Assembly (NCBI GenBank): GCA_002269645.1
Contig: NIVC01003513.1
Coordinates: 30,174 to 94,173, forward strand
DNA length: 64,000 nt
Source of the DNA: Macrostomum lignano
Taxonomy: Eukaryota
Direction of reading: 5' to 3'
Positions 1 to 64,000 of the stretch are shown here, one piece after another. The stretch's first letter is position 1; each line of letters starts with the position of its first letter. Made by a program: the position numbers and the translations under genes. A model generated the notes under the pieces. The model was not told where the DNA came from. It was given only the letters and a program-made list of their open reading frames with translations, and ran no database searches.

Positions 1-191
1 ATAGCGATGACTGGAGGGAATCAAATACTGGGGAGGGGGTGTTCGATGGGTGACTACGAGGGTAGCTATGCCAATTTCGCTGGTGTGAAAATTGGGCTGG
101 GAGAGCCGGGATATGAAAAATCGATATGGGGACAGAATGGATTGCTAGAGTATGCTGTAGGGGCTGCCCAGCTTGAAGAGTTACTTGTAAA

Positions 192-1318
192 GTGAGTAGC
201 AGAGTGATCCAGGGAGTGACTGGGAGAGTGATCTGTAGAGTGACTGGGAAAGTGATCTGTAGAGTGACTGGGAGAGTGATCTGTAGAGTGACTGAGAGAG
301 TGATCTGTAGAGTGACTGGGAGAGTGACCTATAGAGTGACTGGGAGAGTGACCTATAGAGTGACTGAAAGAGTGATCTGTAGAGTGACTGGGAGAGTGAC
401 CTATAGAGTGACTGGGAGAGCGATCTATAGAGTGACTGGGAGAGTGATCTATAGAGTGACTGGGAGAGTGACCTATAGAGTGACTGGGAGAGTGACCTAT
501 AGAGTGACTGGGAGAGTGATCTGTAGAGTGACTGGGAGAGTGACCTATAGAGTGACTGGGAGAGCGATCTATAGAGTGACTGAGAGAGTGATCTATAGAG
601 TGACTGGGAGAGTGATCTATAGAGGGATTGGGAGAGTGACCTATAGAGTGACTGGGAGAGTGATCTATAGTGTAATTGGGAGAGTGATCTATAGAGTGAC
701 TGGGAGAGTGATCTATAGAGTGACTGAGAGAGTGATCTATAGAGTGACTGGGAGAGTGATCTGTAGAGTGACTGGGAGAGTGACCTGTAGAGTGATTGGG
801 AGAGTGACCTATAGAGTGATTGGGAGAGTGACCTATAGAGTGACTGGGAGAGTGATCTATAGAGTGACTGAGAGAGTGACCTATAGAGTGACTGGGAGAG
901 TGACCTATAGAGTGACTGGGAGAGTGATCTATAGAGTGACTGAGAGAGTGATCTATAGAGTGACTGGGAGAGTGATCTATAGAGTGACTGGGAGAGTGAT
1001 CTATAGAGTGATTGGGAGAGTGACCTATAGAGTGACTGGGAGAGTGACCTATAGAGTGATTGGGAGAGTGACCTATAGAGTGACTGGGAGAGTGATCTAT
1101 AGAGTGACTGAGAGAGTGATCTATAGAGTGACTGGGAGAGTGATCTATAGAATGACTGGGAGAGCGATCTATAGAGTGACTGAGAGAGTGATCTATAGAG
1201 TGACTGAGAGAGTGACCTATAGAGTGACTGGGAGAGTGACCTATAGAGTGACTGGGAGAGTGACCTATAGAGTGACTGGGAGAGTGATCTGTAGAGTGAC
1301 TGGGAGAGTGATCTGTAA
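192..1318. repeat. Minisatellite array, 24-bp unit (dimer of two 12-mers AGAGTGACTGGG + AGAGTGA(T/C)CT(A/G)T)
   Basis: About 47 tandem copies read directly from the sequence; the 394-aa RVTGRVIY ORF is the translated repeat. Confidence 0.97.
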
Positions 1319-1997
1319 TTTCAATAAAACCTCATTTGGCCTAAGATCTTTAGTGAGAAAATTTGCATGCGAGTGATCTTACAGTGAACCGCAAACCAAA
1401 AAGCAAAGGAACTCTGTGATACAAGCACAGAGACCCTGAGAGGCCCAGCAGAGAGAACAAAGAGTTTCCCTGGGTTGGCTTTTGTACCGGATGAGCTGAC
1501 ACCCTTCAATGAGCAACTCGTGCTTCTGAATGACCACACAGAGCTACCTGGGCCCCACAATATGCAGGAATTTGTGCCAGCCCACCTGCCGAGATCTCAG
1601 ACGGACTCAAAAAGTCATTGTCGTTCAACTTCATTCGTTTTAGTTTTTTATTGGCTCTTTTAGTGTTGCTGCTGAGATCAACGGGCGTGTACAGAAATTG
1701 GGAAGCTGTGGCAGCTGCTTCATCCCATGGGAACATGGCATCCCCTATCCCCTATAATACCCGGACAATGAAAAAATCAAGTCTTGCGTTGGAAAAGAAT
1801 ATCCCGTGAAAATCTGCTTCTTGAAAAAAACTGGTGCCAAGAATTCTAAAGAACCGCAAGTGAAATTCTCAAGATTTTTTTGGCCAAGAAGTTTGATCAG
1901 CCAGTTTAACAAGTCTGACAATGAACGAATGCAATTGTTAAACACGCGGAACTGTTAAACCAAGTATTGGGGATAAATGTGTCTGGGTGAAAACTTT

Positions 1998-3180
1998 GGA
2001 TGTCAGGAGCGTGAAGTTAGGATGTCAGGAGCGTGAAGTTAGGATGTCAGGAGCGTGAAGTTAGGATGTCAGGAGCGTGAAGTTAGGATGTCAGGAGCGT
2101 GAAGTTAGGATATCAAGAGCGTGAAGATAGGATATCAGGAGCATGAAGATAGGATGTCAGGAGCGTGAAGATAGGATGTCAGGAGCATGAAGATAGGATG
2201 TCAGGAGCATGAAGATAGGATGTCAGGAGCATGAAGATAGGATATCAGGAGCATGAAGTTAGGATGTCAGGAGCATGAAGATAGGATATCAGGAGCATGA
2301 AGATAGGATATCAGGAGCATGAAGTTAGGATATCAGGAGCATGAAGATAGGATATCAGGAGCGTGAAGATAGGATATCAGGAGCGTGAAGTTAGGATGTC
2401 AGGAGCATGAAGTTAGGATGTCAGGAGCATGAAGTTAGGATGTCAAGAGCGTGAAGTTAGGATATCAGGAGCGTGAAGATAGGATGTCAGGAGCGTGAAG
2501 TTAGGATGTCAGGAGCATGAAGATAGGATGTCAGGAGCATGAAGTTAGGATGTCAGGAGCATGAAGTTAGGATGTCAAGAGCGTGAAGTTAGGATGTCAG
2601 GAGCGTGAAGATAGGATGTCAAGAGCGTGAAGTTAGGATGTCAGGAGCGTGAAGTTAGGATGTCAGGAGCGTGAAGTTAGGATATCAGGAGCATGAAGTT
2701 AGGATATCAGGAGCGTGAAGTTAGGATGTCAGGAGCGTGAAGTTAGGATGTCAGGAGCGTGAAGTTAGGATATCAGGAGCGTGAAGTTAGGATATCAGGA
2801 GCATGAAGTTAGGATATCAGGAGCGTGAAGTTAGGATGTCAGGGGCGTGAAGTTAGGATGTCAGGAGCGTGAAGTTAGGATGTCAGGGGCGTGAAGTTAG
2901 GATGTCAGGAGCGTGAAGTTAGGATGTCAAGAGCGTGAAGTTAGGATGTCAGGAGCGTGAAGTTAGGATGTCAGGAGCGTGAAGTTAGGATGTCAGGAGC
3001 GCCAAATCAAGGATGTCAGGAGCCCCATATTAAGGGTATCAGTAGCACAATATTAAGGGTGTCAGGTGCCCCAAATTAAGGGTGTCAGGAACGCCAAATC
3101 AAGAGTGTCAGGAACGCCAAATCAAGAGTGTCAGGATCGCCTATCGAGGGTGTCAGAACCGCAAATTTGAGGGCGTCAGT
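1998..3180. repeat. Minisatellite array, 22-bp unit GATGTCAGGAGCGTGAAGTTAG, with degenerate copies at 3000-3180
   Basis: About 45 copies with variant positions (G/A at GATG/GATA, CG/CA, TT/AT); the right flank decays gradually. Confidence 0.97.
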
Positions 3181-3214
3181 GCCGCGACAGTTACAACGCA
3201 TTCTTACAGAACAG

Positions 3215-3990
3215 CCTATATATGAACAGAGGCTCATTGCGCAGGCCCTATACTCAGCATTGGAAGTCTCCGAGCACAGGCAGACAAAGAGCTGACTGCG
3301 TGTTGATAGACAGTCATTGAGATGTGCAATAACCGGTCTGATGGGGAAGCCTCAAGAGGCTGACATGAGTGCCACCGTGAGAGCACTGAAACAGCGGCTT
3401 GACCGCTGGGTCTCCCCACCAGTCCAGTCCACTTGGGTCCCTCCGCATTGCCTCCGAATGCATTGTTTCAAACAGCTTGACGACAGGATGCGGTCTTAAA
3501 TTAGTGTGACTCCTTGAGCAGCGCGTCCTTGCCTCCGGGGCGAGGGGCCGCCCAGAAACCAATGTATATATATACATCAGATATGTATAATAATAGCGCG
3601 AAGGCGAACGGGCCGGTGACACAATTGTGAACTCATCATCGAACTTCAATAAAATGCTTTACTTGAGCACAAGTGAGCAGCGACCCAATAATAATGTGTA
3701 TAACTCAATCTTTTATCCATTCCACCCACCCTGAAGCTCACTCAGGCCTGACAGGTGTGCGAGTGGAGCTATTAAGCCTTCAAACTCGGCCTTCTCACAA
3801 GCCCTTTGAAAATTTCTTTACGCGACCACGAAAAACAGTTCTTTTCCTATCCGCTCAGCCAGGGAGACTCTGGAATGAGATTCTGGAGCGCTAACTCTTC
3901 CCCATCAAAACCGGTGTCCAGTTTCTACTTAAGAGCGCCTCCAAATGCATTGTTTTAAACAGCTTGACGAAAGAATGCAGTCTTTATCCT
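3215..3990 (+). mobile_element. Degenerate CR1/L2-like LINE 3' fragment(s)
   Basis: Broken frames read YEQRL..LY..LE (3220s), FFS..LWNE (3840-3885) and CFKQLD(D/E)RM twice (about 3468 and 3950). These resemble the CR1 ORF2 C-terminus (YEERL..L.SLE.RR / FFS.RVV..WN.L / FK..LD). Heavily decayed. Confidence 0.5.
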
Positions 3991-4440
3991 TATCCTTATC
4001 TTCCATCCTTATCCTTATCTTCCATCCTTATCCTTATCGTCCATCCTTATCTTAATCTTCCATCTTTATCCTTATCTTCCATCCTTATCCTTATCTTCCA
4101 TCCTTATCTTAATCTTCCATCTTTATCCTATCTTCCATCTTTATCAGTTTATTCCATCCTTATCTTCCATCTTTATCCTTATCTTCTATCTTTATCCTTA
4201 TCTTCCATCTTTGTCTTCCATCTTTATCCTTATCTTCCATCTTTGTCTTCCATCTTTATCCTTATCTTCCATCTTTGTCTTCCATCTTTATCCTTATCTT
4301 CCATCCTTATCCTTATCTTCCATCCTTATCCTTATCTTCCATCTTTATCCTTATCTTCCATCCTTATCCTTATCTTCCATCCTTATCCTTATCTTCCATC
4401 CTTATCCTTATCTTCCATAGTTATCCTTATCTTCAAATCC
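3985..4440. repeat. Low-complexity pyrimidine-rich repeat built from TATCCT / TATCTTCCATCCT units
   Basis: Read directly; it generates the spurious LSLSSILILIFHPYPYLP ORFs. Confidence 0.95.
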
Positions 4441-5209
4441 TTATAATTATCTTCTACCCAATTATTTTTTCTAAGCTGGATGACATTTGAGTTCCGTATT
4501 TTCTGCAATTCATATTTAATTTAAAGTATCAATACTTTTATAATCATTGAGATGCTTGGGATTTCAAGACTTTAATCAGTTTTCAAAGTTGAGTAAATCT
4601 GTAATCGCGGAGTCTGCAGAGTTCTGCAGAGACTCAGCAGTGTAAAGGGTAGGGTAGAGACATCACTTTTTTTACTTTGAACTTTATCATCCTTGTTTTC
4701 AATTTTTGGCAGAGCTCTAAACTGAGCACACGGCAGTCAGTCTCATCCAGAACTCCAGTTTTAGCTCTCCTTGGCTGAGCTGCTTCGGTTTCGAGGAATT
4801 TTCGTTCAAACTCGACAAATTGAATCAAAGCGGCCCCGAGTAGGAGGGGGGCAGGGGGGAAGCGGGAGAAAACGGGGAGCCGCGCCTGAAAGCAATGGGA
4901 AAACAATTAGTTGGTGCAGTCAGCGCTGAAATCAGGGGGGAGAGTGGGGAAATTTAATATTGAATCCCTTGACTATGAGCAAATCAGGCGTGTCATCGAT
5001 ATATACAGGTTTGAGCCGACTTTATTAATTTGAGCTGGCGAGCCGGCTAAATTGGAAATGCCTTTGTTAAACTGAAAAGCGGACAAAGCTGCTGCGTGGA
5101 CAGTCAGCCAGCCAGCCTTTTTGCTGCATTTGGTGAAAAAGGCAACAAGGAGCAGAAGTTGACACTGCTTTTCTTTGAAAATAAAAGTGGCGAAAAGTTT
5201 CACTGTGGG

Positions 5210-5470
5210 CGCCGTACTTGGGCTGGGGGCGGTATGCTTGGACCGGGGGGCTCTATACTTAGATTGGGGGGGGTGCCATACTTGGACCGGGGGCGCCATA
5301 CTTGGAACGGGGGCGCCATACTTCGACCGGGGGCGCCATACTTGGAACGGGGGCGCCATACTTGGGCCGGGGCGCTATACTTGGACCGGGGCGCCATTCT
5401 TGAATCGGGGGGCGCCATACTTGGACCGTGGGGCACCATACTCGGATTTGGGGGCGCCATACTCGGATTG
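5210..5470. repeat. GC-rich minisatellite, 20-21-bp unit CCATACTTGGACCGGGGGCG
   Basis: About 12 imperfect copies. Confidence 0.9.
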
Positions 5471-6440
5471 GGACAATATCCGCAGAAGGCGCTGCTCCCA
5501 GCGAAGAGAAAACTGTAAATATATTTCTTAGAAAAGGCAGGCCCTTATAAACGGAGAGAAAGTCGGGGGCCCCCCTAAGGAAGACCCCGAAAGGACAGTT
5601 TTATGATTGTCACAGCGAGCGGTCCAGCGAAGACTATAAGGCTTACGGCAATAAAACTGCAACTGAAACAGTTCCAAAATGGAGTAATAATTATCGTACA
5701 GTTTATGCAATAGCGATCATTTCCGGACAGTTAAGAAGTGTGACGGAGGCCACCCACCCCCACCCCTAAAACACCCTGCGCGCAATTAAAATGGTCAATT
5801 AGGTGATTTTGACCCTTCTGCTAAGTGGGGGTTGTGCGCGGTCTGCTGCGGCAGGCCAATCAGCTCAATATACTGTAATAGCTGGAATCTCGAGAGGCGC
5901 CGCGAACACTTGAAAACTTCAAACACAGCGCCGCGCTTTGCACAACTGTATAGCGCGCAGGTTCTTAAAGAGCTTCTTTGTCAAGTTTTTGTCAACTTTC
6001 CTGTCAAATTGACTCGTTTATAACCTTAAACTATCAATATATGATTTACCTTTGGTTCCAGTTTGGTTCTCAGTCTTGATTTTGTGGTCTTTGTCCCCTC
6101 TTCCTCTTTTGGGAATAATTTCTGCCAGCATAATTTCCCGCCAAACAGGCCCGGGGTGCATGGTGTAGATGGTGCGAACTGATTGAGCGATCGATTCCGA
6201 CTTTTCAATGGAGCGAATCTGGACGAGTGAAGAATGAGGTCGGGACTTCAGTAGCCTTGTTCACTTGTTTGACCTGCCCTGTCAAACTCTCATCTTACTA
6301 GCATTGGCATTGTGTGCGTCTCACTTGTTTCACTTGTTTGTCAGTAACACGCGACAGCCCGTATTGCACAGTATTAGGAGGACGCCCTAATTATCCGCTT
6401 TGGACTCGAGTTTGGATCACCCGATTCCTATAGAGGGTGG

Positions 6441-6471
<31 letters not shown>

Positions 6472-6514
6472 GATACCGAATAGAGATAATTATCATTCGC
6501 ACAGCGTGCTCTTG

Positions 6515-6995
6515 AAAATAGCTACTGTCTTTGGCGAATAGCTACTGTCTATGGCGAATAGCTACTGTCTATGGCGAATAGCTACTGTCTATGGCGAATA
6601 GCTACTGTCTATGGCGAATAGCTACTGTCTATGGCGAATAGCTACTGTCTATGGCGAATAGCTACTGTCTATGGCGAATAGCTACTGTCTATGGCGAATA
6701 GCTACTGTCTATGGCGAATAGCTACTGTCTATGGCGAATAGCTACTGTCTATGGCGAATAGCTACTGTCTATGGCGAATAGCTACTGTCTATGGCGAATA
6801 GCTACTGTCTATGGCGAATAGCTACTGTCTATGGCGAATAGCTACTGTCTATGGCGAATAGCTACTGTCTATGGCGAATAGCTACTGTCTATGGCGAATA
6901 GCTACTGTCTATGGCGAATAGCTACTGTCTATGGCGAATAGCTACTGTCTATAGAGAATAGCTACTGTCTATGGCGAATAGCTACTGTCTATAGC
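6515..6995. repeat. Near-perfect minisatellite, 20-bp unit GCTACTGTCTATGGCGAATA
   Basis: About 23 copies, almost invariant (in register with the 60-nt lines). Confidence 0.98.
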
Positions 6996-7279
6996 AAGAA
7001 GTCAGGCATGTCATGCCGGGAGGAAAAACAATTTCTAAAAAAGTTTTGTAGTGTTATTTTTAATTTGCTGTAACTTTTTTGTTTTTTTTCAGTTGCACAG
7101 AACTAATCTTAGCGTTTGAGGCAATAAGCCGTTTGAGACTGAATTGATTCTGTGGATCAAGCAATGCAATGACGCGAAAGTTAAATAATGGGAAAAGAGA
7201 AAACTGATAGAAGATTGAGTAGAAGACTCGTGAAAGATGAAGAAAAGAAAGATAGACGGTTCGTAAAAGACGATCGAAG

Positions 7280-8102
7280 ACAGATACAATACAAATAGAA
7301 GACAGATAGAAGACAGATACAATACGAATAGAAGACAGATAGAAGACAGATAAAAGACAGATAAAAGACAGATAGAAGACAGATAGAAGACAGATAGAAG
7401 ACAGATAGAAGACAGATAGAAGACAGATAGAAGACAGATAGAATACAGATAGAAGACAGATAGAAGACAGATAGAAGACAGATAGAAGACAGATAGAAGA
7501 CAGATGCAAGTCAGATAAAAGACAGATAGAAGACAGATAGAAGACATATACAAGTCAGATAGAAGACAGATAGAAGACAGATAGAAGACAGATAGAAGAC
7601 AGATAGAAGACAGATAGAAGACAGATAGAAGACAGATAAAAGATAGATAGAAGACAGAAACAAGTCAGATAGAATACAGATAGAAGACAGATACAAGACA
7701 GATAGAAGACAGATAGAAGACAGATAGAAGACAGATAGAAGACAGATAGAAGACAGATAAAAGACAGATAGAAGACAGATAGAAGACAGATAGAAGACAT
7801 ATACAAGTCAGATAGAAGACAGATAGAAGACAGATAAAAGACAGATAAAAGACAGATAGAAGACAGATAGAAGACAGATAGAAGACAGATAGAAGACAGA
7901 TAGAAGACAGATAGAAGACAGATAGAATACAGATAGAAGACAGATAGAAGACATATACAAGTCAGATAGAAGACAGATAGAATACAGATAGAAGACAGAT
8001 GGAAGACAGATAGAAGACAGATGGAAGACAGATAGAAGACAGATGGAAGACAGATACAAGTCAGATAGAAGATAGATAGAAGACAGATAGAAGACAGATA
8101 GA
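7280..8102. repeat. Purine-rich 11-bp satellite AGAAGACAGAT
   Basis: About 75 copies; the 33-nt triple unit gives the SSICLLSVFYL ORFs on the minus strand. Confidence 0.97.
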
Positions 8103-8685
8103 GGACAGCCTCAGTGAGTATGCAATAGCACTGAGAGGGGTAACAAAACACTCAAAGTCAATCTTCCATTTAACAAGGCGACAGCGAACTCCAAAAGAAT
8201 GGACAAAGGAAACTTATGCGCACATTTTATTGAACTTCACGCATACATTAAACAGTTACAGTTTAGCAAGCAGAATGGTAAATCAACTATATAGAATCCA
8301 TGGTAATCAATACTCGCTAATGCAGAACACGCTATCCAATGGCTGTTGCTATTTCATATTTGAGTCTCGTTTTCTAAAAAAACAACTGGAACGGATCAGC
8401 CTGCAGTCGTTCGTACAGGTAGCAAGGAAAATTTAACATTAGGCAAATCATATAAATAGACAATAATAACAATAACAGTAATTAAGGTACATGGAAAAGA
8501 GACACGAGCACAAGCAGAGACCATATTAAGCTATTCCAAAGAGCCCTGACAAATCATTTATATAAGAAATTAACCGAAGGAAAAACAGTTTTTTCTTAGC
8601 ATTAGAAATGTCGTTTTCTACTGTAGAATATTCAAGATGTACAGAGCGGCGGCACTGGCAAAGCAGAGAATTTTATCCGAGCAGT

Positions 8686-10065
8686 TCAGCGAATCCAAGT
8701 CGGTGGCGGCAGGAAGGCGCCGCTGCGCAGCAGGCGATGGTAGGCTTCCAGATCGAACGGCGGGTGCTGATACGGAGGCGGCGGCGGCGGCGGCGGTAGG
8801 AAAGGCGCCGAAAGTGCCGGCGGAGGCGCCTGGCGCGGCGGCGAGGAACTTGACGACGATGTTTGGCGCTTGCAGGCGCTGCTGCTGCCGCCGCCGCTGA
8901 TGAGGCTGTCGATGGTGAACCCGGGAGAGCCGCTCCGGCGCCTCCGCCGCTGCTGCTGCTGTGGAGATGCCGGCTGCTGCTGTTGATGAGGCTGGCTCTG
9001 GGGATGCTGGCTGTGATGGCTCAGGCTGAGGTTGAGCGGATGATTTGGCAGGCCGGCTAGAAGGGGCCCGAGGCCCGGCAGGAGGCTTGTCGGGGGATGT
9101 CGAGTCGGCGGATTCGACATTTGCGGCGGAGGCGGCTGCTGCTGCTGGGAATGATGAGGCGAACTTTGGCTGCGACTGTGAAAAGCGGCGGCCGCCGCTG
9201 CTGCCGCTGCTGCCGCTGCCGCGGGAAACAGGCCCAGAGGCGGCGGAGGCGGCGGAGGCGGCAGCGGAGGCGGCGGCGGCGGATGCGACATGCCGACATG
9301 CGAATTGGCTGCCATAAACGAGGCGGCAGAGGCGGCAATGGGGAAGTAAAGGTCGGGCTGCGTCTGCCGCTTGTAGCGCTTCCGCCGGCGCAGGAAGCTG
9401 CCATTGTCGAACATGTCCTCGGACTGTGGGTCCAGCGTCCAGTAGTTGCCCTTGCCCGGGTTGCCCGGCTCCCTGGGGATCTTCACGAAGCAGTCGTTCA
9501 GAGACAGATTGTGCCTGATGCTGTTCTGCCAGGCAGGGAACCTGCGTTCGGAGTGAAGGTTTTATACATTTATATACAGTGTAGAGTAAACACCAGAAAC
9601 ACAATGGAAACTGTAGTGTTTCTAAGAAATAGCCTACCGCTCTTTGTAGTACGGGAATCGATTGATGATGAATTCGCAGATTCCGCTGAGCGTGAGCTTG
9701 CGCTCCGGCGACTGCAGGATCGACATGGTGATGAGGGCGATGTAGCTGTAAGGCGGCTTCACGTGATGCCCGCGCCGCTTCTGCTGCTGCTGCTGCGGCT
9801 GCTGCTCCTGCGGCAGCTCAAGCTCAGCGTCCTCGTCGGAGTCTGCATCTGCTGATGCGGAAGTTGAAGCAGCCGCAGCTGCAGCCGCAGCCGCCGCCGC
9901 TGCCGCGGAGAATTCTTCGTCGCAGCTGCTGTCGCCGCTGTAGTCCTCGGCCAAGTCGGCAGGCGGCGAGAAAAACAAGGAGGTGGTGGCAGCGGCGGTG
10001 GCGCCGGCGGCGGCTGCTGCAGACTTCCCGGCGGAAGCGCTCTCGGCTGAGGAGGCGACCGACAT
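8686..10065 (-). CDS. foxD: Forkhead box D transcription factor (2 exons, 427 aa)
   Basis: Exon 1 10065..9638, intron 9637..9542 (96 bp, GTAGGC...GCAG), exon 2 9541..8686. The spliced forkhead domain [41 protein letters not shown]|[58 protein letters not shown] is diagnostic of FoxD. An eh1-like FTIDSLI motif lies C-terminal. Confidence 0.97.
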
Positions 10066-11329
10066 GTTTTGTTGATTTGTTGGAATTGGGAAGAGTTTGC
10101 TGACTGCTCGGAAATATTTTTATCCTTGGCGCCGAACTGTCTGCCTGGTGGCTCCTGTTTGACTTTTTCTTCCCCCTCAGGATCCGTCTAAGCTTCTGCT
10201 CTCTTAGCCTTTCTATTTTTCTTGCCCCAGAAAAAATGATTCTTCTGGCGTGGGGTGGGCGGCCGGGGTTGGGGAGGGGGAGGGGTGAAGGGGAAATAGG
10301 GGAGAAACGCCAGCAAGGGGAAAGAGTGTTTTTAGGGGTGGCAAGGGGAAGAATAATATTCAGGGGACTGATTGGATTGGTTTTGCCCATGGGTTGGGGA
10401 TCTTAGCCGAGAACTGATCCCCTCCGTGTCGGCAGCGCCCAATTGGGGGCACCGCGGCTGATGGCGGAGGAGGCTGGGCGCGCGGCCGGGCCTCCCATCG
10501 GGAGAGTTTAGTAAACATTTTCTTGCCCCGCGAAGAGGCGGCAGAATCAACGGGAGCGGCGACACGGGGGGGGGGGCTGGCGGATGACGGAACAGGGGAG
10601 GCTGGGGATGGACATTGGTAGTCAGTCAGGTTCTGAAAAATCCTTCCTATTCATTGCTGTAAAAAGTTTTAATCCAATAGGTTAATCAATCCACTCGAAT
10701 GTCGTCTTCAAGGGTTTAGGGTGAAGTTGAGAGCCGTATCAGCAGCGCAGTGGTCCTAGCAGTCAGCAGAAGTGGCTCTGCACGGTTACAAAGAGTGTTT
10801 TAGCTATCATAAGTTTATTATTGCGAACTAGTTTGCTAATAATGACAGGAAAAACAGGCGTGGGGGGGGGGGTCGACCCTCGGGCTCGCGCGGTTGACTA
10901 TGGCTTCAAGTAGGTGCACACCGCGGAGGTCGGAGCTCCTTCAACCGTCGAGGGCTGGAAGAACTCAAACTGTTTCTAAAGATCTCACCCGAAGTTGTTA
11001 GGGGCAGCTCAAAGAGAAGCAGTGAGCAAGGTAGAGGCTTCTTATCTGGAGTGTTTGCCAAACTTCGCTTTCAAAGAGCTTCAGTGATATTTGCACGCAG
11101 CTCTCTTTAAATATCCTTTTTTATTTATAACTCTCCTACTCAAGCGAGAAGTCTGCCCGGAGGAGTGAGTATTATATTCAGCCGCGAGGAGCGCGAGCGA
11201 GTGCGGACACGGCCACTTTGGTCCATTATTTCTTCTTCCGTTAGCTGTTAGTTAAAAGGTGAAAAACTGGGCAAATTCTGCTGCAAAATTTTTACTAATT
11301 TTTATATAAAGCTTTTATGGGACTTTAAT

Positions 11330-11830
11330 GAGATCATAACTCAGTCATGAGATCATAACTCAGTCATGAGATCATAACTCAGTCATGAGATCATAACTCA
11401 GTCATGAGATCATAACTCAGTCATGAGATCATAACTCAGTCATGAGATCATAACTCAGTCATGAGATCATAACTCAGTCATGAGATCATAACTCAGTCAT
11501 GAGATCATAACTCAGTCATGAGATCATAACTCAGTCATGAGATCATAACTCAGTCATGAGATCATAACTCAGTCATGAGATCATAACTCAGTCATGAGAT
11601 CATAACTCAGTCATGAGATCATAACTCAGTCATGAGATCATAACTCAGTCATGAGATCATAACTCAGTCATGAGATCATAACTCAGTCATGAGATCATAA
11701 CTCAGTCATGAGATCATAACTCAGTCATGAGATCATAACTCAGTCATGAGATCATAACTCAGTCATGAGATCATAACTCAGTCATGAGATCATAACTCAG
11801 TCATGAGATCATAACTCAGTCATGAGATCA
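11330..11830. repeat. Perfect minisatellite, 19-bp unit GAGATCATAACTCAGTCAT
   Basis: About 26 identical copies. Confidence 0.98.
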
Positions 11831-12862
11831 TTCTGTCATGAGATCATTCTGTCATGAGATCATTCTGTCATGAGATCATTCTGTCATGAGATCATTCTGT
11901 CATGAGATCATTCTGTCATGAGATCATTCTGTCTTGACCGATCATTCTGTCATGAGATCATTCTGTCATGAGATCATTCTGTCATGAGATCATTCTGTCT
12001 TGACCGATCATTCTGTCATGAAATCATTCTGTCTTGACCGATCATTCTGTCATGAAATCATTCTGTCATGAAATCATTCTGTCATGAGATCATTCTGTCA
12101 TGAAATCATTCTGTCATGAAATCATTCTGTCATGAAATCATTCTGTCATGAGATCATTCTGTCATGAAATCATTCTGTCATGAGATCATTCTGTCATGAA
12201 ATCATTCTGTCATGAGATCATTCTGTCATGAAATCATTCTGTCATGAGATCATTCTGTCATGAAATCATTCTGTCATGAGATCATTCTGTCATGAAATCA
12301 TTCTGTCATGAAATCATTCTGTCATGAGATCATTCTGTCATGAAATCATTCTGTCATGAGATCATTCTGTCATGAAATCATTCTGTCATTAGATCATTCT
12401 GTCATGAAATCATTCTGTCATGAGATAATAATTCTGTCATGACCGATCATTCTGTCATGAGATTATTCTGTCATGAGATTATTCTGTCATGAGATTATTC
12501 TGTCATGAGATCATTCTGTCATGAGATCATTCTGTCATGACCGATCATTCTGTCATGAGATAATTCTGTCATGAAATCATTCTGTCATGAGATTATTCTG
12601 TCATGAGATCATTCTGTCATGACCGATCATTCTGTCATGAGATTATTCTGTCATGAGATTATTCTGTCATGAAATCATTCTGTCATGAGATTATTCTGTC
12701 ATGAGATTATTCTGTCATGAGATCATTCTGTCATGACCGATCATTCTGTCATGAGATCATTCTGTCATGAAATCATTCTGTCATGAGATAATAATTCTGT
12801 CATGACCGATAATTCTGTCATGAGATTATTTTGTCATGAGATCATTCTGTCATGAGACAATT
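11822..12862. repeat. Minisatellite, 16-bp unit GA(G/A)ATCATTCTGTCAT, contiguous with the 19-bp array
   Basis: About 63 copies with GAGA/GAAA/GACCG variants. Confidence 0.97.
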
Positions 12863-14404
12863 CTGAGACCAGACTCAACCAGCTGTTCTCAATCCAGACC
12901 GAGCCAGTTCCAGATGAAGCGGTTTCGCTAGGCGCAGCACCAGTCTCCATGACGCAAAGAGCAATGCTACTCAACCCACATAATTAAAAGGCCAGTTGTA
13001 TTTAAGGTCACTCGCACGATAAGAGGATTAACCTACGCATATTTGCCAACTTATGGAAAAGCGAAATTGTCTAATGAAGTATGAAAATTCTTCTGTCCAC
13101 CTTGAAGCGAAGTTTTGGCGAGCATATAACTGCGGGCATTGAGGGGTTTGAAAAAAATGGATGCATGGAACTCAATTATTCCACAAGCACAAAGCGAATT
13201 CCATCCGAGCTAGATGGAGACGGAGCTCGCTGAGCTAATCTGCTTGACCCGAGCACAGGTAGATTGGAGGACTCGAGCAGAAGCTGTCGTTCGACTGTCG
13301 CGCTCACCCAGGCGTGACTGATGCCCCCAATCACTATACTTATATACGCATGTCAAAGGCTGTCAAGGTGCATGTCCAGCCTCCTTCTATTTATTCTCCA
13401 TCAGTTCCCTCTCTCCTCGTCCCAATCCTTCATTGTAGCCCCCAGCTCCCGCATCATTGTGCGTGTCCGGTGATATGTAGGGGAAAACAAGTTGAAGCAA
13501 ATCAGATTTGATGGGAGTCCTACGAGGGACATTATACTCTACGCAGCCGTCATCTTTTAGCGCTCTTGAAAATAGTTTTCAAATCTTCAAAACTGCAGAC
13601 AATAGCGCAGCCCGTCAGCTATGGAGCTCCCCGCTGGGACAAGTTGGTTGCAATGTATATAGACATAGTATCCCATCATCATCACCATCCTCATCATTAC
13701 CCAGCATCCTCACAGCCTCATTACGTGAGCAGTCTCAGTATTTATTGGCATTAGGGTGGGAAAATGAAATAGGCTTGTATATAAAGAAGATGGCGGCAGC
13801 GGCGGCTTCAGTTGCTAACCGCTATAGCACAGGTGAAGAGGCCACTTAGCCACTGCTGTTGAGAAAAGAAGGTCTCAACACACGGCGCAAAGAAGGTAAA
13901 GCAGACAACCAATTTCCCCCCAAGCTGAAGAGGATAAAGAGATGAGAGGGAGAGAAACGAGCGCGCAAAAAGGAAGTGGCTTTAATTTTTTTCAACACAG
14001 CTAACGGAACCAGCCCGAGCAACTCCCCAGCTCTCCCACGGTTAGGGAATTCGAGAAGAAGCCACTGATAAATTTCCCACCTCGATCGCTCACTCAGTCA
14101 GTGAGGCTTAGTATGTTAGCTATCAATGGACTAAACACCTCAATTAGCTATACTCACTTTCACACCGAGTCATCAACTCCAGGTGTGTTTGCTCACGCTT
14201 GGGCCCAGTCAGCGTAGCGCGTGTCAGCGTCTGATGAAGATTTAAATTGACAGTGGGAGGGTGCGGCGTGGTGAAGTTCCATGCCTCAAATCAGAGTGGA
14301 CCATTGAGTCTGCAAACTTAAAGCAAACCCTTGATATCGGCACCTCACATGACGCACTTGGGAGTTCTTGACCCACTTCTGTCTCTAGAACTCACGAACC
14401 CTCC

Positions 14405-15592
14405 AGAACCCTCCAGACTCTTTAGAACCCTCCCTCCCTCCCTCCAGACTCATTAGAACCCTCCCTCCCTCCCTCCCTCCAGACTCATTAGAACCTTCCC
14501 TCCCTCCCTCCAGACTCATTAGAACCTTCCCTCCCTCCCTCCAGACTCATTAGAACCTTCCCTCCCTCCCTCCAGACTCATTAGAACCTTCCCTCCCTCC
14601 CTCCAGACTCATTAGAACCCTCCCTCCCTTCCTCCAGACTCATTAGAACCTTCCCTCCCTCCCTCCAGACTCATTAGAACCCTCCCTCCCTCCCTCCAGA
14701 CTCATTAGAACCTTCCCTCCCTCCCTCCAGACTCATTAGAACCCTCCCTCCCTCCCTCCAGACTCATTAGAACCTTCCCTCCCTCCCTCCAGACTCATTA
14801 GAACCTTCCTCCAGACTCATTAGAACCTTCCCTCCCTCCCTCCAGACTCATTAGAACCTTCCCTCCCTCCCTCCAGACTCATTAGAACCTTCCCTCCCTC
14901 CCTCCAGACTCATTAGAACCTTCCCTCCCTCTCTCCAGACTCATTAGAACCTTCCCTCCCTCCCTCCAGACTCATTAGAACCCTCCCTCCCTCCCTCCAG
15001 ACTCATTAGAACCTTCCCTCCCTCCCTCCAGACTCATTAGAACCCTCCCTCCCTCCCTCCAGACTCATTAGAACCTTCCCTCCCTCTCTCCAGACTCATT
15101 AGAACCTTCCCTCCCTCCCTCCAGACTCATTAGAACCTTCCTCCAGACTCATTAGGACCCTCCTCCAGACTCATTAGAACCCTCCCTCCCTCCCTCCAGA
15201 CTCATTAGAACCTTCCCTCCCTCCCTCCAGACTCATTAGAACCTTCCTCCAGACTCATTAGGACCCTCCTCCAGACTCATTAGAACCCTCCCTCCCTCCC
15301 TCCAGACTCATTAGAACCTTCCCTCCCTCCCTCCAGACTCATTAGAACCTTCCCTCCCTCCCTCCAGACTCATTAGAACCTTCCTCCAGACTCATTAGGA
15401 CCCTCCTCCAGACTCATTAGAACCCTCCCTCCCTCCCTCCAGACTCATTAGAACCTTCCCTCCCTCCCTCCAGACTCATTAGAACCTTCCTCCAGACTCA
15501 TTAGAACCCTCCCTCCCTCCCTCCAGACTCATTAGAACCTTCCCTCCCTCCCTCCAGACTCATTAGAACCTTCCTCCAGACTCATTAGGACC
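14405..15592. repeat. Minisatellite, about 31-bp unit CCAGACTCATTAGAACCTTCCCTCCCTCCCT with shortened variants
   Basis: About 40 copies; the CCCT tract length varies, and a short AGGACCCTCCT variant recurs in the right half. Confidence 0.96.
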
Positions 15593-17064
15593 CTTGCGCA
15601 GCCATAACGACCCCTGGATCAGTCTTCAAAGTATGCCTAAACATTATATATCAGCACTATATGAACAACCAGCATGCATAATTAGTTGTAGAAAAAAGTT
15701 AAGCGAAATGTTCCTTGGACTAACAGTGTTGGGATTCTGGGCATCTGGTCTGCATGCAATAAGCGGGCAGGGGGTGCAGCATGGCTGTAAATTGTGTAGT
15801 AAAAAGCATTGACAAACTGTTTATTCAGCACAAGGCTCGCCCCAACACACGGTTATTTTGCTAGGACAAGGTCGAACCTCTTGGTGGGGGGAGGGAATGC
15901 AAAAGTCTCTGTGCAAATATAGTGTAAATATATACATTTATCACACCCTCAGCACACCCATTAAAACGCGTACAACCCCTTCAGGTCTCCCTAATTAAGG
16001 TGACAGAAATCAGCATCGAGGGCCAATTGGGTAGAGGGAGAGAAACGAACATCTTATTTGTATAGAAGGGCGGACTGCTGCAGGCAAAGTGTGCTACAGA
16101 TAGATAGGGATACGAGCTTGTTATAGTCGCACTCTATAATACTGCTGCTGCTGCAGAAGCTGTGTGTGTTTACACAGAGACGAACAACAAGAGGCAACAA
16201 GAGGTGATAGTTAGGATGGCGGGGAGGCAGAGGGCAGAAGAGGCCTCTCTCATTTGCCGCAGAAAAAAAGGATAAGAAGACGCAGCCAAAGCAGGGAAGT
16301 AAAGGCAGGACCGCCAGGAGCCGTCACTTTGGCTGCAATTTCATTAAAAGCAGAATTTGCAAAGGGGAGGACAGACACCATCCTCATTAGCGGCGAGTGA
16401 AAATCACCACCGCCAAGAATTTTTGGCTACAAAGTGGTTTTCAGCGGTGCCAGAAAAAGAGAGGCAATGGGATCGGTAAACAGTTGGGAGAATTGGGACG
16501 CGACACGGCCCTCCCGCTCTCAACAATAACAAACAGTAGAGCCAGAAAACTCTTTTCCTCTCTACGCTAAACCGTCTTTTAGAAGATGGGGCAAGAAGAA
16601 GCTACCAGAAGAGAAAAAATGTGTCAAAACATTTTCTGTCTGAGTTCTGGGCCCCAACAGATTGCCCGCTAATGACCATCCGAGCTTAAACTTTGCTTTT
16701 CTTGACTAGCCAATGCCGGGCACGAGACCCACACTCGGGACATTGTGCCCCGGCGAGGCTGGAGGCTCAGAGAGATGAAGCAGGGATGCGGCTGCAGCAG
16801 GGGCTGAAATCTGTACAAATCTTTAATCTTTATGCGCGTGTATCGAAAGTGAACAAGTGAACCACATTCCAGACCGTTGTGGGAATGTATAAAATCCTAA
16901 TTTCATTACGTTTCATTGGGAGACAAAAAGCTGAGGAATCTGTGGCTCTAATTTATAAATTTGCTTGTAAATAATTTTTTGCACCGGCTGTGGTAGCTAA
17001 TTACTGATGAAGTGTCTGATGAGGCCCTTCCAGTTTCATCATCGGAACCTCTGATGCTGCATTC

Positions 17065-18095
17065 GTGATGATGGGATTCTGGGGGAATTAATTAGCTGGG
17101 ATTTATGATGATGGGATTCTGGGGGAATTGATTCTCAGTTAGCTGGGATTTATGATGATGGGATTCTGGGGGAATTAATTCTCAGTTAGCTGGGATTTAT
17201 GATGATGTGATTCTGGGGGAATTAATTCTCAGTTAGCTGGGATTTATGATGATGGGATTCTGGGGGAATTAATTCTCAGTTAGCTGGGATTTATGATGAT
17301 GGGATTCTAGGGAACTAATTCTCAGCTGGGATTTATGATGATTGGATTCTGGGGGAACTAATTCTCAGCAGGGATTTATGATAATGGGATTCTGGGGAAT
17401 TCTCAGTTAGCTTGGATTTATGATGATGGGATTCTGGGGAATTAATTCTCAACAGGGATTTATGATGATGGGATTCTGGGGGAATTAATTCTCAGTTAGC
17501 TGGGATTTATGATGATGGGATTCTGGGGGAATTAATTCTCAGTTAGCTGGGATTTATGATGATTGGATTCTGGGGGAATTAATTCTCAGTTAGCTGGGAT
17601 TTATGATGATGGGATTCTGGGGGAATTAATTCTCAGTTAGCTGGGATTTATGATGATGGGATTCTGGGGGAATTAATTCTCAGTTAGCTGGGATTTATGA
17701 TGATGGGATTCTGGGGGAATTAATTCTCAGTTAGCTGGGATTTATGATGATTGGATTCTGGGGGAATTAATTCTCAGTTAGCTGGGATTTATGATGATGG
17801 GATTCTGGGGGAATTAATTCTCAGTTAGCTGGGATTTATGATGATGGGATTCTGGGGGAATTCTTTCTCAGTTAGCTGGGATTTATGATGATGGGATTCT
17901 GGGGGAATTAATTCTCAGTTAGCTGGGATTTATGATGATTGGATTCTGGGGGAATTAATTCTCAGTTAGCTGGGATTTATGATGATGGGATTCTGGGGGG
18001 AATTAATTCTCAGTTAGCTGGGATTTATGATGATGGGATTCTGGGGGAATTAATTCTCAGTTAGCTGGGATTTATGATGATGGGATTCTGGGGAA
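17065..18095. repeat. Minisatellite, 47-bp unit GGGATTTATGATGATGGGATTCTGGGGGAATTAATTCTCAGTTAGCT
   Basis: About 22 copies; each contains the palindrome GAATTAATTC. Confidence 0.97.
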
Positions 18096-20014
18096 TTTCC
18101 AGGTGCTGAACTTCCGACACAAGAGAACCTGCAGTTACACCTTTACAAAAAGTCAAGACCGTCACAAAGAAGCCGCTGGGCAAGATATTTCACACCGAAG
18201 TTGCATCGCTTTGATATTTTTGACTTCGTTGCCTCCGAAAAAAGCAGCACTGCACGCGCGCCAAGCCAAAAAAGCAAACGATTCGTGTGATACGCGATGC
18301 ATCCATCATCAGCTGTCATCTGCCTGGCACCAACCAACCACCCCAATTGCCACTCTTTACCCTCGGGGCAATTTTTTTAAAGTGACTAATGTAGAAGCCA
18401 AGAAAGGAAAGGACAGTCAGTCAGGAGCAGTGCGGATTGTCTCAAGCTATCCATGCTCCGCCTCCTGCCAGGTAGGTTGGGGGGAGGAAAGGATGACGGG
18501 GGCCACTTCAAACTGTGGAAAATTTTGGCAATAAAATATGCTCCTGGCCTCCCTCCTCAAGCTATTCTGTGCCAGCCAGTCTCTCACAAAAGCAGAGAAG
18601 GCAGGCGGGCGCGCGCACAGTGAGGGAGAAAGGAAGCGGAGGCATCCGGGATGCCCGCTAGACAGCCGGGCGCCGCCAGGCCCTCCCAGAATCCCCACTC
18701 CACTAAAGTTTCTCTCCCCCCCTCAACAACTTCGGGTTGCCAGCTACAGGCTTTGATGATGCGAGGAATCTTCAATTGTCCCTTTCCCGTCTCTCTCTCC
18801 TTTCTCCTCAGCCCCCCATAAAGCTTCTGTTTGTCAAAAGCAGCAAAATACTGGGAGGTGTTGGCGGATTCACAAAAACACACACAGGACACAAAGCAAA
18901 GAAGAAAAAAATTTGTTCCCACAAATGGCGCTGAAGTAGGAGGAAGGCAGTTTCGCCTGTCAGGGCCGCAGCTGCTGCAGTCACTTACCAGCCAAGCCCT
19001 TTTGTCCTATTATAACGCTATAAGCTTATAGGGGATGCCTTGAAGGCGGGAGAGGAGGCGGGTTGGGGCTGGGCAAAGATCCTCCTGACTCCTCCAGCCC
19101 GCCTTTCCCTTTCCAGCCAGCCAGCCACGGCGCTCTCCGCTTGAAGGCCTTTGAATTGGCGGAGCATCGAAATTCTTTTTCCTTCAACAATCATGCACAC
19201 TTTCTGTCTGAGCAGCATCAGCAGCTTCTCTTGGGAACACAGTTTTTACACACCTGTCTTAGCTATTGCCAATTTTGTGGGAAACTGGCAAGCAGGCAGT
19301 CAGCTTTGACAGAAGCGTGATTGACAGGCAGCCAAGTGATAGGAATGAAGCGACGGTACCTGTTTGAGCATGTTGCAGAGTTTTGGATCGATTCTCTTCT
19401 TTGTTAGCATCTTTTTGAACTGGCAGACTGGAACTGCCTGAGAGAGAGAGTCAGAAAGAGAAAGGAAATGCGACCCCGGCATAACTAAATTTTGACACCC
19501 GGGTTTAATGCCTTGTACCAAAAATGACTTTTATTGCTCGTTACTCAGCTCGTACTCGTTGTTTGTAGGCGAGTGGTCGTTCTGTGCGTGCCGAGGCTGC
19601 GATTTAGGGCCGACGCGCTGACGGACAGGCGGCGAAAACTCCGCGATTTCTTCGGCAATTCGTCTACCTCGGCGGTCTGGTTCCACAGCAGCCAGGACGG
19701 ACAGAGGGTGTGGCGTTGTTCTTGCTCAAACAGCATGTCGGTACACGATGGCCTACGGCTGCACGGCGCCACCTTCAAGATTGGCGACGAGCGAGTTTCC
19801 AACGCGGCACTGTATCGACCGTCATATCAAACTCGTACCAATTCGGTCGGGCATCACGGCTTTCGTTCCCCGCGAGTTTTGGAAGTCGATCAATCCGATG
19901 GAGACAATCCTCATAAACACGATCCTCTAAATGCTCGCGTGCCGGATGTACATGTACGTACAGGGAAAGGAGAGTTATGGAAATGTCTATGGCACATGTA
20001 CACGAGCACATGAG

Positions 20015-20281
20015 GGGGCTGTAGCCCAGTGGTCAGAGCGTCGGACTCACAACTGAAAGGTCGGGGGTTCGATTCCCGATAACACTGGAACAATTTGTGT
20101 CCTTGAGCAAGGCAACTCTGCATTGCTTCAGTTCACCCAGCTGTAAAATGGGTGCCAGCATTAGCTGAGGTAATTGAGGGTGTGTGTGGCGACCCCCTAG
20201 GAGTCCTTGGACTGAACAGCCGTACGCAGCCTTCAGATGCGCCGCGCAATAGCTGCGGCTGAGCTGTCGGTTGCACATCCG
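20015..20281 (+). mobile_element. tRNA-derived SINE, copy 1
   Basis: A-box TAGCCCAGTGG and B-box GGTTCGATTCC, followed by a non-tRNA body (GTGTCCTTGAGCAAGG...CACCCAGCTGTAAAATGGG). A second copy in the opposite orientation lies at 27919-28187. Confidence 0.88.
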
Positions 20282-21054
20282 CCGGTTAGAGCAGGTGTAA
20301 TCAATTATTAAATATTAATTATACGAGCCCTATAACGTCGAACAAAACACAAACACTTGTTCCGTTTGTAAATGCCAATTCCCAGAAGCTGAAATATTGT
20401 GAATATATTTCCTTCTGCTGACTACACATTTTTATATACAGCACTACTTTCAGTAGCAGCAAAGCCCGGCACCACTCAAAAATGAATCGAATTCAAACGA
20501 AAAAAATTCACACTCAAAGGAAGTGACTACCACATTTTTAGCAAAAAAGGAATTTGAATCAAATAGCGCAGTCAATTTTTTATTTTCCATAGGTTCACTT
20601 GTCTGTACTTTTAGAGCAGCATTTGTGGTGATTTTATAGTTCAACAAAACAGAGCCATCGTCATGCATGCAGCGAGAGACATGCGAGCGCAAAGATTACA
20701 TAACAGATAAGCAGTAATTAAATGTTAGAAAATTGAAATTGCTCAAAACTCAGTCGAGTACGGGATCGAATTTTTACTAACTAAAAAGAGCACACTGCAC
20801 AAAAGCAAAGGCGGTGTAATGCATTTAAATTCAGCCAATATAATTGTATCATTAAAAGTCATCAATTACATTTTCACCGTAATTTTTATTATCTAATCAT
20901 TCTAAATACACCAACGATGATTAACGAGGTTGCAGAAAGCAAACCTTGATTTTTATGCATTCAGACAGACATTTTGAGAGAGCAGCGATATCAATATGTA
21001 CATTTAGTAATATGTCAACACTTGAAATGGGCAAGCACACGTCAATCGCAGTTC

Positions 21055-23135
21055 TATCTACTAGTCAGTCTCATGCCTATCTACTAGTCAGTCTCATGTC
21101 TATCTACTAGTCACTCTCATGTTTATCTACTAGTCACTCTCATGTTTATATACTAGTCAGTCTCATGTCTATATACTAGTCACTCTCATGTTTATATACT
21201 AGTCAGTCTCATGTCTATATACTAGTCAGTCTCATGTCTATATACTAGTCAGTCTCATGTCTATATACTAGTCACTCTCATGTCTATATACTAGTCAGTC
21301 TCATGTCTATATACTAGTCACTCTCATGTTTATATACTAGTCAGTCTCATGTTTATATACTAGTCAGTCTCATGTCTATATACTAGTCAGTCTCATGTCT
21401 ATATACTAGTCAGTCTCATGTCTATATACTAGTCACTCTCATGTTTATATACTAGTCAGTCTCATGTTTATATACTAGTCAGTCTCATGTCTATATACTA
21501 GTCAGTCTCATGTCTATATACTAGTCACTCTCATGTCTATCTACTAGTCACTCTCATGTCTATATACTAGTCAGTCTCATGTCTATATACTAGTCAGTCT
21601 CGTGTCTATCTACTAGTCAGTCTCATGTCTATCTACTAGTCACTCTCATGTCTATATACTAGTCAGTCTCATGTCTATATACTAGTCAGTCTCGTGTCTA
21701 TCTACTAGTCAGTCTCATGTCTATATACTAGTCAGTCTCGTGTCTATCTACTAGTCAGTCTCATGTCTATATACTAGTCAGTCTCATGTCTATATACTAG
21801 TCAGTCTCATGTCTATATACTAGTCAGTCTCATGTCTATCTACTAGTCAGTCTCATGTCTATATACTAGTCAGTCTCATGTCTATCTACTAGTCAGTCTC
21901 ATGTCTATATACTAGTCAGCCTCATGTCTATCTACTAGTCAGTGTCATGTCTATATACTAGTCAGTCTCATGTCTATATACTAGTCAGTCTCATGTCTAT
22001 ATACTAGTCAGTCTTATGTCTATATACTAGTCAGTCTCATGTCTATATACTAGTCAGCCTCATGTCTATCTACTAGTCAGTCTCATGTCTATATACTAGT
22101 CAGTCTCATGTCTATCTACTAGTCAGTCTCATGTCTATATACTAGTCAGCCTCATGTCTATCTACTAGTCAGTCTCATGTCTATATACTAGTCAGTCTCA
22201 TGTCTATATACTAGTCAGTCTCATGTCTATATACTAGTCAGTCTTATGTCTATATACTGGTCAGTCTCATGTCTATCTACTAGTCAGTCTTTTGTCTATC
22301 TACTAGTCAGTCTCATGTCTATCTACTAGTCAGTCTTATGTCTATCTACTAGTCAGTCTTATGTCTATCTACTAGTCAGTCTCATGTCTATATACTAGTC
22401 AGTCTTATGTCTATCTACTAGTCAGTCTTATGTCTATATACTAGTCAGTCTCGTGTCTATATACTAGTCAGTCTCATGTCTATATACTAGTCACTCTCAT
22501 GTCTATATACTAGTCACTCTTATGTCTATCTACTAGTCACTCTCATGTCTATATACTAGTCAGTCTCATGTCTATATACTAGTCACTCTCATGTCTATCT
22601 ACTAGTCAGTCTTATGTCTATCTACTAGTCAGTCTTATGTCTATCTACTAGTCAGTCTCATGTCTATATACTAGTCAGTCTTATGTCTATCTACTAGTCA
22701 GTCTTATGTCTATATACTAGTCAGTCTCATGTCTATATACTAGTCAGTCTTATGTCTATCTACTAGTCAGTCTTATGTCTATATACTAGTCACTCTTATG
22801 TCTATCTACTAGTCACTCTCATGTCTATATACTAGTCAGTCTCATGTCTATATACTAGTCACTCTCATGTCTATATACTAGTCACTCTCATGTCTATATA
22901 CTAGTCACTCTCATGTGTATCTACTAGTCAGTCTCATGTCTATCTACTAGTCACTCTCATGTCTATATACTAGTCAGTCTCATGTCTATATACTAGTCAC
23001 TCTCATGTCTATATACTAGTCACTCTCATGTCTATATACTAGTCACTCTCATGTGTATCTACTAGTCACTCTCATGTCTATATACTAGTCAGTCTCATGT
23101 CTATATACTAGTCAGTCTCATGTCTATTTACTACT
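21055..23135. repeat. Minisatellite, 23-bp unit TCTATATACTAGTCAGTCTCATG
   Basis: About 90 copies with two-state variant sites (TATA/TATC, CAG/CAC, CTCA/CTTA). Confidence 0.98.
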
Positions 23136-23871
23136 GAATCTGTTGTCTGTCTATTACTCATGCTTAAATACAAATTAATCTCTCAAATCTATTCTATTTT
23201 GCATACGTTATCTACTAAGCAATGAGGGTATTAATTTGATTCTCTCAATCTTATTGAACACAATAAATGAAAATAGTGACAATTTACTCATATTAAAAAG
23301 AAGCATTTTTACGTAATTATGTGCATTTACAGTAAATAGACATTAAACCTCAATACATATTTTTAATAAATATATGTACAAGCGCAGAGTTGCAAAAATA
23401 AGATAAATATCAGAGAGAGAGCTGCAGTTGAAATCAATAGCGTTATTTAATGATAACTACACAATTATTTTATACCGCTTCTCTAAATTCTATAACAACA
23501 AGTGACGCAAACAATGGCTTCTTATATTCCATATACACAAGGTACAGCGAGTCTATCTCCATGCAGCCTAAGAGACACTGGAACAGGAGAGACCAGACTA
23601 CTTTAAACTCAAACTGAAGCCGGGAAGCCTTTAAGCTTTGTATCTCTTTAACCTGTAGGCAAACGGAGAATTGTTTATTTTTTGCTACTATTTTGGAACA
23701 CGATACTACTAACTGCAATAAGTAGAGCGCGGAACTGGACAGCAAAATAATAGAGGAGAGAGAATAATTTAGGCTATACGGGAGAAACTGCATACAATCA
23801 ATGTTGATAGCTGATTAATTCAAATTAACAGTATAAATACTGAGAGCCAACTTCCGCCCACCGCTAAACTT

Positions 23872-25577
23872 AACAGTGTGAAATGTCACTCTCAACAGTG
23901 TGAAATGTCACTCTCAACAGTGTGAAATGTCACTCTCAATAGTGTGAAATGTTACTCAATGGAGTGAAATGTGGCTTTCAACAGTGTGAAATGTCACTCT
24001 CAACAGTGTGAAATGTCACTCTCAATAGTGTGAAATGTCACTCTCAACAGTGTGAAATGTCACTCTCAACAGTGTGAAATGTCACTCACAATAGTGTGAA
24101 ATGTCACTCTCAATAGTGTGAAATATCACTCTCAACAGTGTGAAATGTCACTCTGAACAGTGTGAAATGTCACTCTCAACAGTGTGAAATGTCACTCTCA
24201 ACAGTGTGAAATGTCACTCTCAACAGTGTGAAATGTCACTCTCAACAGTGTGAAATGTCAGTGTCAACCTCAACAGTGTGAAATGTTACTCTCTGGAGTG
24301 AAATGTCACTCCCAACAGTGTGAAATGTTACTCTCAACAGTGTGAAATGTCACTCTCAATAGTGTGAAATGTCACTCTCAACAGTGTGAAATGTCACTCT
24401 GAACAGTGTGAAATGTCACTCTCAACAGTGTGAAATGTTACTCTCAACAGTGTGAAATGTTACTCTCAACAGTGTGAAATGTCACTCTCAACAGTGTGAA
24501 ATGTCACTCTCAACAGTGTGAAATGTCACTCTCAATAGTGTGAAATGTCCCTCTCAACAGTGTGAAATGTCACTCTGAACAGTGTGAAATGTCAGTGTCA
24601 ACCTCAACAGTGTGAAATGTTACTCACTGGAGTGAAAAGTCACTCACAACAGTGTGAAATGTCACTCTCAACAGTGTGAAATGTCACTCTCAACAGTGTG
24701 AAATGTCACTCTCAACAGTGTGAAATGTCACTCTCAACAGTGTGAAATGTCAGTGTCAACCTCAACAGTGTGAAATGTTACTCTCTGGAGTGAAATGTCA
24801 CTCCCAACAGTGCGAAATGTCACTCTCAATAGTGTGAAATGTCACTCTCAACAGTGTGAAATGTCACTCTCAACAGTGTGAAATGTCACTCTCAACAGTG
24901 TGAAATGTCACTCTCAACAGTGTGAAATGTCAGTGTCAACCTCAACAGTGTGAAATGTTACTCTCTGGAGTGAAATGTCACTCCCAACAGTGCGAAATGT
25001 CACTCTCAATAGTGTGAAATGTCACTCTCAACAGTGTGAAATGTCCCTCTCAACAGTGTGAAATGTCCCTCTCAACAGTGTGAAATGTCACTCTCAATAG
25101 TGTGAAATATCACTCTCAACAGTGTGAAATGTCACTCTGAACAGTGTGAAATGTCACTCTCAACAGTGTGAAATGTTACTCTCAACAGTGTGAAATGTTA
25201 CTCTCAACAGTGTGAAATGTCACTCTCAACAGTGTGAAATGTCACTCTCAACAGTGTGAAATGTCACTCTCAACAGTGTGAAATGTCCCTCTTAACAGTG
25301 TGAAATGTCACTCTGAACAGTGTGAAATGTCAGTGTCAACCTCAACAGTGTGAAATGTTACTCACTGGAGTGAAATGTCACTCTCAACAGTGTGAAATGT
25401 CACTCTCAACAGTGTGAAATGTCACTCTCAACAGTGTGAAATGTCACTCTCAACAGTGTGAAATGTCAGTGTCAACCTCAACAGTGTGAAATGTTACTCT
25501 CTGGAGTGAAATGTCACTTCCAACAGTGCGAAATGTCACTCTCAATAGTGTGAAATGTCACTCTCAACAGTGTGAAA
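23872..25577. repeat. Minisatellite, 22-bp unit AACAGTGTGAAATGTCACTCTC with a recurring higher-order variant block
   Basis: About 77 copies. A block GTCAGTGTCAACCTC...TGGAGTGAA recurs near 24255, 24590, 24745, 24930, 25325 and 25465. Confidence 0.97.
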
Positions 25578-25703
25578 GGGCAGTTAACAGAGTGAAGCGG
25601 GAAAGCATGAATCCGCATAAGCGTTATTGAATGAGTGACGGGGTCAGCAATGACTGTTAGTAGTTTTACTGTTAAATCCTCTCTCTCTGTCTCTCTCTCT
25701 ATC

Positions 25704-27768
25704 TTACGCGTTGCGATCGGCGGCCACAGAGTTGGGCGCGGCGTCCTGATGGTTGGGTATAGAATTGACGGAGATGGGCAGGAAGATGACGCTGTCCGGG
25801 CCGCGGACGGGCACGTAGCCTAAGCTGAACAGATTCGGCGAGTCCAGATTAAACTCGGTCGAAGTGAACGCCGACTGCGGTATCTGCAGGATCGGGGCGG
25901 AGCCGGGCGCCGGCGAGAATGTCGCGGAGGTTGGCGTGGCAGCAGAGCCGGCGGCCATGGCCAAATTGCTGAGATTGCTCAGGTCCAGCGAGGCTGGTAT
26001 GTGGCTCTTCCGGTCTGATAGCGAGCTGCCGGCTGCGGCGGCAGCGGCGGCGGCGGCGCGACCGCCGGGCGACAGCAGGTCGCTGAGGCCCTGGTGGCTG
26101 AGCAATGGCAGAGGAATCTCGGGCTTCACTGTGGTCACAGAGCTCACGGAGACTACTGGCATAGGGAATTCCGAGCTCTGCTGCTGATGCTGCTGCGGCG
26201 GCTGTCGCTGTGGATGCTGCTCGGGCTGCTGGTGATGATGAAGATGCTGATGATGAAGCTGCTGATGATGATGATGATGCTGCTGGTGATGCTGAGGCAC
26301 AGAAGGCTGAGCTTGTTGCTGCTGTTGAGCCAGCGGATGCTGCGGGGGCGGCGGCGGTGGCTGCATGTGATGCTGAAGGTGCTGCTGCTGATGGTGCTGC
26401 ACAGGCGAGACAGACGCCTGATCCTGCTGCTGAAATGGAAGCTGAGCCGGCGGCGGCGGCGGTGGCGGCGGGGGCTCCGCTGGCATAGCAGCCGCGGGGG
26501 CACCGCTTCCGGCTCCGACAGGGGAAGCAGCCTCGCCCGGTGAGGGCATCATGCCGCCGCCACTGCCTCCTCCGTCTGGCGACTTCTCCGAGCTGAGGCA
26601 GGCTTGGATCAGAGCCTTGCCATTGTTGGATTGCACCATGTTGTTCAGCTTCTCTGTAGTGTAGGTGTACACGTGGCCGGTCTCTGAGGCGACCAATAGG
26701 AGCACGTGGGCGCCTGCAGGGAATGCAGGAGAGCATTATTAGGATTTGATTGAAACTGCTCCTGGCATTATGTAATGGTCGAATTGCTGAAAAGTCGTTG
26801 CAAACAACTCTGGTGACTCTAGCGACTCTGGGGGGGGGACTGTTGCGTCACAAGCGCGTCACGTGACTTGTAGAATCGTAAGAGTCTCGAAGAAAGTCAT
26901 TTATTAATCGTTGTGTTAGCGCTAAACTTTCTACTAACTCAGTAGGCTAGTTAGAGTGCAATTAGAGTTCCATAGGCTATACCGAGTGTTTGTTGCGTAA
27001 CTGTAACTCTGACTCTGTAACGCGCCCAGAGCGTCTCAGAAGTGACGCAATAAAGCGCTTCTTTTGCGACTTTTTAGCGACTGGAGAACGCCGCTAAATC
27101 AAGCGACGCAAATGCACTTTAAACCGGACTCTACAGCCCCAGAGTATAAGGCGACTCTTGGGCGACCTGAACCGTGACATTTCGTCGTTTTAAGACTCAA
27201 TTCTTTCCCTTTTTACCTATGTCATTTGCAACGACTCTGGGAGGCTTCTTGGCCTAGGTACCATTTTTATGGGGATAATTCTTGAGATTTATTGCAGTTG
27301 GGATTGTCTCTGGAGAATTTTTTATTATCGATAAGTAGGGTTGATATTTATATTGTAAAAAGATCAGTGTGACGCAGCTTTAGATTGCGCACCGGTTAGA
27401 GAGGCCAGCTCGTACGCCTTCTTCATCAGTCCAGTCTTACGCTTCGAAAACGTAGTAAAGCGCCTATTCTTATCCTGTATGAATTCAATTTTAATTTTCT
27501 GCTTTCCGCGCGACTTCTTCTTCGGCGGCGGCTGGTCGGCGGCGCCGTCGATCCGCTGGTCGGGGCCGCTGGCGGGCAAGTAGGGCGACACCGACCGGGA
27601 TCTGTCCTCGCCACCAGACGGCGACGGGCCCGGCGTGAGGTCGTCGCAGCAGTCCTCGGGATTCTCGGCATGAAATCGCCAACAGTTTGAGAAGGGCTGG
27701 TCGCCGTGCTGAGCGCACAGTTCGTCGCTTGAACCGGTGGCTGACATGCTATTGTGCGGAGTCGGCAT
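25704..27768 (-). CDS. SRF: Serum response factor-like MADS-box transcription factor (2 exons, about 461 aa)
   Basis: Exon 1 27768..27393, intron 27392..26714 (GTGCGC...CTGCAG, phase 1), exon 2 26713..25704. The spliced MADS+SAM region SRGKQKIKIEFIQDKNRRFTTFSKRKTGLMKKAYELASLTG|AHVLLLVASETGHVYTYTTEKLNNMVQSNNGKALIQACL is SRF/type-I, not MEF2. The start could instead be Met 27747. Confidence 0.95.
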
Positions 27769-27918
27769 GAATTACCAGCGGCTTAGTCTGATTAAATCAA
27801 CTCAGCAGGTTAAAATGTGCACTGCCAATTATTAATATGACTGTTTGTTAAGCGTAACCTGGGTTTTATTGTCATGATGACACACCAACTTTAACTGATT
27901 ACACTTGTCCTAATGGCC

Positions 27919-28187
27919 AGATGTGCAACCGACAGCTCAGCCGCAGCTATTGGGCGGCGCATCTGAAGCCTGCGTACGGCTGTTCAGTCCAAGGACTGGC
28001 GGGTCGCCACACACAGCCTTAATTACCCCAGCTAATGCTGATGCCCCATTTTACAGTTGGGTGAACTAAAGCAATGCAGAGTTAAGTGTCTTGATCAAGG
28101 ACATAAATTGTTCCGAGTGGGACCAGGAATCGAACTCCCGACCTTCAAGTCGTGAGTCCGACACTTCTAACCACTAGGCTACAAACC
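27919..28187 (-). mobile_element. tRNA-derived SINE, copy 2
   Basis: The reverse complement aligns along its length with 20015-20281 (A-box TAGCCTAGTGG, B-box AGTTCGATTCC, same body and 3' end ...TCGGTTGCACATC). Confidence 0.88.
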
Positions 28188-31100
28188 TTAAACTGTTTTC
28201 CAAACTGGATGTTATTTAATTTAAGTTCCATTTCTCTGTCATTCATATTTCACTTGAAGTATAAATCATTTTATATTTATCGGGATTCTAAAAAAATTGA
28301 AGACTTGAAACTGATGATTTTGAACTGAATCAAATTTTAGTAATCTGTAAACATAAAGTCTGCATACTTCTCCGTGTGGGTAAAGATGTTGGTGTTTTAA
28401 TTGATTTTAAGCTTTTTATGTAAGCTGGCATCTTGAGCTATCAATTTGGCCTCCTAAGTTTGAACTCAAAATTGAAAATGACACAGCAATTGTCTTTATG
28501 ATACTATTGAAACTAGTTTACCTTAGCTAAAATGTTAGAATTAGAAATGAGATTCAGTGTTCCCTAGATTGTGTACATTACAGATGTAAAATAATGGGTG
28601 TGTGCCAAATATTTTCAAATATGGAATAGTAAAATTAATTACTAATATGATTGCACAAAATATAAAGATTAGTGTAAGAGCCATTCCATAGGTTGAAGCA
28701 CGATAGACTTATCAAATGGAAAAAATGCTAAATATTATATTTAGCATTTAGTATTCTAAATGAATGATAGATTCTTAAAATGGCACTAAAGAACAATTAT
28801 TTTTTTCAAAAAAAGCCTTGGAAACTTTATTAAACTTTATGGGAACTAGCAGCCATTGCCATTACAAATGTCATGGTTTTTTATTCTAATGCAAGATGCT
28901 ACTAGAGTTATACTAAGATTTTACTAGCACCACCGCGGGCCTCCCTGCATCAACTGCCACACATAACCTCACTTGAACTGGCTGTCTTGAAGATGTTATT
29001 CTTCCTGAGCCAAGCTGCCCAAATGCCAGGCAAACTTAATTGCTTCCTCCACTATTAAAACAAAATGAATAAAACTGACATTAACACAACAGAAATTAGT
29101 AAAAGTCAAACTTTAACAACTTTTGCCACTCTTTTTACCATTTTCTAAATTAAAACTTTAATGTAAATTGGACAGTTGCATTCAAAATCAATATTTACTA
29201 ATAATATTCATACTAAAACATGCATATGGCACTTATATACACTATCTTTTTAAAAGCACTAAGCAACATAAATCTATTATAAACCACATTTATCCCTACA
29301 TTTTTTCAAAAATCATTTTGTTTTCAACAATCAATATATATATATATATATACTCTACAAAATCTGTGTGGTCTTGCCATTGCCATGACTTTACCACCTA
29401 CCATTTGCAATTTTCAAAAATAAATTGCATCATTATGTTGCTGCTAAAATTTAACTTGGACAGGGATAATATAGTGACTGGCTATAAACTAGTTATTTAG
29501 CAGCATTCACTAGCTTTCCTAAGGGCTTTGCATTCGGCTATACAGCAGCCTAGTCTATTTGATCTAGAGAAGGTTACCCCATGCTAGACCTAAGTGTTTA
29601 TTGCCTAATGACTCATAGCCACATACTATGATTTCCCTACCCACACTAAGGAGGCATAGCAGAATGATTTATCCCCTACCTTCATACACACACGGAATGC
29701 AAAGGCTGCCTATAGGGAGTAAACAAGATGACTCATCCACTTAAATCTATTTTAGCACATAAAAGCATGACAAGATTGCCTTATTTCAAAGTTGGCCTTG
29801 AGTCATGCCTATCTTGCATGACTCCAAGGTCCAAATAAGGAAGTTTAATGCACTTAGTTCATTAAACTTACATGACTTTTGGGGGGTCCACTCAGCTAAA
29901 AATATGGAGCACTTATGAGCTGTTTTTCCCCAGATTGCATTTTTAGGCTTTGTCCAGAGCTGCTTCAAGAAGAGGTGCACTTCTTGGTAGCAAATAGAAA
30001 TTAATAAATTGATAGAAATCAATGATACACTCAGCAGCTGTTACTACTGCTGCAATTATAGATGCTATTACAATTATTGAGCTCCTTACTATAGATGATG
30101 TATATGTTAACATTGAGCTATATACACAATCTGACCAAGTAAAGTGGCTTGTGCAATAAGCAAAGTGCAATGTCAGCTTGTACTCAATAGCTAGCTGTCA
30201 TGAAAGTGTATTGCAAATTATATCTATATAGTCTATCTATTCAACTATCAAATAGATTGGGCATGAGTCTTGGCTAGTGCCTTGTATGATAGGCCCCATA
30301 GTCAATGTCACAAGTTGTAAAAACTCATTAAGTATATGTGAGCTTGGCCTTCATTTAAAAGTCATGTTGGAGTCTGGCAACAAGTTTTAAGACCACCTAG
30401 ATAAGGCTACATTTTATGCCTTTATATACAACAATCTGCAAGTGTTTGAGCTAGCCAGCCAAGTATTTTATTGACTGCTTGATTACACTTTGCATTAAGG
30501 TGGCACTGGTGTGTATAACGGAAATAGTGCACATTTCTAGTTCATTCTTTTTAGTGATTCAATAATTTTATTCTATTCTATTCATTCAATAATGAAGATA
30601 TAGTACATTTCTAGTAGCCAGGCTAATGCTATGCTTGAGCTACATGCTAAGCTTTATTAGATGCTACTAGGAATTAAAATGCCAATATGTGATCAGCTGC
30701 TCAATTGGGTAACATGCCTACTTTACAAGTGCATCTTGGCCTTTTCTTCTTTGATTTCTATGGTAAAGCATTGAAGAAATAAAATATCACCAAGGTTATT
30801 AACTGCCATATACACGCTCCTCTTGGCTCCCTATTTGTTGGGCACTATGACCTAAATATAGATAGCAGCTATGATAATATGAGTAAGAGTATTTAGGAAC
30901 AAGATATAACATATTTATTCAGCACAAATTTTATTATATAGCTTTACACATAGTACACACTTAAAAAAAATAGACTAAAAAGTATTAGCATATACACATG
31001 ACACCTTCCTAAGTAGGGATTGACCAACCATGAATTTTTTGCATGATTGGAATTAGACTGTGTGTGAAACTCTGTGACTATGAATTTTTTATAATATACA

Positions 31101-32639
31101 TCTTAATTTAAACGCGGAAATATTAATATTAATACTACTAAGACTAATGAAATTTTTATTGATTTTTAAGCTTTGTTTTATCATGTTTATTGATTGACTA
31201 TATCTTATTACATCTGTTGCAATTTTGGTTTGCTTTGGTTATGCTATGATTTCAAAAAACTAAGGTTTACTTCACAAAATTTATTAATTGTGATTGGCAA
31301 AAAACTGTACATAGCTTTTTTACTTGTGATCATATTTTTCGTGATTGTGACCATGATCATGGTCAATCCTTATTACTAAGTGTGGCTATAAGCTAGAGGG
31401 CCTATATTGTAAAAAAGTTAACATAAAAGCAACTTATTCTTAGCATTAATTTTTTAAATAATAACATATATAGGACCTTAGAATAAATTAAAGCACATTG
31501 TTTAACAGCTAAGGAATAATATCTTGAATAAAATTTAAAAATATATCTGCTTCTAACTAATTACAGACTTATCAAACCATTACAATGCAATCTTTCTATA
31601 ATTCCCTTTGTGCCAATTGAAATATTCAGTTTCCTTGAATATTCAATTCAATAAACCTTGAATATTCAGTTAGACTATTAACTTTAATATAGGAATTAGT
31701 CCAAGGCTTTGCATCTTTAAGTGGATGGTATGAATGTAATTTAAAGTTGAAAATCATTTTGTTGGCAAACAAGAACATGTTGCTGCTATGAGAGCCAAGA
31801 TCCTTACATAGCCAATGAAACATAATATGACAATTTAGTGAATGCAGCATTGTCTAATGCTAAGACAATGACAATTTAGATAATTTAGCTATTTTTCTTA
31901 TAACTTGCATTATGACAATCTTAAATATGACAACTTTGACCAGAGCCATATATGGTTGCCATGACCATGATATAGACTATGAGCTCTAGAAACTAATAGG
32001 CTAACTAAAATCATGAAAAGTTAGAAAAGTTTAGAAATGACTAAATTAGTCAATAAAATAGGTTATTATTATTAATAAATCTCTAAACTGCAAAGGTAAA
32101 ATTGGTCCTAGGTCAATTCAATAACAAGACATTTTGGTGACAACTTGGGAAATTTTTATGACAATATTGCTAGTCAATTTAGTAACAAGTATTGATAAAT
32201 ATTCAAATATAGCTTTTACTAAACTTGAGTGAAATGAAAGTAATAAAGGAAATTTGCTATGCTCTTATATGTATATATAGTTGACAATTACTCTGCAACA
32301 TTGCTGCCTTTTTTACCCATGAATATAGATAAACCACTCTGCAGGGATCTGAATTGATGTAAGGCTAGGATCAATTGAAACATACTTTTCAAGGTGTGTG
32401 AACTTTATAAAGAGTCAAAAATATTGAATGCCCAAAACATTTGGTCCTGATTTCTCTATGCCAATTTCTTTATAAAGCTATATATAGCTACTGTTATGTC
32501 AAAAAATTGACCACTTTAGCATTTGGCCAGGGATCTCTAGGAATAATTGAGGTAGCAATGTATAGTAGATATGGGAATCAGAGATGGCTATGCAGAATCA
32601 GCCTGGGATAGAGAAAATGATTATGATGGGGCTTCATAT

Positions 32640-34192
32640 TGAAACAAAAATTATATGGCTTTTTCCCATATTATCGTTTCCTTCTGCCAATAGTTCAGGA
32701 AGACAACGAACAATGGACTTCTCGATGGTAACTTTCTCTGTGTGATCTCTAGAGTCACATTCTCAAACTTCAGGCGAGGATCTTTCCTCTTCAATCAGTA
32801 TATTTTATAAGCTAGCACACTGTACGCGAGCAACGAGGAATAGGAGCAGTAGGGGGAGAGAGTGGGATTTTGAGGCCCAATAGGCAGTGTCGGTCAGAGG
32901 TTGTGCATGCATCACGCGAGGGTCGCATGGCTGGGCTTCTTGCTCGCCGATCATCAGGACTATTTTTAGGCATGCAGATCTTGTGCATCTGGGAGTTGCT
33001 GCCAAGGCTGGATGCTTGTTCACGCATCACGCGCGTGTCGGCTGATTTCTCCCATCCTCTTGCTAACGGCGCCTTCGTTTCACTTCAGTCGCTCTTTTTT
33101 CAGGGAAGCGAGGCCCTCCGAGCTCTGTTGAAAATAAGCTTGGAGCAATGATGACATGGCGTACAGTTGTGCATTTGCTTGCGATACGCAGTCCCACTTG
33201 GTAACTTGCAGTTGAGTTGATGTTGTTGAAACACGAAACTTGGTCAAGGGGCAAAGTGAACTTGTGACAACAGTGGATGAATTGTACCAGCATATCCTCT
33301 TGACTATTTAATCAGATCTGAGAGGGGGATTGACGTGAACTCGGAAACTCGACAAATTGAATGGGCTTTTCGATGCCCTAAACAGTGACGCAAATAGGAC
33401 TGGACACAGAGACTCGACAAATTGAAACAGCGTCTGGTAGACAGTCAGATCGGGATGCTGGCTGAAGGTACATTGCAGTTAAATAGGACGTCGGAAAAAT
33501 ACCGTCTTGACCAAATTGATTGTGTAGATCTCTCAACGAGAGTTTCTTCTTGGAAGGGTAAACTGCGTCGCTTCTTGATCTTCGTCTATTGGTCTTATCT
33601 AGTTCGAAGTTTTCCTTTACTGAAGGCAGGAAAGTCTCAGTTCTCGATTTACTCGGATGGCTGTGGAAGACATGCAGCAGAGCGATAACTGCATGGTGTC
33701 TGAGACTTCTGTCTAGCGGCGACTCACGCGGTCAGTGGAACCAATTGAAACGAAAATTATATGGGTTTTCCCATATTATCGTTTCCTTCTGCCAATAGTT
33801 CAGGAAGACAACGAACAATGGACTTCTCGATGGTAACTTTCTCTGTGTGATCTCTAGAGTCACATTCTCAAACTTCAGGCGAGGATCTTTCCTCTTCAAT
33901 CAGTATATTTTATAAGCTAGCACACTGTACGCGAGCAACGAGGAATAGGAGCAGTAGGGGGAGAGAGTGGGATTTTGAGGCCCAATAGGCAGTGTCGGTC
34001 AGAGGTTGTGCATGCATCACGCGAGGGTCGCATGGCTGGGCTTCTTGCTCGCCGATCATCAGGACTATTTTTAGGCATGCAGATCTTGTGCATCTGGGAG
34101 TTGCTGCCAAGGCTGGATGCTTGTTCACGCATCACGCGCGTGTCGGCTGATTTCTCCCATCCTCTTGCTAACGGCGCCTTCGTTTCACTTCA
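32640..34192 (-). mobile_element. Complete non-autonomous LTR retroelement (TRIM-like), 1553 bp
   Basis: LTRs at 32640..33087 and 33746..34192 are nearly identical, with TGAA...TTCA ends. TSD ATAT at 32636-32639 and 34193-34196. On the minus strand, a PBS TGGTTCCACTGACCGCG (33743..33727) lies 2 bp from the LTR and a purine tract GAAAAAAGAGCGAC abuts the other LTR. The 658-bp internal region has no gag/pol motifs. Confidence 0.92.
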
Positions 34193-36169
34193 ATATCTTT
34201 TGACCACAATATTGACTATTTAAGCATTTGAAGCTTCAAATGAAGGAATCAAAAGAGAGCTGCAGTACATATAAGTGGGAAAGAAAGTAGAGTAAAGAAA
34301 AAGAATTAGAGGGGATAGAAGGATAAAGGAGAGAGACAGTTGGTCAGCTCTATACTATATTGTAATTTGCTTTAAAGCAATGTACTATATTTTAAAACTC
34401 AATAACTCAATTGAAGCTTATAACTAGACAAAACAGAATTTGGTAAAGAAAACTCATTGTCAAGGTAACTATAACAGCTAGTATTTTACATATATAATGG
34501 CTATAACAATATTTCTAGAGCAAACTACAGTAGTTGTCAAAGGCCTTTCAGCTCTTTCTAGAAATCTTAACTGCTGACACTAAAGTTGTCGAAGGGCTAA
34601 ACTCCTGTTTTTATAAATGTTGGTAGCTGCCACCAAGACTATTCTATTAATAAATTATGAGTTTATTAATCTTAGAATAAGTCTGAGAATATTTCTTAGA
34701 ATAGGTCTGAGTATTTAGTCTGCATATTTAGTCTGGGTATTTAGTCTGAGTATTATTCTTAGAAAACTATTAGCCCTGAAAGATTTTATTCCTCTGTTAT
34801 TCTGGTAGAATTCTATTATTCTAGTAGCGTTCTATTTAATAATTTGGCCTGAGCAGTATTTTGGCTTACTGGTATATGTCTTTCATGTACTTTGCAAGTC
34901 CTTGGGCGTTACCGAGATCAGAGGGTCACAGTCTCCGGTTATTCTTACATGTATCACTTCAGATCTATTTCGTATTCTCTTACTACTCAATATTGCTGCT
35001 TCTCAATAGTATGTACTATATACACTTCAGTCTATTTCACTCTTACTTTGTAAAAGGAAATAACACAGAAAACACTTCTTCAATTCTTATTTTCTCGGAA
35101 CTCTTACTATTCGCTATCAATCACTTATTGCGGAACCCCGATGCGTGAGGTTGTATTCTCCTCTGCTGAAATCGCTTCTATTTATACTAAAATTTGCTAT
35201 AGTTTTAAACAAAAATTTGTTAGTGCAAAATATTATAGAAAATATGAGTATTAAAACAAAATATGTTTCTTAGTTTTGGCGTGAATTCAAATTGACTAAA
35301 CGGTGACTATTTTATAAAGAAATTGGGAGGGGCCTTGCACATAGTTTTTAAAATAAATTTCTTACTAATTATTTCATTTATTAAGTGCACACTTGAATGG
35401 TTAGTCAAACTGTATGTTGATCCTTTGTCTTTTATGGCAACTTCTTGTCATGCCCAAATAGAAAGGCATATGATTAGGGACACAAAAAAGTCAATATTGC
35501 AGTTCTTGTCCCACATATTTATGGTACGATTGCTGCTAGTTATTGCTACAAATTAACATAATAGCTTAAGATAGTCAATGAACTCTTAGTATGAGATATA
35601 TTGTAGTACAATGGTCTTAATATATGTATCTATATGTATCTATATATGAATATATATATATAGATACATATATTGATGCATGTATACATATATGCATTTT
35701 TACAGTTTTAGACAACTAATAGAAGCCATTTGAATTTATATTTGTAGCTAATTGAATGATGCCTATTATTATTGCATTAAAAATTCTAATAGATATCATA
35801 TACATTAAATAAGAAATAAAAAAATGATTAAAGGTAAGAAATTGAAACTATATTAGGCCTAGTTTCATAAAACTATCAAAACTACAAAAGCCAATATAGA
35901 TACAAAATGCACATTGCTTTAAGTTCATGCTTTAAAACCCATTTAAACAAAAGATTAATGATTTGATAGCATCTAAAACTTTTTATTTTAACAAGAAAAT
36001 TAGTAAAAAAAGCTTTATTCAAATATTTACCAACAAAAAACAGTAAAATAAGGTCTAAAAAGCTTGTCACTGAATTGACCAATGGTGTCACCAAAACATC
36101 CAGTGCCATTGTCAGGAATTTCGATTGGGGTGGGGTGGGTTGGCTTGGCTGGCCATGCCTTATGCCATT

Positions 36170-36385
36170 GTCACTTTTGGCACGACAAGCACTTATTTTG
36201 GCACCACAGGCACTCATTTTGGCGCTGTAGGCACTTGTTTTGGCACGTCGCAAGCATTTATTTTGGTGCCACAGGCACTTATTGTAACACCGCAGGCACT
36301 CATTTTAGCGCCGCAGACACTCATTTTGGGGCCGCAGGCACTCATTTTGGCACCACAGGCACTTATTTTAGCAGTGCAAGCACTC
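36170..36385. repeat. Degenerate 22-bp tandem repeat (CAGGCACTCATTTTGGCACCAC-like)
   Basis: About 9-10 imperfect copies; source of the APQALIL ORFs. Confidence 0.85.
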
Positions 36386-38161
36386 AATTGCTTGCCTCAT
36401 GGTTTTTGGTACCCACCACCCACTCCCACACCCAATTTATGGTGGCCAGGTCGGCCAGCAGTTGCGCATGTAGGCCTATGATGAGAAACAAATAACACTT
36501 CATTTCGACTCTAGCCTTATAAATAATATAGACCCATGGCCATATTTCAAGGTTAAGGATTATATACAATACAACTGCAATATTGAAATACATTCTAATC
36601 TACTTCATAGCAAGACCCGATAAGCCAGATATTCTATGTAGGCCTAGTCTATTTGGTAAAAGACCAAATGTATTACCAAGGCAATCTGACTGTTAAATAC
36701 TTGTAGTAATAAATAAATAAATAAATAAATAGAGATCGATGATAATTCATACAAATCTTTAAAAAAATGATCGTCAGTTAGACTTTTTAAAAGTATCTCT
36801 TGTAAGTAACAAAACAAAACTTAAAGAAGCTCCATTAATTATTAGCATTCTTACTTTGTAATTCTTACTGTGCAAGACGCTAAAAAGACTTTACTATCTT
36901 TTCATTGTCGATGTCCTTAGAAGTTGATGATACATTTCCTCACGCCAAAGTAACAAAAAACAGAATTTGCGCACTTTTTGTTCCGGAGTAGCTACCTTTT
37001 TGCCATTAATTCGCCAGAACTGCAGATTTATTAATTTTTAAATAAAAAAATCTTGTAAGTGAGTCATAAATCTAAATCCTCATATTTGGAAATGGGGGGG
37101 GGGATAAAAATGAATGACCCACAGGAAGTATGTACTGTACATGTATAACAATATTCATTTCAAAAATACTTCTGCATGAAATTTTAGCGAATCCGAGACG
37201 CAAATTCTAAGCTATACTCTAACGCGTGTTTGGCACAAATATGGGGGTGGGATTTATATGTATACGTGCATTGCATGGAGGGAGGAAAAAGATGGACCAG
37301 TGCGATTGAGCGTTTGATAGACTCGGAAAGCACCAGAAAAAAAACAAATGACCGGTTCCAAGATAGCGCGATCGATGTACCTCGGTAGTAAGCTTTAGAA
37401 CTTCCAACAAGGTGTACATGTAGGCTTAATTAGCATGTGAATGCATATTTAATGCTGGAGGCAATAGTTTTAATCTCTCAGCAGCAAACTAGCAAACGAG
37501 ACGAACCGGGCCGGCCCATGCCCCCGATGCTATTCAAGGACCACTATAGAAGTTACTGCTTGTCCTTGATACTATTATATACATGTACAAACATAAAAAA
37601 ATGTGAATACCATACATACGCTCGTATGTAGTTAAGATGAAGTAAGTGCCTGACTGCAGGTTATAATCACAACTCTCTGCATCATCAAAACATCTCTTCA
37701 CGTGGCACGTGTCGTCGACGAGCGGACAAGCACTATAGCTTGTGCAAATAACGAGATGGTCACGCAAGTTGCTCAATGGTTAACAAACAAGCTTGTTGCT
37801 GTAGAATAGCGGCATCCAGGCTGCAGCAATTTCGACTCTCGTTGTTGAGTAAACATTTGCACACTAGATTAAAATTGCGGTAGATTCTATACAGTAGTCC
37901 AAGAAGCACGTTTGTAAAAAAATCAGCTGCTTTAGATACAGCACTTCTACTCATACGAGTAGAAGAAGACAGTTGAACATTTGCCGCAACTTGACAGGGC
38001 ATTAGCTTGGACAATATTTGGCTAGCAAATTCATCATAAACACAGAAATGTATGCATAATTGCTATGCAACATGCATATAACCTCCAAAGATTGCCCCCA
38101 TCCACCACAAAGACTTTGATCTGCTGTCTATACTAGATTCCTTACACCATACTAGAAGAAA

Positions 38162-40415
38162 ATGAAGCCATCATTTGCGATCCCTCTGGTATTGTGCGCC
38201 GCAATAAGCATCGGCACTGTGCTGGCCGGCAAGTCAAAATAAATTACTTTAATATAAATGTATGCTCATTACTCGTATATGACAATTTATCATTATCATT
38301 ATGACATCTGTATCACGTCGTTTTAACAGCCGAGTGCCCATCTGGTTACAAGAAGGTATGCGTAAAAAAATTCATATGCAGTTCTAAGTGCCACATCGTT
38401 CGCCGACGCGGGTCCCTGGCATTCACCATCGACGACACGGGCTCTATGTGGCGCGAGATCAGAGCTGTCAAGACCAACATCAAGCGCATTGTAAAAGCCA
38501 ACCGTCGATTCAAGGACTACGTCATCGGAACATTCAACGACCCATACAGGCGCAAAGTCATCAGGTCCCGGTCTGCCTACACCATACTCAGATTCCTTAA
38601 ACGCGTGAGGGCCAGACGGGGTGGCGACTGTCCGGAATTCGCTATGCGCGGCATCCTGGACGCTGCCAGACTCGCCAGACCCCGCTCGGTGCTCTTCGTG
38701 GTGACCGACGCCTCGGCAAAGGATGCACGACTCAAATACGCTGTGGCTCGCTACCTGCGCTCTAAGAAGATTCGTCTGTTTGCTGTAAAGGTTGGCAGAA
38801 TGTGCGGCAGGCGGTACCGACGCGAGTTCGAATTCTTGGCCAGACAGACTGGAGGCCGAGTGCTGCGGTTCAGACGCCGAGTGAACTTCCGTTATGTGAG
38901 TTTATCAATACCTCTCGAAACTATTGATTGGCTTTTATTAAGACAAAACAAACAGTAATTAATAAAACCATCGAAATTTCACAATATAATTGAATGTTAT
39001 ACTCTTCGTATTTTTAAAGATCTGGTCATATCTGTCTCTGATTGCAGCTTATGCGGTTCATTACAAAAGCCGTGTATGGTAAAGTGGCGTTCAACTCTAT
39101 GCCTAGCAGCGGTGCGCGGCTTCGTCGACTGAGACCACGTAAGAAAGTAAAGTGCTTGTTCAGTCACTAACAAGGACCATAATGCCAGAACCGCCTCCGC
39201 AAATATACAAAGGAAAAAGTGCCTTCCGAGTCTATCATACGCTCAATGGCGTGCGTGCAAGCCATAAAAAGCATACATTTAATACTTAAAAATTGAAAAC
39301 ATGTCCATTTCAGGCTGCTGCAAGTGGCGCACTATAACAAAGTGTGAAAAGGATAAAACGAAAGGTACGTGGGACAAATACGAGAAAAGAGTAAATTCAG
39401 GTGATAAGGAGAAAAACTATATACTACTTCATACAGGCTGTCCAGCCGACTACTACAAGTTGGAAGAGACAGTTCGCGTGTGCAAGTGCAGCAATGGAAC
39501 CGACCAGACCAAGCCACCGCCACGCGTCGTCGGGTCCCTAGCATTCACCATCGACAACACGGGCTCTATGTGGCGCGAGATCAGAGCTGTCAAGACCAAC
39601 ATCAAGCGCATTGTAAAAGCCAACCGTCGATTCAAGGACTACGTTATCGGGACATTCAACGACCCCTACAGGCGCAAAGTCATCAGGTCCCGGTCTGCCT
39701 ACACCATACTCAGATTCCTTAAACGCGTGAGGGCCAGACGGGGTGGCGACTGTCCGGAATTCGCTATGCGCGGCATCCTGGACGCTGCCAGACTCGCCAG
39801 ACCCCGCTCGGTGCTCTTCGTGGTGACCGACGCCTCGGCAAAGGATGCACGACTCAAATACGCTGTGGCTCGCTACCTGCGCTCTAAGAAGATTCGTCTG
39901 TTTGCTGTAAAGGTTGGCAGAATGTGCGGCAGGCGGTACCGACGCGAGTTCGAATTCTTAGCTAGACAGACCGGAGGCCGAGTGCTGCGATTGCGGAACA
40001 GGCGCCATTTCAAATACGTGAGTCATTACGTGTCCAAAATTCCTTAGACATAAACATAGAGCCACAGTCATAACCATAACCTTATCATAACCTTATTCCA
40101 TGCCAAACAAGGTACTGAACTACATCGGTCACGCGTCCAAAGGCGAAACTACCTTTACGTCGATGCCATCGAGCGAGAAACATTTAAGAAAAAAGTGGAA
40201 GCCAGGCAAGTATGAAAAGGACAAACATTTCCAATCAGTAATGTATGCACTTTGCATACTTTTTAAGAGCAAATTTGGAACGTACAAGTGTTTGAAACCG
40301 ACTACTTCTTGAACTTTCAGAGTGCATCTGCAAGATAAAGACTGTGGTCAAGTGTGTCACCCGTTGTCCTGACGGATATGAGCGTGTTAACGACACCTGT
40401 GTCAAGCCTAGGTAG
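38162..40415 (+). CDS. Secreted, highly cationic protein with two hemicentin/VWA7-type vWA domains and Cys-rich linkers (7 exons, about 514 aa)
   Basis: Exons 38162-38228, 38330-38895, 39048-39138, 39314-39364, 39437-40017, 40112-40205 and 40321-40415 join in frame. Signal peptide MKPSFAIPLVLCAAISIGTVLA. Motifs SLAFTID(D/N)TGSM, GGDCPEFAMRGI and VVTDASAKD match the hemicentin/VWA7 vWA pattern. Introns 1 and 6 have GCAAGT donors. The 72-bp intron 4 is also open in frame. Confidence 0.85.
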
Positions 40416-42206
40416 ATTGAGGAGAATGATCGCTATAACCTGAGCTGCTGAATAATTAACAGGCTTTTGACAGTTACGTGGCACAACCAAAAGTTATTGT
40501 TTTGTTGTTTCACTGAAAACAAAGAAACCCTATTATATTGCGACTTTTTTAAATTTGTAACCAAAAGACTTATCTAAGTACTTAAGCACTAGAATCCTAT
40601 TAAACTACATTTCAATCCTACTAAAAAGTACAAAAAGACAGCCAATCTAACAAGATTTTTTATTATTTTAGCAAAAACAATGTCTAAAGCGAAAAAGACG
40701 CTTGGATGTCTTTTATTTTCAACAGGCAAAGTAACTCAAAGCAAAATGAGTATCTGGGTTCCGCCGAATACCGAACCATACGATACTGGATTCGCATTGC
40801 TTGGGACTTATTATTAATACTTACTGCATTGTTTAATCTCTTAATCAGTTAAGGCTTGTAATTTGAAAGTTAATTCATAGCTGGAGAAAATAAAACACTG
40901 GACACGAATATCCGATTATGTAAGGAAACAGTTTGCAAGTACATTTCTTTGTGGAACGGAAGTTTCTACATACTATATTATAGAATGATAGCAACCAGGA
41001 TACAAAACTTAGGACAGGCTTAATAAAACAGTACGTGTATAAACTTATAGGTTGTACTTTTTATTGAAATTTCGACATCAGATGAACCATAAGACCCAGA
41101 TTCTTTTCACACTACCGCCATTGCACTTAGAAAACTGACTAGTCTGACAATTAATTTTTTTTCAAACCGCTGACAAACTATAATTAATGCAGATTAACAG
41201 TGAGCACCATTAGTTGTACCTTACCTTAATAATGGCAATTGTGTGCATATTTATGACTGAAAGCTATTTAATTAAGACGAGTACGAATTGATTTTTGGAT
41301 AAAAATGAAAACGCAATATAGCGAAGTTACTGAATTAATGCTGTTGGCATTTTTTTGCTTTAGTGTTGACGAAAATCTGTTGATAGACAGGCAAAAAAGT
41401 TTTTCTATTAACAACGCGATTTAGTCAACCGATTTCGATACATAGAGAGCAGGGGGTGATAGATATACTCGTACGAGGCGATAAAACAGAGGTTTATCAG
41501 ACAAAAATGCAAACGCGACTTGCCTCTCGGATATACGTAAAGGAAAGCGAATCTATCATTACGCTAGCAGTTAAAACACTAGTATAGTGTGTTGATCTCA
41601 ATAGACAGGCTTTTTTACTTTTATCAAGCTGTGCCTTTAATTAGGCCTACTGAGGGGGGCATCAGAAACCCGAAATATGACAAACCGGAAATAGGCCGTT
41701 ATAATTTTTCGAGTTTTTGATGGCGACCTCCTATTGAACACCAATTTAATACCAACTGTAAGTAACTAAGACCAAAGCTTAAAAAAACTGGTAACTGAAA
41801 TAAAAAATAAAGCTTTTTTATGAATAGTTCTACAAATTTATTGAGTTTGTCTGGAAAGGGTAGGTGGGGGATCGAGAACAAACGAGAGCAGCTATAAGGT
41901 GTGAAAATGCAACAAAATATTTTCAATTCTAATTCGTATTGGGCACAGCAGGAACAAAGCATAGACAGATACAAACAAACGCAGGAGAGACTGCTCTTTG
42001 TTATTGCTTCTGACTTTTGTCAGACGTTTCTTTAAAAAAAACAGATCTTCGACTTTAAAGGTAAACAACGGAGACTGTTAAGAACGAACCAAAATGAACG
42101 GACTAATGTATTCTATGTGTATCTATCGCTTAGTTCTTTCATCTAACTGACTGAAGACTTGTCAATCAATGGTACACCCCATCCAAAGCCAAGCCCCTGT
42201 CAAGTG

Positions 42207-43379
42207 TCACAAATCGTCCGAACTGCTGCTGTCAGACATTGACCCGAAGTCGTCGTTGTCCTCGAGGTCGGACAGCAGCGAGGAGCCGCCGCCGGCTGAA
42301 GCAGCTCGACCAGCAGCGGCAGTTCGGCCGCGCTTCTTAGCCGGCTTACCGTCGGCCAGCAGCAGGCGAAGCACCTGCCGGTCCTCTTCGCCAAGATTCA
42401 AATCGGCGAAGACGTCATCGGACTGTTGCTGACGCCGGCGTCTCTTGGCGGCGGCGGAGGCCCGGCCGGCGACACTGCCGCCAGTTGACGCCGATGCCGA
42501 CGATGACGAAGCTGCGCCGACGCCGGCATTAGCAGCAACCAGCCGACGACGCTTAGCAGCCGACGGTCGACCGATTGTCGCTCCGCCGCTGCCGCCGACG
42601 CTGACGCCGACTCCGCTAGCAGGCGGACGTGCTGGAGGCGCCGCCCGGCCGCGAACCGAAGCAACGCAGTCGCGACGCTCAATGTCGCTCTTATTAGTGC
42701 TTTTGTGCCGCCAGCAGATTGGATAGAGTCGCACAACAGCCTCATCAATGCTGCGCGTACAAGGCCCAGTGAACACAACGCTGCCAGTGGCGAATACCTT
42801 AGCTAATACGCGAATATCTTTAAAGCGCAAGTTCAGCGCCGGGTGTAGCTCGGGCTCGTAGTCGGCCATCTGCGGCAGCTCGTCAGCGATGCCAGGCAGC
42901 CTGACTAGAAACGGCAGCTCGCAGGTGGCGTGCACGTTAGTAATGCGGAAATTCGAGAACCGACAGGGGAAACCAATCTTTTGGATTCGCCGGGCTATTC
43001 GGCGAGCTCCGCGACGCGAGTCCAGCTCGCTGGCGCTGCCGGCTACAAATATTTTGCCGCTAGAACGAATGCTAGCTACGCAGTAGGGCTTGCGCAGTCG
43101 CATAGTTACCATGTAGGTCTCCGGCTTGTACTCAACGTCCAGGCCGTCTAGGGCAATCTTTTTCAGGTTCAGATGGCACTGGGTGGAGAAACAACTAACA
43201 ACATTGTGCAGGGTGACGGTGATATCGCGATAGCCGGTGCTACTTTCTCCGCTACCGCTGCCACTGGGTCCTGCGCCAGACGAAGCAGCTTCTTGTTGCT
43301 GCTCCTGATCCTGCTGCTGTCGGTAAGGACGCGGTCCTGCACTCCTGTCGCACAGGGCAGACGACATGCGGAGAAGCAT
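42207..43379 (-). CDS. TBPL1: TBP-related factor 2 (TRF2/TLF/TBPL1)-like protein, single ORF of 390 aa
   Basis: The uninterrupted core ITVTLHNVVSCFSTQCHLNLKKIAL...VEY...MVTMRLRKPYCVASIRSSGKI...ARRIARRIQKIGFPCRFSNFRITNV.ATC...YEPELHPA...KVFATGSVVFTG has TRF2-type (CHL, VTMRLR.P, YEPELHP) rather than TBP-type signatures. The exact start is uncertain. Confidence 0.9.
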   Translation of the reverse strand: MLLRMSSALCDRSAGPRPYRQQQDQEQQQEAASSGAGPSGSGSGESSTGYRDITVTLHNVVSCFSTQCHLNLKKIALDGLDVEYKPETYMVTMRLRKPYCVASIRSSGKIFVAGSASELDSRRGARRIARRIQKIGFPCRFSNFRITNVHATCELPFLVRLPGIADELPQMADYEPELHPALNLRFKDIRVLAKVFATGSVVFTGPCTRSIDEAVVRLYPICWRHKSTNKSDIERRDCVASVRGRAAPPARPPASGVGVSVGGSGGATIGRPSAAKRRRLVAANAGVGAASSSSASASTGGSVAGRASAAAKRRRRQQQSDDVFADLNLGEEDRQVLRLLLADGKPAKKRGRTAAAGRAASAGGGSSLLSDLEDNDDFGSMSDSSSSDDL

Positions 43380-46300
43380 GCAATTGATCGGCAGATATAA
43401 TTAGATAAATAATCCCAGTCCATTGATTTATATTTAGAGCAATTTTTATAACCATTTGACCAAGGACTACTCAAGTAGAAGGACGGGAAACTAGAGTTTC
43501 TTGGAAAATTTTAGGAGTGTTTTTTTCGAAAAAAATACACTACAGAGATAGGAATAACATTGTCATTGTCTTCGATAGCAGGCAGACTCGATGTTCATCT
43601 TTTGAAATTGTGTGCCTTTCTTATTGCTCTATTGATATGCATAGTTTTTTATCAGAAAATTAGGATTCTGTTAATTTTTTTATGCTATTCCTTATACCTA
43701 AACATCATAAAATGCTTGATGGCACAGCTCGACTCATTGGTTTTATGAATTTATTTTATCATCTCTGTTACACATATTGTTACACAGTTAGCTAAGAATG
43801 ATAAAGTAGATTCATGAAACCAATAAGGTATATCATTTTAATGGTTTTTAGGCACCAGTTGTATGACAGGTACAGTCAAATAAAAAACTAGATTCTGTAG
43901 CCACTAACTGATGCAATGAGTCAAATTTAATGCAAACAAAAGTTATAAGATAAACAATACAATTTTCTGATAAGGTCACTGAAAAAGTCAATATTAATCA
44001 TGATTTTAATCTTGGGATTATATACTTTGGCGATTTAGGATATCAAATGATTATGGCTCTCAATTTTAGAGATTGTTTTCTATTGCTTGCTAGAAATATA
44101 GAATTGTAAATAAAAATGTTGGGAGTATTATAATGATCCAGCTATATAAGAACCTTTATTTATACCATTTTTATTAATATTGCATATCAGGATGCATTAA
44201 GTTTGCAATTTCCTGGTTTAAGACCCTATTGAAATAAGTTTCACAACCCATGGTTGAAGTGGGTGCTATGTCTTTGTTATAAAGTTGAAACAAAAAAATA
44301 ACCTACTTTTTGCTACTATTTATATACAATTTTTTAAGGTCTCTATTATTCTAGTTGTAAATTTTGACAATAAACCCTGATCCTTGTGCCATCTCTCCAC
44401 TGTAGTTTTGCTAATAAACTCATATGGTACAATACTAGACTGTGACGAAAGAATATTAATTATTGACTAGCAATTCATTTTGTGCATTAGCCATTTGTCA
44501 TTTTTAATGCTTTAACTTCCATCCTTGCTTGATGCTACATGTAAAATTGTTGCTAAGTGCACTTGTCTTGCACTGCATGTAGATGCTTCTCACTAGAAGC
44601 CAATCAATGCAATATCTCAGTATGGTATTTGCACAATTTTAGACACATTGATTTGATAGCCAATACAGCAACCAAATTCAATTAGCATACCAACTCTATC
44701 TTTTAAATTTACCATGGGACTCAATAGAAGTCCCTGGAAAGCCATGATTTTTTATAACTTTCAGTGGTCTATATGATGTAGGCCCAATTTAAATTTTTGC
44801 ATCACTATGGAAACATAACTCGGAAAAGAATTTTTGTTTAAATGAATCTGGTCCCCCACCCCAATCTTATTATAAATATACGGGAGTTTTGCGCCCAAAG
44901 AGGCAACCGAGCTTTTTACTCAATCCTGAATACAGAGGCAATTTGCCTAAGAAAATTAGAGGTGTTTGAGCCTTCCTTATTTGTCAAAAGCTGAAGAGCG
45001 ACTGCTCATTGGGCAAAGGTGGAATCCACCAAGAGTATCAGACTAACAGTCTACGAGCCAATAAGCGGACCCACAAAGAACAGAGGCGTGATCAGCCAAT
45101 AGACAAGGGAGAATTATCCCAGTGGCTATTTCAAATCGAACAGCCAATGACAGGTTGTGAATGACACAAGCAAATCTGTAGATAGGAACCAGAATTCACT
45201 GGGCACCCTCGGTCCATTGGAGACGCTGCTTTTTAGGACTTAGTCACCCCCTTAGCTAAACAGTGTCTTGCCGCTCGGGCACTGCGTGCTACCAGGGCAA
45301 CCGTACTTACGTGAAAGCACATAGTTCTAACCTCGTAACTTAGTAATTCTAGTAATTCTAACTGGTTCAAATGGCCAGCTTATACATGAACCTTTAAAAT
45401 TATAAAACTCATTCTAGGATACTCAAGAGCTTTGTAGCATCAGCAGGATAAGTTAAAATTAAAAATAAAATCTTCTAACAATTTGCTGATAGCCGTAAGA
45501 TTGTGAATAGGCAAAAAGAACCCCCTGGAACAACTTGGTGGCCATTGTAGGATTCCCATCTTAGCTTAATTACCCCTTCAACATATAACAATAGGAAGGT
45601 TTAAAGGGACTCCAAGGAACTTTCAGAGATGAAGCAATGTCTAGACCCACTGTGTTTGACATGGCAGGCAGAGCCTAGATAATAATGAATACAACTATTG
45701 GCCTATCTCTGAAACAACCAAGAACATTGCTGTTGTTCAAGCTGTGGTTAAGAATGGTATCCTATGTCATTAGATAGTGACATCAGATAGGGCATCTTAT
45801 TAGAATCTATCAGGATGATCCTACACTCTAAGGTCAACTTGAGCAAGATTTTTTGCATGCTGAGTACCTTATCAGCTAACTCCATAGCAAGAGGCTTGGG
45901 TGACCAAGTGCCACAACATACTTAAGAAATTTGTAAGTAGCAACTTCAACTCAGTCAATGTCAAATTTTCTAGTGTCAGTGTTGTCAATGTTGATGCAGA
46001 TAGTCAGTATTGATTAGTATTGGGTCTACAGTTTTAAACCAGAGACTAAGCAAGAGTTAGCCTAATGATCTTGAGCTTGTGACAGGGGCCTATTGGCTGG
46101 CTGCTAAATTAGTTTCCAACAATATGATAATATGATTTTTGAGCTTATAATAGTTGGTTACTAAACTTTTCTTCAATGATGATTTTTCAAGCTTTTTGTG
46201 CCTTTTTGAGCTTGTGATAATGGTTTCTAAATAAGTTTTCAACAATTTTACTTTTTGAACTTATGACTTTTCAAGCTTGTCATGATGGTTATTAAACTTT

Positions 46301-47049
46301 TTACATGATTTTTTTAGCTTGTACCCTTTTTGAGCTTATATTAGAGCCTTATTTCAAATTATGATTTTTTTATGCTTATGATGAAAGCCTATTTTTAATT
46401 GTCTATAAGTGATTTTATGCATCTATAGATGATATTGCAAACTATCAATGTTTGACTATAAACTTTCTAATAGATATAGCTATAAATTTGCTAATGGATA
46501 TGACTGCATATTATCAACTAATGGGTATAAGTAAAATGGTTGAAGTGGTATAGCTATAAATTGTCAACTAATAAATATGGCTATAAATTGCCTAATAGGT
46601 TTTGTAAATTATAAATTGTTTTGTTCTACAAAGTAGGTCTACTTGCTAGTCTATATTTTTTATCTATATGTATATATATATATATATATATTAAATCTCT
46701 AATATATCTTTTATTTATCTATGTAAAATGCTTCATTAAATTTATCAAAAATTCAAACATATCAAATCTCTAAAATCTGTCATTTTAGTATTGTAGTCTA
46801 TAGCCTAAATGCTATAGTCTATAGCTAAGCTAGCTATTGTTGATAACAAAAAGATGCAAATTAAGTTTAATTGCAATGACATTAAAACCATTTCCATTTT
46901 ATTGCACCTTTAGTCAAAGAATAGGATAAAAAAGTCATACTAACTTTTAGTTTTTTTTCATTGCACAAGGTCAAGATTTTATACAATTACAAAAATTTGT
47001 CAATAATATGCAAGTTTTTGGGGCATATACATAGAATATATTTAGGGGC

Positions 47050-49419
47050 AATAGCTAGAGTTCCGGCACTAGAACCCATTTTTTAATAGCTATAGATCTA
47101 GCAGTAATATTTGGGTGATGATCATTTTGTCAACTGGCATTTCATCAAATTGGTTGACAAAGTGACCAAAGTGTTGGGGTGACTTTATTGGTGGCTGACA
47201 AAGTGACCAATGCCTAAGTCCTTCCTATTTGCTTGTTGATGAAGTGACTAAAATTTTCATTATATGAATGATATATGTATGTAGCTGATATAGCTGCATA
47301 TCTTGTATAGTTTACAATTATTGTTATATTGATGACTTGTTTTATTAATTGCCTTATTTTTAAAAAAAACGAACAAATTTTGCAATTTTGCAATACTAGA
47401 TTGCATGTCCATTAGGTTAAATGTTTCGATGCAAATATTCTATGCAAATGTGTCACTTCATGCGCACTCATACCTATATGCATCTGGGCATTATTGAATC
47501 TTGAGTATTTGTGTATTATGCGACCATACATGCAACTACATAACATGGGCATTTCTCATAATAAAATGCGTCGAGGACTACAATAAAGTCCCCTATATAT
47601 GGAGTCATGAAAATTGATGGACTGTGTGCACCTTCCCACCCTTCCACCCCATTGTGCACAGTCAACTGAAGCCCCCGCAGTGAATCTTGATATCCAGTAA
47701 TGCTCTTGATTGGAGTGTATAATTATGTACAATTCACGCATGCTCATTAATTGATCATGCTGTATATGTATAAGGTATTTCATTCCTGTCATGCTTAACA
47801 CTAAAATGTACAATGCACTGTAAGAAGGCAGAAGCAGACAGACACAAAGGCACAGGCAGACATGCAAACTGATCAGCAATATTAGGTGCAGTATCACAAT
47901 GGTATGCTCTTGATTTGTGCATTCCTGCCCATGTAGCTGCACAAGACTTGGCCATGTTTTGCGAGCCCTGCATGTGAGTGAGAAATCTTTCAAGCTGCCA
48001 AAGGTGCTGTTGACCCCGACAAAGTGGCCATCCTAGCTGTGGAGCAAGATACAGATCAACATCTTTGGCGAACTCACAGCACCAGCGCCCCAGTCAAGGA
48101 CCACTGAAGTCACTTAAGCGCAGTCCTTGAAATGAGTGTAGTACAGTTGCGCAATGGTTGAATTAGTTGAAAATTTAAGCATTTTCAGACTTTTGGCTAC
48201 TCCAACACAGAATTAAATATTGGCCCTGGTTATGTCATAATGCCACAAACTGATATAATAGCAGGAGTTTGGGTACCCTTAGATTAGAAGAAATTATGTG
48301 CAATGTGCCCTCCCATCAATAGCCCTCCCCACTCTGAAATATGTTTCAACACTACTGGCTTGAGCTACAGTACATATATTTACATGTAGTCTGGGGAGTC
48401 CTGCAGTCCACAAAGCCAGCTTAATGTACAGCTGACTGTTTGAGAGCAGCATTGTTCCAGGTAGGGCGGTGATCGAGACTGTCCTGCTGTACACTGTTAA
48501 GACCTGGATGCTGATGAAGTCGCTTGAGCAACAAGTTGACGTGGTGCACGCTGGCCTGCTGCGTGCCGCTATCAAGATTGTGTACACGAGTGACCAACGC
48601 GGCTTTTGTATCACTGCGCCGACCTGTTCTATCCAATTGCAACCTGCTGCACAGTCATACATGACCACATTCATGTATGTAATGGCTTGACTTGGAATGC
48701 TTTCTATATGTATGTTTTGCAAATAGAGGACCTGGCCACTTTAAGCATTATCTTTGGTCCGGGTACTACTACTTAATTAACTTCTGCATTCAAAATTTAA
48801 CATATACAAATGTGTAACATGGGATGTCAACCCCATCGTGCTGTACAAGTTTCAAACACATGAGCACATTATATTTTGTTAGTACATGTACAAGCATATT
48901 ACAGAGACGCATTGATTGAAAGCTGGCAGATGTTGCAGAAGGGTATGAATATTAATTAGCTTGTCGACTTAGTCATTTCAGGATTCAGTTTTACTTTTTA
49001 CAGCTGTGGGGTATAGTTTATTGGCAGTTGACAAAGTAACCAATGTTGGAACACTTCCTGTTGGCCAGTTGACGAAGTGACCAAGGTTTGAGATTGCTTC
49101 ATTGGCTAGTTGACAAAACAACTAGTGATAAATCTGAGTTGATGAAATGGCCAGTTGATGAAATGCCAGTTGACAAAATGACTAAGATCCTAATATTCCA
49201 ATAGTGCAATTTATAGATATAGTATAGCAAAAACATTTTACTTTTTAATGGGCAGTTGATATGGAGATTTTGTTCAAGATATGATCAAAATTAAATGATT
49301 AGATTCAAAATAAAATACTTCTAATGTTCAAAGATTTCATTAGTAGATAATTGCCTATAGAAGACTGCTAGATCCATAGCCACTAGAAAATGGATTCTGT
49401 TGCCAGAACTCTAGCTATT
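47050..49419. mobile_element. Non-autonomous DNA transposon-like unit with nested inverted repeats
   Basis: Perfect 27-bp inverted repeat at 47122-47148 / 49155-49181 with subterminal GTTGACAAAGTGAC-like repeats, inside a 56-bp imperfect inverted repeat at 47050-47105 / 49364-49419. No transposase seen. Confidence 0.75.
48465..48600 (+). mobile_element. Non-LTR retrotransposon (RTE-like) ORF fragment
   Basis: VIETVLLYTVKTWMLMKSLEQQVDVVHAGLLRAAIKI resembles the post-RT 'LLYG.ETW.LTK..E..LD....R.LR..L.I' segment of RTE-type LINEs. Confidence 0.6.
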
Positions 49420-52400
49420 ACCATATTTAGGATATAATACAAAAATTCTATCCTAGGGTGCTAGGCTCCAAGTAAATTGATGCAATTTATATTAAGGCCT
49501 ATGCCTAAGCTAAGACTAAGCTATGACTTTTTGTTTTAATAAGTTATTATATTACATTCACAGTTATTGTCTTAACTGTAGATATAATTTATATCACAAG
49601 GCCCTAGCTATAGCTATAGAGATGGATATAATTTATATCACAAGGCCCTAGCTATAGCTATAGAGAAGACAATGAAAAGTTATGGCTAAAGTTAGGCCTA
49701 GATTATTAAAGCTGACACTAGTTTACCACTGGTTTTGGGTGTGAATTTTACCATGTTGCTGAGTTATATGTAAGCCTAGCAAATAAATTAAGTTTATTTA
49801 GGAAAAAATATTAATAGTAGGCCTAATCTGCATGCAACACAAAGACAAAGCCCTCCATTTTGACTTTGTATATTCTAAGATAAATTCATATAGCCATAGG
49901 ATAAGCTCTTTAACTATATTTTCCAATACTATAAATTTAAGATTGCTTATAAATTTGGCCTAACACAAACTTGATTTTACAACCTTGCACTGTTTTACAA
50001 ATTAGTGATATGAATGAATATGATAGGTCCCCCTAAGCCTAGTACTCGGCCCTCGGGTAGTAGTTAAGGCATACTAAAGTAATTAAGGCTCTGCTTACAT
50101 ATTTCTCAATTCTTGGTATACCGACGGCACGCTCTTATAAATCTATAAAACCCTTTAAAAGGAAAAAGATAAGCCTATTTTTGATAGCGGAAGAGAACCA
50201 GAAACCAGTACTAGACATACTCATATGAACTGCTTACGTACGGGCCGCCGCAGGGCCTCGTCACGGGTTGGGTTTCGCTTTAAAAATGCAAAGGCCTGTA
50301 TTTTTTATGTTAATGTGTGCTAGACTTGCTTTCATTTTTTATTAAAAAGGAATGCTTTTCCAACTTATGTCTACCTGAGGTCTGGAATAAGCTTTTGCGA
50401 TTGTTTTACTAGTTTACGTTTTGATAGAATGTTTATATTTCCGGCTTTTATTTTTATCAAATTTGCGGCCGGAGTGTATATTGTAGGGAATGAAATTTAG
50501 TATGCCGTATGCGTATTTAGTTCAGCATATTATACGTATACGTGAATACATGTGTGGATTTGTGTGTGTAATCGTAATAATGAAAACGTAGTAACCCCTT
50601 CAATCATCTTAAATGAGCTGCTTAGTTTGTTGGGTTGGACCTGAGATCAAAATTCAAATATACTGTAATCGCGAGGCCTTAGTGACTGAGTCCCCCACTT
50701 ATTTTGCAACAAAAGTGACAAGATATTGGCTTTATTTAGATATATCTTACTGCTAACCGTACAAAATGCCATATTCTTCAGTGCACTAGCTCTATCAAAA
50801 GGGTGACATGATCGCAGTGCATTTAAAACCATTTACAAAACATATACATGTAACATGCGGAAGAAGACCAGCTCATTTAGCTCAAAAGATTGAAAGGGTA
50901 ATATGTTTGTAAAATGCTGAGATTGATAATCAGCCACTTGGTGTGTTTCATTCGGAGATGAAAGAATTAAACTACTCGATCTAAAGCAAACCCATGCCAG
51001 CACCTTGTCGACAATAGGTTGTGGTGATGCGGTGGTGCGCGAGTACGAGCGTACGATTCGTACTGCAGTAAATTTGATTGGGTTTGTACCGAGACAAATC
51101 TTATTGGCATGCAGCAACAAACATTAAGTTTTTCATCGCGGCCACTATATACATGTACATGTACATGCTGTTATACAGATAGTTCGAGTGATCCTCGAGT
51201 GGCTCATCTTAGCTGTCTTCAGACTATACGATCAGATTCGATCAGCTGGTGTACACTGTGCATGCATGTTGATTCACTAAACAGAGAAGTATTGTTGGGG
51301 TGTTCTCTCTTGCCGATACCATGCAATTTGCATTCTGCTCAGCGTTGTACTGCCACATCTCTTCCGATGAGTCCGATTTCATTTCTCTCTCCCACCCTTT
51401 GATGCCGGATTCGGTCTGCTCGGGTCATCGATCTCGGACATTTGATTACTAACTGCTTGCTTTGGCTCTTCCTTGGAGCCCTTCGTTTTGCCCTAGTTCT
51501 TCAATCATCCACTATTCCACTGCTTACTGGTCTCGCTGCAGTTCCCCCTTCCTCCAGAGATCGTTCTGGCCCCCTTCCTCTGCCCCCCCCCCCCTGGAGC
51601 TGATTGGGGCTTGTCAGCTCTGCGCCTCGGCGCCGGGCTAATTGAAAAAATTATCGAGTAACTCGATTTTCACTCAACTGCACCGCCCCAGCTCAGCACG
51701 CGCACCCATGCGGGATTCGCCCTCGCCCTACCCCCTCCCTCTCAACTCCCTCTCCAAATCCACCATCCGCACCCCTTTTCCTTCTGTAATAATCTTCTAG
51801 CCAGAAGCGCAGCGCCGTGGAAGAACTCGGCCCCCGTGGGATATTGCCAGACTCCGAGGGGAATTCCAGCGGACCCGGAACGCGTCACTCGTTCCTCTTT
51901 CTCTCACACTTTCTCTCTTTCTCTCTCATCTCGCAAGCAAGGCCCCCTTCCGTGCATGACTTTCCACATCCCCTAAACTCTCCCTCATCTTCCTTCAGTT
52001 CCAGTCCACCGTCTCTATCCCCCGTTCGGATCCTCTGCCCGCCTGTCCAGCTCGCCCTATTGATTGCCTTCAGCAGTTGTGCCTCCAGCGGCCGCCTCCC
52101 TAATGCCCCCCTTGCCCCTCTCAGTCTATTGCCAATCCTGGCCAGCTGGGGCAGCCGGTCCAGCCGCATCCCCATTGGTTGGCGAGGCACTTACGCCGAT
52201 TTTCAATTTGCTCTCATCGGCTTCTAAACTTGTTCCAGCTCCTGCTTATAGGAATTGAACTCCTGTTTCGCCTGCCCCCTCCTTCCTCCGCTAGTTACTA
52301 CTCTTCACTTCCAGCCACATTTACTCGGGGGCCTTGCTCCAAATTTTCCCGACAACCCAACCAGCCCCTCAGGTCTATTTACAGCTCACCACAGACGCCC

Positions 52401-55400
52401 TCTTCATCACAGTCTCCTCAGACTTCGTCTGTCCCAGTACCCACGACTGCCGTCTCACACCTCTCACAGAAAAAAATTGCTGCAAGGTTTAAGCGTCTAT
52501 TAGAGGAGTCCAGTTTCTCGCCCCTCATTAGCGGCGACCTCTAGGCAGATTCTTCCACCCTTGCTGGGCCACAGTCTCCCGGATCCAGCCAGAGAGCATC
52601 GAAAACAGATCGCCTGGTAGACTCGCGCAGACGGTTGCTTGCAGAACATAAACCCGCGACCAAGCAGCGACTCGCATTGTTAAATACTTGGTGAGTAGAA
52701 TGCACTCTTGAGCTTTCAATAATCCTTACAATCCATCTCACCGACTTATCTATTCAGGGATTTAAATGTTGAAGCAAGGTTTTGTGCTAAAAAATGTTTT
52801 GGCTAGAAAAGTTGACTACAAAAACCACTGGTCGTCCAACGCATGTAGGAAGTAGAGAGAAACCCAGCGAACCGGGTAGGACTTTTAAAATAGAAAGGGT
52901 ATCCTTGAAAGAGGCAGAGAGGGATCTTACTCGTTTACTCTCTCTTTCTCAGTTAAGCTCCTACTCGTGTGCCAACTGGGTCTACAGGCTCAACCCTCCT
53001 CCACGCGGGTCCCATGCAGTCCCAGTGCGAATCCCAGGGCTAATCCTCGTAGCCATTCAAAAGCAAAGAAAGAATTCTCAGCAGAACACCGATAGCAGGC
53101 AAGCTGAGCGCAACTAAAAACATGCAGTGCGAGCTTATTTTTCATGGTAGCTGCTGGCATCAAACTGACTAGATGGCGCTTGACGCATCAGATACATACA
53201 TGCTCGGCGGTAGGTAAACAAAGTTTTTTGTGTAGAAATTAAAAATCTGGAATAGAACCACCGTTGGAAAGAAATTAGGCCAAAATAGTGAAGTGCTTAA
53301 ATGCTGAACTATAGCTTCCATAGCATTTGCATGAGCTTGCAAAGCGCCACTGGCCGATGCTCTTAATGTACTACCGCTCGAGACTCCATTGAGCTCGGCC
53401 TCTTCCTGTCCCAGCTAGCGGCTCTCGCACGCATGGCAACAAAGTAGCCCGCCGAAGGAATGAGTTATTCTGTAGAAGCTAAACTTGGAAGAAAAGCGAA
53501 AGCCAGGGAGCGGAAGACAATTCTAGTGTGTCTGCTACTTCTTGGGTTCAGTCAATTTTTTAAAAAAACTGCACCTGCATTGAGAAAAGAGAATTAAGAA
53601 AAGCTCCACAGAGAGTTGAGTAAGCAAAGGAAGCGAAAAAAGACTCGAGACGTCGGGTGCCCCAGCGCCCTGATCGATACACGCCACACCAGGAGCCAAG
53701 ATTTACCCTATGTAGAATCAGTGAGTAATGACTGCACGCCTGCAGGACCCTGCGAGTATCCCTCGCTCCTCCAAAGCCGCTTTGAAGAGAGAAAGTTTAA
53801 GTCCGCAGGGTTTGCTCTGAGGGTCATACAGTTTAGATTGGCTTTGCTGCTCTGTCGCGGCTTCTCCGAACGCTCCCCCTCCGATTTTCTGGGTTGAAGA
53901 GTTTCAGATAGATGAGCGAGGCCAAGGTAAAGCCAAAATCAGTCGATAACTCATTACTGTGAGAGTGCGGACAGCAGCGCTAAGTCTACGCGACGTGCAA
54001 GCCAGTCTTCCCTTTTCTGCTCCTTCAGCTCCTCGCCGTGAAACGGTTTCCCTCTATGCTGGAACATTGGCTGGTGGTAAAGTTAAATCAGGTTTTCTGG
54101 ATAGAGATAGACAATGGATAGAGACGGACAGCAGGCGGCAACAGTCGCTCCGGACCTTAAGGTCTAAGCGCCGATGTAGACAGACCCGTGCCCGTCCATC
54201 TTATTTGTTGGCAAACGATCCCAGAGAGTAATTCCAGCTGGATCTAACGCTCAAAAAAGTGCATTCAACGAAGTCGTGGTTGGTCCCGCGGGTCTCAAAA
54301 ATGCGGTCCCAAATTATTCGCAGTATCGGCGCAGTTTTGCATTTAGTAAAGTTTGTTAAAACAAACCGTCAGTCCAGGTGCAATCAGCTGCTATAAAGGG
54401 GTTTATGCAGACAGCTGGTGCTGCATGCAGTGATGCTACCGTGCACTATAGGTTGCTGGGCGGAAACTGTCTCGGTGGGAGGGACCCTCCCGGGGGTATC
54501 CTGCCTGTAGCATCCCCTTCCCCTCCTCCCACCTGCCGCCGCGTCCTCCAGAAAAGGCTGAAAAAGTCAGCGTTGGAATTCAGCGCCCCCCCCCTCTGCG
54601 CGCAGATGCTGGCTTGGCCTGACAAACATGTGGGGCTAGCTTGGAACATCAGCAACAGCCCAGAGAGAAAGAGACCTCATTAAGCCTTCACCATGTGAAG
54701 CTGCTGCAGCATCTCCATTTTCTCCTTCCCAACTCTGCGCGCCTCCATCTGCAGCTTTTTTAATAATGCTTCATCCGTTATTCATCCAACAGGCCTTGAT
54801 GGGTTTCCCTTCTGGCGCTGGCTTCCTCGCCATCTCTATCTCTATACCAATGTGTTTTTTTCAACTCCATTGCAATGCCAGCACGGTGAAGTCCAGACAG
54901 TTTTCATCGGCTATTAGGGTGCTTGTATAATTTCCTCATGACTTGATGCCGAGTTGGCGGATTTACAGTGCATAAAATTTCTCACTTTGTGCATTGGCTA
55001 CGGTGCATTGTTGCAGCAGAATTCGCGTCTCTCTCTCTACCTCTTCTACCTACCGTATAATAATTGCCCATGATGCTGTCTCGGACCCTGCCGCTGCTAA
55101 TGACGCCAGCGCTGCAATCCACTCTCCCCGCAAGCTGCAAGGGGCCAGCGGCAAGCCTATTTCCCCCTTGTGTCAATGTTTGAAATTGACCGGCGGCACC
55201 CGTTAGCCGCCCCTCACGCTCCCCACTTTCCACCCTAGGCCGCGCCAATGCACCGCCCAAAAAAACTGGGAAGCCTCGGCGGAGGCTAATTCTTGTTCTC
55301 GACTCCCGGGCAGCTGTGGCCAACTCTCTCCTGCCTTGCTGCATGGAATGAGACAGAGGGGGGAGGCGCACACGCATTATCAGCATCCGCATGGCGGTTT

Positions 55401-56545
55401 AGGTCTGCTGCCGGCTGCCGCTGGCAAAGACGGAAAAAAGACAGGAAATGGAGGAGTGGAACTTTAGAGAGAAAAAATGGGTGACTGCATGGCTGGCCGC
55501 AGGAATGGGATTTTTTGGCGACTTTAGGGCTTCGAGATTCCCCAGTCTCTCTCCGGCTGTCTGTCTGTCCGGCTCTACCAGCGCAGATGGGGGCCCATTT
55601 TTCTGCTTTTCCACAAGGTCTGACATTGATGTCTCTGCAGAAGGCATTCTATCTGTGCGCTGATTTATAGCCGTTGCCCATGCAAGCTTGACGAGCATGT
55701 TATGACTGAGTCACCCCACGTCCAGGTTTCTTTTCCACTCGCGTCTACAGTTGCCAGTGAAAATTTGATTTTTACAATTTCTCAAACTGAGCGGATGGGA
55801 AGGTACAGCAGGGCCACCCGGCACGTACTGTGGGCTTTCAATTGAAAAATAAATCGCTCTCATTGAAGCGGGCGGGTGGGAGAAAAAACTGCAGAGACAC
55901 GCCAGAGACACTGACGCATGAAAGGAACTGAAACCAGATGGTTGGAATTGGATTTCTCAGCAATGCAGGTGGGACAAACGAGGTGAGACAACTCTGTCCA
56001 TTGCCAGACTCACACAGGGAGCCTTCATCTAGTATAGATTGGGTTAACTATACCAATGAGCGCATTTTTTCACTCTAACTCTGTGAATGTCTTTCCTGCC
56101 CCATCATGTCCGGCGTCTCTTCCCAACTCCCAAGCAGATCCTCTCTCCCCATAAGCAGGGACAAAGATGCATTGACGCTGAGTTGGAACTTGAGAGTAGA
56201 TGTCTGAGGGTGCCCCGCACGCACCGCTTTCCTCAATTATTCATCGGGCAATTTCCTGTACAAGGAGGACTCGGCTGGGCTGCAATCAGCAGCCGCCCTT
56301 CAAGCCGGGAGCCCCCATCGCCCCCTCAGGCCCCCCTGTATGCCTTCTCTTCTCTGTATTTGTATTTCATCAGTCAAGGGTCATGTGTCCTGCTGTTGGG
56401 GCTTGGCCTCATTTGAGCAGGGATCTGTTGCGTCTCCCACTCCAACTTTCTCTCCTCGCTTTCTCAAGCTCTTCCACTCCTCCCTAAGCCCGTACTTTCT
56501 GGTCGTAGTGTTGAATTCATTGGATCGGTAGGCGCCGTGCATTGA

Positions 56546-57130
<585 letters not shown>

Positions 57131-59099
57131 TAGTCAGTCAGCAAATATCCTACAGCACTGTAGCCCCTCCCCACTTAATGCACTGTCAGTGCGCCGTTTC
57201 TAAAGCAATATACTCGTAGATCGATCAGGTCGAAGCCCGTTGTTCACTGAGCGAGAGATGGGAAAGAGAGAGTGAGCTGGGGGTAACTCCGACTGGCAAT
57301 CTCTATGCTGATGCGGCTTCCAATGAGGCTTACGAGAGTGGGGAAACGGTTGCAGAAGCCCACTCGACCGCGCACACATTGCAGCAGCTTATACTATAAG
57401 TTTAGCCGATGCCTGCAGATTTTCGAATGCTCTACCATCCCATACTCGCCCCCCCCCTTGTAGTCGATCAATCATGCGCAGCTGGGAAATGAGTCTTAGG
57501 GGAAGCTGCGCGTCTGTGCTTAGCATCCACTTTCTCCTGCGGGCCTCTCTCTCTCTGCCTCTGTCTCTCCATTCTCTTTCTACTCCGTCGCTCTGGCCCA
57601 AATTGAGCTGTTACTCAAGTTGACGCGAACGGCAGCAGACGCGGCCCCACGTGGATAGATTGATCGCCAAGAGAATTTGGTCCCAGCCGCCAGCATTGCC
57701 GCCCGCTATGCCAAAAATTCCACACCGTCCCGCGAGTCCAATAGTTGTTGAATTGACCTACCGGATGAGAAACTCTTCACAGATCACAGATGAAAAACCG
57801 CCTTCCCAGCTGATCGATTTCATCTCCCTGAGAGGTCCATTTTTTCTCCCAAAGACTCTCTCCATCCTCTTTGCTTTCCCGATTTCAGCAATCATCAACT
57901 CCACCAGCAGAAAATGAACTCGCTTTTAGGGGGAGCGAAAAAAGCCCACACAGAAGGCCATCAGTGGCCGCAGCTGGTTGAAATTGCCGCCGCTGGTCAC
58001 CTCTCTCTCTCAGCTTGCTGACGGGTAATTGAAGTCGCCTGTGCAAGTAATGGGCACTGCAGCCTCTGGCGATGAGAAAGTGAAGTGGGAGTCGGGTAGT
58101 TAGGGACGTAGAGAGAGAGGCGGCAAGGAAATCGAAGAAGGAGCTGGTTGAGCTGAAGAGAAGGAGCTGGTCAGGTAGAATATATCGCTATATAAAAAGT
58201 AATTTAGTCCAGCTGAAGCCAGCAGAAAGCGTTTTTCTCCTTTCTCTTCAAGCGGGAGAGAGAGAGAGACAGAGGAGAAAGTGGATGTCAGGCAAGCCCC
58301 CCGGGGGGGGGGATTACTCTCTTGGCAACCGCCCAACCTGATTTTTAGTGGCCATTTTAGCGGAAGAAAAGTCGCGATAGACAGTCTGCCGAAGATACTG
58401 GAACTCCCTCAGTTCTATACTCTACTCTGGTATTTCGCCATTAGCAGCTAGCGAGCTCGCATCCCGCAGGACACCCCAATCGCTTTTTCTCTCTCCACTG
58501 CCCTCCCACTTCAGCCTTGAGGATTCGTGCTCAAGCATGTCTCCTTTCCTCATCTACCGGCTGTCCCCACCCTCATCATCCAAGCCTGCCTTAATTCCTT
58601 TACTTTCACCTCGCTTTCACCCTAAACTGGGCAGGCTGGCCCAGTCTGGGCCTGACTTTTTGGCATCTTTATTGCATTCCAAAGTCGAGCTAAACCCCAG
58701 CCCTGAAAGCCTCTTCTTTCCCCCATTCTGCTCCAGTTCTGCCCCGCAAGCCCGTCCCGCTATCCAATGTTAACCGATGTCTCCCAATACCCTTCCAATT
58801 TTTACCCAACTCATGTCAGCCCGATCAGGGTGGGGATACGACGAGTTGAGTCCAATATGCAGGATCCTTAAGCCTTGAGCTCAGATGATGAGCACAGGAC
58901 TATATAAAAAGCAAAACAGAAGCAGGGTGAGAATAGGGGAATCCGAGAGCATTATGAGAGCACTATTGCTGTATAAAATAGTACAAACACTTGTCTTGAA
59001 CCAACTCTAAAGGTATAGAAAAGATAAAACTAAGGTTTACACCACGACCAAAACTAAGATACTCATAGAAACAGTTAGTGTTTAAATAAATCAGTCAGC

Positions 59100-59345
59100 T
59101 AAAAAAAGTTTAAAGGATAAGGTATTTCGTAAGCAGGCACAGTGCGCAGATGAGGGAGGCAGGGAGCGTAGCGAAGAGTTCGGTAGAGGTAGAGAGTGGT
59201 AGAGGTAGAGAGCGGTAGAGGTAGAGAGCGGTAGAGGTAGAGAGCGGTAGAGGGAGAATGAAAGAGGGAGGGTGAGAGAGATAATGAGAGAGAGGGAGAT
59301 AGCGGGAGCGGAAGAAAGAAAGAGAGAGCGGCCAGAGCTGCAGAC
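59100..59345. repeat. GA-rich simple repeat (AGAGGTAGAGAGCGGT-like)
   Basis: Short purine-rich tandem in the ELAV intron. Confidence 0.8.
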
Positions 59346-59899
59346 GGAACTGGGGAGAGTAAGAGAAGGCCATAAGGCGAAGTCGAGAGGCCGCTAGGAG
59401 CGCATCTCTGCCTCCCGATGCATTTCCGAAACACGGGTCGACGCAATTTCCTCCTGGCAACTCGCAGGCGACCTGGAGATCGGACTTACTGCAGACAGAC
59501 GGACAGAAAACCCCCGATTTCTGTGCAATCCAGCTGCAGACCCCACAGAAATCAAGGAGGGTTCGGCTGGGGGCGATGGGTTTTAACATTCTGAAATTCG
59601 AAAAGCAACAATTTTTATCAATAATTATGCGTGGCCACTGGACAAGCTAAAATCTACTTGGTCGAAGAACACAGCGGATAATGCAGGTATTCAGGTGGAA
59701 TTTGATTTGGATTTAACAAGCAGCGCAATAGCAGGACAGTGTGCGCTCTACCTGGCCAAACTGCAAGCGCCATCTGCTGCTGCAGGGGGCTCCCGGCATC
59801 CGCAAACCCCTGGCGACCACGAGCAGCTGGTGCTGCGGTGTTGCTCTGGGAGATCCGGTGATGCCGGGGTTTGCAGCGCGGTTCCCCTCTGGACATTCC

Positions 59900-60110
59900 A
59901 AAACGGAGAGCCTGGAAACGTTGGAAAGGTCCGGGTTTGGGCCGAGGTAGGCGAGCCTGACGTGAGTAAAGGCGGCCGGGCAGTCACAGATGATGTGCTC
60001 CGCATTCTCAACACAAGAGAGGCAGAATGGACATTCCTCATTGCGGATTTTCCCATTGCTACCTTCAGCCATGGCCTGAGAGGGCGATGGTTACCGCACT
60101 GATATGTCCC
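59900..60110 (-). mobile_element. LINE C-terminal CCHC zinc-knuckle fragment (I/LOA/R1-like), frameshifted
   Basis: The minus strand reads NRRDI.../H.PLRPWLK...IRNEECPFCLSCVENAEHIICDCPA.FTHVRLAYLG, which fits the C-x2-C-x8-H-x4-C-P...R...LG motif of non-LTR ORF2 ends. Confidence 0.7.
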
Positions 60111-63100
60111 TGCGGTTGAGTCCTAGCAGGGCCCCTATCTGGTGAATTAAACAGAATAGAATAATTCAACAATCCGTTTGAGTCAGATCAGACAGAGCAG
60201 TTTCAAACCGACTAGACTAGGAAAAAAGTTTTAGCCATTGAAATCTTCAAGTCGATCCAAGCTGACTGCGGCTAAACAGTGCCTATTCCCTAGGCGGAGT
60301 TCAGATGAGTAAATCTTTCTAAAATGCGCTTCCTCGTATATAGAGCATAAAGAGTGACAGAGGCAGAGCCCAGGGCCCGGAGGCTGACACAGGGAGACAG
60401 ACGGACAGACGGATCCCATCCCGCCCTGGGTGCAATTAAGCTGAGGGCCGACCATGGCCTGTTTCGGCTGTTTAGTATACTGGCTATGGGATCCGTTTAG
60501 CTTCAGTTCTTGGCGTCTGCGGCAGCTGGGCTGGTGTGGAGGGGGGCAATTCCACGCTAATTACTTTAAGTCCCTCCCTCCTCATCCAGTCAATTCCCGT
60601 TTTAATTTTATATAACGCTATAGTTGTTCTCGTCGACCAGGGAGGGGCTTAGGGAGGGGACATTTAAGTTAATAATTTAGCTGGGAGAATCTCATTTAAC
60701 CGCCGTCTGTTCGGCTCGCTTTCTCTTCCCCACTCCCCTTCCCCGCTGCACCCGGACTTGACGCGGTCAAGTTAAAGTTTTCAGCAGAAAAAACCACAGC
60801 CAACAGTCGCCATGCGAAGAGGAGACTGCACACCGAATTCCTCAGTTGGGATAAGGACCGCCCGGCCGGTGAAGGTGTGGAAAGGGCGTGTCAATCAGGC
60901 CCATATCGAGCCGGTTAAAACTGCGCGCACAGCTGTTGGTATTTTGAAAGAGAGAGGCCAAATCGGGGTGGGGGACGCGCTGGACAGTCCAGAAGCGAAT
61001 GATGGAGGCAGGGGATATTTCTCTAGTTCAGGAATTTTCCCCAAATGCGCCATCCAGCGGTTATCTCTGCTAATCCCAGGGCTTCGACTTCGCTCCCAAG
61101 CCGCCCAAGCTGAACATGTTATTGGGTGTGTCAGAATATCCACCTGGACCCCGGTGACCAACCAAGAATGGCCCAATGATGGGATCTGTAATATTGCGTG
61201 TGTCAGTTTCTCTTCTATTCTTTTGGCAAACAACATCGTCGTTTGCCAGTAACAAGAAGAAGAGTGTTGGGCAATTCGATAAGTGGAAGAGGCGGAGTTT
61301 GGGATGTGGCACTTTGCAGAGAAAGTAAGCAAAGAGGCTGTTAAAGAGATGGAGATAAGAGAGTAGGATGGATTTCATTGAGTTCAGCAGATATCAGCTG
61401 GCAATTATGCAGGGCCAGAGCGCCTGACCCCGGCCCTCAGCATCCGGGGACGCCACTTGATGAGAGCGGCGCTGAGTCAGCAGTAATGTGAAGATAGATA
61501 TTTCAAAAGCTTAGCGAACTGACAGACGTACTGTAAATTGTATACTATTTTATATCTGGTATTAGTGGCGCATGGGCGTCGCAACATCCGGGGAGGGGGG
61601 GGGCGATTTCGGCGGCTGCGTCACGGGGATGTCACGTGACAGAGGATCGCCTCCCCCAATTCAACAGTCAGCGGCTATTGACCGTTAATTAAATCTCGCA
61701 TCGAATCAGTCACAGCTATGGGAAGAAAGTCTTTTCCGCTTGCTGGAGTCTTACACATTTTTTATAGATAGAAGCGCAACCTACTGATTATACTGCAACT
61801 TCCTACTGGTCAGGCAAGGACTGGATATTCTGGACTCGATTTCTGATGCCGTAATCAAATACGGAGATGCTACAGCTCATTCAACTGACTTTGTGTTCTG
61901 TGTTGAATGCATCAACAAAAAACATTTGATTCAACTGCTCACAATTTGGCTTGTTATAGCTGGGCACTGAGACTCTAGACAGAGCAGTCTGTCTGGCCTG
62001 TGAGTCACGCCTCCACCCCAGCTGTCGAGGGGAACTCGACTCGTATCTTCCCGGCCCGACCCATCCCGGGGATTTATTATGCAAATTCTCTCTCGCAGCA
62101 GCGGGGCCCTCCTTCGATTCTCTTTGCCCACGATCTCATCTATCCGTCTGAGAAGGAAGGGAGGAGGATGAGAGGATCTCTGGCAGGGGCGGTGTTTCCC
62201 GTAAGACTAAAGATAATCTTGCCAAATCCTTCGGCTCCAGCTTCCCAAAGCGACCTCCATCTGCTGAGCTTGAGGGAGCTGCATGTCTTTAGATTCGAAG
62301 ACGAAGGCAGGGAAAAGAAGGAGAGAATGGGGAAGTTTGATATGGATGGAGGCCAGGGGAGGGCCTCTTCCCAAGTTGTTTCGCCCCCTCAGCCCACCAG
62401 CTCAAGCTTCGCCATGCTCCAGTTCTTGAAAAACTTCTCCTTCCCCCTAAAACGGCTCCGCTGATTGAGTTCGATCGATTCCGGCAGGCTCCATCGAGTG
62501 GAGCAAGTTCTCCCCGGGGAGGGCGAGCCTGCAGGGGAAGATTGAGAGAGAGGGAAGCGAGTCGGAGCGGAGGCTGCCTACTTCTTTTGCTGTCAGCCGC
62601 CACTCCAGTTCAGTCTGGCATGAATGCGACCACTCCAATTCAGTTGTTTGTTTCTGGGCAGCTTCGATTCGGGATTGAGAGGGCGAGAGTATGCTCTTCT
62701 TTAGACGGTAACTCTACAGTCTCCTTACTTAGCACAAGCAGAGCTCTCTACTGGCTCCAACATCTTGACTTTATTGAACTCAAATTGTCTTTACCTTCGA
62801 TCCGTATTCCCACGTCTACAGATACCTATATTTGAGTCCATTGTGATCCATTAATGAACCTCGACGCTTGTCATCGAGTCAATTGTTAACTGATGAACCT
62901 CGATACCTTTATTTGAGTCCATTATTGTACCAGTGGTCAAGCGCGGCGCTCTGATTTGCCAGTGGCCCCAGGCTCGATTTGGGGCTAAACTGGAATCTCG
63001 TCTTGGCTCTGCTCGAGCAATTAACGCCCTTGAGAGCCAACCCCCAAGGCACAGTGAAGTGTACATGCCAAACGACAAAAAAGTTAGGCCGCTGTACACT

Positions 63101-63263
63101 CCTGTGTGGGTGTGTGCCTGTGCGTATGACTGCGTATGGGAGTTGGCGGAATGGGCAGTAATTGCCTCTCGCCGGTTGTGTGACAATGTCGCTTAAAGTG
63201 CGCCATAGTGCACACAGCCCCCTGACTCTAAAAAAATGGTCCACCTGCACCTGCGCATTACAG

Positions 63264-63517
63264 TCAAAGTCTCGGCTATGGCTTCGTCAACTTCGCCAAC
63301 GCAAGGACGCCCTGAAAGCGATCGGTCGTTAAACGCCTCCGACTGCCAGAACAAAAACCATCAAAGTTTCCATGGCCCGGCGAGCTCCGAGTCAATCAAA
63401 GGAGCCAATTTGTACATTTTGGCCTGCCGAAGGGCATGACACAGCAGGAGCTGGTACAGCTGTTTAGCCAGTGTGGGAAAATCATCACTTCACGAATTCT
63501 GTACGATAGCAACACAG
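63264..63517 (+). CDS. elav: ELAV/Hu second coding exon (rest of RRM1, linker, first half of RRM2) with multiple apparent frameshifts
   Basis: Switching frames gives (G)[80 protein letters not shown](G). Acceptor TTACAG ends at 63263 and the donor GTGAGA starts at 63518. The gene continues beyond the window. Confidence 0.9.
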
Positions 63518-63599
63518 GTGAGACAGGTTCAAGGATTTTATTTGGTGCTTACAGAGCCCCGGCAGTACAGAAAAATTCTTCATGCTTGGCGAACAGCGA

Positions 63600-64000
63600 T
63601 GCTCCTAAAAGGTTTGATGCTTAGGCAACAACGGTGCTGAGACGAAATTCTTTGACGCGAATGTAGTGGCGGATGTTAGGACGGCGATGCTATGAACACG
63701 ATGCTTAGGACGGCTCTTAGTAACAGCGGATGTTTAGGACGCGATTCTTAGTTGAACAGCGGATGCTTGGACGCGATTCTTAGTGAACAGCGGATGTTTA
63801 GGACGGCGATTCTTAGTGAACAGCGGATGCTTAGGACGCGATTCTTAGTGAACAGCGGATGTTTAGGACGGCGATTCTTAGTGAACAGCGGATGCTTAGG
63901 ACGGCGATGTCTCTATAGTGAACAGCGGCATTTTAGACGGATTCTTAGGAACACGGATGCTTAGACGCGATGCTTAGTGAACAGCGGATGTTAGGACGGC
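63600..64000. repeat. Noisy about 32-bp tandem repeat TTAGTGAACAGCGGATG(T/C)TTAGGACGCGATTC
   Basis: About 12 indel-rich copies running off the window end. Confidence 0.9.

What the first reader, a model, noticed from the sequence alone, without database searches (positions are those of the whole stretch)
38162..40415. Secreted ultra-cationic tandem-vWA protein: candidate adhesive/cement or antimicrobial component
Seen: the ORF track shows only fragments, but hand splicing gives a complete 7-exon gene. The layout is signal peptide, Cys-rich segment (ECPSGYKKVCVKKFICSSKC), vWA, Cys linker, vWA, Cys tail (CICKIKTVVKCVTRCPDGYERVNDTCVKPR). By my hand count each 161-aa vWA core has about 34 Arg + 11 Lys against about 12 Asp/Glu (net about +33). 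Known: the motifs match the N-terminal vWA of hemicentin/VWA7, which is not normally this basic and in hemicentin is followed by Ig repeats. Lys/Arg-rich secreted proteins act as cohesive glue components in flatworm adhesion (e.g. Mlig-ap1). Inference: a stand-alone, charge-remodelled vWA dimer that binds polyanions (glycans, membranes, substrate) could be an undescribed adhesive, mucus or defence protein family.
Basis: partly seen in the sequence, partly recalled or inferred. Interest (0 to 1): 0.8.

Follow-up and report, generated by a model that had tools for sequence, protein, structure and literature searches.

The report
Secreted ultra-cationic vWA protein, flatworm
This is a real, intact Macrostomum lignano gene for a small secreted protein built from one or two hemicentin-type vWA domains, each carrying about +34 net charge; its close relatives turn up in published proteomes of the worm's sticky footprints, so it is a testable candidate glue or mucus component, with no function shown yet.

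Summary
Window 38162-40415 (+) splices into a 7-exon, 514-aa ORF. Its layout is signal peptide, Cys segment, vWA, Cys linker, vWA, Cys tail. The pI is 11.2, and each 165-aa vWA unit has K11-12, R33-35 and 11-12 D/E (net +34).

The domains are Pfam VWA_4 (hemicentin/VWA7 type, E=6e-64). They fold confidently as vWA and keep the family's conserved motifs, including a MIDAS-like D-x-T-G-S.

The window is M. lignano assembly Mlig_3_7. The gene stands alone and is not the 5' end of a hemicentin.

There is a caveat. The public annotation of this locus (BOX15_Mlig029053g1) is a 273-aa single-vWA protein, equal to the 514-aa model minus exactly one 1122-nt repeat period. Junctions 1/2, 5/6 and 6/7 have outside support, but 2/3, 3/4 and 4/5 have no transcript support. 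Either product is equally cationic.

The gene belongs to a family found so far almost only in Macrostomum, with ultra-basic and near-neutral members. Peptides of four paralogues occur in published footprint, tail and lectin pull-down proteomes. None from this gene were found.

Best reading: an extracellular polycationic cross-linker in secreted sticky material. Function is inferred, not shown.

The parts
38162..38228 (+). Exon 1: start codon and signal peptide (MKPSFAIPLVLCAAISIGTVLA|A). It is followed by a GC-AG intron (donor GCAAGT at 38229).
   Evidence: model. Mean Kyte-Doolittle hydropathy of residues 5-22 is 2.35. The junction TVLAAECPSG is present in the NCBI protein P0251 and is colinear in transcript contig L002.
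38330..38895 (+). Exon 2: N-terminal Cys segment (CPSGYKKVCVKKFICSSKC) plus the complete vWA domain 1 (net +34).
   Evidence: The intron position after the vWA matches paralogue P0006 in L001.
39048..39138 (+). Exon 3: post-vWA tail 1 (LMRFITKAVYGKVAFNSMPSSGARLRRLRPR).
   Evidence: The exon 2/3 junction and the exon 3 donor are used in UniProt model P0001. The equivalent exon exists in P0006. No transcript evidence was found.
39314..39364 (+). Exon 4: a 51-nt in-frame Cys half-module (CCKWRTITKCEKDKTKG). It is skipped in model P0001.
   Evidence: The CCKW...KC motif and a separate exon at the same place occur in paralogues P0003 and P0006. No transcript evidence was found.
39437..40017 (+). 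Exon 5: Cys half-module (CPADYYKLEETVRVCKC), a short linker and the complete vWA domain 2 (net +34).
   Evidence: The AlphaFold2 model of residues 243-514 has a core with pLDDT above 90.
40112..40205 (+). Exon 6: post-vWA tail 2 (VLNYIGHASKGETTFTSMPSSEKHLRKKWKP). It is followed by a GC-AG intron (donor GCAAGT at 40206).
   Evidence: The junctions HFKY|VLNY and KWKP|ECIC are in P0251 and are conserved in P0121.
40321..40415 (+). Exon 7: C-terminal Cys module (CICKIKTVVKCVTRCPDGYERVNDTCVKPR) and stop TAG (40413-40415).
   Evidence: P0251 and P0121 have the same C-terminus and stop. tblastn finds no further exons downstream.
38409..38870 (+). Copy 1 of the internal 462-nt repeat (vWA core), 98% identical to copy 2. 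Positions 38545-38837 are 100% identical to 39667-39959.
39531..39992 (+). Copy 2 of the internal repeat, offset by 1122 nt (a multiple of 3). Deleting one period reproduces the annotated 273-aa protein.

Best explanation
**What it is (shown).** This is a real, intact, single-copy-per-haplotype Macrostomum lignano gene, locus BOX15_Mlig029053g1. It encodes a small secreted protein with these parts:
- a signal peptide;
- short disulfide-rich modules;
- one or two hemicentin/VWA7-type (VWA_4) vWA domains.

The vWA domains keep the family's conserved motifs: D-x-T-G-S-M, FNDP, GGDCPE, TDASAKD and a conserved Cys pair. About 28% of their residues are Arg or Lys, giving net +34 per domain and a pI near 11. 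It is the most cationic member found of a family seen almost only in Macrostomum.

**How it most likely works (inferred).** It is exported into secreted extracellular material such as adhesive footprint, glue or mucus. There it acts as a folded polycationic cross-linker or cohesive filler.
- The Arg-rich surface binds polyanionic glycans, such as the glycosylated adhesive protein, the glycocalyx or mucus.
- The conserved MIDAS-like site(s) could bind acidic side chains of partner proteins in a metal-dependent way.
- In the tandem form, two domains give bivalent bridging.
- The odd number of cysteines in the mature protein (19 in the tandem form, 11 in the single form) could allow an intermolecular disulfide.
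For: **Gene integrity and model:**

**Domain identity and fold:** Pfam VWA_4. The AlphaFold2 model has mean pLDDT 84.6 and a core above 90. Foldseek gives probability 1.0 to vWA and integrin I domains, ITIH1, CMG2 and the mussel byssus tandem-vWA protein PTMP1. The conserved motifs, including the MIDAS-like one, are retained.

**Charge:**. It is directional: against the 273-aa homologue P0121, the window gene is more positive at 22 sites and less positive at 4.

**Constraint:** dN/dS is about 0.1 against P0121 and 0.19 between the internal repeats.

**Family context**
- Ultra-basic paralogues are P0006 (pI 11.4, same SP + 2 vWA + Cys-module layout), P0009 and P0123.
- The giant P0122 has the same tandem VWA_4 head, a VWD domain and about 3000 aa of K/R/Cys-rich repeats.

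**Published mass spectrometry (PMC6410801 supplements)**
- Peptides matching P0122, P0006 and P0003 exactly are in the sheet 'footprints_Trypsin_intact_1'.
- P0006 and P0009 peptides are in the PNA pull-down from 1000 tails.
- P0009-type proteins are in amputated tails.

**Background:** in this species cationic K/R regions of Mlig-ap1 provide cohesion, and heparin blocks attachment.
Against: - No peptide of this gene itself was found in the stored, truncated parts of those tables, although it should yield about 17 usable tryptic peptides.
- The footprint samples also contain yolk and tubulin proteins. Presence there is not proof of a glue role even for the paralogues.
- The tail-less control sheets were not available.
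- No expression site, binding data or knock-down exists for any family member in the literature searched.
- The tandem form lacks transcript proof.
Confidence: 0.4

Rival explanations
1. The expressed product is the 273-aa single-vWA protein, as annotated (BOX15_Mlig029053g1). Under this reading exons 3, 4 and the 5' part of exon 5 are not part of the main mRNA, so the 'tandem dimer' is a genomic feature rather than the protein.
For: - P0251, the NCBI protein for this exact locus, equals the model minus one 1122-nt repeat period.
- Two of the 437 possible deletion points are GT-AG (38564 and 38790).
- An intronless 1073-nt transcript contig from another sample (L002) encodes a 273-aa single-vWA homologue with the same ends.
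Against: - A 462-nt 98% repeat with 293 identical bases is what short-read assemblers typically collapse (my reasoning). P0251 is what a collapsed tandem transcript would look like.
- The 79 codons unique to exons 3, 4 and 5' exon 5 are open. The chance of that is about 0.02 if unconstrained (my estimate).
- These exons have canonical in-phase splice sites at the same positions as in paralogue P0006, and both vWA units of P0006 have MS peptides.
- They keep the family's CCKW..KC and CP.xY..VC motifs.
- Prediction P0001 joins exons 2-3-5.
- Both genome copies keep them intact.
Confidence: 0.35
2. The protein is as described but has a non-adhesive extracellular role: a structural component of epidermal mucus, rhabdite secretion or basement-membrane ECM, closer to the matrix role of hemicentin's vWA.
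For: - The domain is the hemicentin-type vWA.
- Footprint samples contain general surface secretions and debris, not only glue.
- This gene's own peptides are absent from the stored footprint and tail lists.
- Flatworm rhabdites stain with acid dyes, which implies basic proteins (general knowledge, not tested here).
Against: There is no direct evidence. Extreme polycationic charge is not a feature of known hemicentin or VWA7 domains.
Confidence: 0.25
3. It is a reproductive secretion: seminal fluid from the prostate glands, or cement-gland or eggshell material.
For: The tail plate of M. lignano also holds prostate and cement glands, so tail-derived proteomes would include them. Small, secreted, lineage-restricted proteins are typical of such secretions.
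Against: - No vWA or hemicentin-like entry appears in the supplementary tables of the seminal-fluid in situ screen (PMC5977470).
- In the positional RNA-seq paper the only hit is a collagen-like transcript (PMC4490696).
- dN/dS of about 0.1 is not the fast evolution typical of reproductive proteins, although dS is saturated.
Confidence: 0.12
4. It is a cationic antimicrobial or defence protein that kills microbes by binding anionic membranes, as eosinophil major basic protein does with a lectin fold.
For: Only the charge (pI 11.2, 26% K+R) and secretion.
Against: - It is a folded 19-kDa domain with the VWA_4 motifs kept, which argues for specific protein or glycan binding.
- It has no amphipathic peptide-like region and no acidic pro-piece.
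- There is no supporting literature or family link.
Confidence: 0.07

Closest known systems
Hemicentin-1 / VWA7 N-terminal vWA domain (Pfam VWA_4, PF25106)
   Same: It is homologous. The score is 215 bits over two domains. The D-x-T-G-S-M, FNDP, GGDCPE and TDASAKD motifs and the conserved Cys pair are all kept.
   Different: - It has no Ig, EGF, G2F or fibulin modules (hemicentin).
- It has no PF25107, PF23560 or PF23619 domains (VWA7).
- It is a stand-alone 273-514 aa protein with private Cys mini-modules.
- Net charge is +34 per domain, against about -23 to +3 in outgroup members.
M. lignano paralogue P0006 (BOX15_Mlig025149g1; transcripts RNA815_2254 / RNA1310_12097)
   Same: - Same layout: signal peptide, Cys segment, vWA, tail, CCK/CP Cys linker, vWA, tail, Cys end.
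- Same intron positions.
- pI 11.4 and net +23 to +27 per domain.
- 46% identical.
   Different: - It is less cationic.
- It has one extra intron inside vWA2.
- It ends after the CCK-like half-module.
- Its peptides are in published footprint and PNA pull-down proteomes, and this gene's are not.
Mlig-ap1, the cohesive protein of M. lignano temporary adhesion (PMC6410801)
   Same: It is a secreted protein of the same species with an extreme Lys/Arg content. In the published model its positive charge mediates cohesion and is masked by polyanions such as heparin.
   Different: - It is not homologous.
- Mlig-ap1's charge sits in more than 3600 aa of K/R-rich regions around a C-lectin, vWD-C8-TIL and EGF core. 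Here the charge is on the surface of a folded vWA domain.
- Mlig-ap1 has in situ, antibody and RNAi evidence. This gene has none.
PTMP1, proximal thread matrix protein 1 of the mussel byssus (PDB 4cn8, 4cn9, 4cnb)
   Same: It is a small secreted stand-alone protein made of two tandem vWA domains in an adhesive holdfast. It is a Foldseek hit at E about 4e-6, with rmsd 3.5 Å over about 190 residues. The PDB title of 4cn9 records a zinc-occupied MIDAS motif.
   Different: It shares only superfamily-level similarity (12-17% identity) and belongs to a different vWA subfamily. Its collagen-binding role is recalled from memory and was not tested here. It is not known to be polycationic.
P0122 (BOX15_Mlig022224g1), a 4112-aa M. 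lignano footprint protein
   Same: Its N-terminal 525 aa have the same SP, Cys, VWA_4, Cys linker, VWA_4, Cys module layout (42% identity). It is strongly cationic overall, with 30% K+R in the repeat region.
   Different: It continues into a VWD domain and about 3000 aa of K/R/Cys-rich repeats. Its vWA domains themselves are only +6 to +10. In effect the window gene resembles the 'head' with the charge moved into the vWA domains.

Membership tests
VWA_4 (PF25106; hemicentin-1/VWA7-type vWA domain) | Profile match above Pfam's gathering score. | tested here: met
   215.1 bits against a cut-off of 27, E=6.1e-64, in two stretches.
VWA_4 (PF25106; hemicentin-1/VWA7-type vWA domain) | Conserved motifs D-x-T-G-S-M, FNDP, GG(G)DCPE and TDAxAKD, and the conserved Cys pair. 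| tested here: met
   All are present in both units. In a 115-sequence alignment the invariant columns are M61, D92, G119, D121, C122, P123, E124, D148, D153 and C180.
VWA_4 (PF25106; hemicentin-1/VWA7-type vWA domain) | Alpha/beta vWA (Rossmann-like) fold. | tested here: met
   The AlphaFold2 core has pLDDT above 90. Foldseek gives probability 1.0 to many solved vWA and I domains.
Hemicentin (fibulin-6) | An N-terminal vWA followed by a long Ig array, then EGF and fibulin-type C-terminal modules. | tested here: not met
   There are no Ig, EGF or fibulin Pfam hits and no further homologous exons in the window. The stop at 40413-40415 is shared with P0251 and P0121. The next gene is TBP-like on the minus strand.
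VWA7 | VWA_4 embedded between the VWA7 N-terminal domain (PF25107) and the C-terminal PF23560 and PF23619 domains. | tested here: not met
   None of these families is hit at E<=1, whereas they are listed for most non-flatworm hits.
Macrostomum multi-VWA_4 / Cys-linker family (provisional, defined here) | Signal peptide, VWA_4 units separated by a tail, a CCKx(5)KC module and a CPxGYxxV...C module, with shared intron positions. | tested here: met
   Alignment with P0003, P0004, P0006, P0009, P0122 and P0123. The intron positions match P0006 in L001.
Flatworm adhesive/cohesive secretion proteins (functional class, e.g. Mlig-ap1/ap2) | Expression in adhesive gland cells, presence in footprints, and loss of attachment on RNAi. 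| not testable with these tools
   Paralogues, but not this gene, have peptides in footprint, tail and PNA pull-down tables. No in situ or RNAi data were found for any family member.
Flatworm adhesive/cohesive secretion proteins (functional class, e.g. Mlig-ap1/ap2) | Sequence homology to Mlig-ap1 or ap2 (C-lectin, vWD-C8-TIL, EGF, TSP-1, K/R-rich regions). | tested here: not met
   None of these domains is in the model. The domain description of Mlig-ap1 and ap2 comes from PMC6410801.

The most novel reading that the evidence does not exclude
The ultra-cationic VWA_4 proteins (this gene, P0006, P0009 and relatives, and the VWA_4 head of the giant P0122) could be an unrecognised third class of components of the flatworm temporary adhesive. 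They would be folded, metal-site-bearing polycations that bridge the glycosylated surface-binding protein (Mlig-ap2) and the anchor-cell glycocalyx. They would also be a direct target of the postulated polyanionic releasing factor.
Probability: 0.18. Interest if true: 0.75.

Novelty: new variant of a known kind. Interest (0 to 1): 0.5.

Why it matters
**If the reading is right.** The reversible glue of M. lignano is currently explained with two giant proteins. It would then also use small, expressible, folded polycationic vWA proteins.

A 29-58 kDa protein is far easier to make recombinantly than Mlig-ap1 or ap2. That would make the charge-based attach/release model directly testable in vitro through heparin and glycan binding, coacervation and MIDAS mutants. 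It could also be of use for biomimetic adhesives.

**Independently of function.**
- The locus is a clear case of a globular adhesion domain driven to +34 net charge under purifying selection.
- The gene's public annotation is probably collapsed by one repeat unit.

**If the reading is wrong.** It is one more uncharacterised, lineage-specific secreted protein.

Tried and rejected
- **PDB sequence search with the full model:** no hit.
- **Single-sequence AlphaFold2:** unusable, pLDDT 37.7. It was replaced by an alignment-based model.
- **Literature searches for gene, transcript and run identifiers** (Mlig029053, Mlig025149, Mlig022224, Mlig027525, RNA815_2254, RNA1310_*, A0A1I8GUE1, SRR28338165): nothing found.
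- **Lengerer 2018 tail in situ screen:** not held.
- **Seminal-fluid screen and positional RNA-seq supplements:** no family member.
- **Searches for 18 peptide strings of this gene in the PNAS mass-spec supplements:** none found. Those files are truncated.
- **A search with the unique junction segments:** found only P0251 and P0001.
- **A search with P0121:** found no further orthologues.
- **Selection test between the two genome copies (L003/L004):** impossible, because the gene region has no substitutions.
- **Rejected, 5' fragment of a hemicentin:** see the membership test.
- **Rejected, pseudogene or assembly artefact:** the ORF is intact, the gene is present in two assembly contigs, and dN/dS is about 0.1.
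Full report
**1. The observation**

The region 38162-40415 (+) shows only fragmentary ORFs. Seven exons join in frame to a 514-aa protein ending at TAG 40413-40415. The exons are 38162-38228, 38330-38895, 39048-39138, 39314-39364, 39437-40017, 40112-40205 and 40321-40415.

Introns are 72-175 nt long with 34% GC, against 55% GC in the exons. Four introns are GT-AG. Introns 1 and 6 use the GC donor consensus G|GCAAGT.

The protein begins with a hydrophobic signal-like segment (mean hydropathy 2.35 over residues 5-22). SignalP was not available.

- Unit 1 has K11 R35 D8 E4 and unit 2 has K12 R33 D7 E4. Both are net +34 over 165 aa.
- The whole protein has pI 11.16, and the mature form has net +94.

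**2. What the domains are**

Pfam assigns both domains to VWA_4 (PF25106), the hemicentin-1/VWA7-type vWA, at E=6e-64. No solved structure matches by sequence.

An alignment-based AlphaFold2 model of residues 243-514 has mean pLDDT 84.6. The vWA core is above 90 and the Cys modules are at 50-73.

Foldseek matches it with probability 1.0 to many solved vWA-fold structures. These include bacterial vWA, ITIH1, integrin I domains, CMG2/ANTXR, calcium-channel alpha2delta and the tandem-vWA mussel byssus protein PTMP1.

The family's invariant motifs are intact: D-x-T-G-S-M, FNDP, GGDCPE, TDASAKD and a Cys pair. The MIDAS-like D-x-T-G-S motif is therefore retained.

In the predicted secondary structure, 39 of the 46 K/R in the core lie in helices and loops and 7 lie in strands. 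That fits a surface overlay of charge on an otherwise normal fold. This last point is inference, because no coordinates could be inspected.

**3. Source and public annotation**

The closest proteins are all from Macrostomum lignano. The window is 100% identical over 14.25 kb to a contig of assembly Mlig_3_7 (GCA_002269645.1). A second contig carries the same gene with no substitutions.

Three independent protein models touch this locus.

- **P0251 (NCBI BOX15_Mlig029053g1, 273 aa).** It has exon 1, the start of exon 2, the end of exon 5, and exons 6 and 7. That equals the 514-aa model minus exactly one 1122-nt repeat period. The same protein results from a deletion at any of 437 positions, two of them GT-AG.
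- **P0001 (UniProt A0A1I8GUE1, 383 aa).** It is a partial model joining exons 2-3-5. It skips exon 4 and reads through the exon 5 donor.
- **P0121 (273 aa).** It comes from an intronless 1073-nt contig of run SRR28338165 (organism not given). It is 75-79% identical in protein and about 77% in DNA, and has a single vWA with the same N- and C-terminal modules.

Together these confirm junctions 1/2, 5/6 and 6/7, both GC-AG introns, and the stop. They leave junctions 2/3, 3/4 and 4/5 without transcript proof.

I consider the tandem product more likely, at about 0.65, for these reasons:
- An internal 98% repeat with a 293-nt identical tract is the kind of sequence that short-read assembly typically collapses (my reasoning).
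- The 79 codons unique to the middle exons are open.
- Their splice sites are canonical, in phase, and at the same positions as in paralogue P0006.
- They keep the family's CCKW..KC and CP.xY..VC motifs.

Either product is equally cationic. The mature 273-aa form has pI 10.9 and net +47.

**4. History of the repeat**

The two vWA cores differ at 9 of 462 nt. A central 293-nt tract is identical (38545-38837 = 39667-39959), and divergence rises towards the edges.

The flanking tail exons (3 versus 6) are only about 32% identical in protein and show no DNA similarity. By contrast, exon 6 is about 66% identical to the tail of P0121.

The duplication therefore looks older than the split from the P0121 lineage, and the cores appear to have been homogenised by gene conversion. 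This is inference.

Against P0121, dN is 0.13-0.17 and dS is about 1.3-1.5, which is saturated. Omega is about 0.1, indicating purifying selection. Charge-changing differences are directional: the window gene is more positive at 22 sites and less positive at 4.

**5. The family**

An exhaustive profile-free search found 12 clusters at E<1e-30. Those with names are nearly all M. lignano. Beyond them the scores fall to generic hemicentin and VWA7 hits (E about 1e-22 and weaker).

Members fall into these groups:
- **Ultra-basic 2-vWA proteins.** P0006/7 have pI 11.0-11.4. P0009/P0124 have pI 11.4. P0123 belongs here too.
- **Near-neutral 3-vWA proteins.** P0003 has pI 6.7 and P0004 has pI 8.6.
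- **A SUEL-lectin, VWA_4, Arg-rich protein.** This is P0130/P0250.
- **The 4112-aa P0122.** It has the same tandem-VWA_4 head, then a VWD domain and about 3000 aa with 30% K+R and 10% Cys.

These groupings rest. The window gene's domains are the most cationic found. 19-31 of its 46 K/R columns per domain are shared with other cationic members (basic paralogues, P0121 and P0122), against 6-13 in P0003.

**6. Evidence on function**

No paper found discusses these proteins. However, the supplementary mass-spectrometry tables of Wunderer et al. 2019 (PMC6410801) contain hemicentin-like vWA entries with pI 10.5-11.8.

Their listed peptides match paralogues exactly:
- **P0122, P0006 and P0003:** in the sheet 'footprints_Trypsin_intact_1' (Dataset S2).
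- **P0006 and P0009:** in the PNA-lectin pull-down from 1000 tails (Dataset S1).
- **P0009-type proteins:** in amputated tails (Dataset S3).

In that paper's model, cationic K/R regions of Mlig-ap1 give cohesion, heparin blocks attachment and added cations block release. Related flatworms also use a very basic cohesive protein, Tmed-ap3, with pI 13.2 (PMC9229212).

This makes an adhesive, cohesive or mucus role plausible for the family.

Several points weigh against over-reading:
- The footprint samples also contain yolk and tubulin proteins.
- The tail-less control sheets were cut from the stored files.
- None of 18 peptide strings from this gene occurs in the stored text.
- The seminal-fluid screen and positional RNA-seq supplements list no family member.

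**7. Verdict**

The sequence observation is confirmed.
- It is a stand-alone, charge-remodelled, hemicentin-type vWA protein.
- It belongs to a family found almost only in Macrostomum.
- Its relatives are physically present in secreted and tail material.

Its own expression, isoform and function remain untested. It is a new variant of a known kind of domain protein, and is already annotated as a hypothetical protein, probably with a collapsed model. It offers a cheap, direct experimental test in a tractable model organism.

Noticed in passing
window 38162-40415; L003/L004 6001-8255: The public NCBI gene model for this locus (BOX15_Mlig029053g1, 273 aa) equals the 7-exon model minus exactly one 1122-nt repeat period. 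It is probably a collapsed-repeat artefact of transcript assembly, or else a real single-vWA isoform.
   Followed up: yes
window 38545-38837 and 39667-39959: A 293-nt perfectly identical tract lies inside two otherwise diverging repeat units, whose flanking exons are only about 32% identical in protein. This looks like recent gene conversion between the two vWA exons.
   Followed up: partly
P0122 (BOX15_Mlig022224g1; not in the window): A 4112-aa M. lignano protein has a tandem VWA_4 head, a VWD domain and about 3000 aa of K/R/Cys-rich repeats. Three of its peptides appear in the published footprint proteome, yet no paper found in the searches names or discusses it.
   Followed up: partly
window 38229-38329 and 40206-40320: Two of the six introns use GC-AG with the same GCAAGT donor. 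Both are confirmed by the annotated protein. This is an unusually high share for one small gene.
   Followed up: partly
window 42207-43379 (-): An uninterrupted 390-aa ORF has two TBP-domain repeats (Pfam TBP, E=2e-37). It is annotated as a gene in both assembly copies, tail-to-tail with the vWA gene.
   Followed up: partly
window 8618-10065 (-), 25704-27768 (-), 56618-57133 (+): Exons of a forkhead-domain gene, an SRF-type MADS-box gene with a long Gln/His/Pro-rich region, and an RRM (ELAV-like) gene. All are ordinary neighbours unrelated to the finding.
   Followed up: partly
window 192-1376, 3964-4446, 7060-8151, 36175-36386: Several minisatellite-like tandem arrays give long spurious repetitive ORFs. 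One is a 21-nt unit repeated about 10 times at 36175-36386, about 1.8 kb upstream of the gene.
   Followed up: no
The first word-indexed protein search missed two very close relatives: P0251 (identical to the query apart from the missing repeat unit) and P0121 (79% identical). Later searches found both. Absences in that tool's output should not be read as absence from the database.
   Followed up: yes
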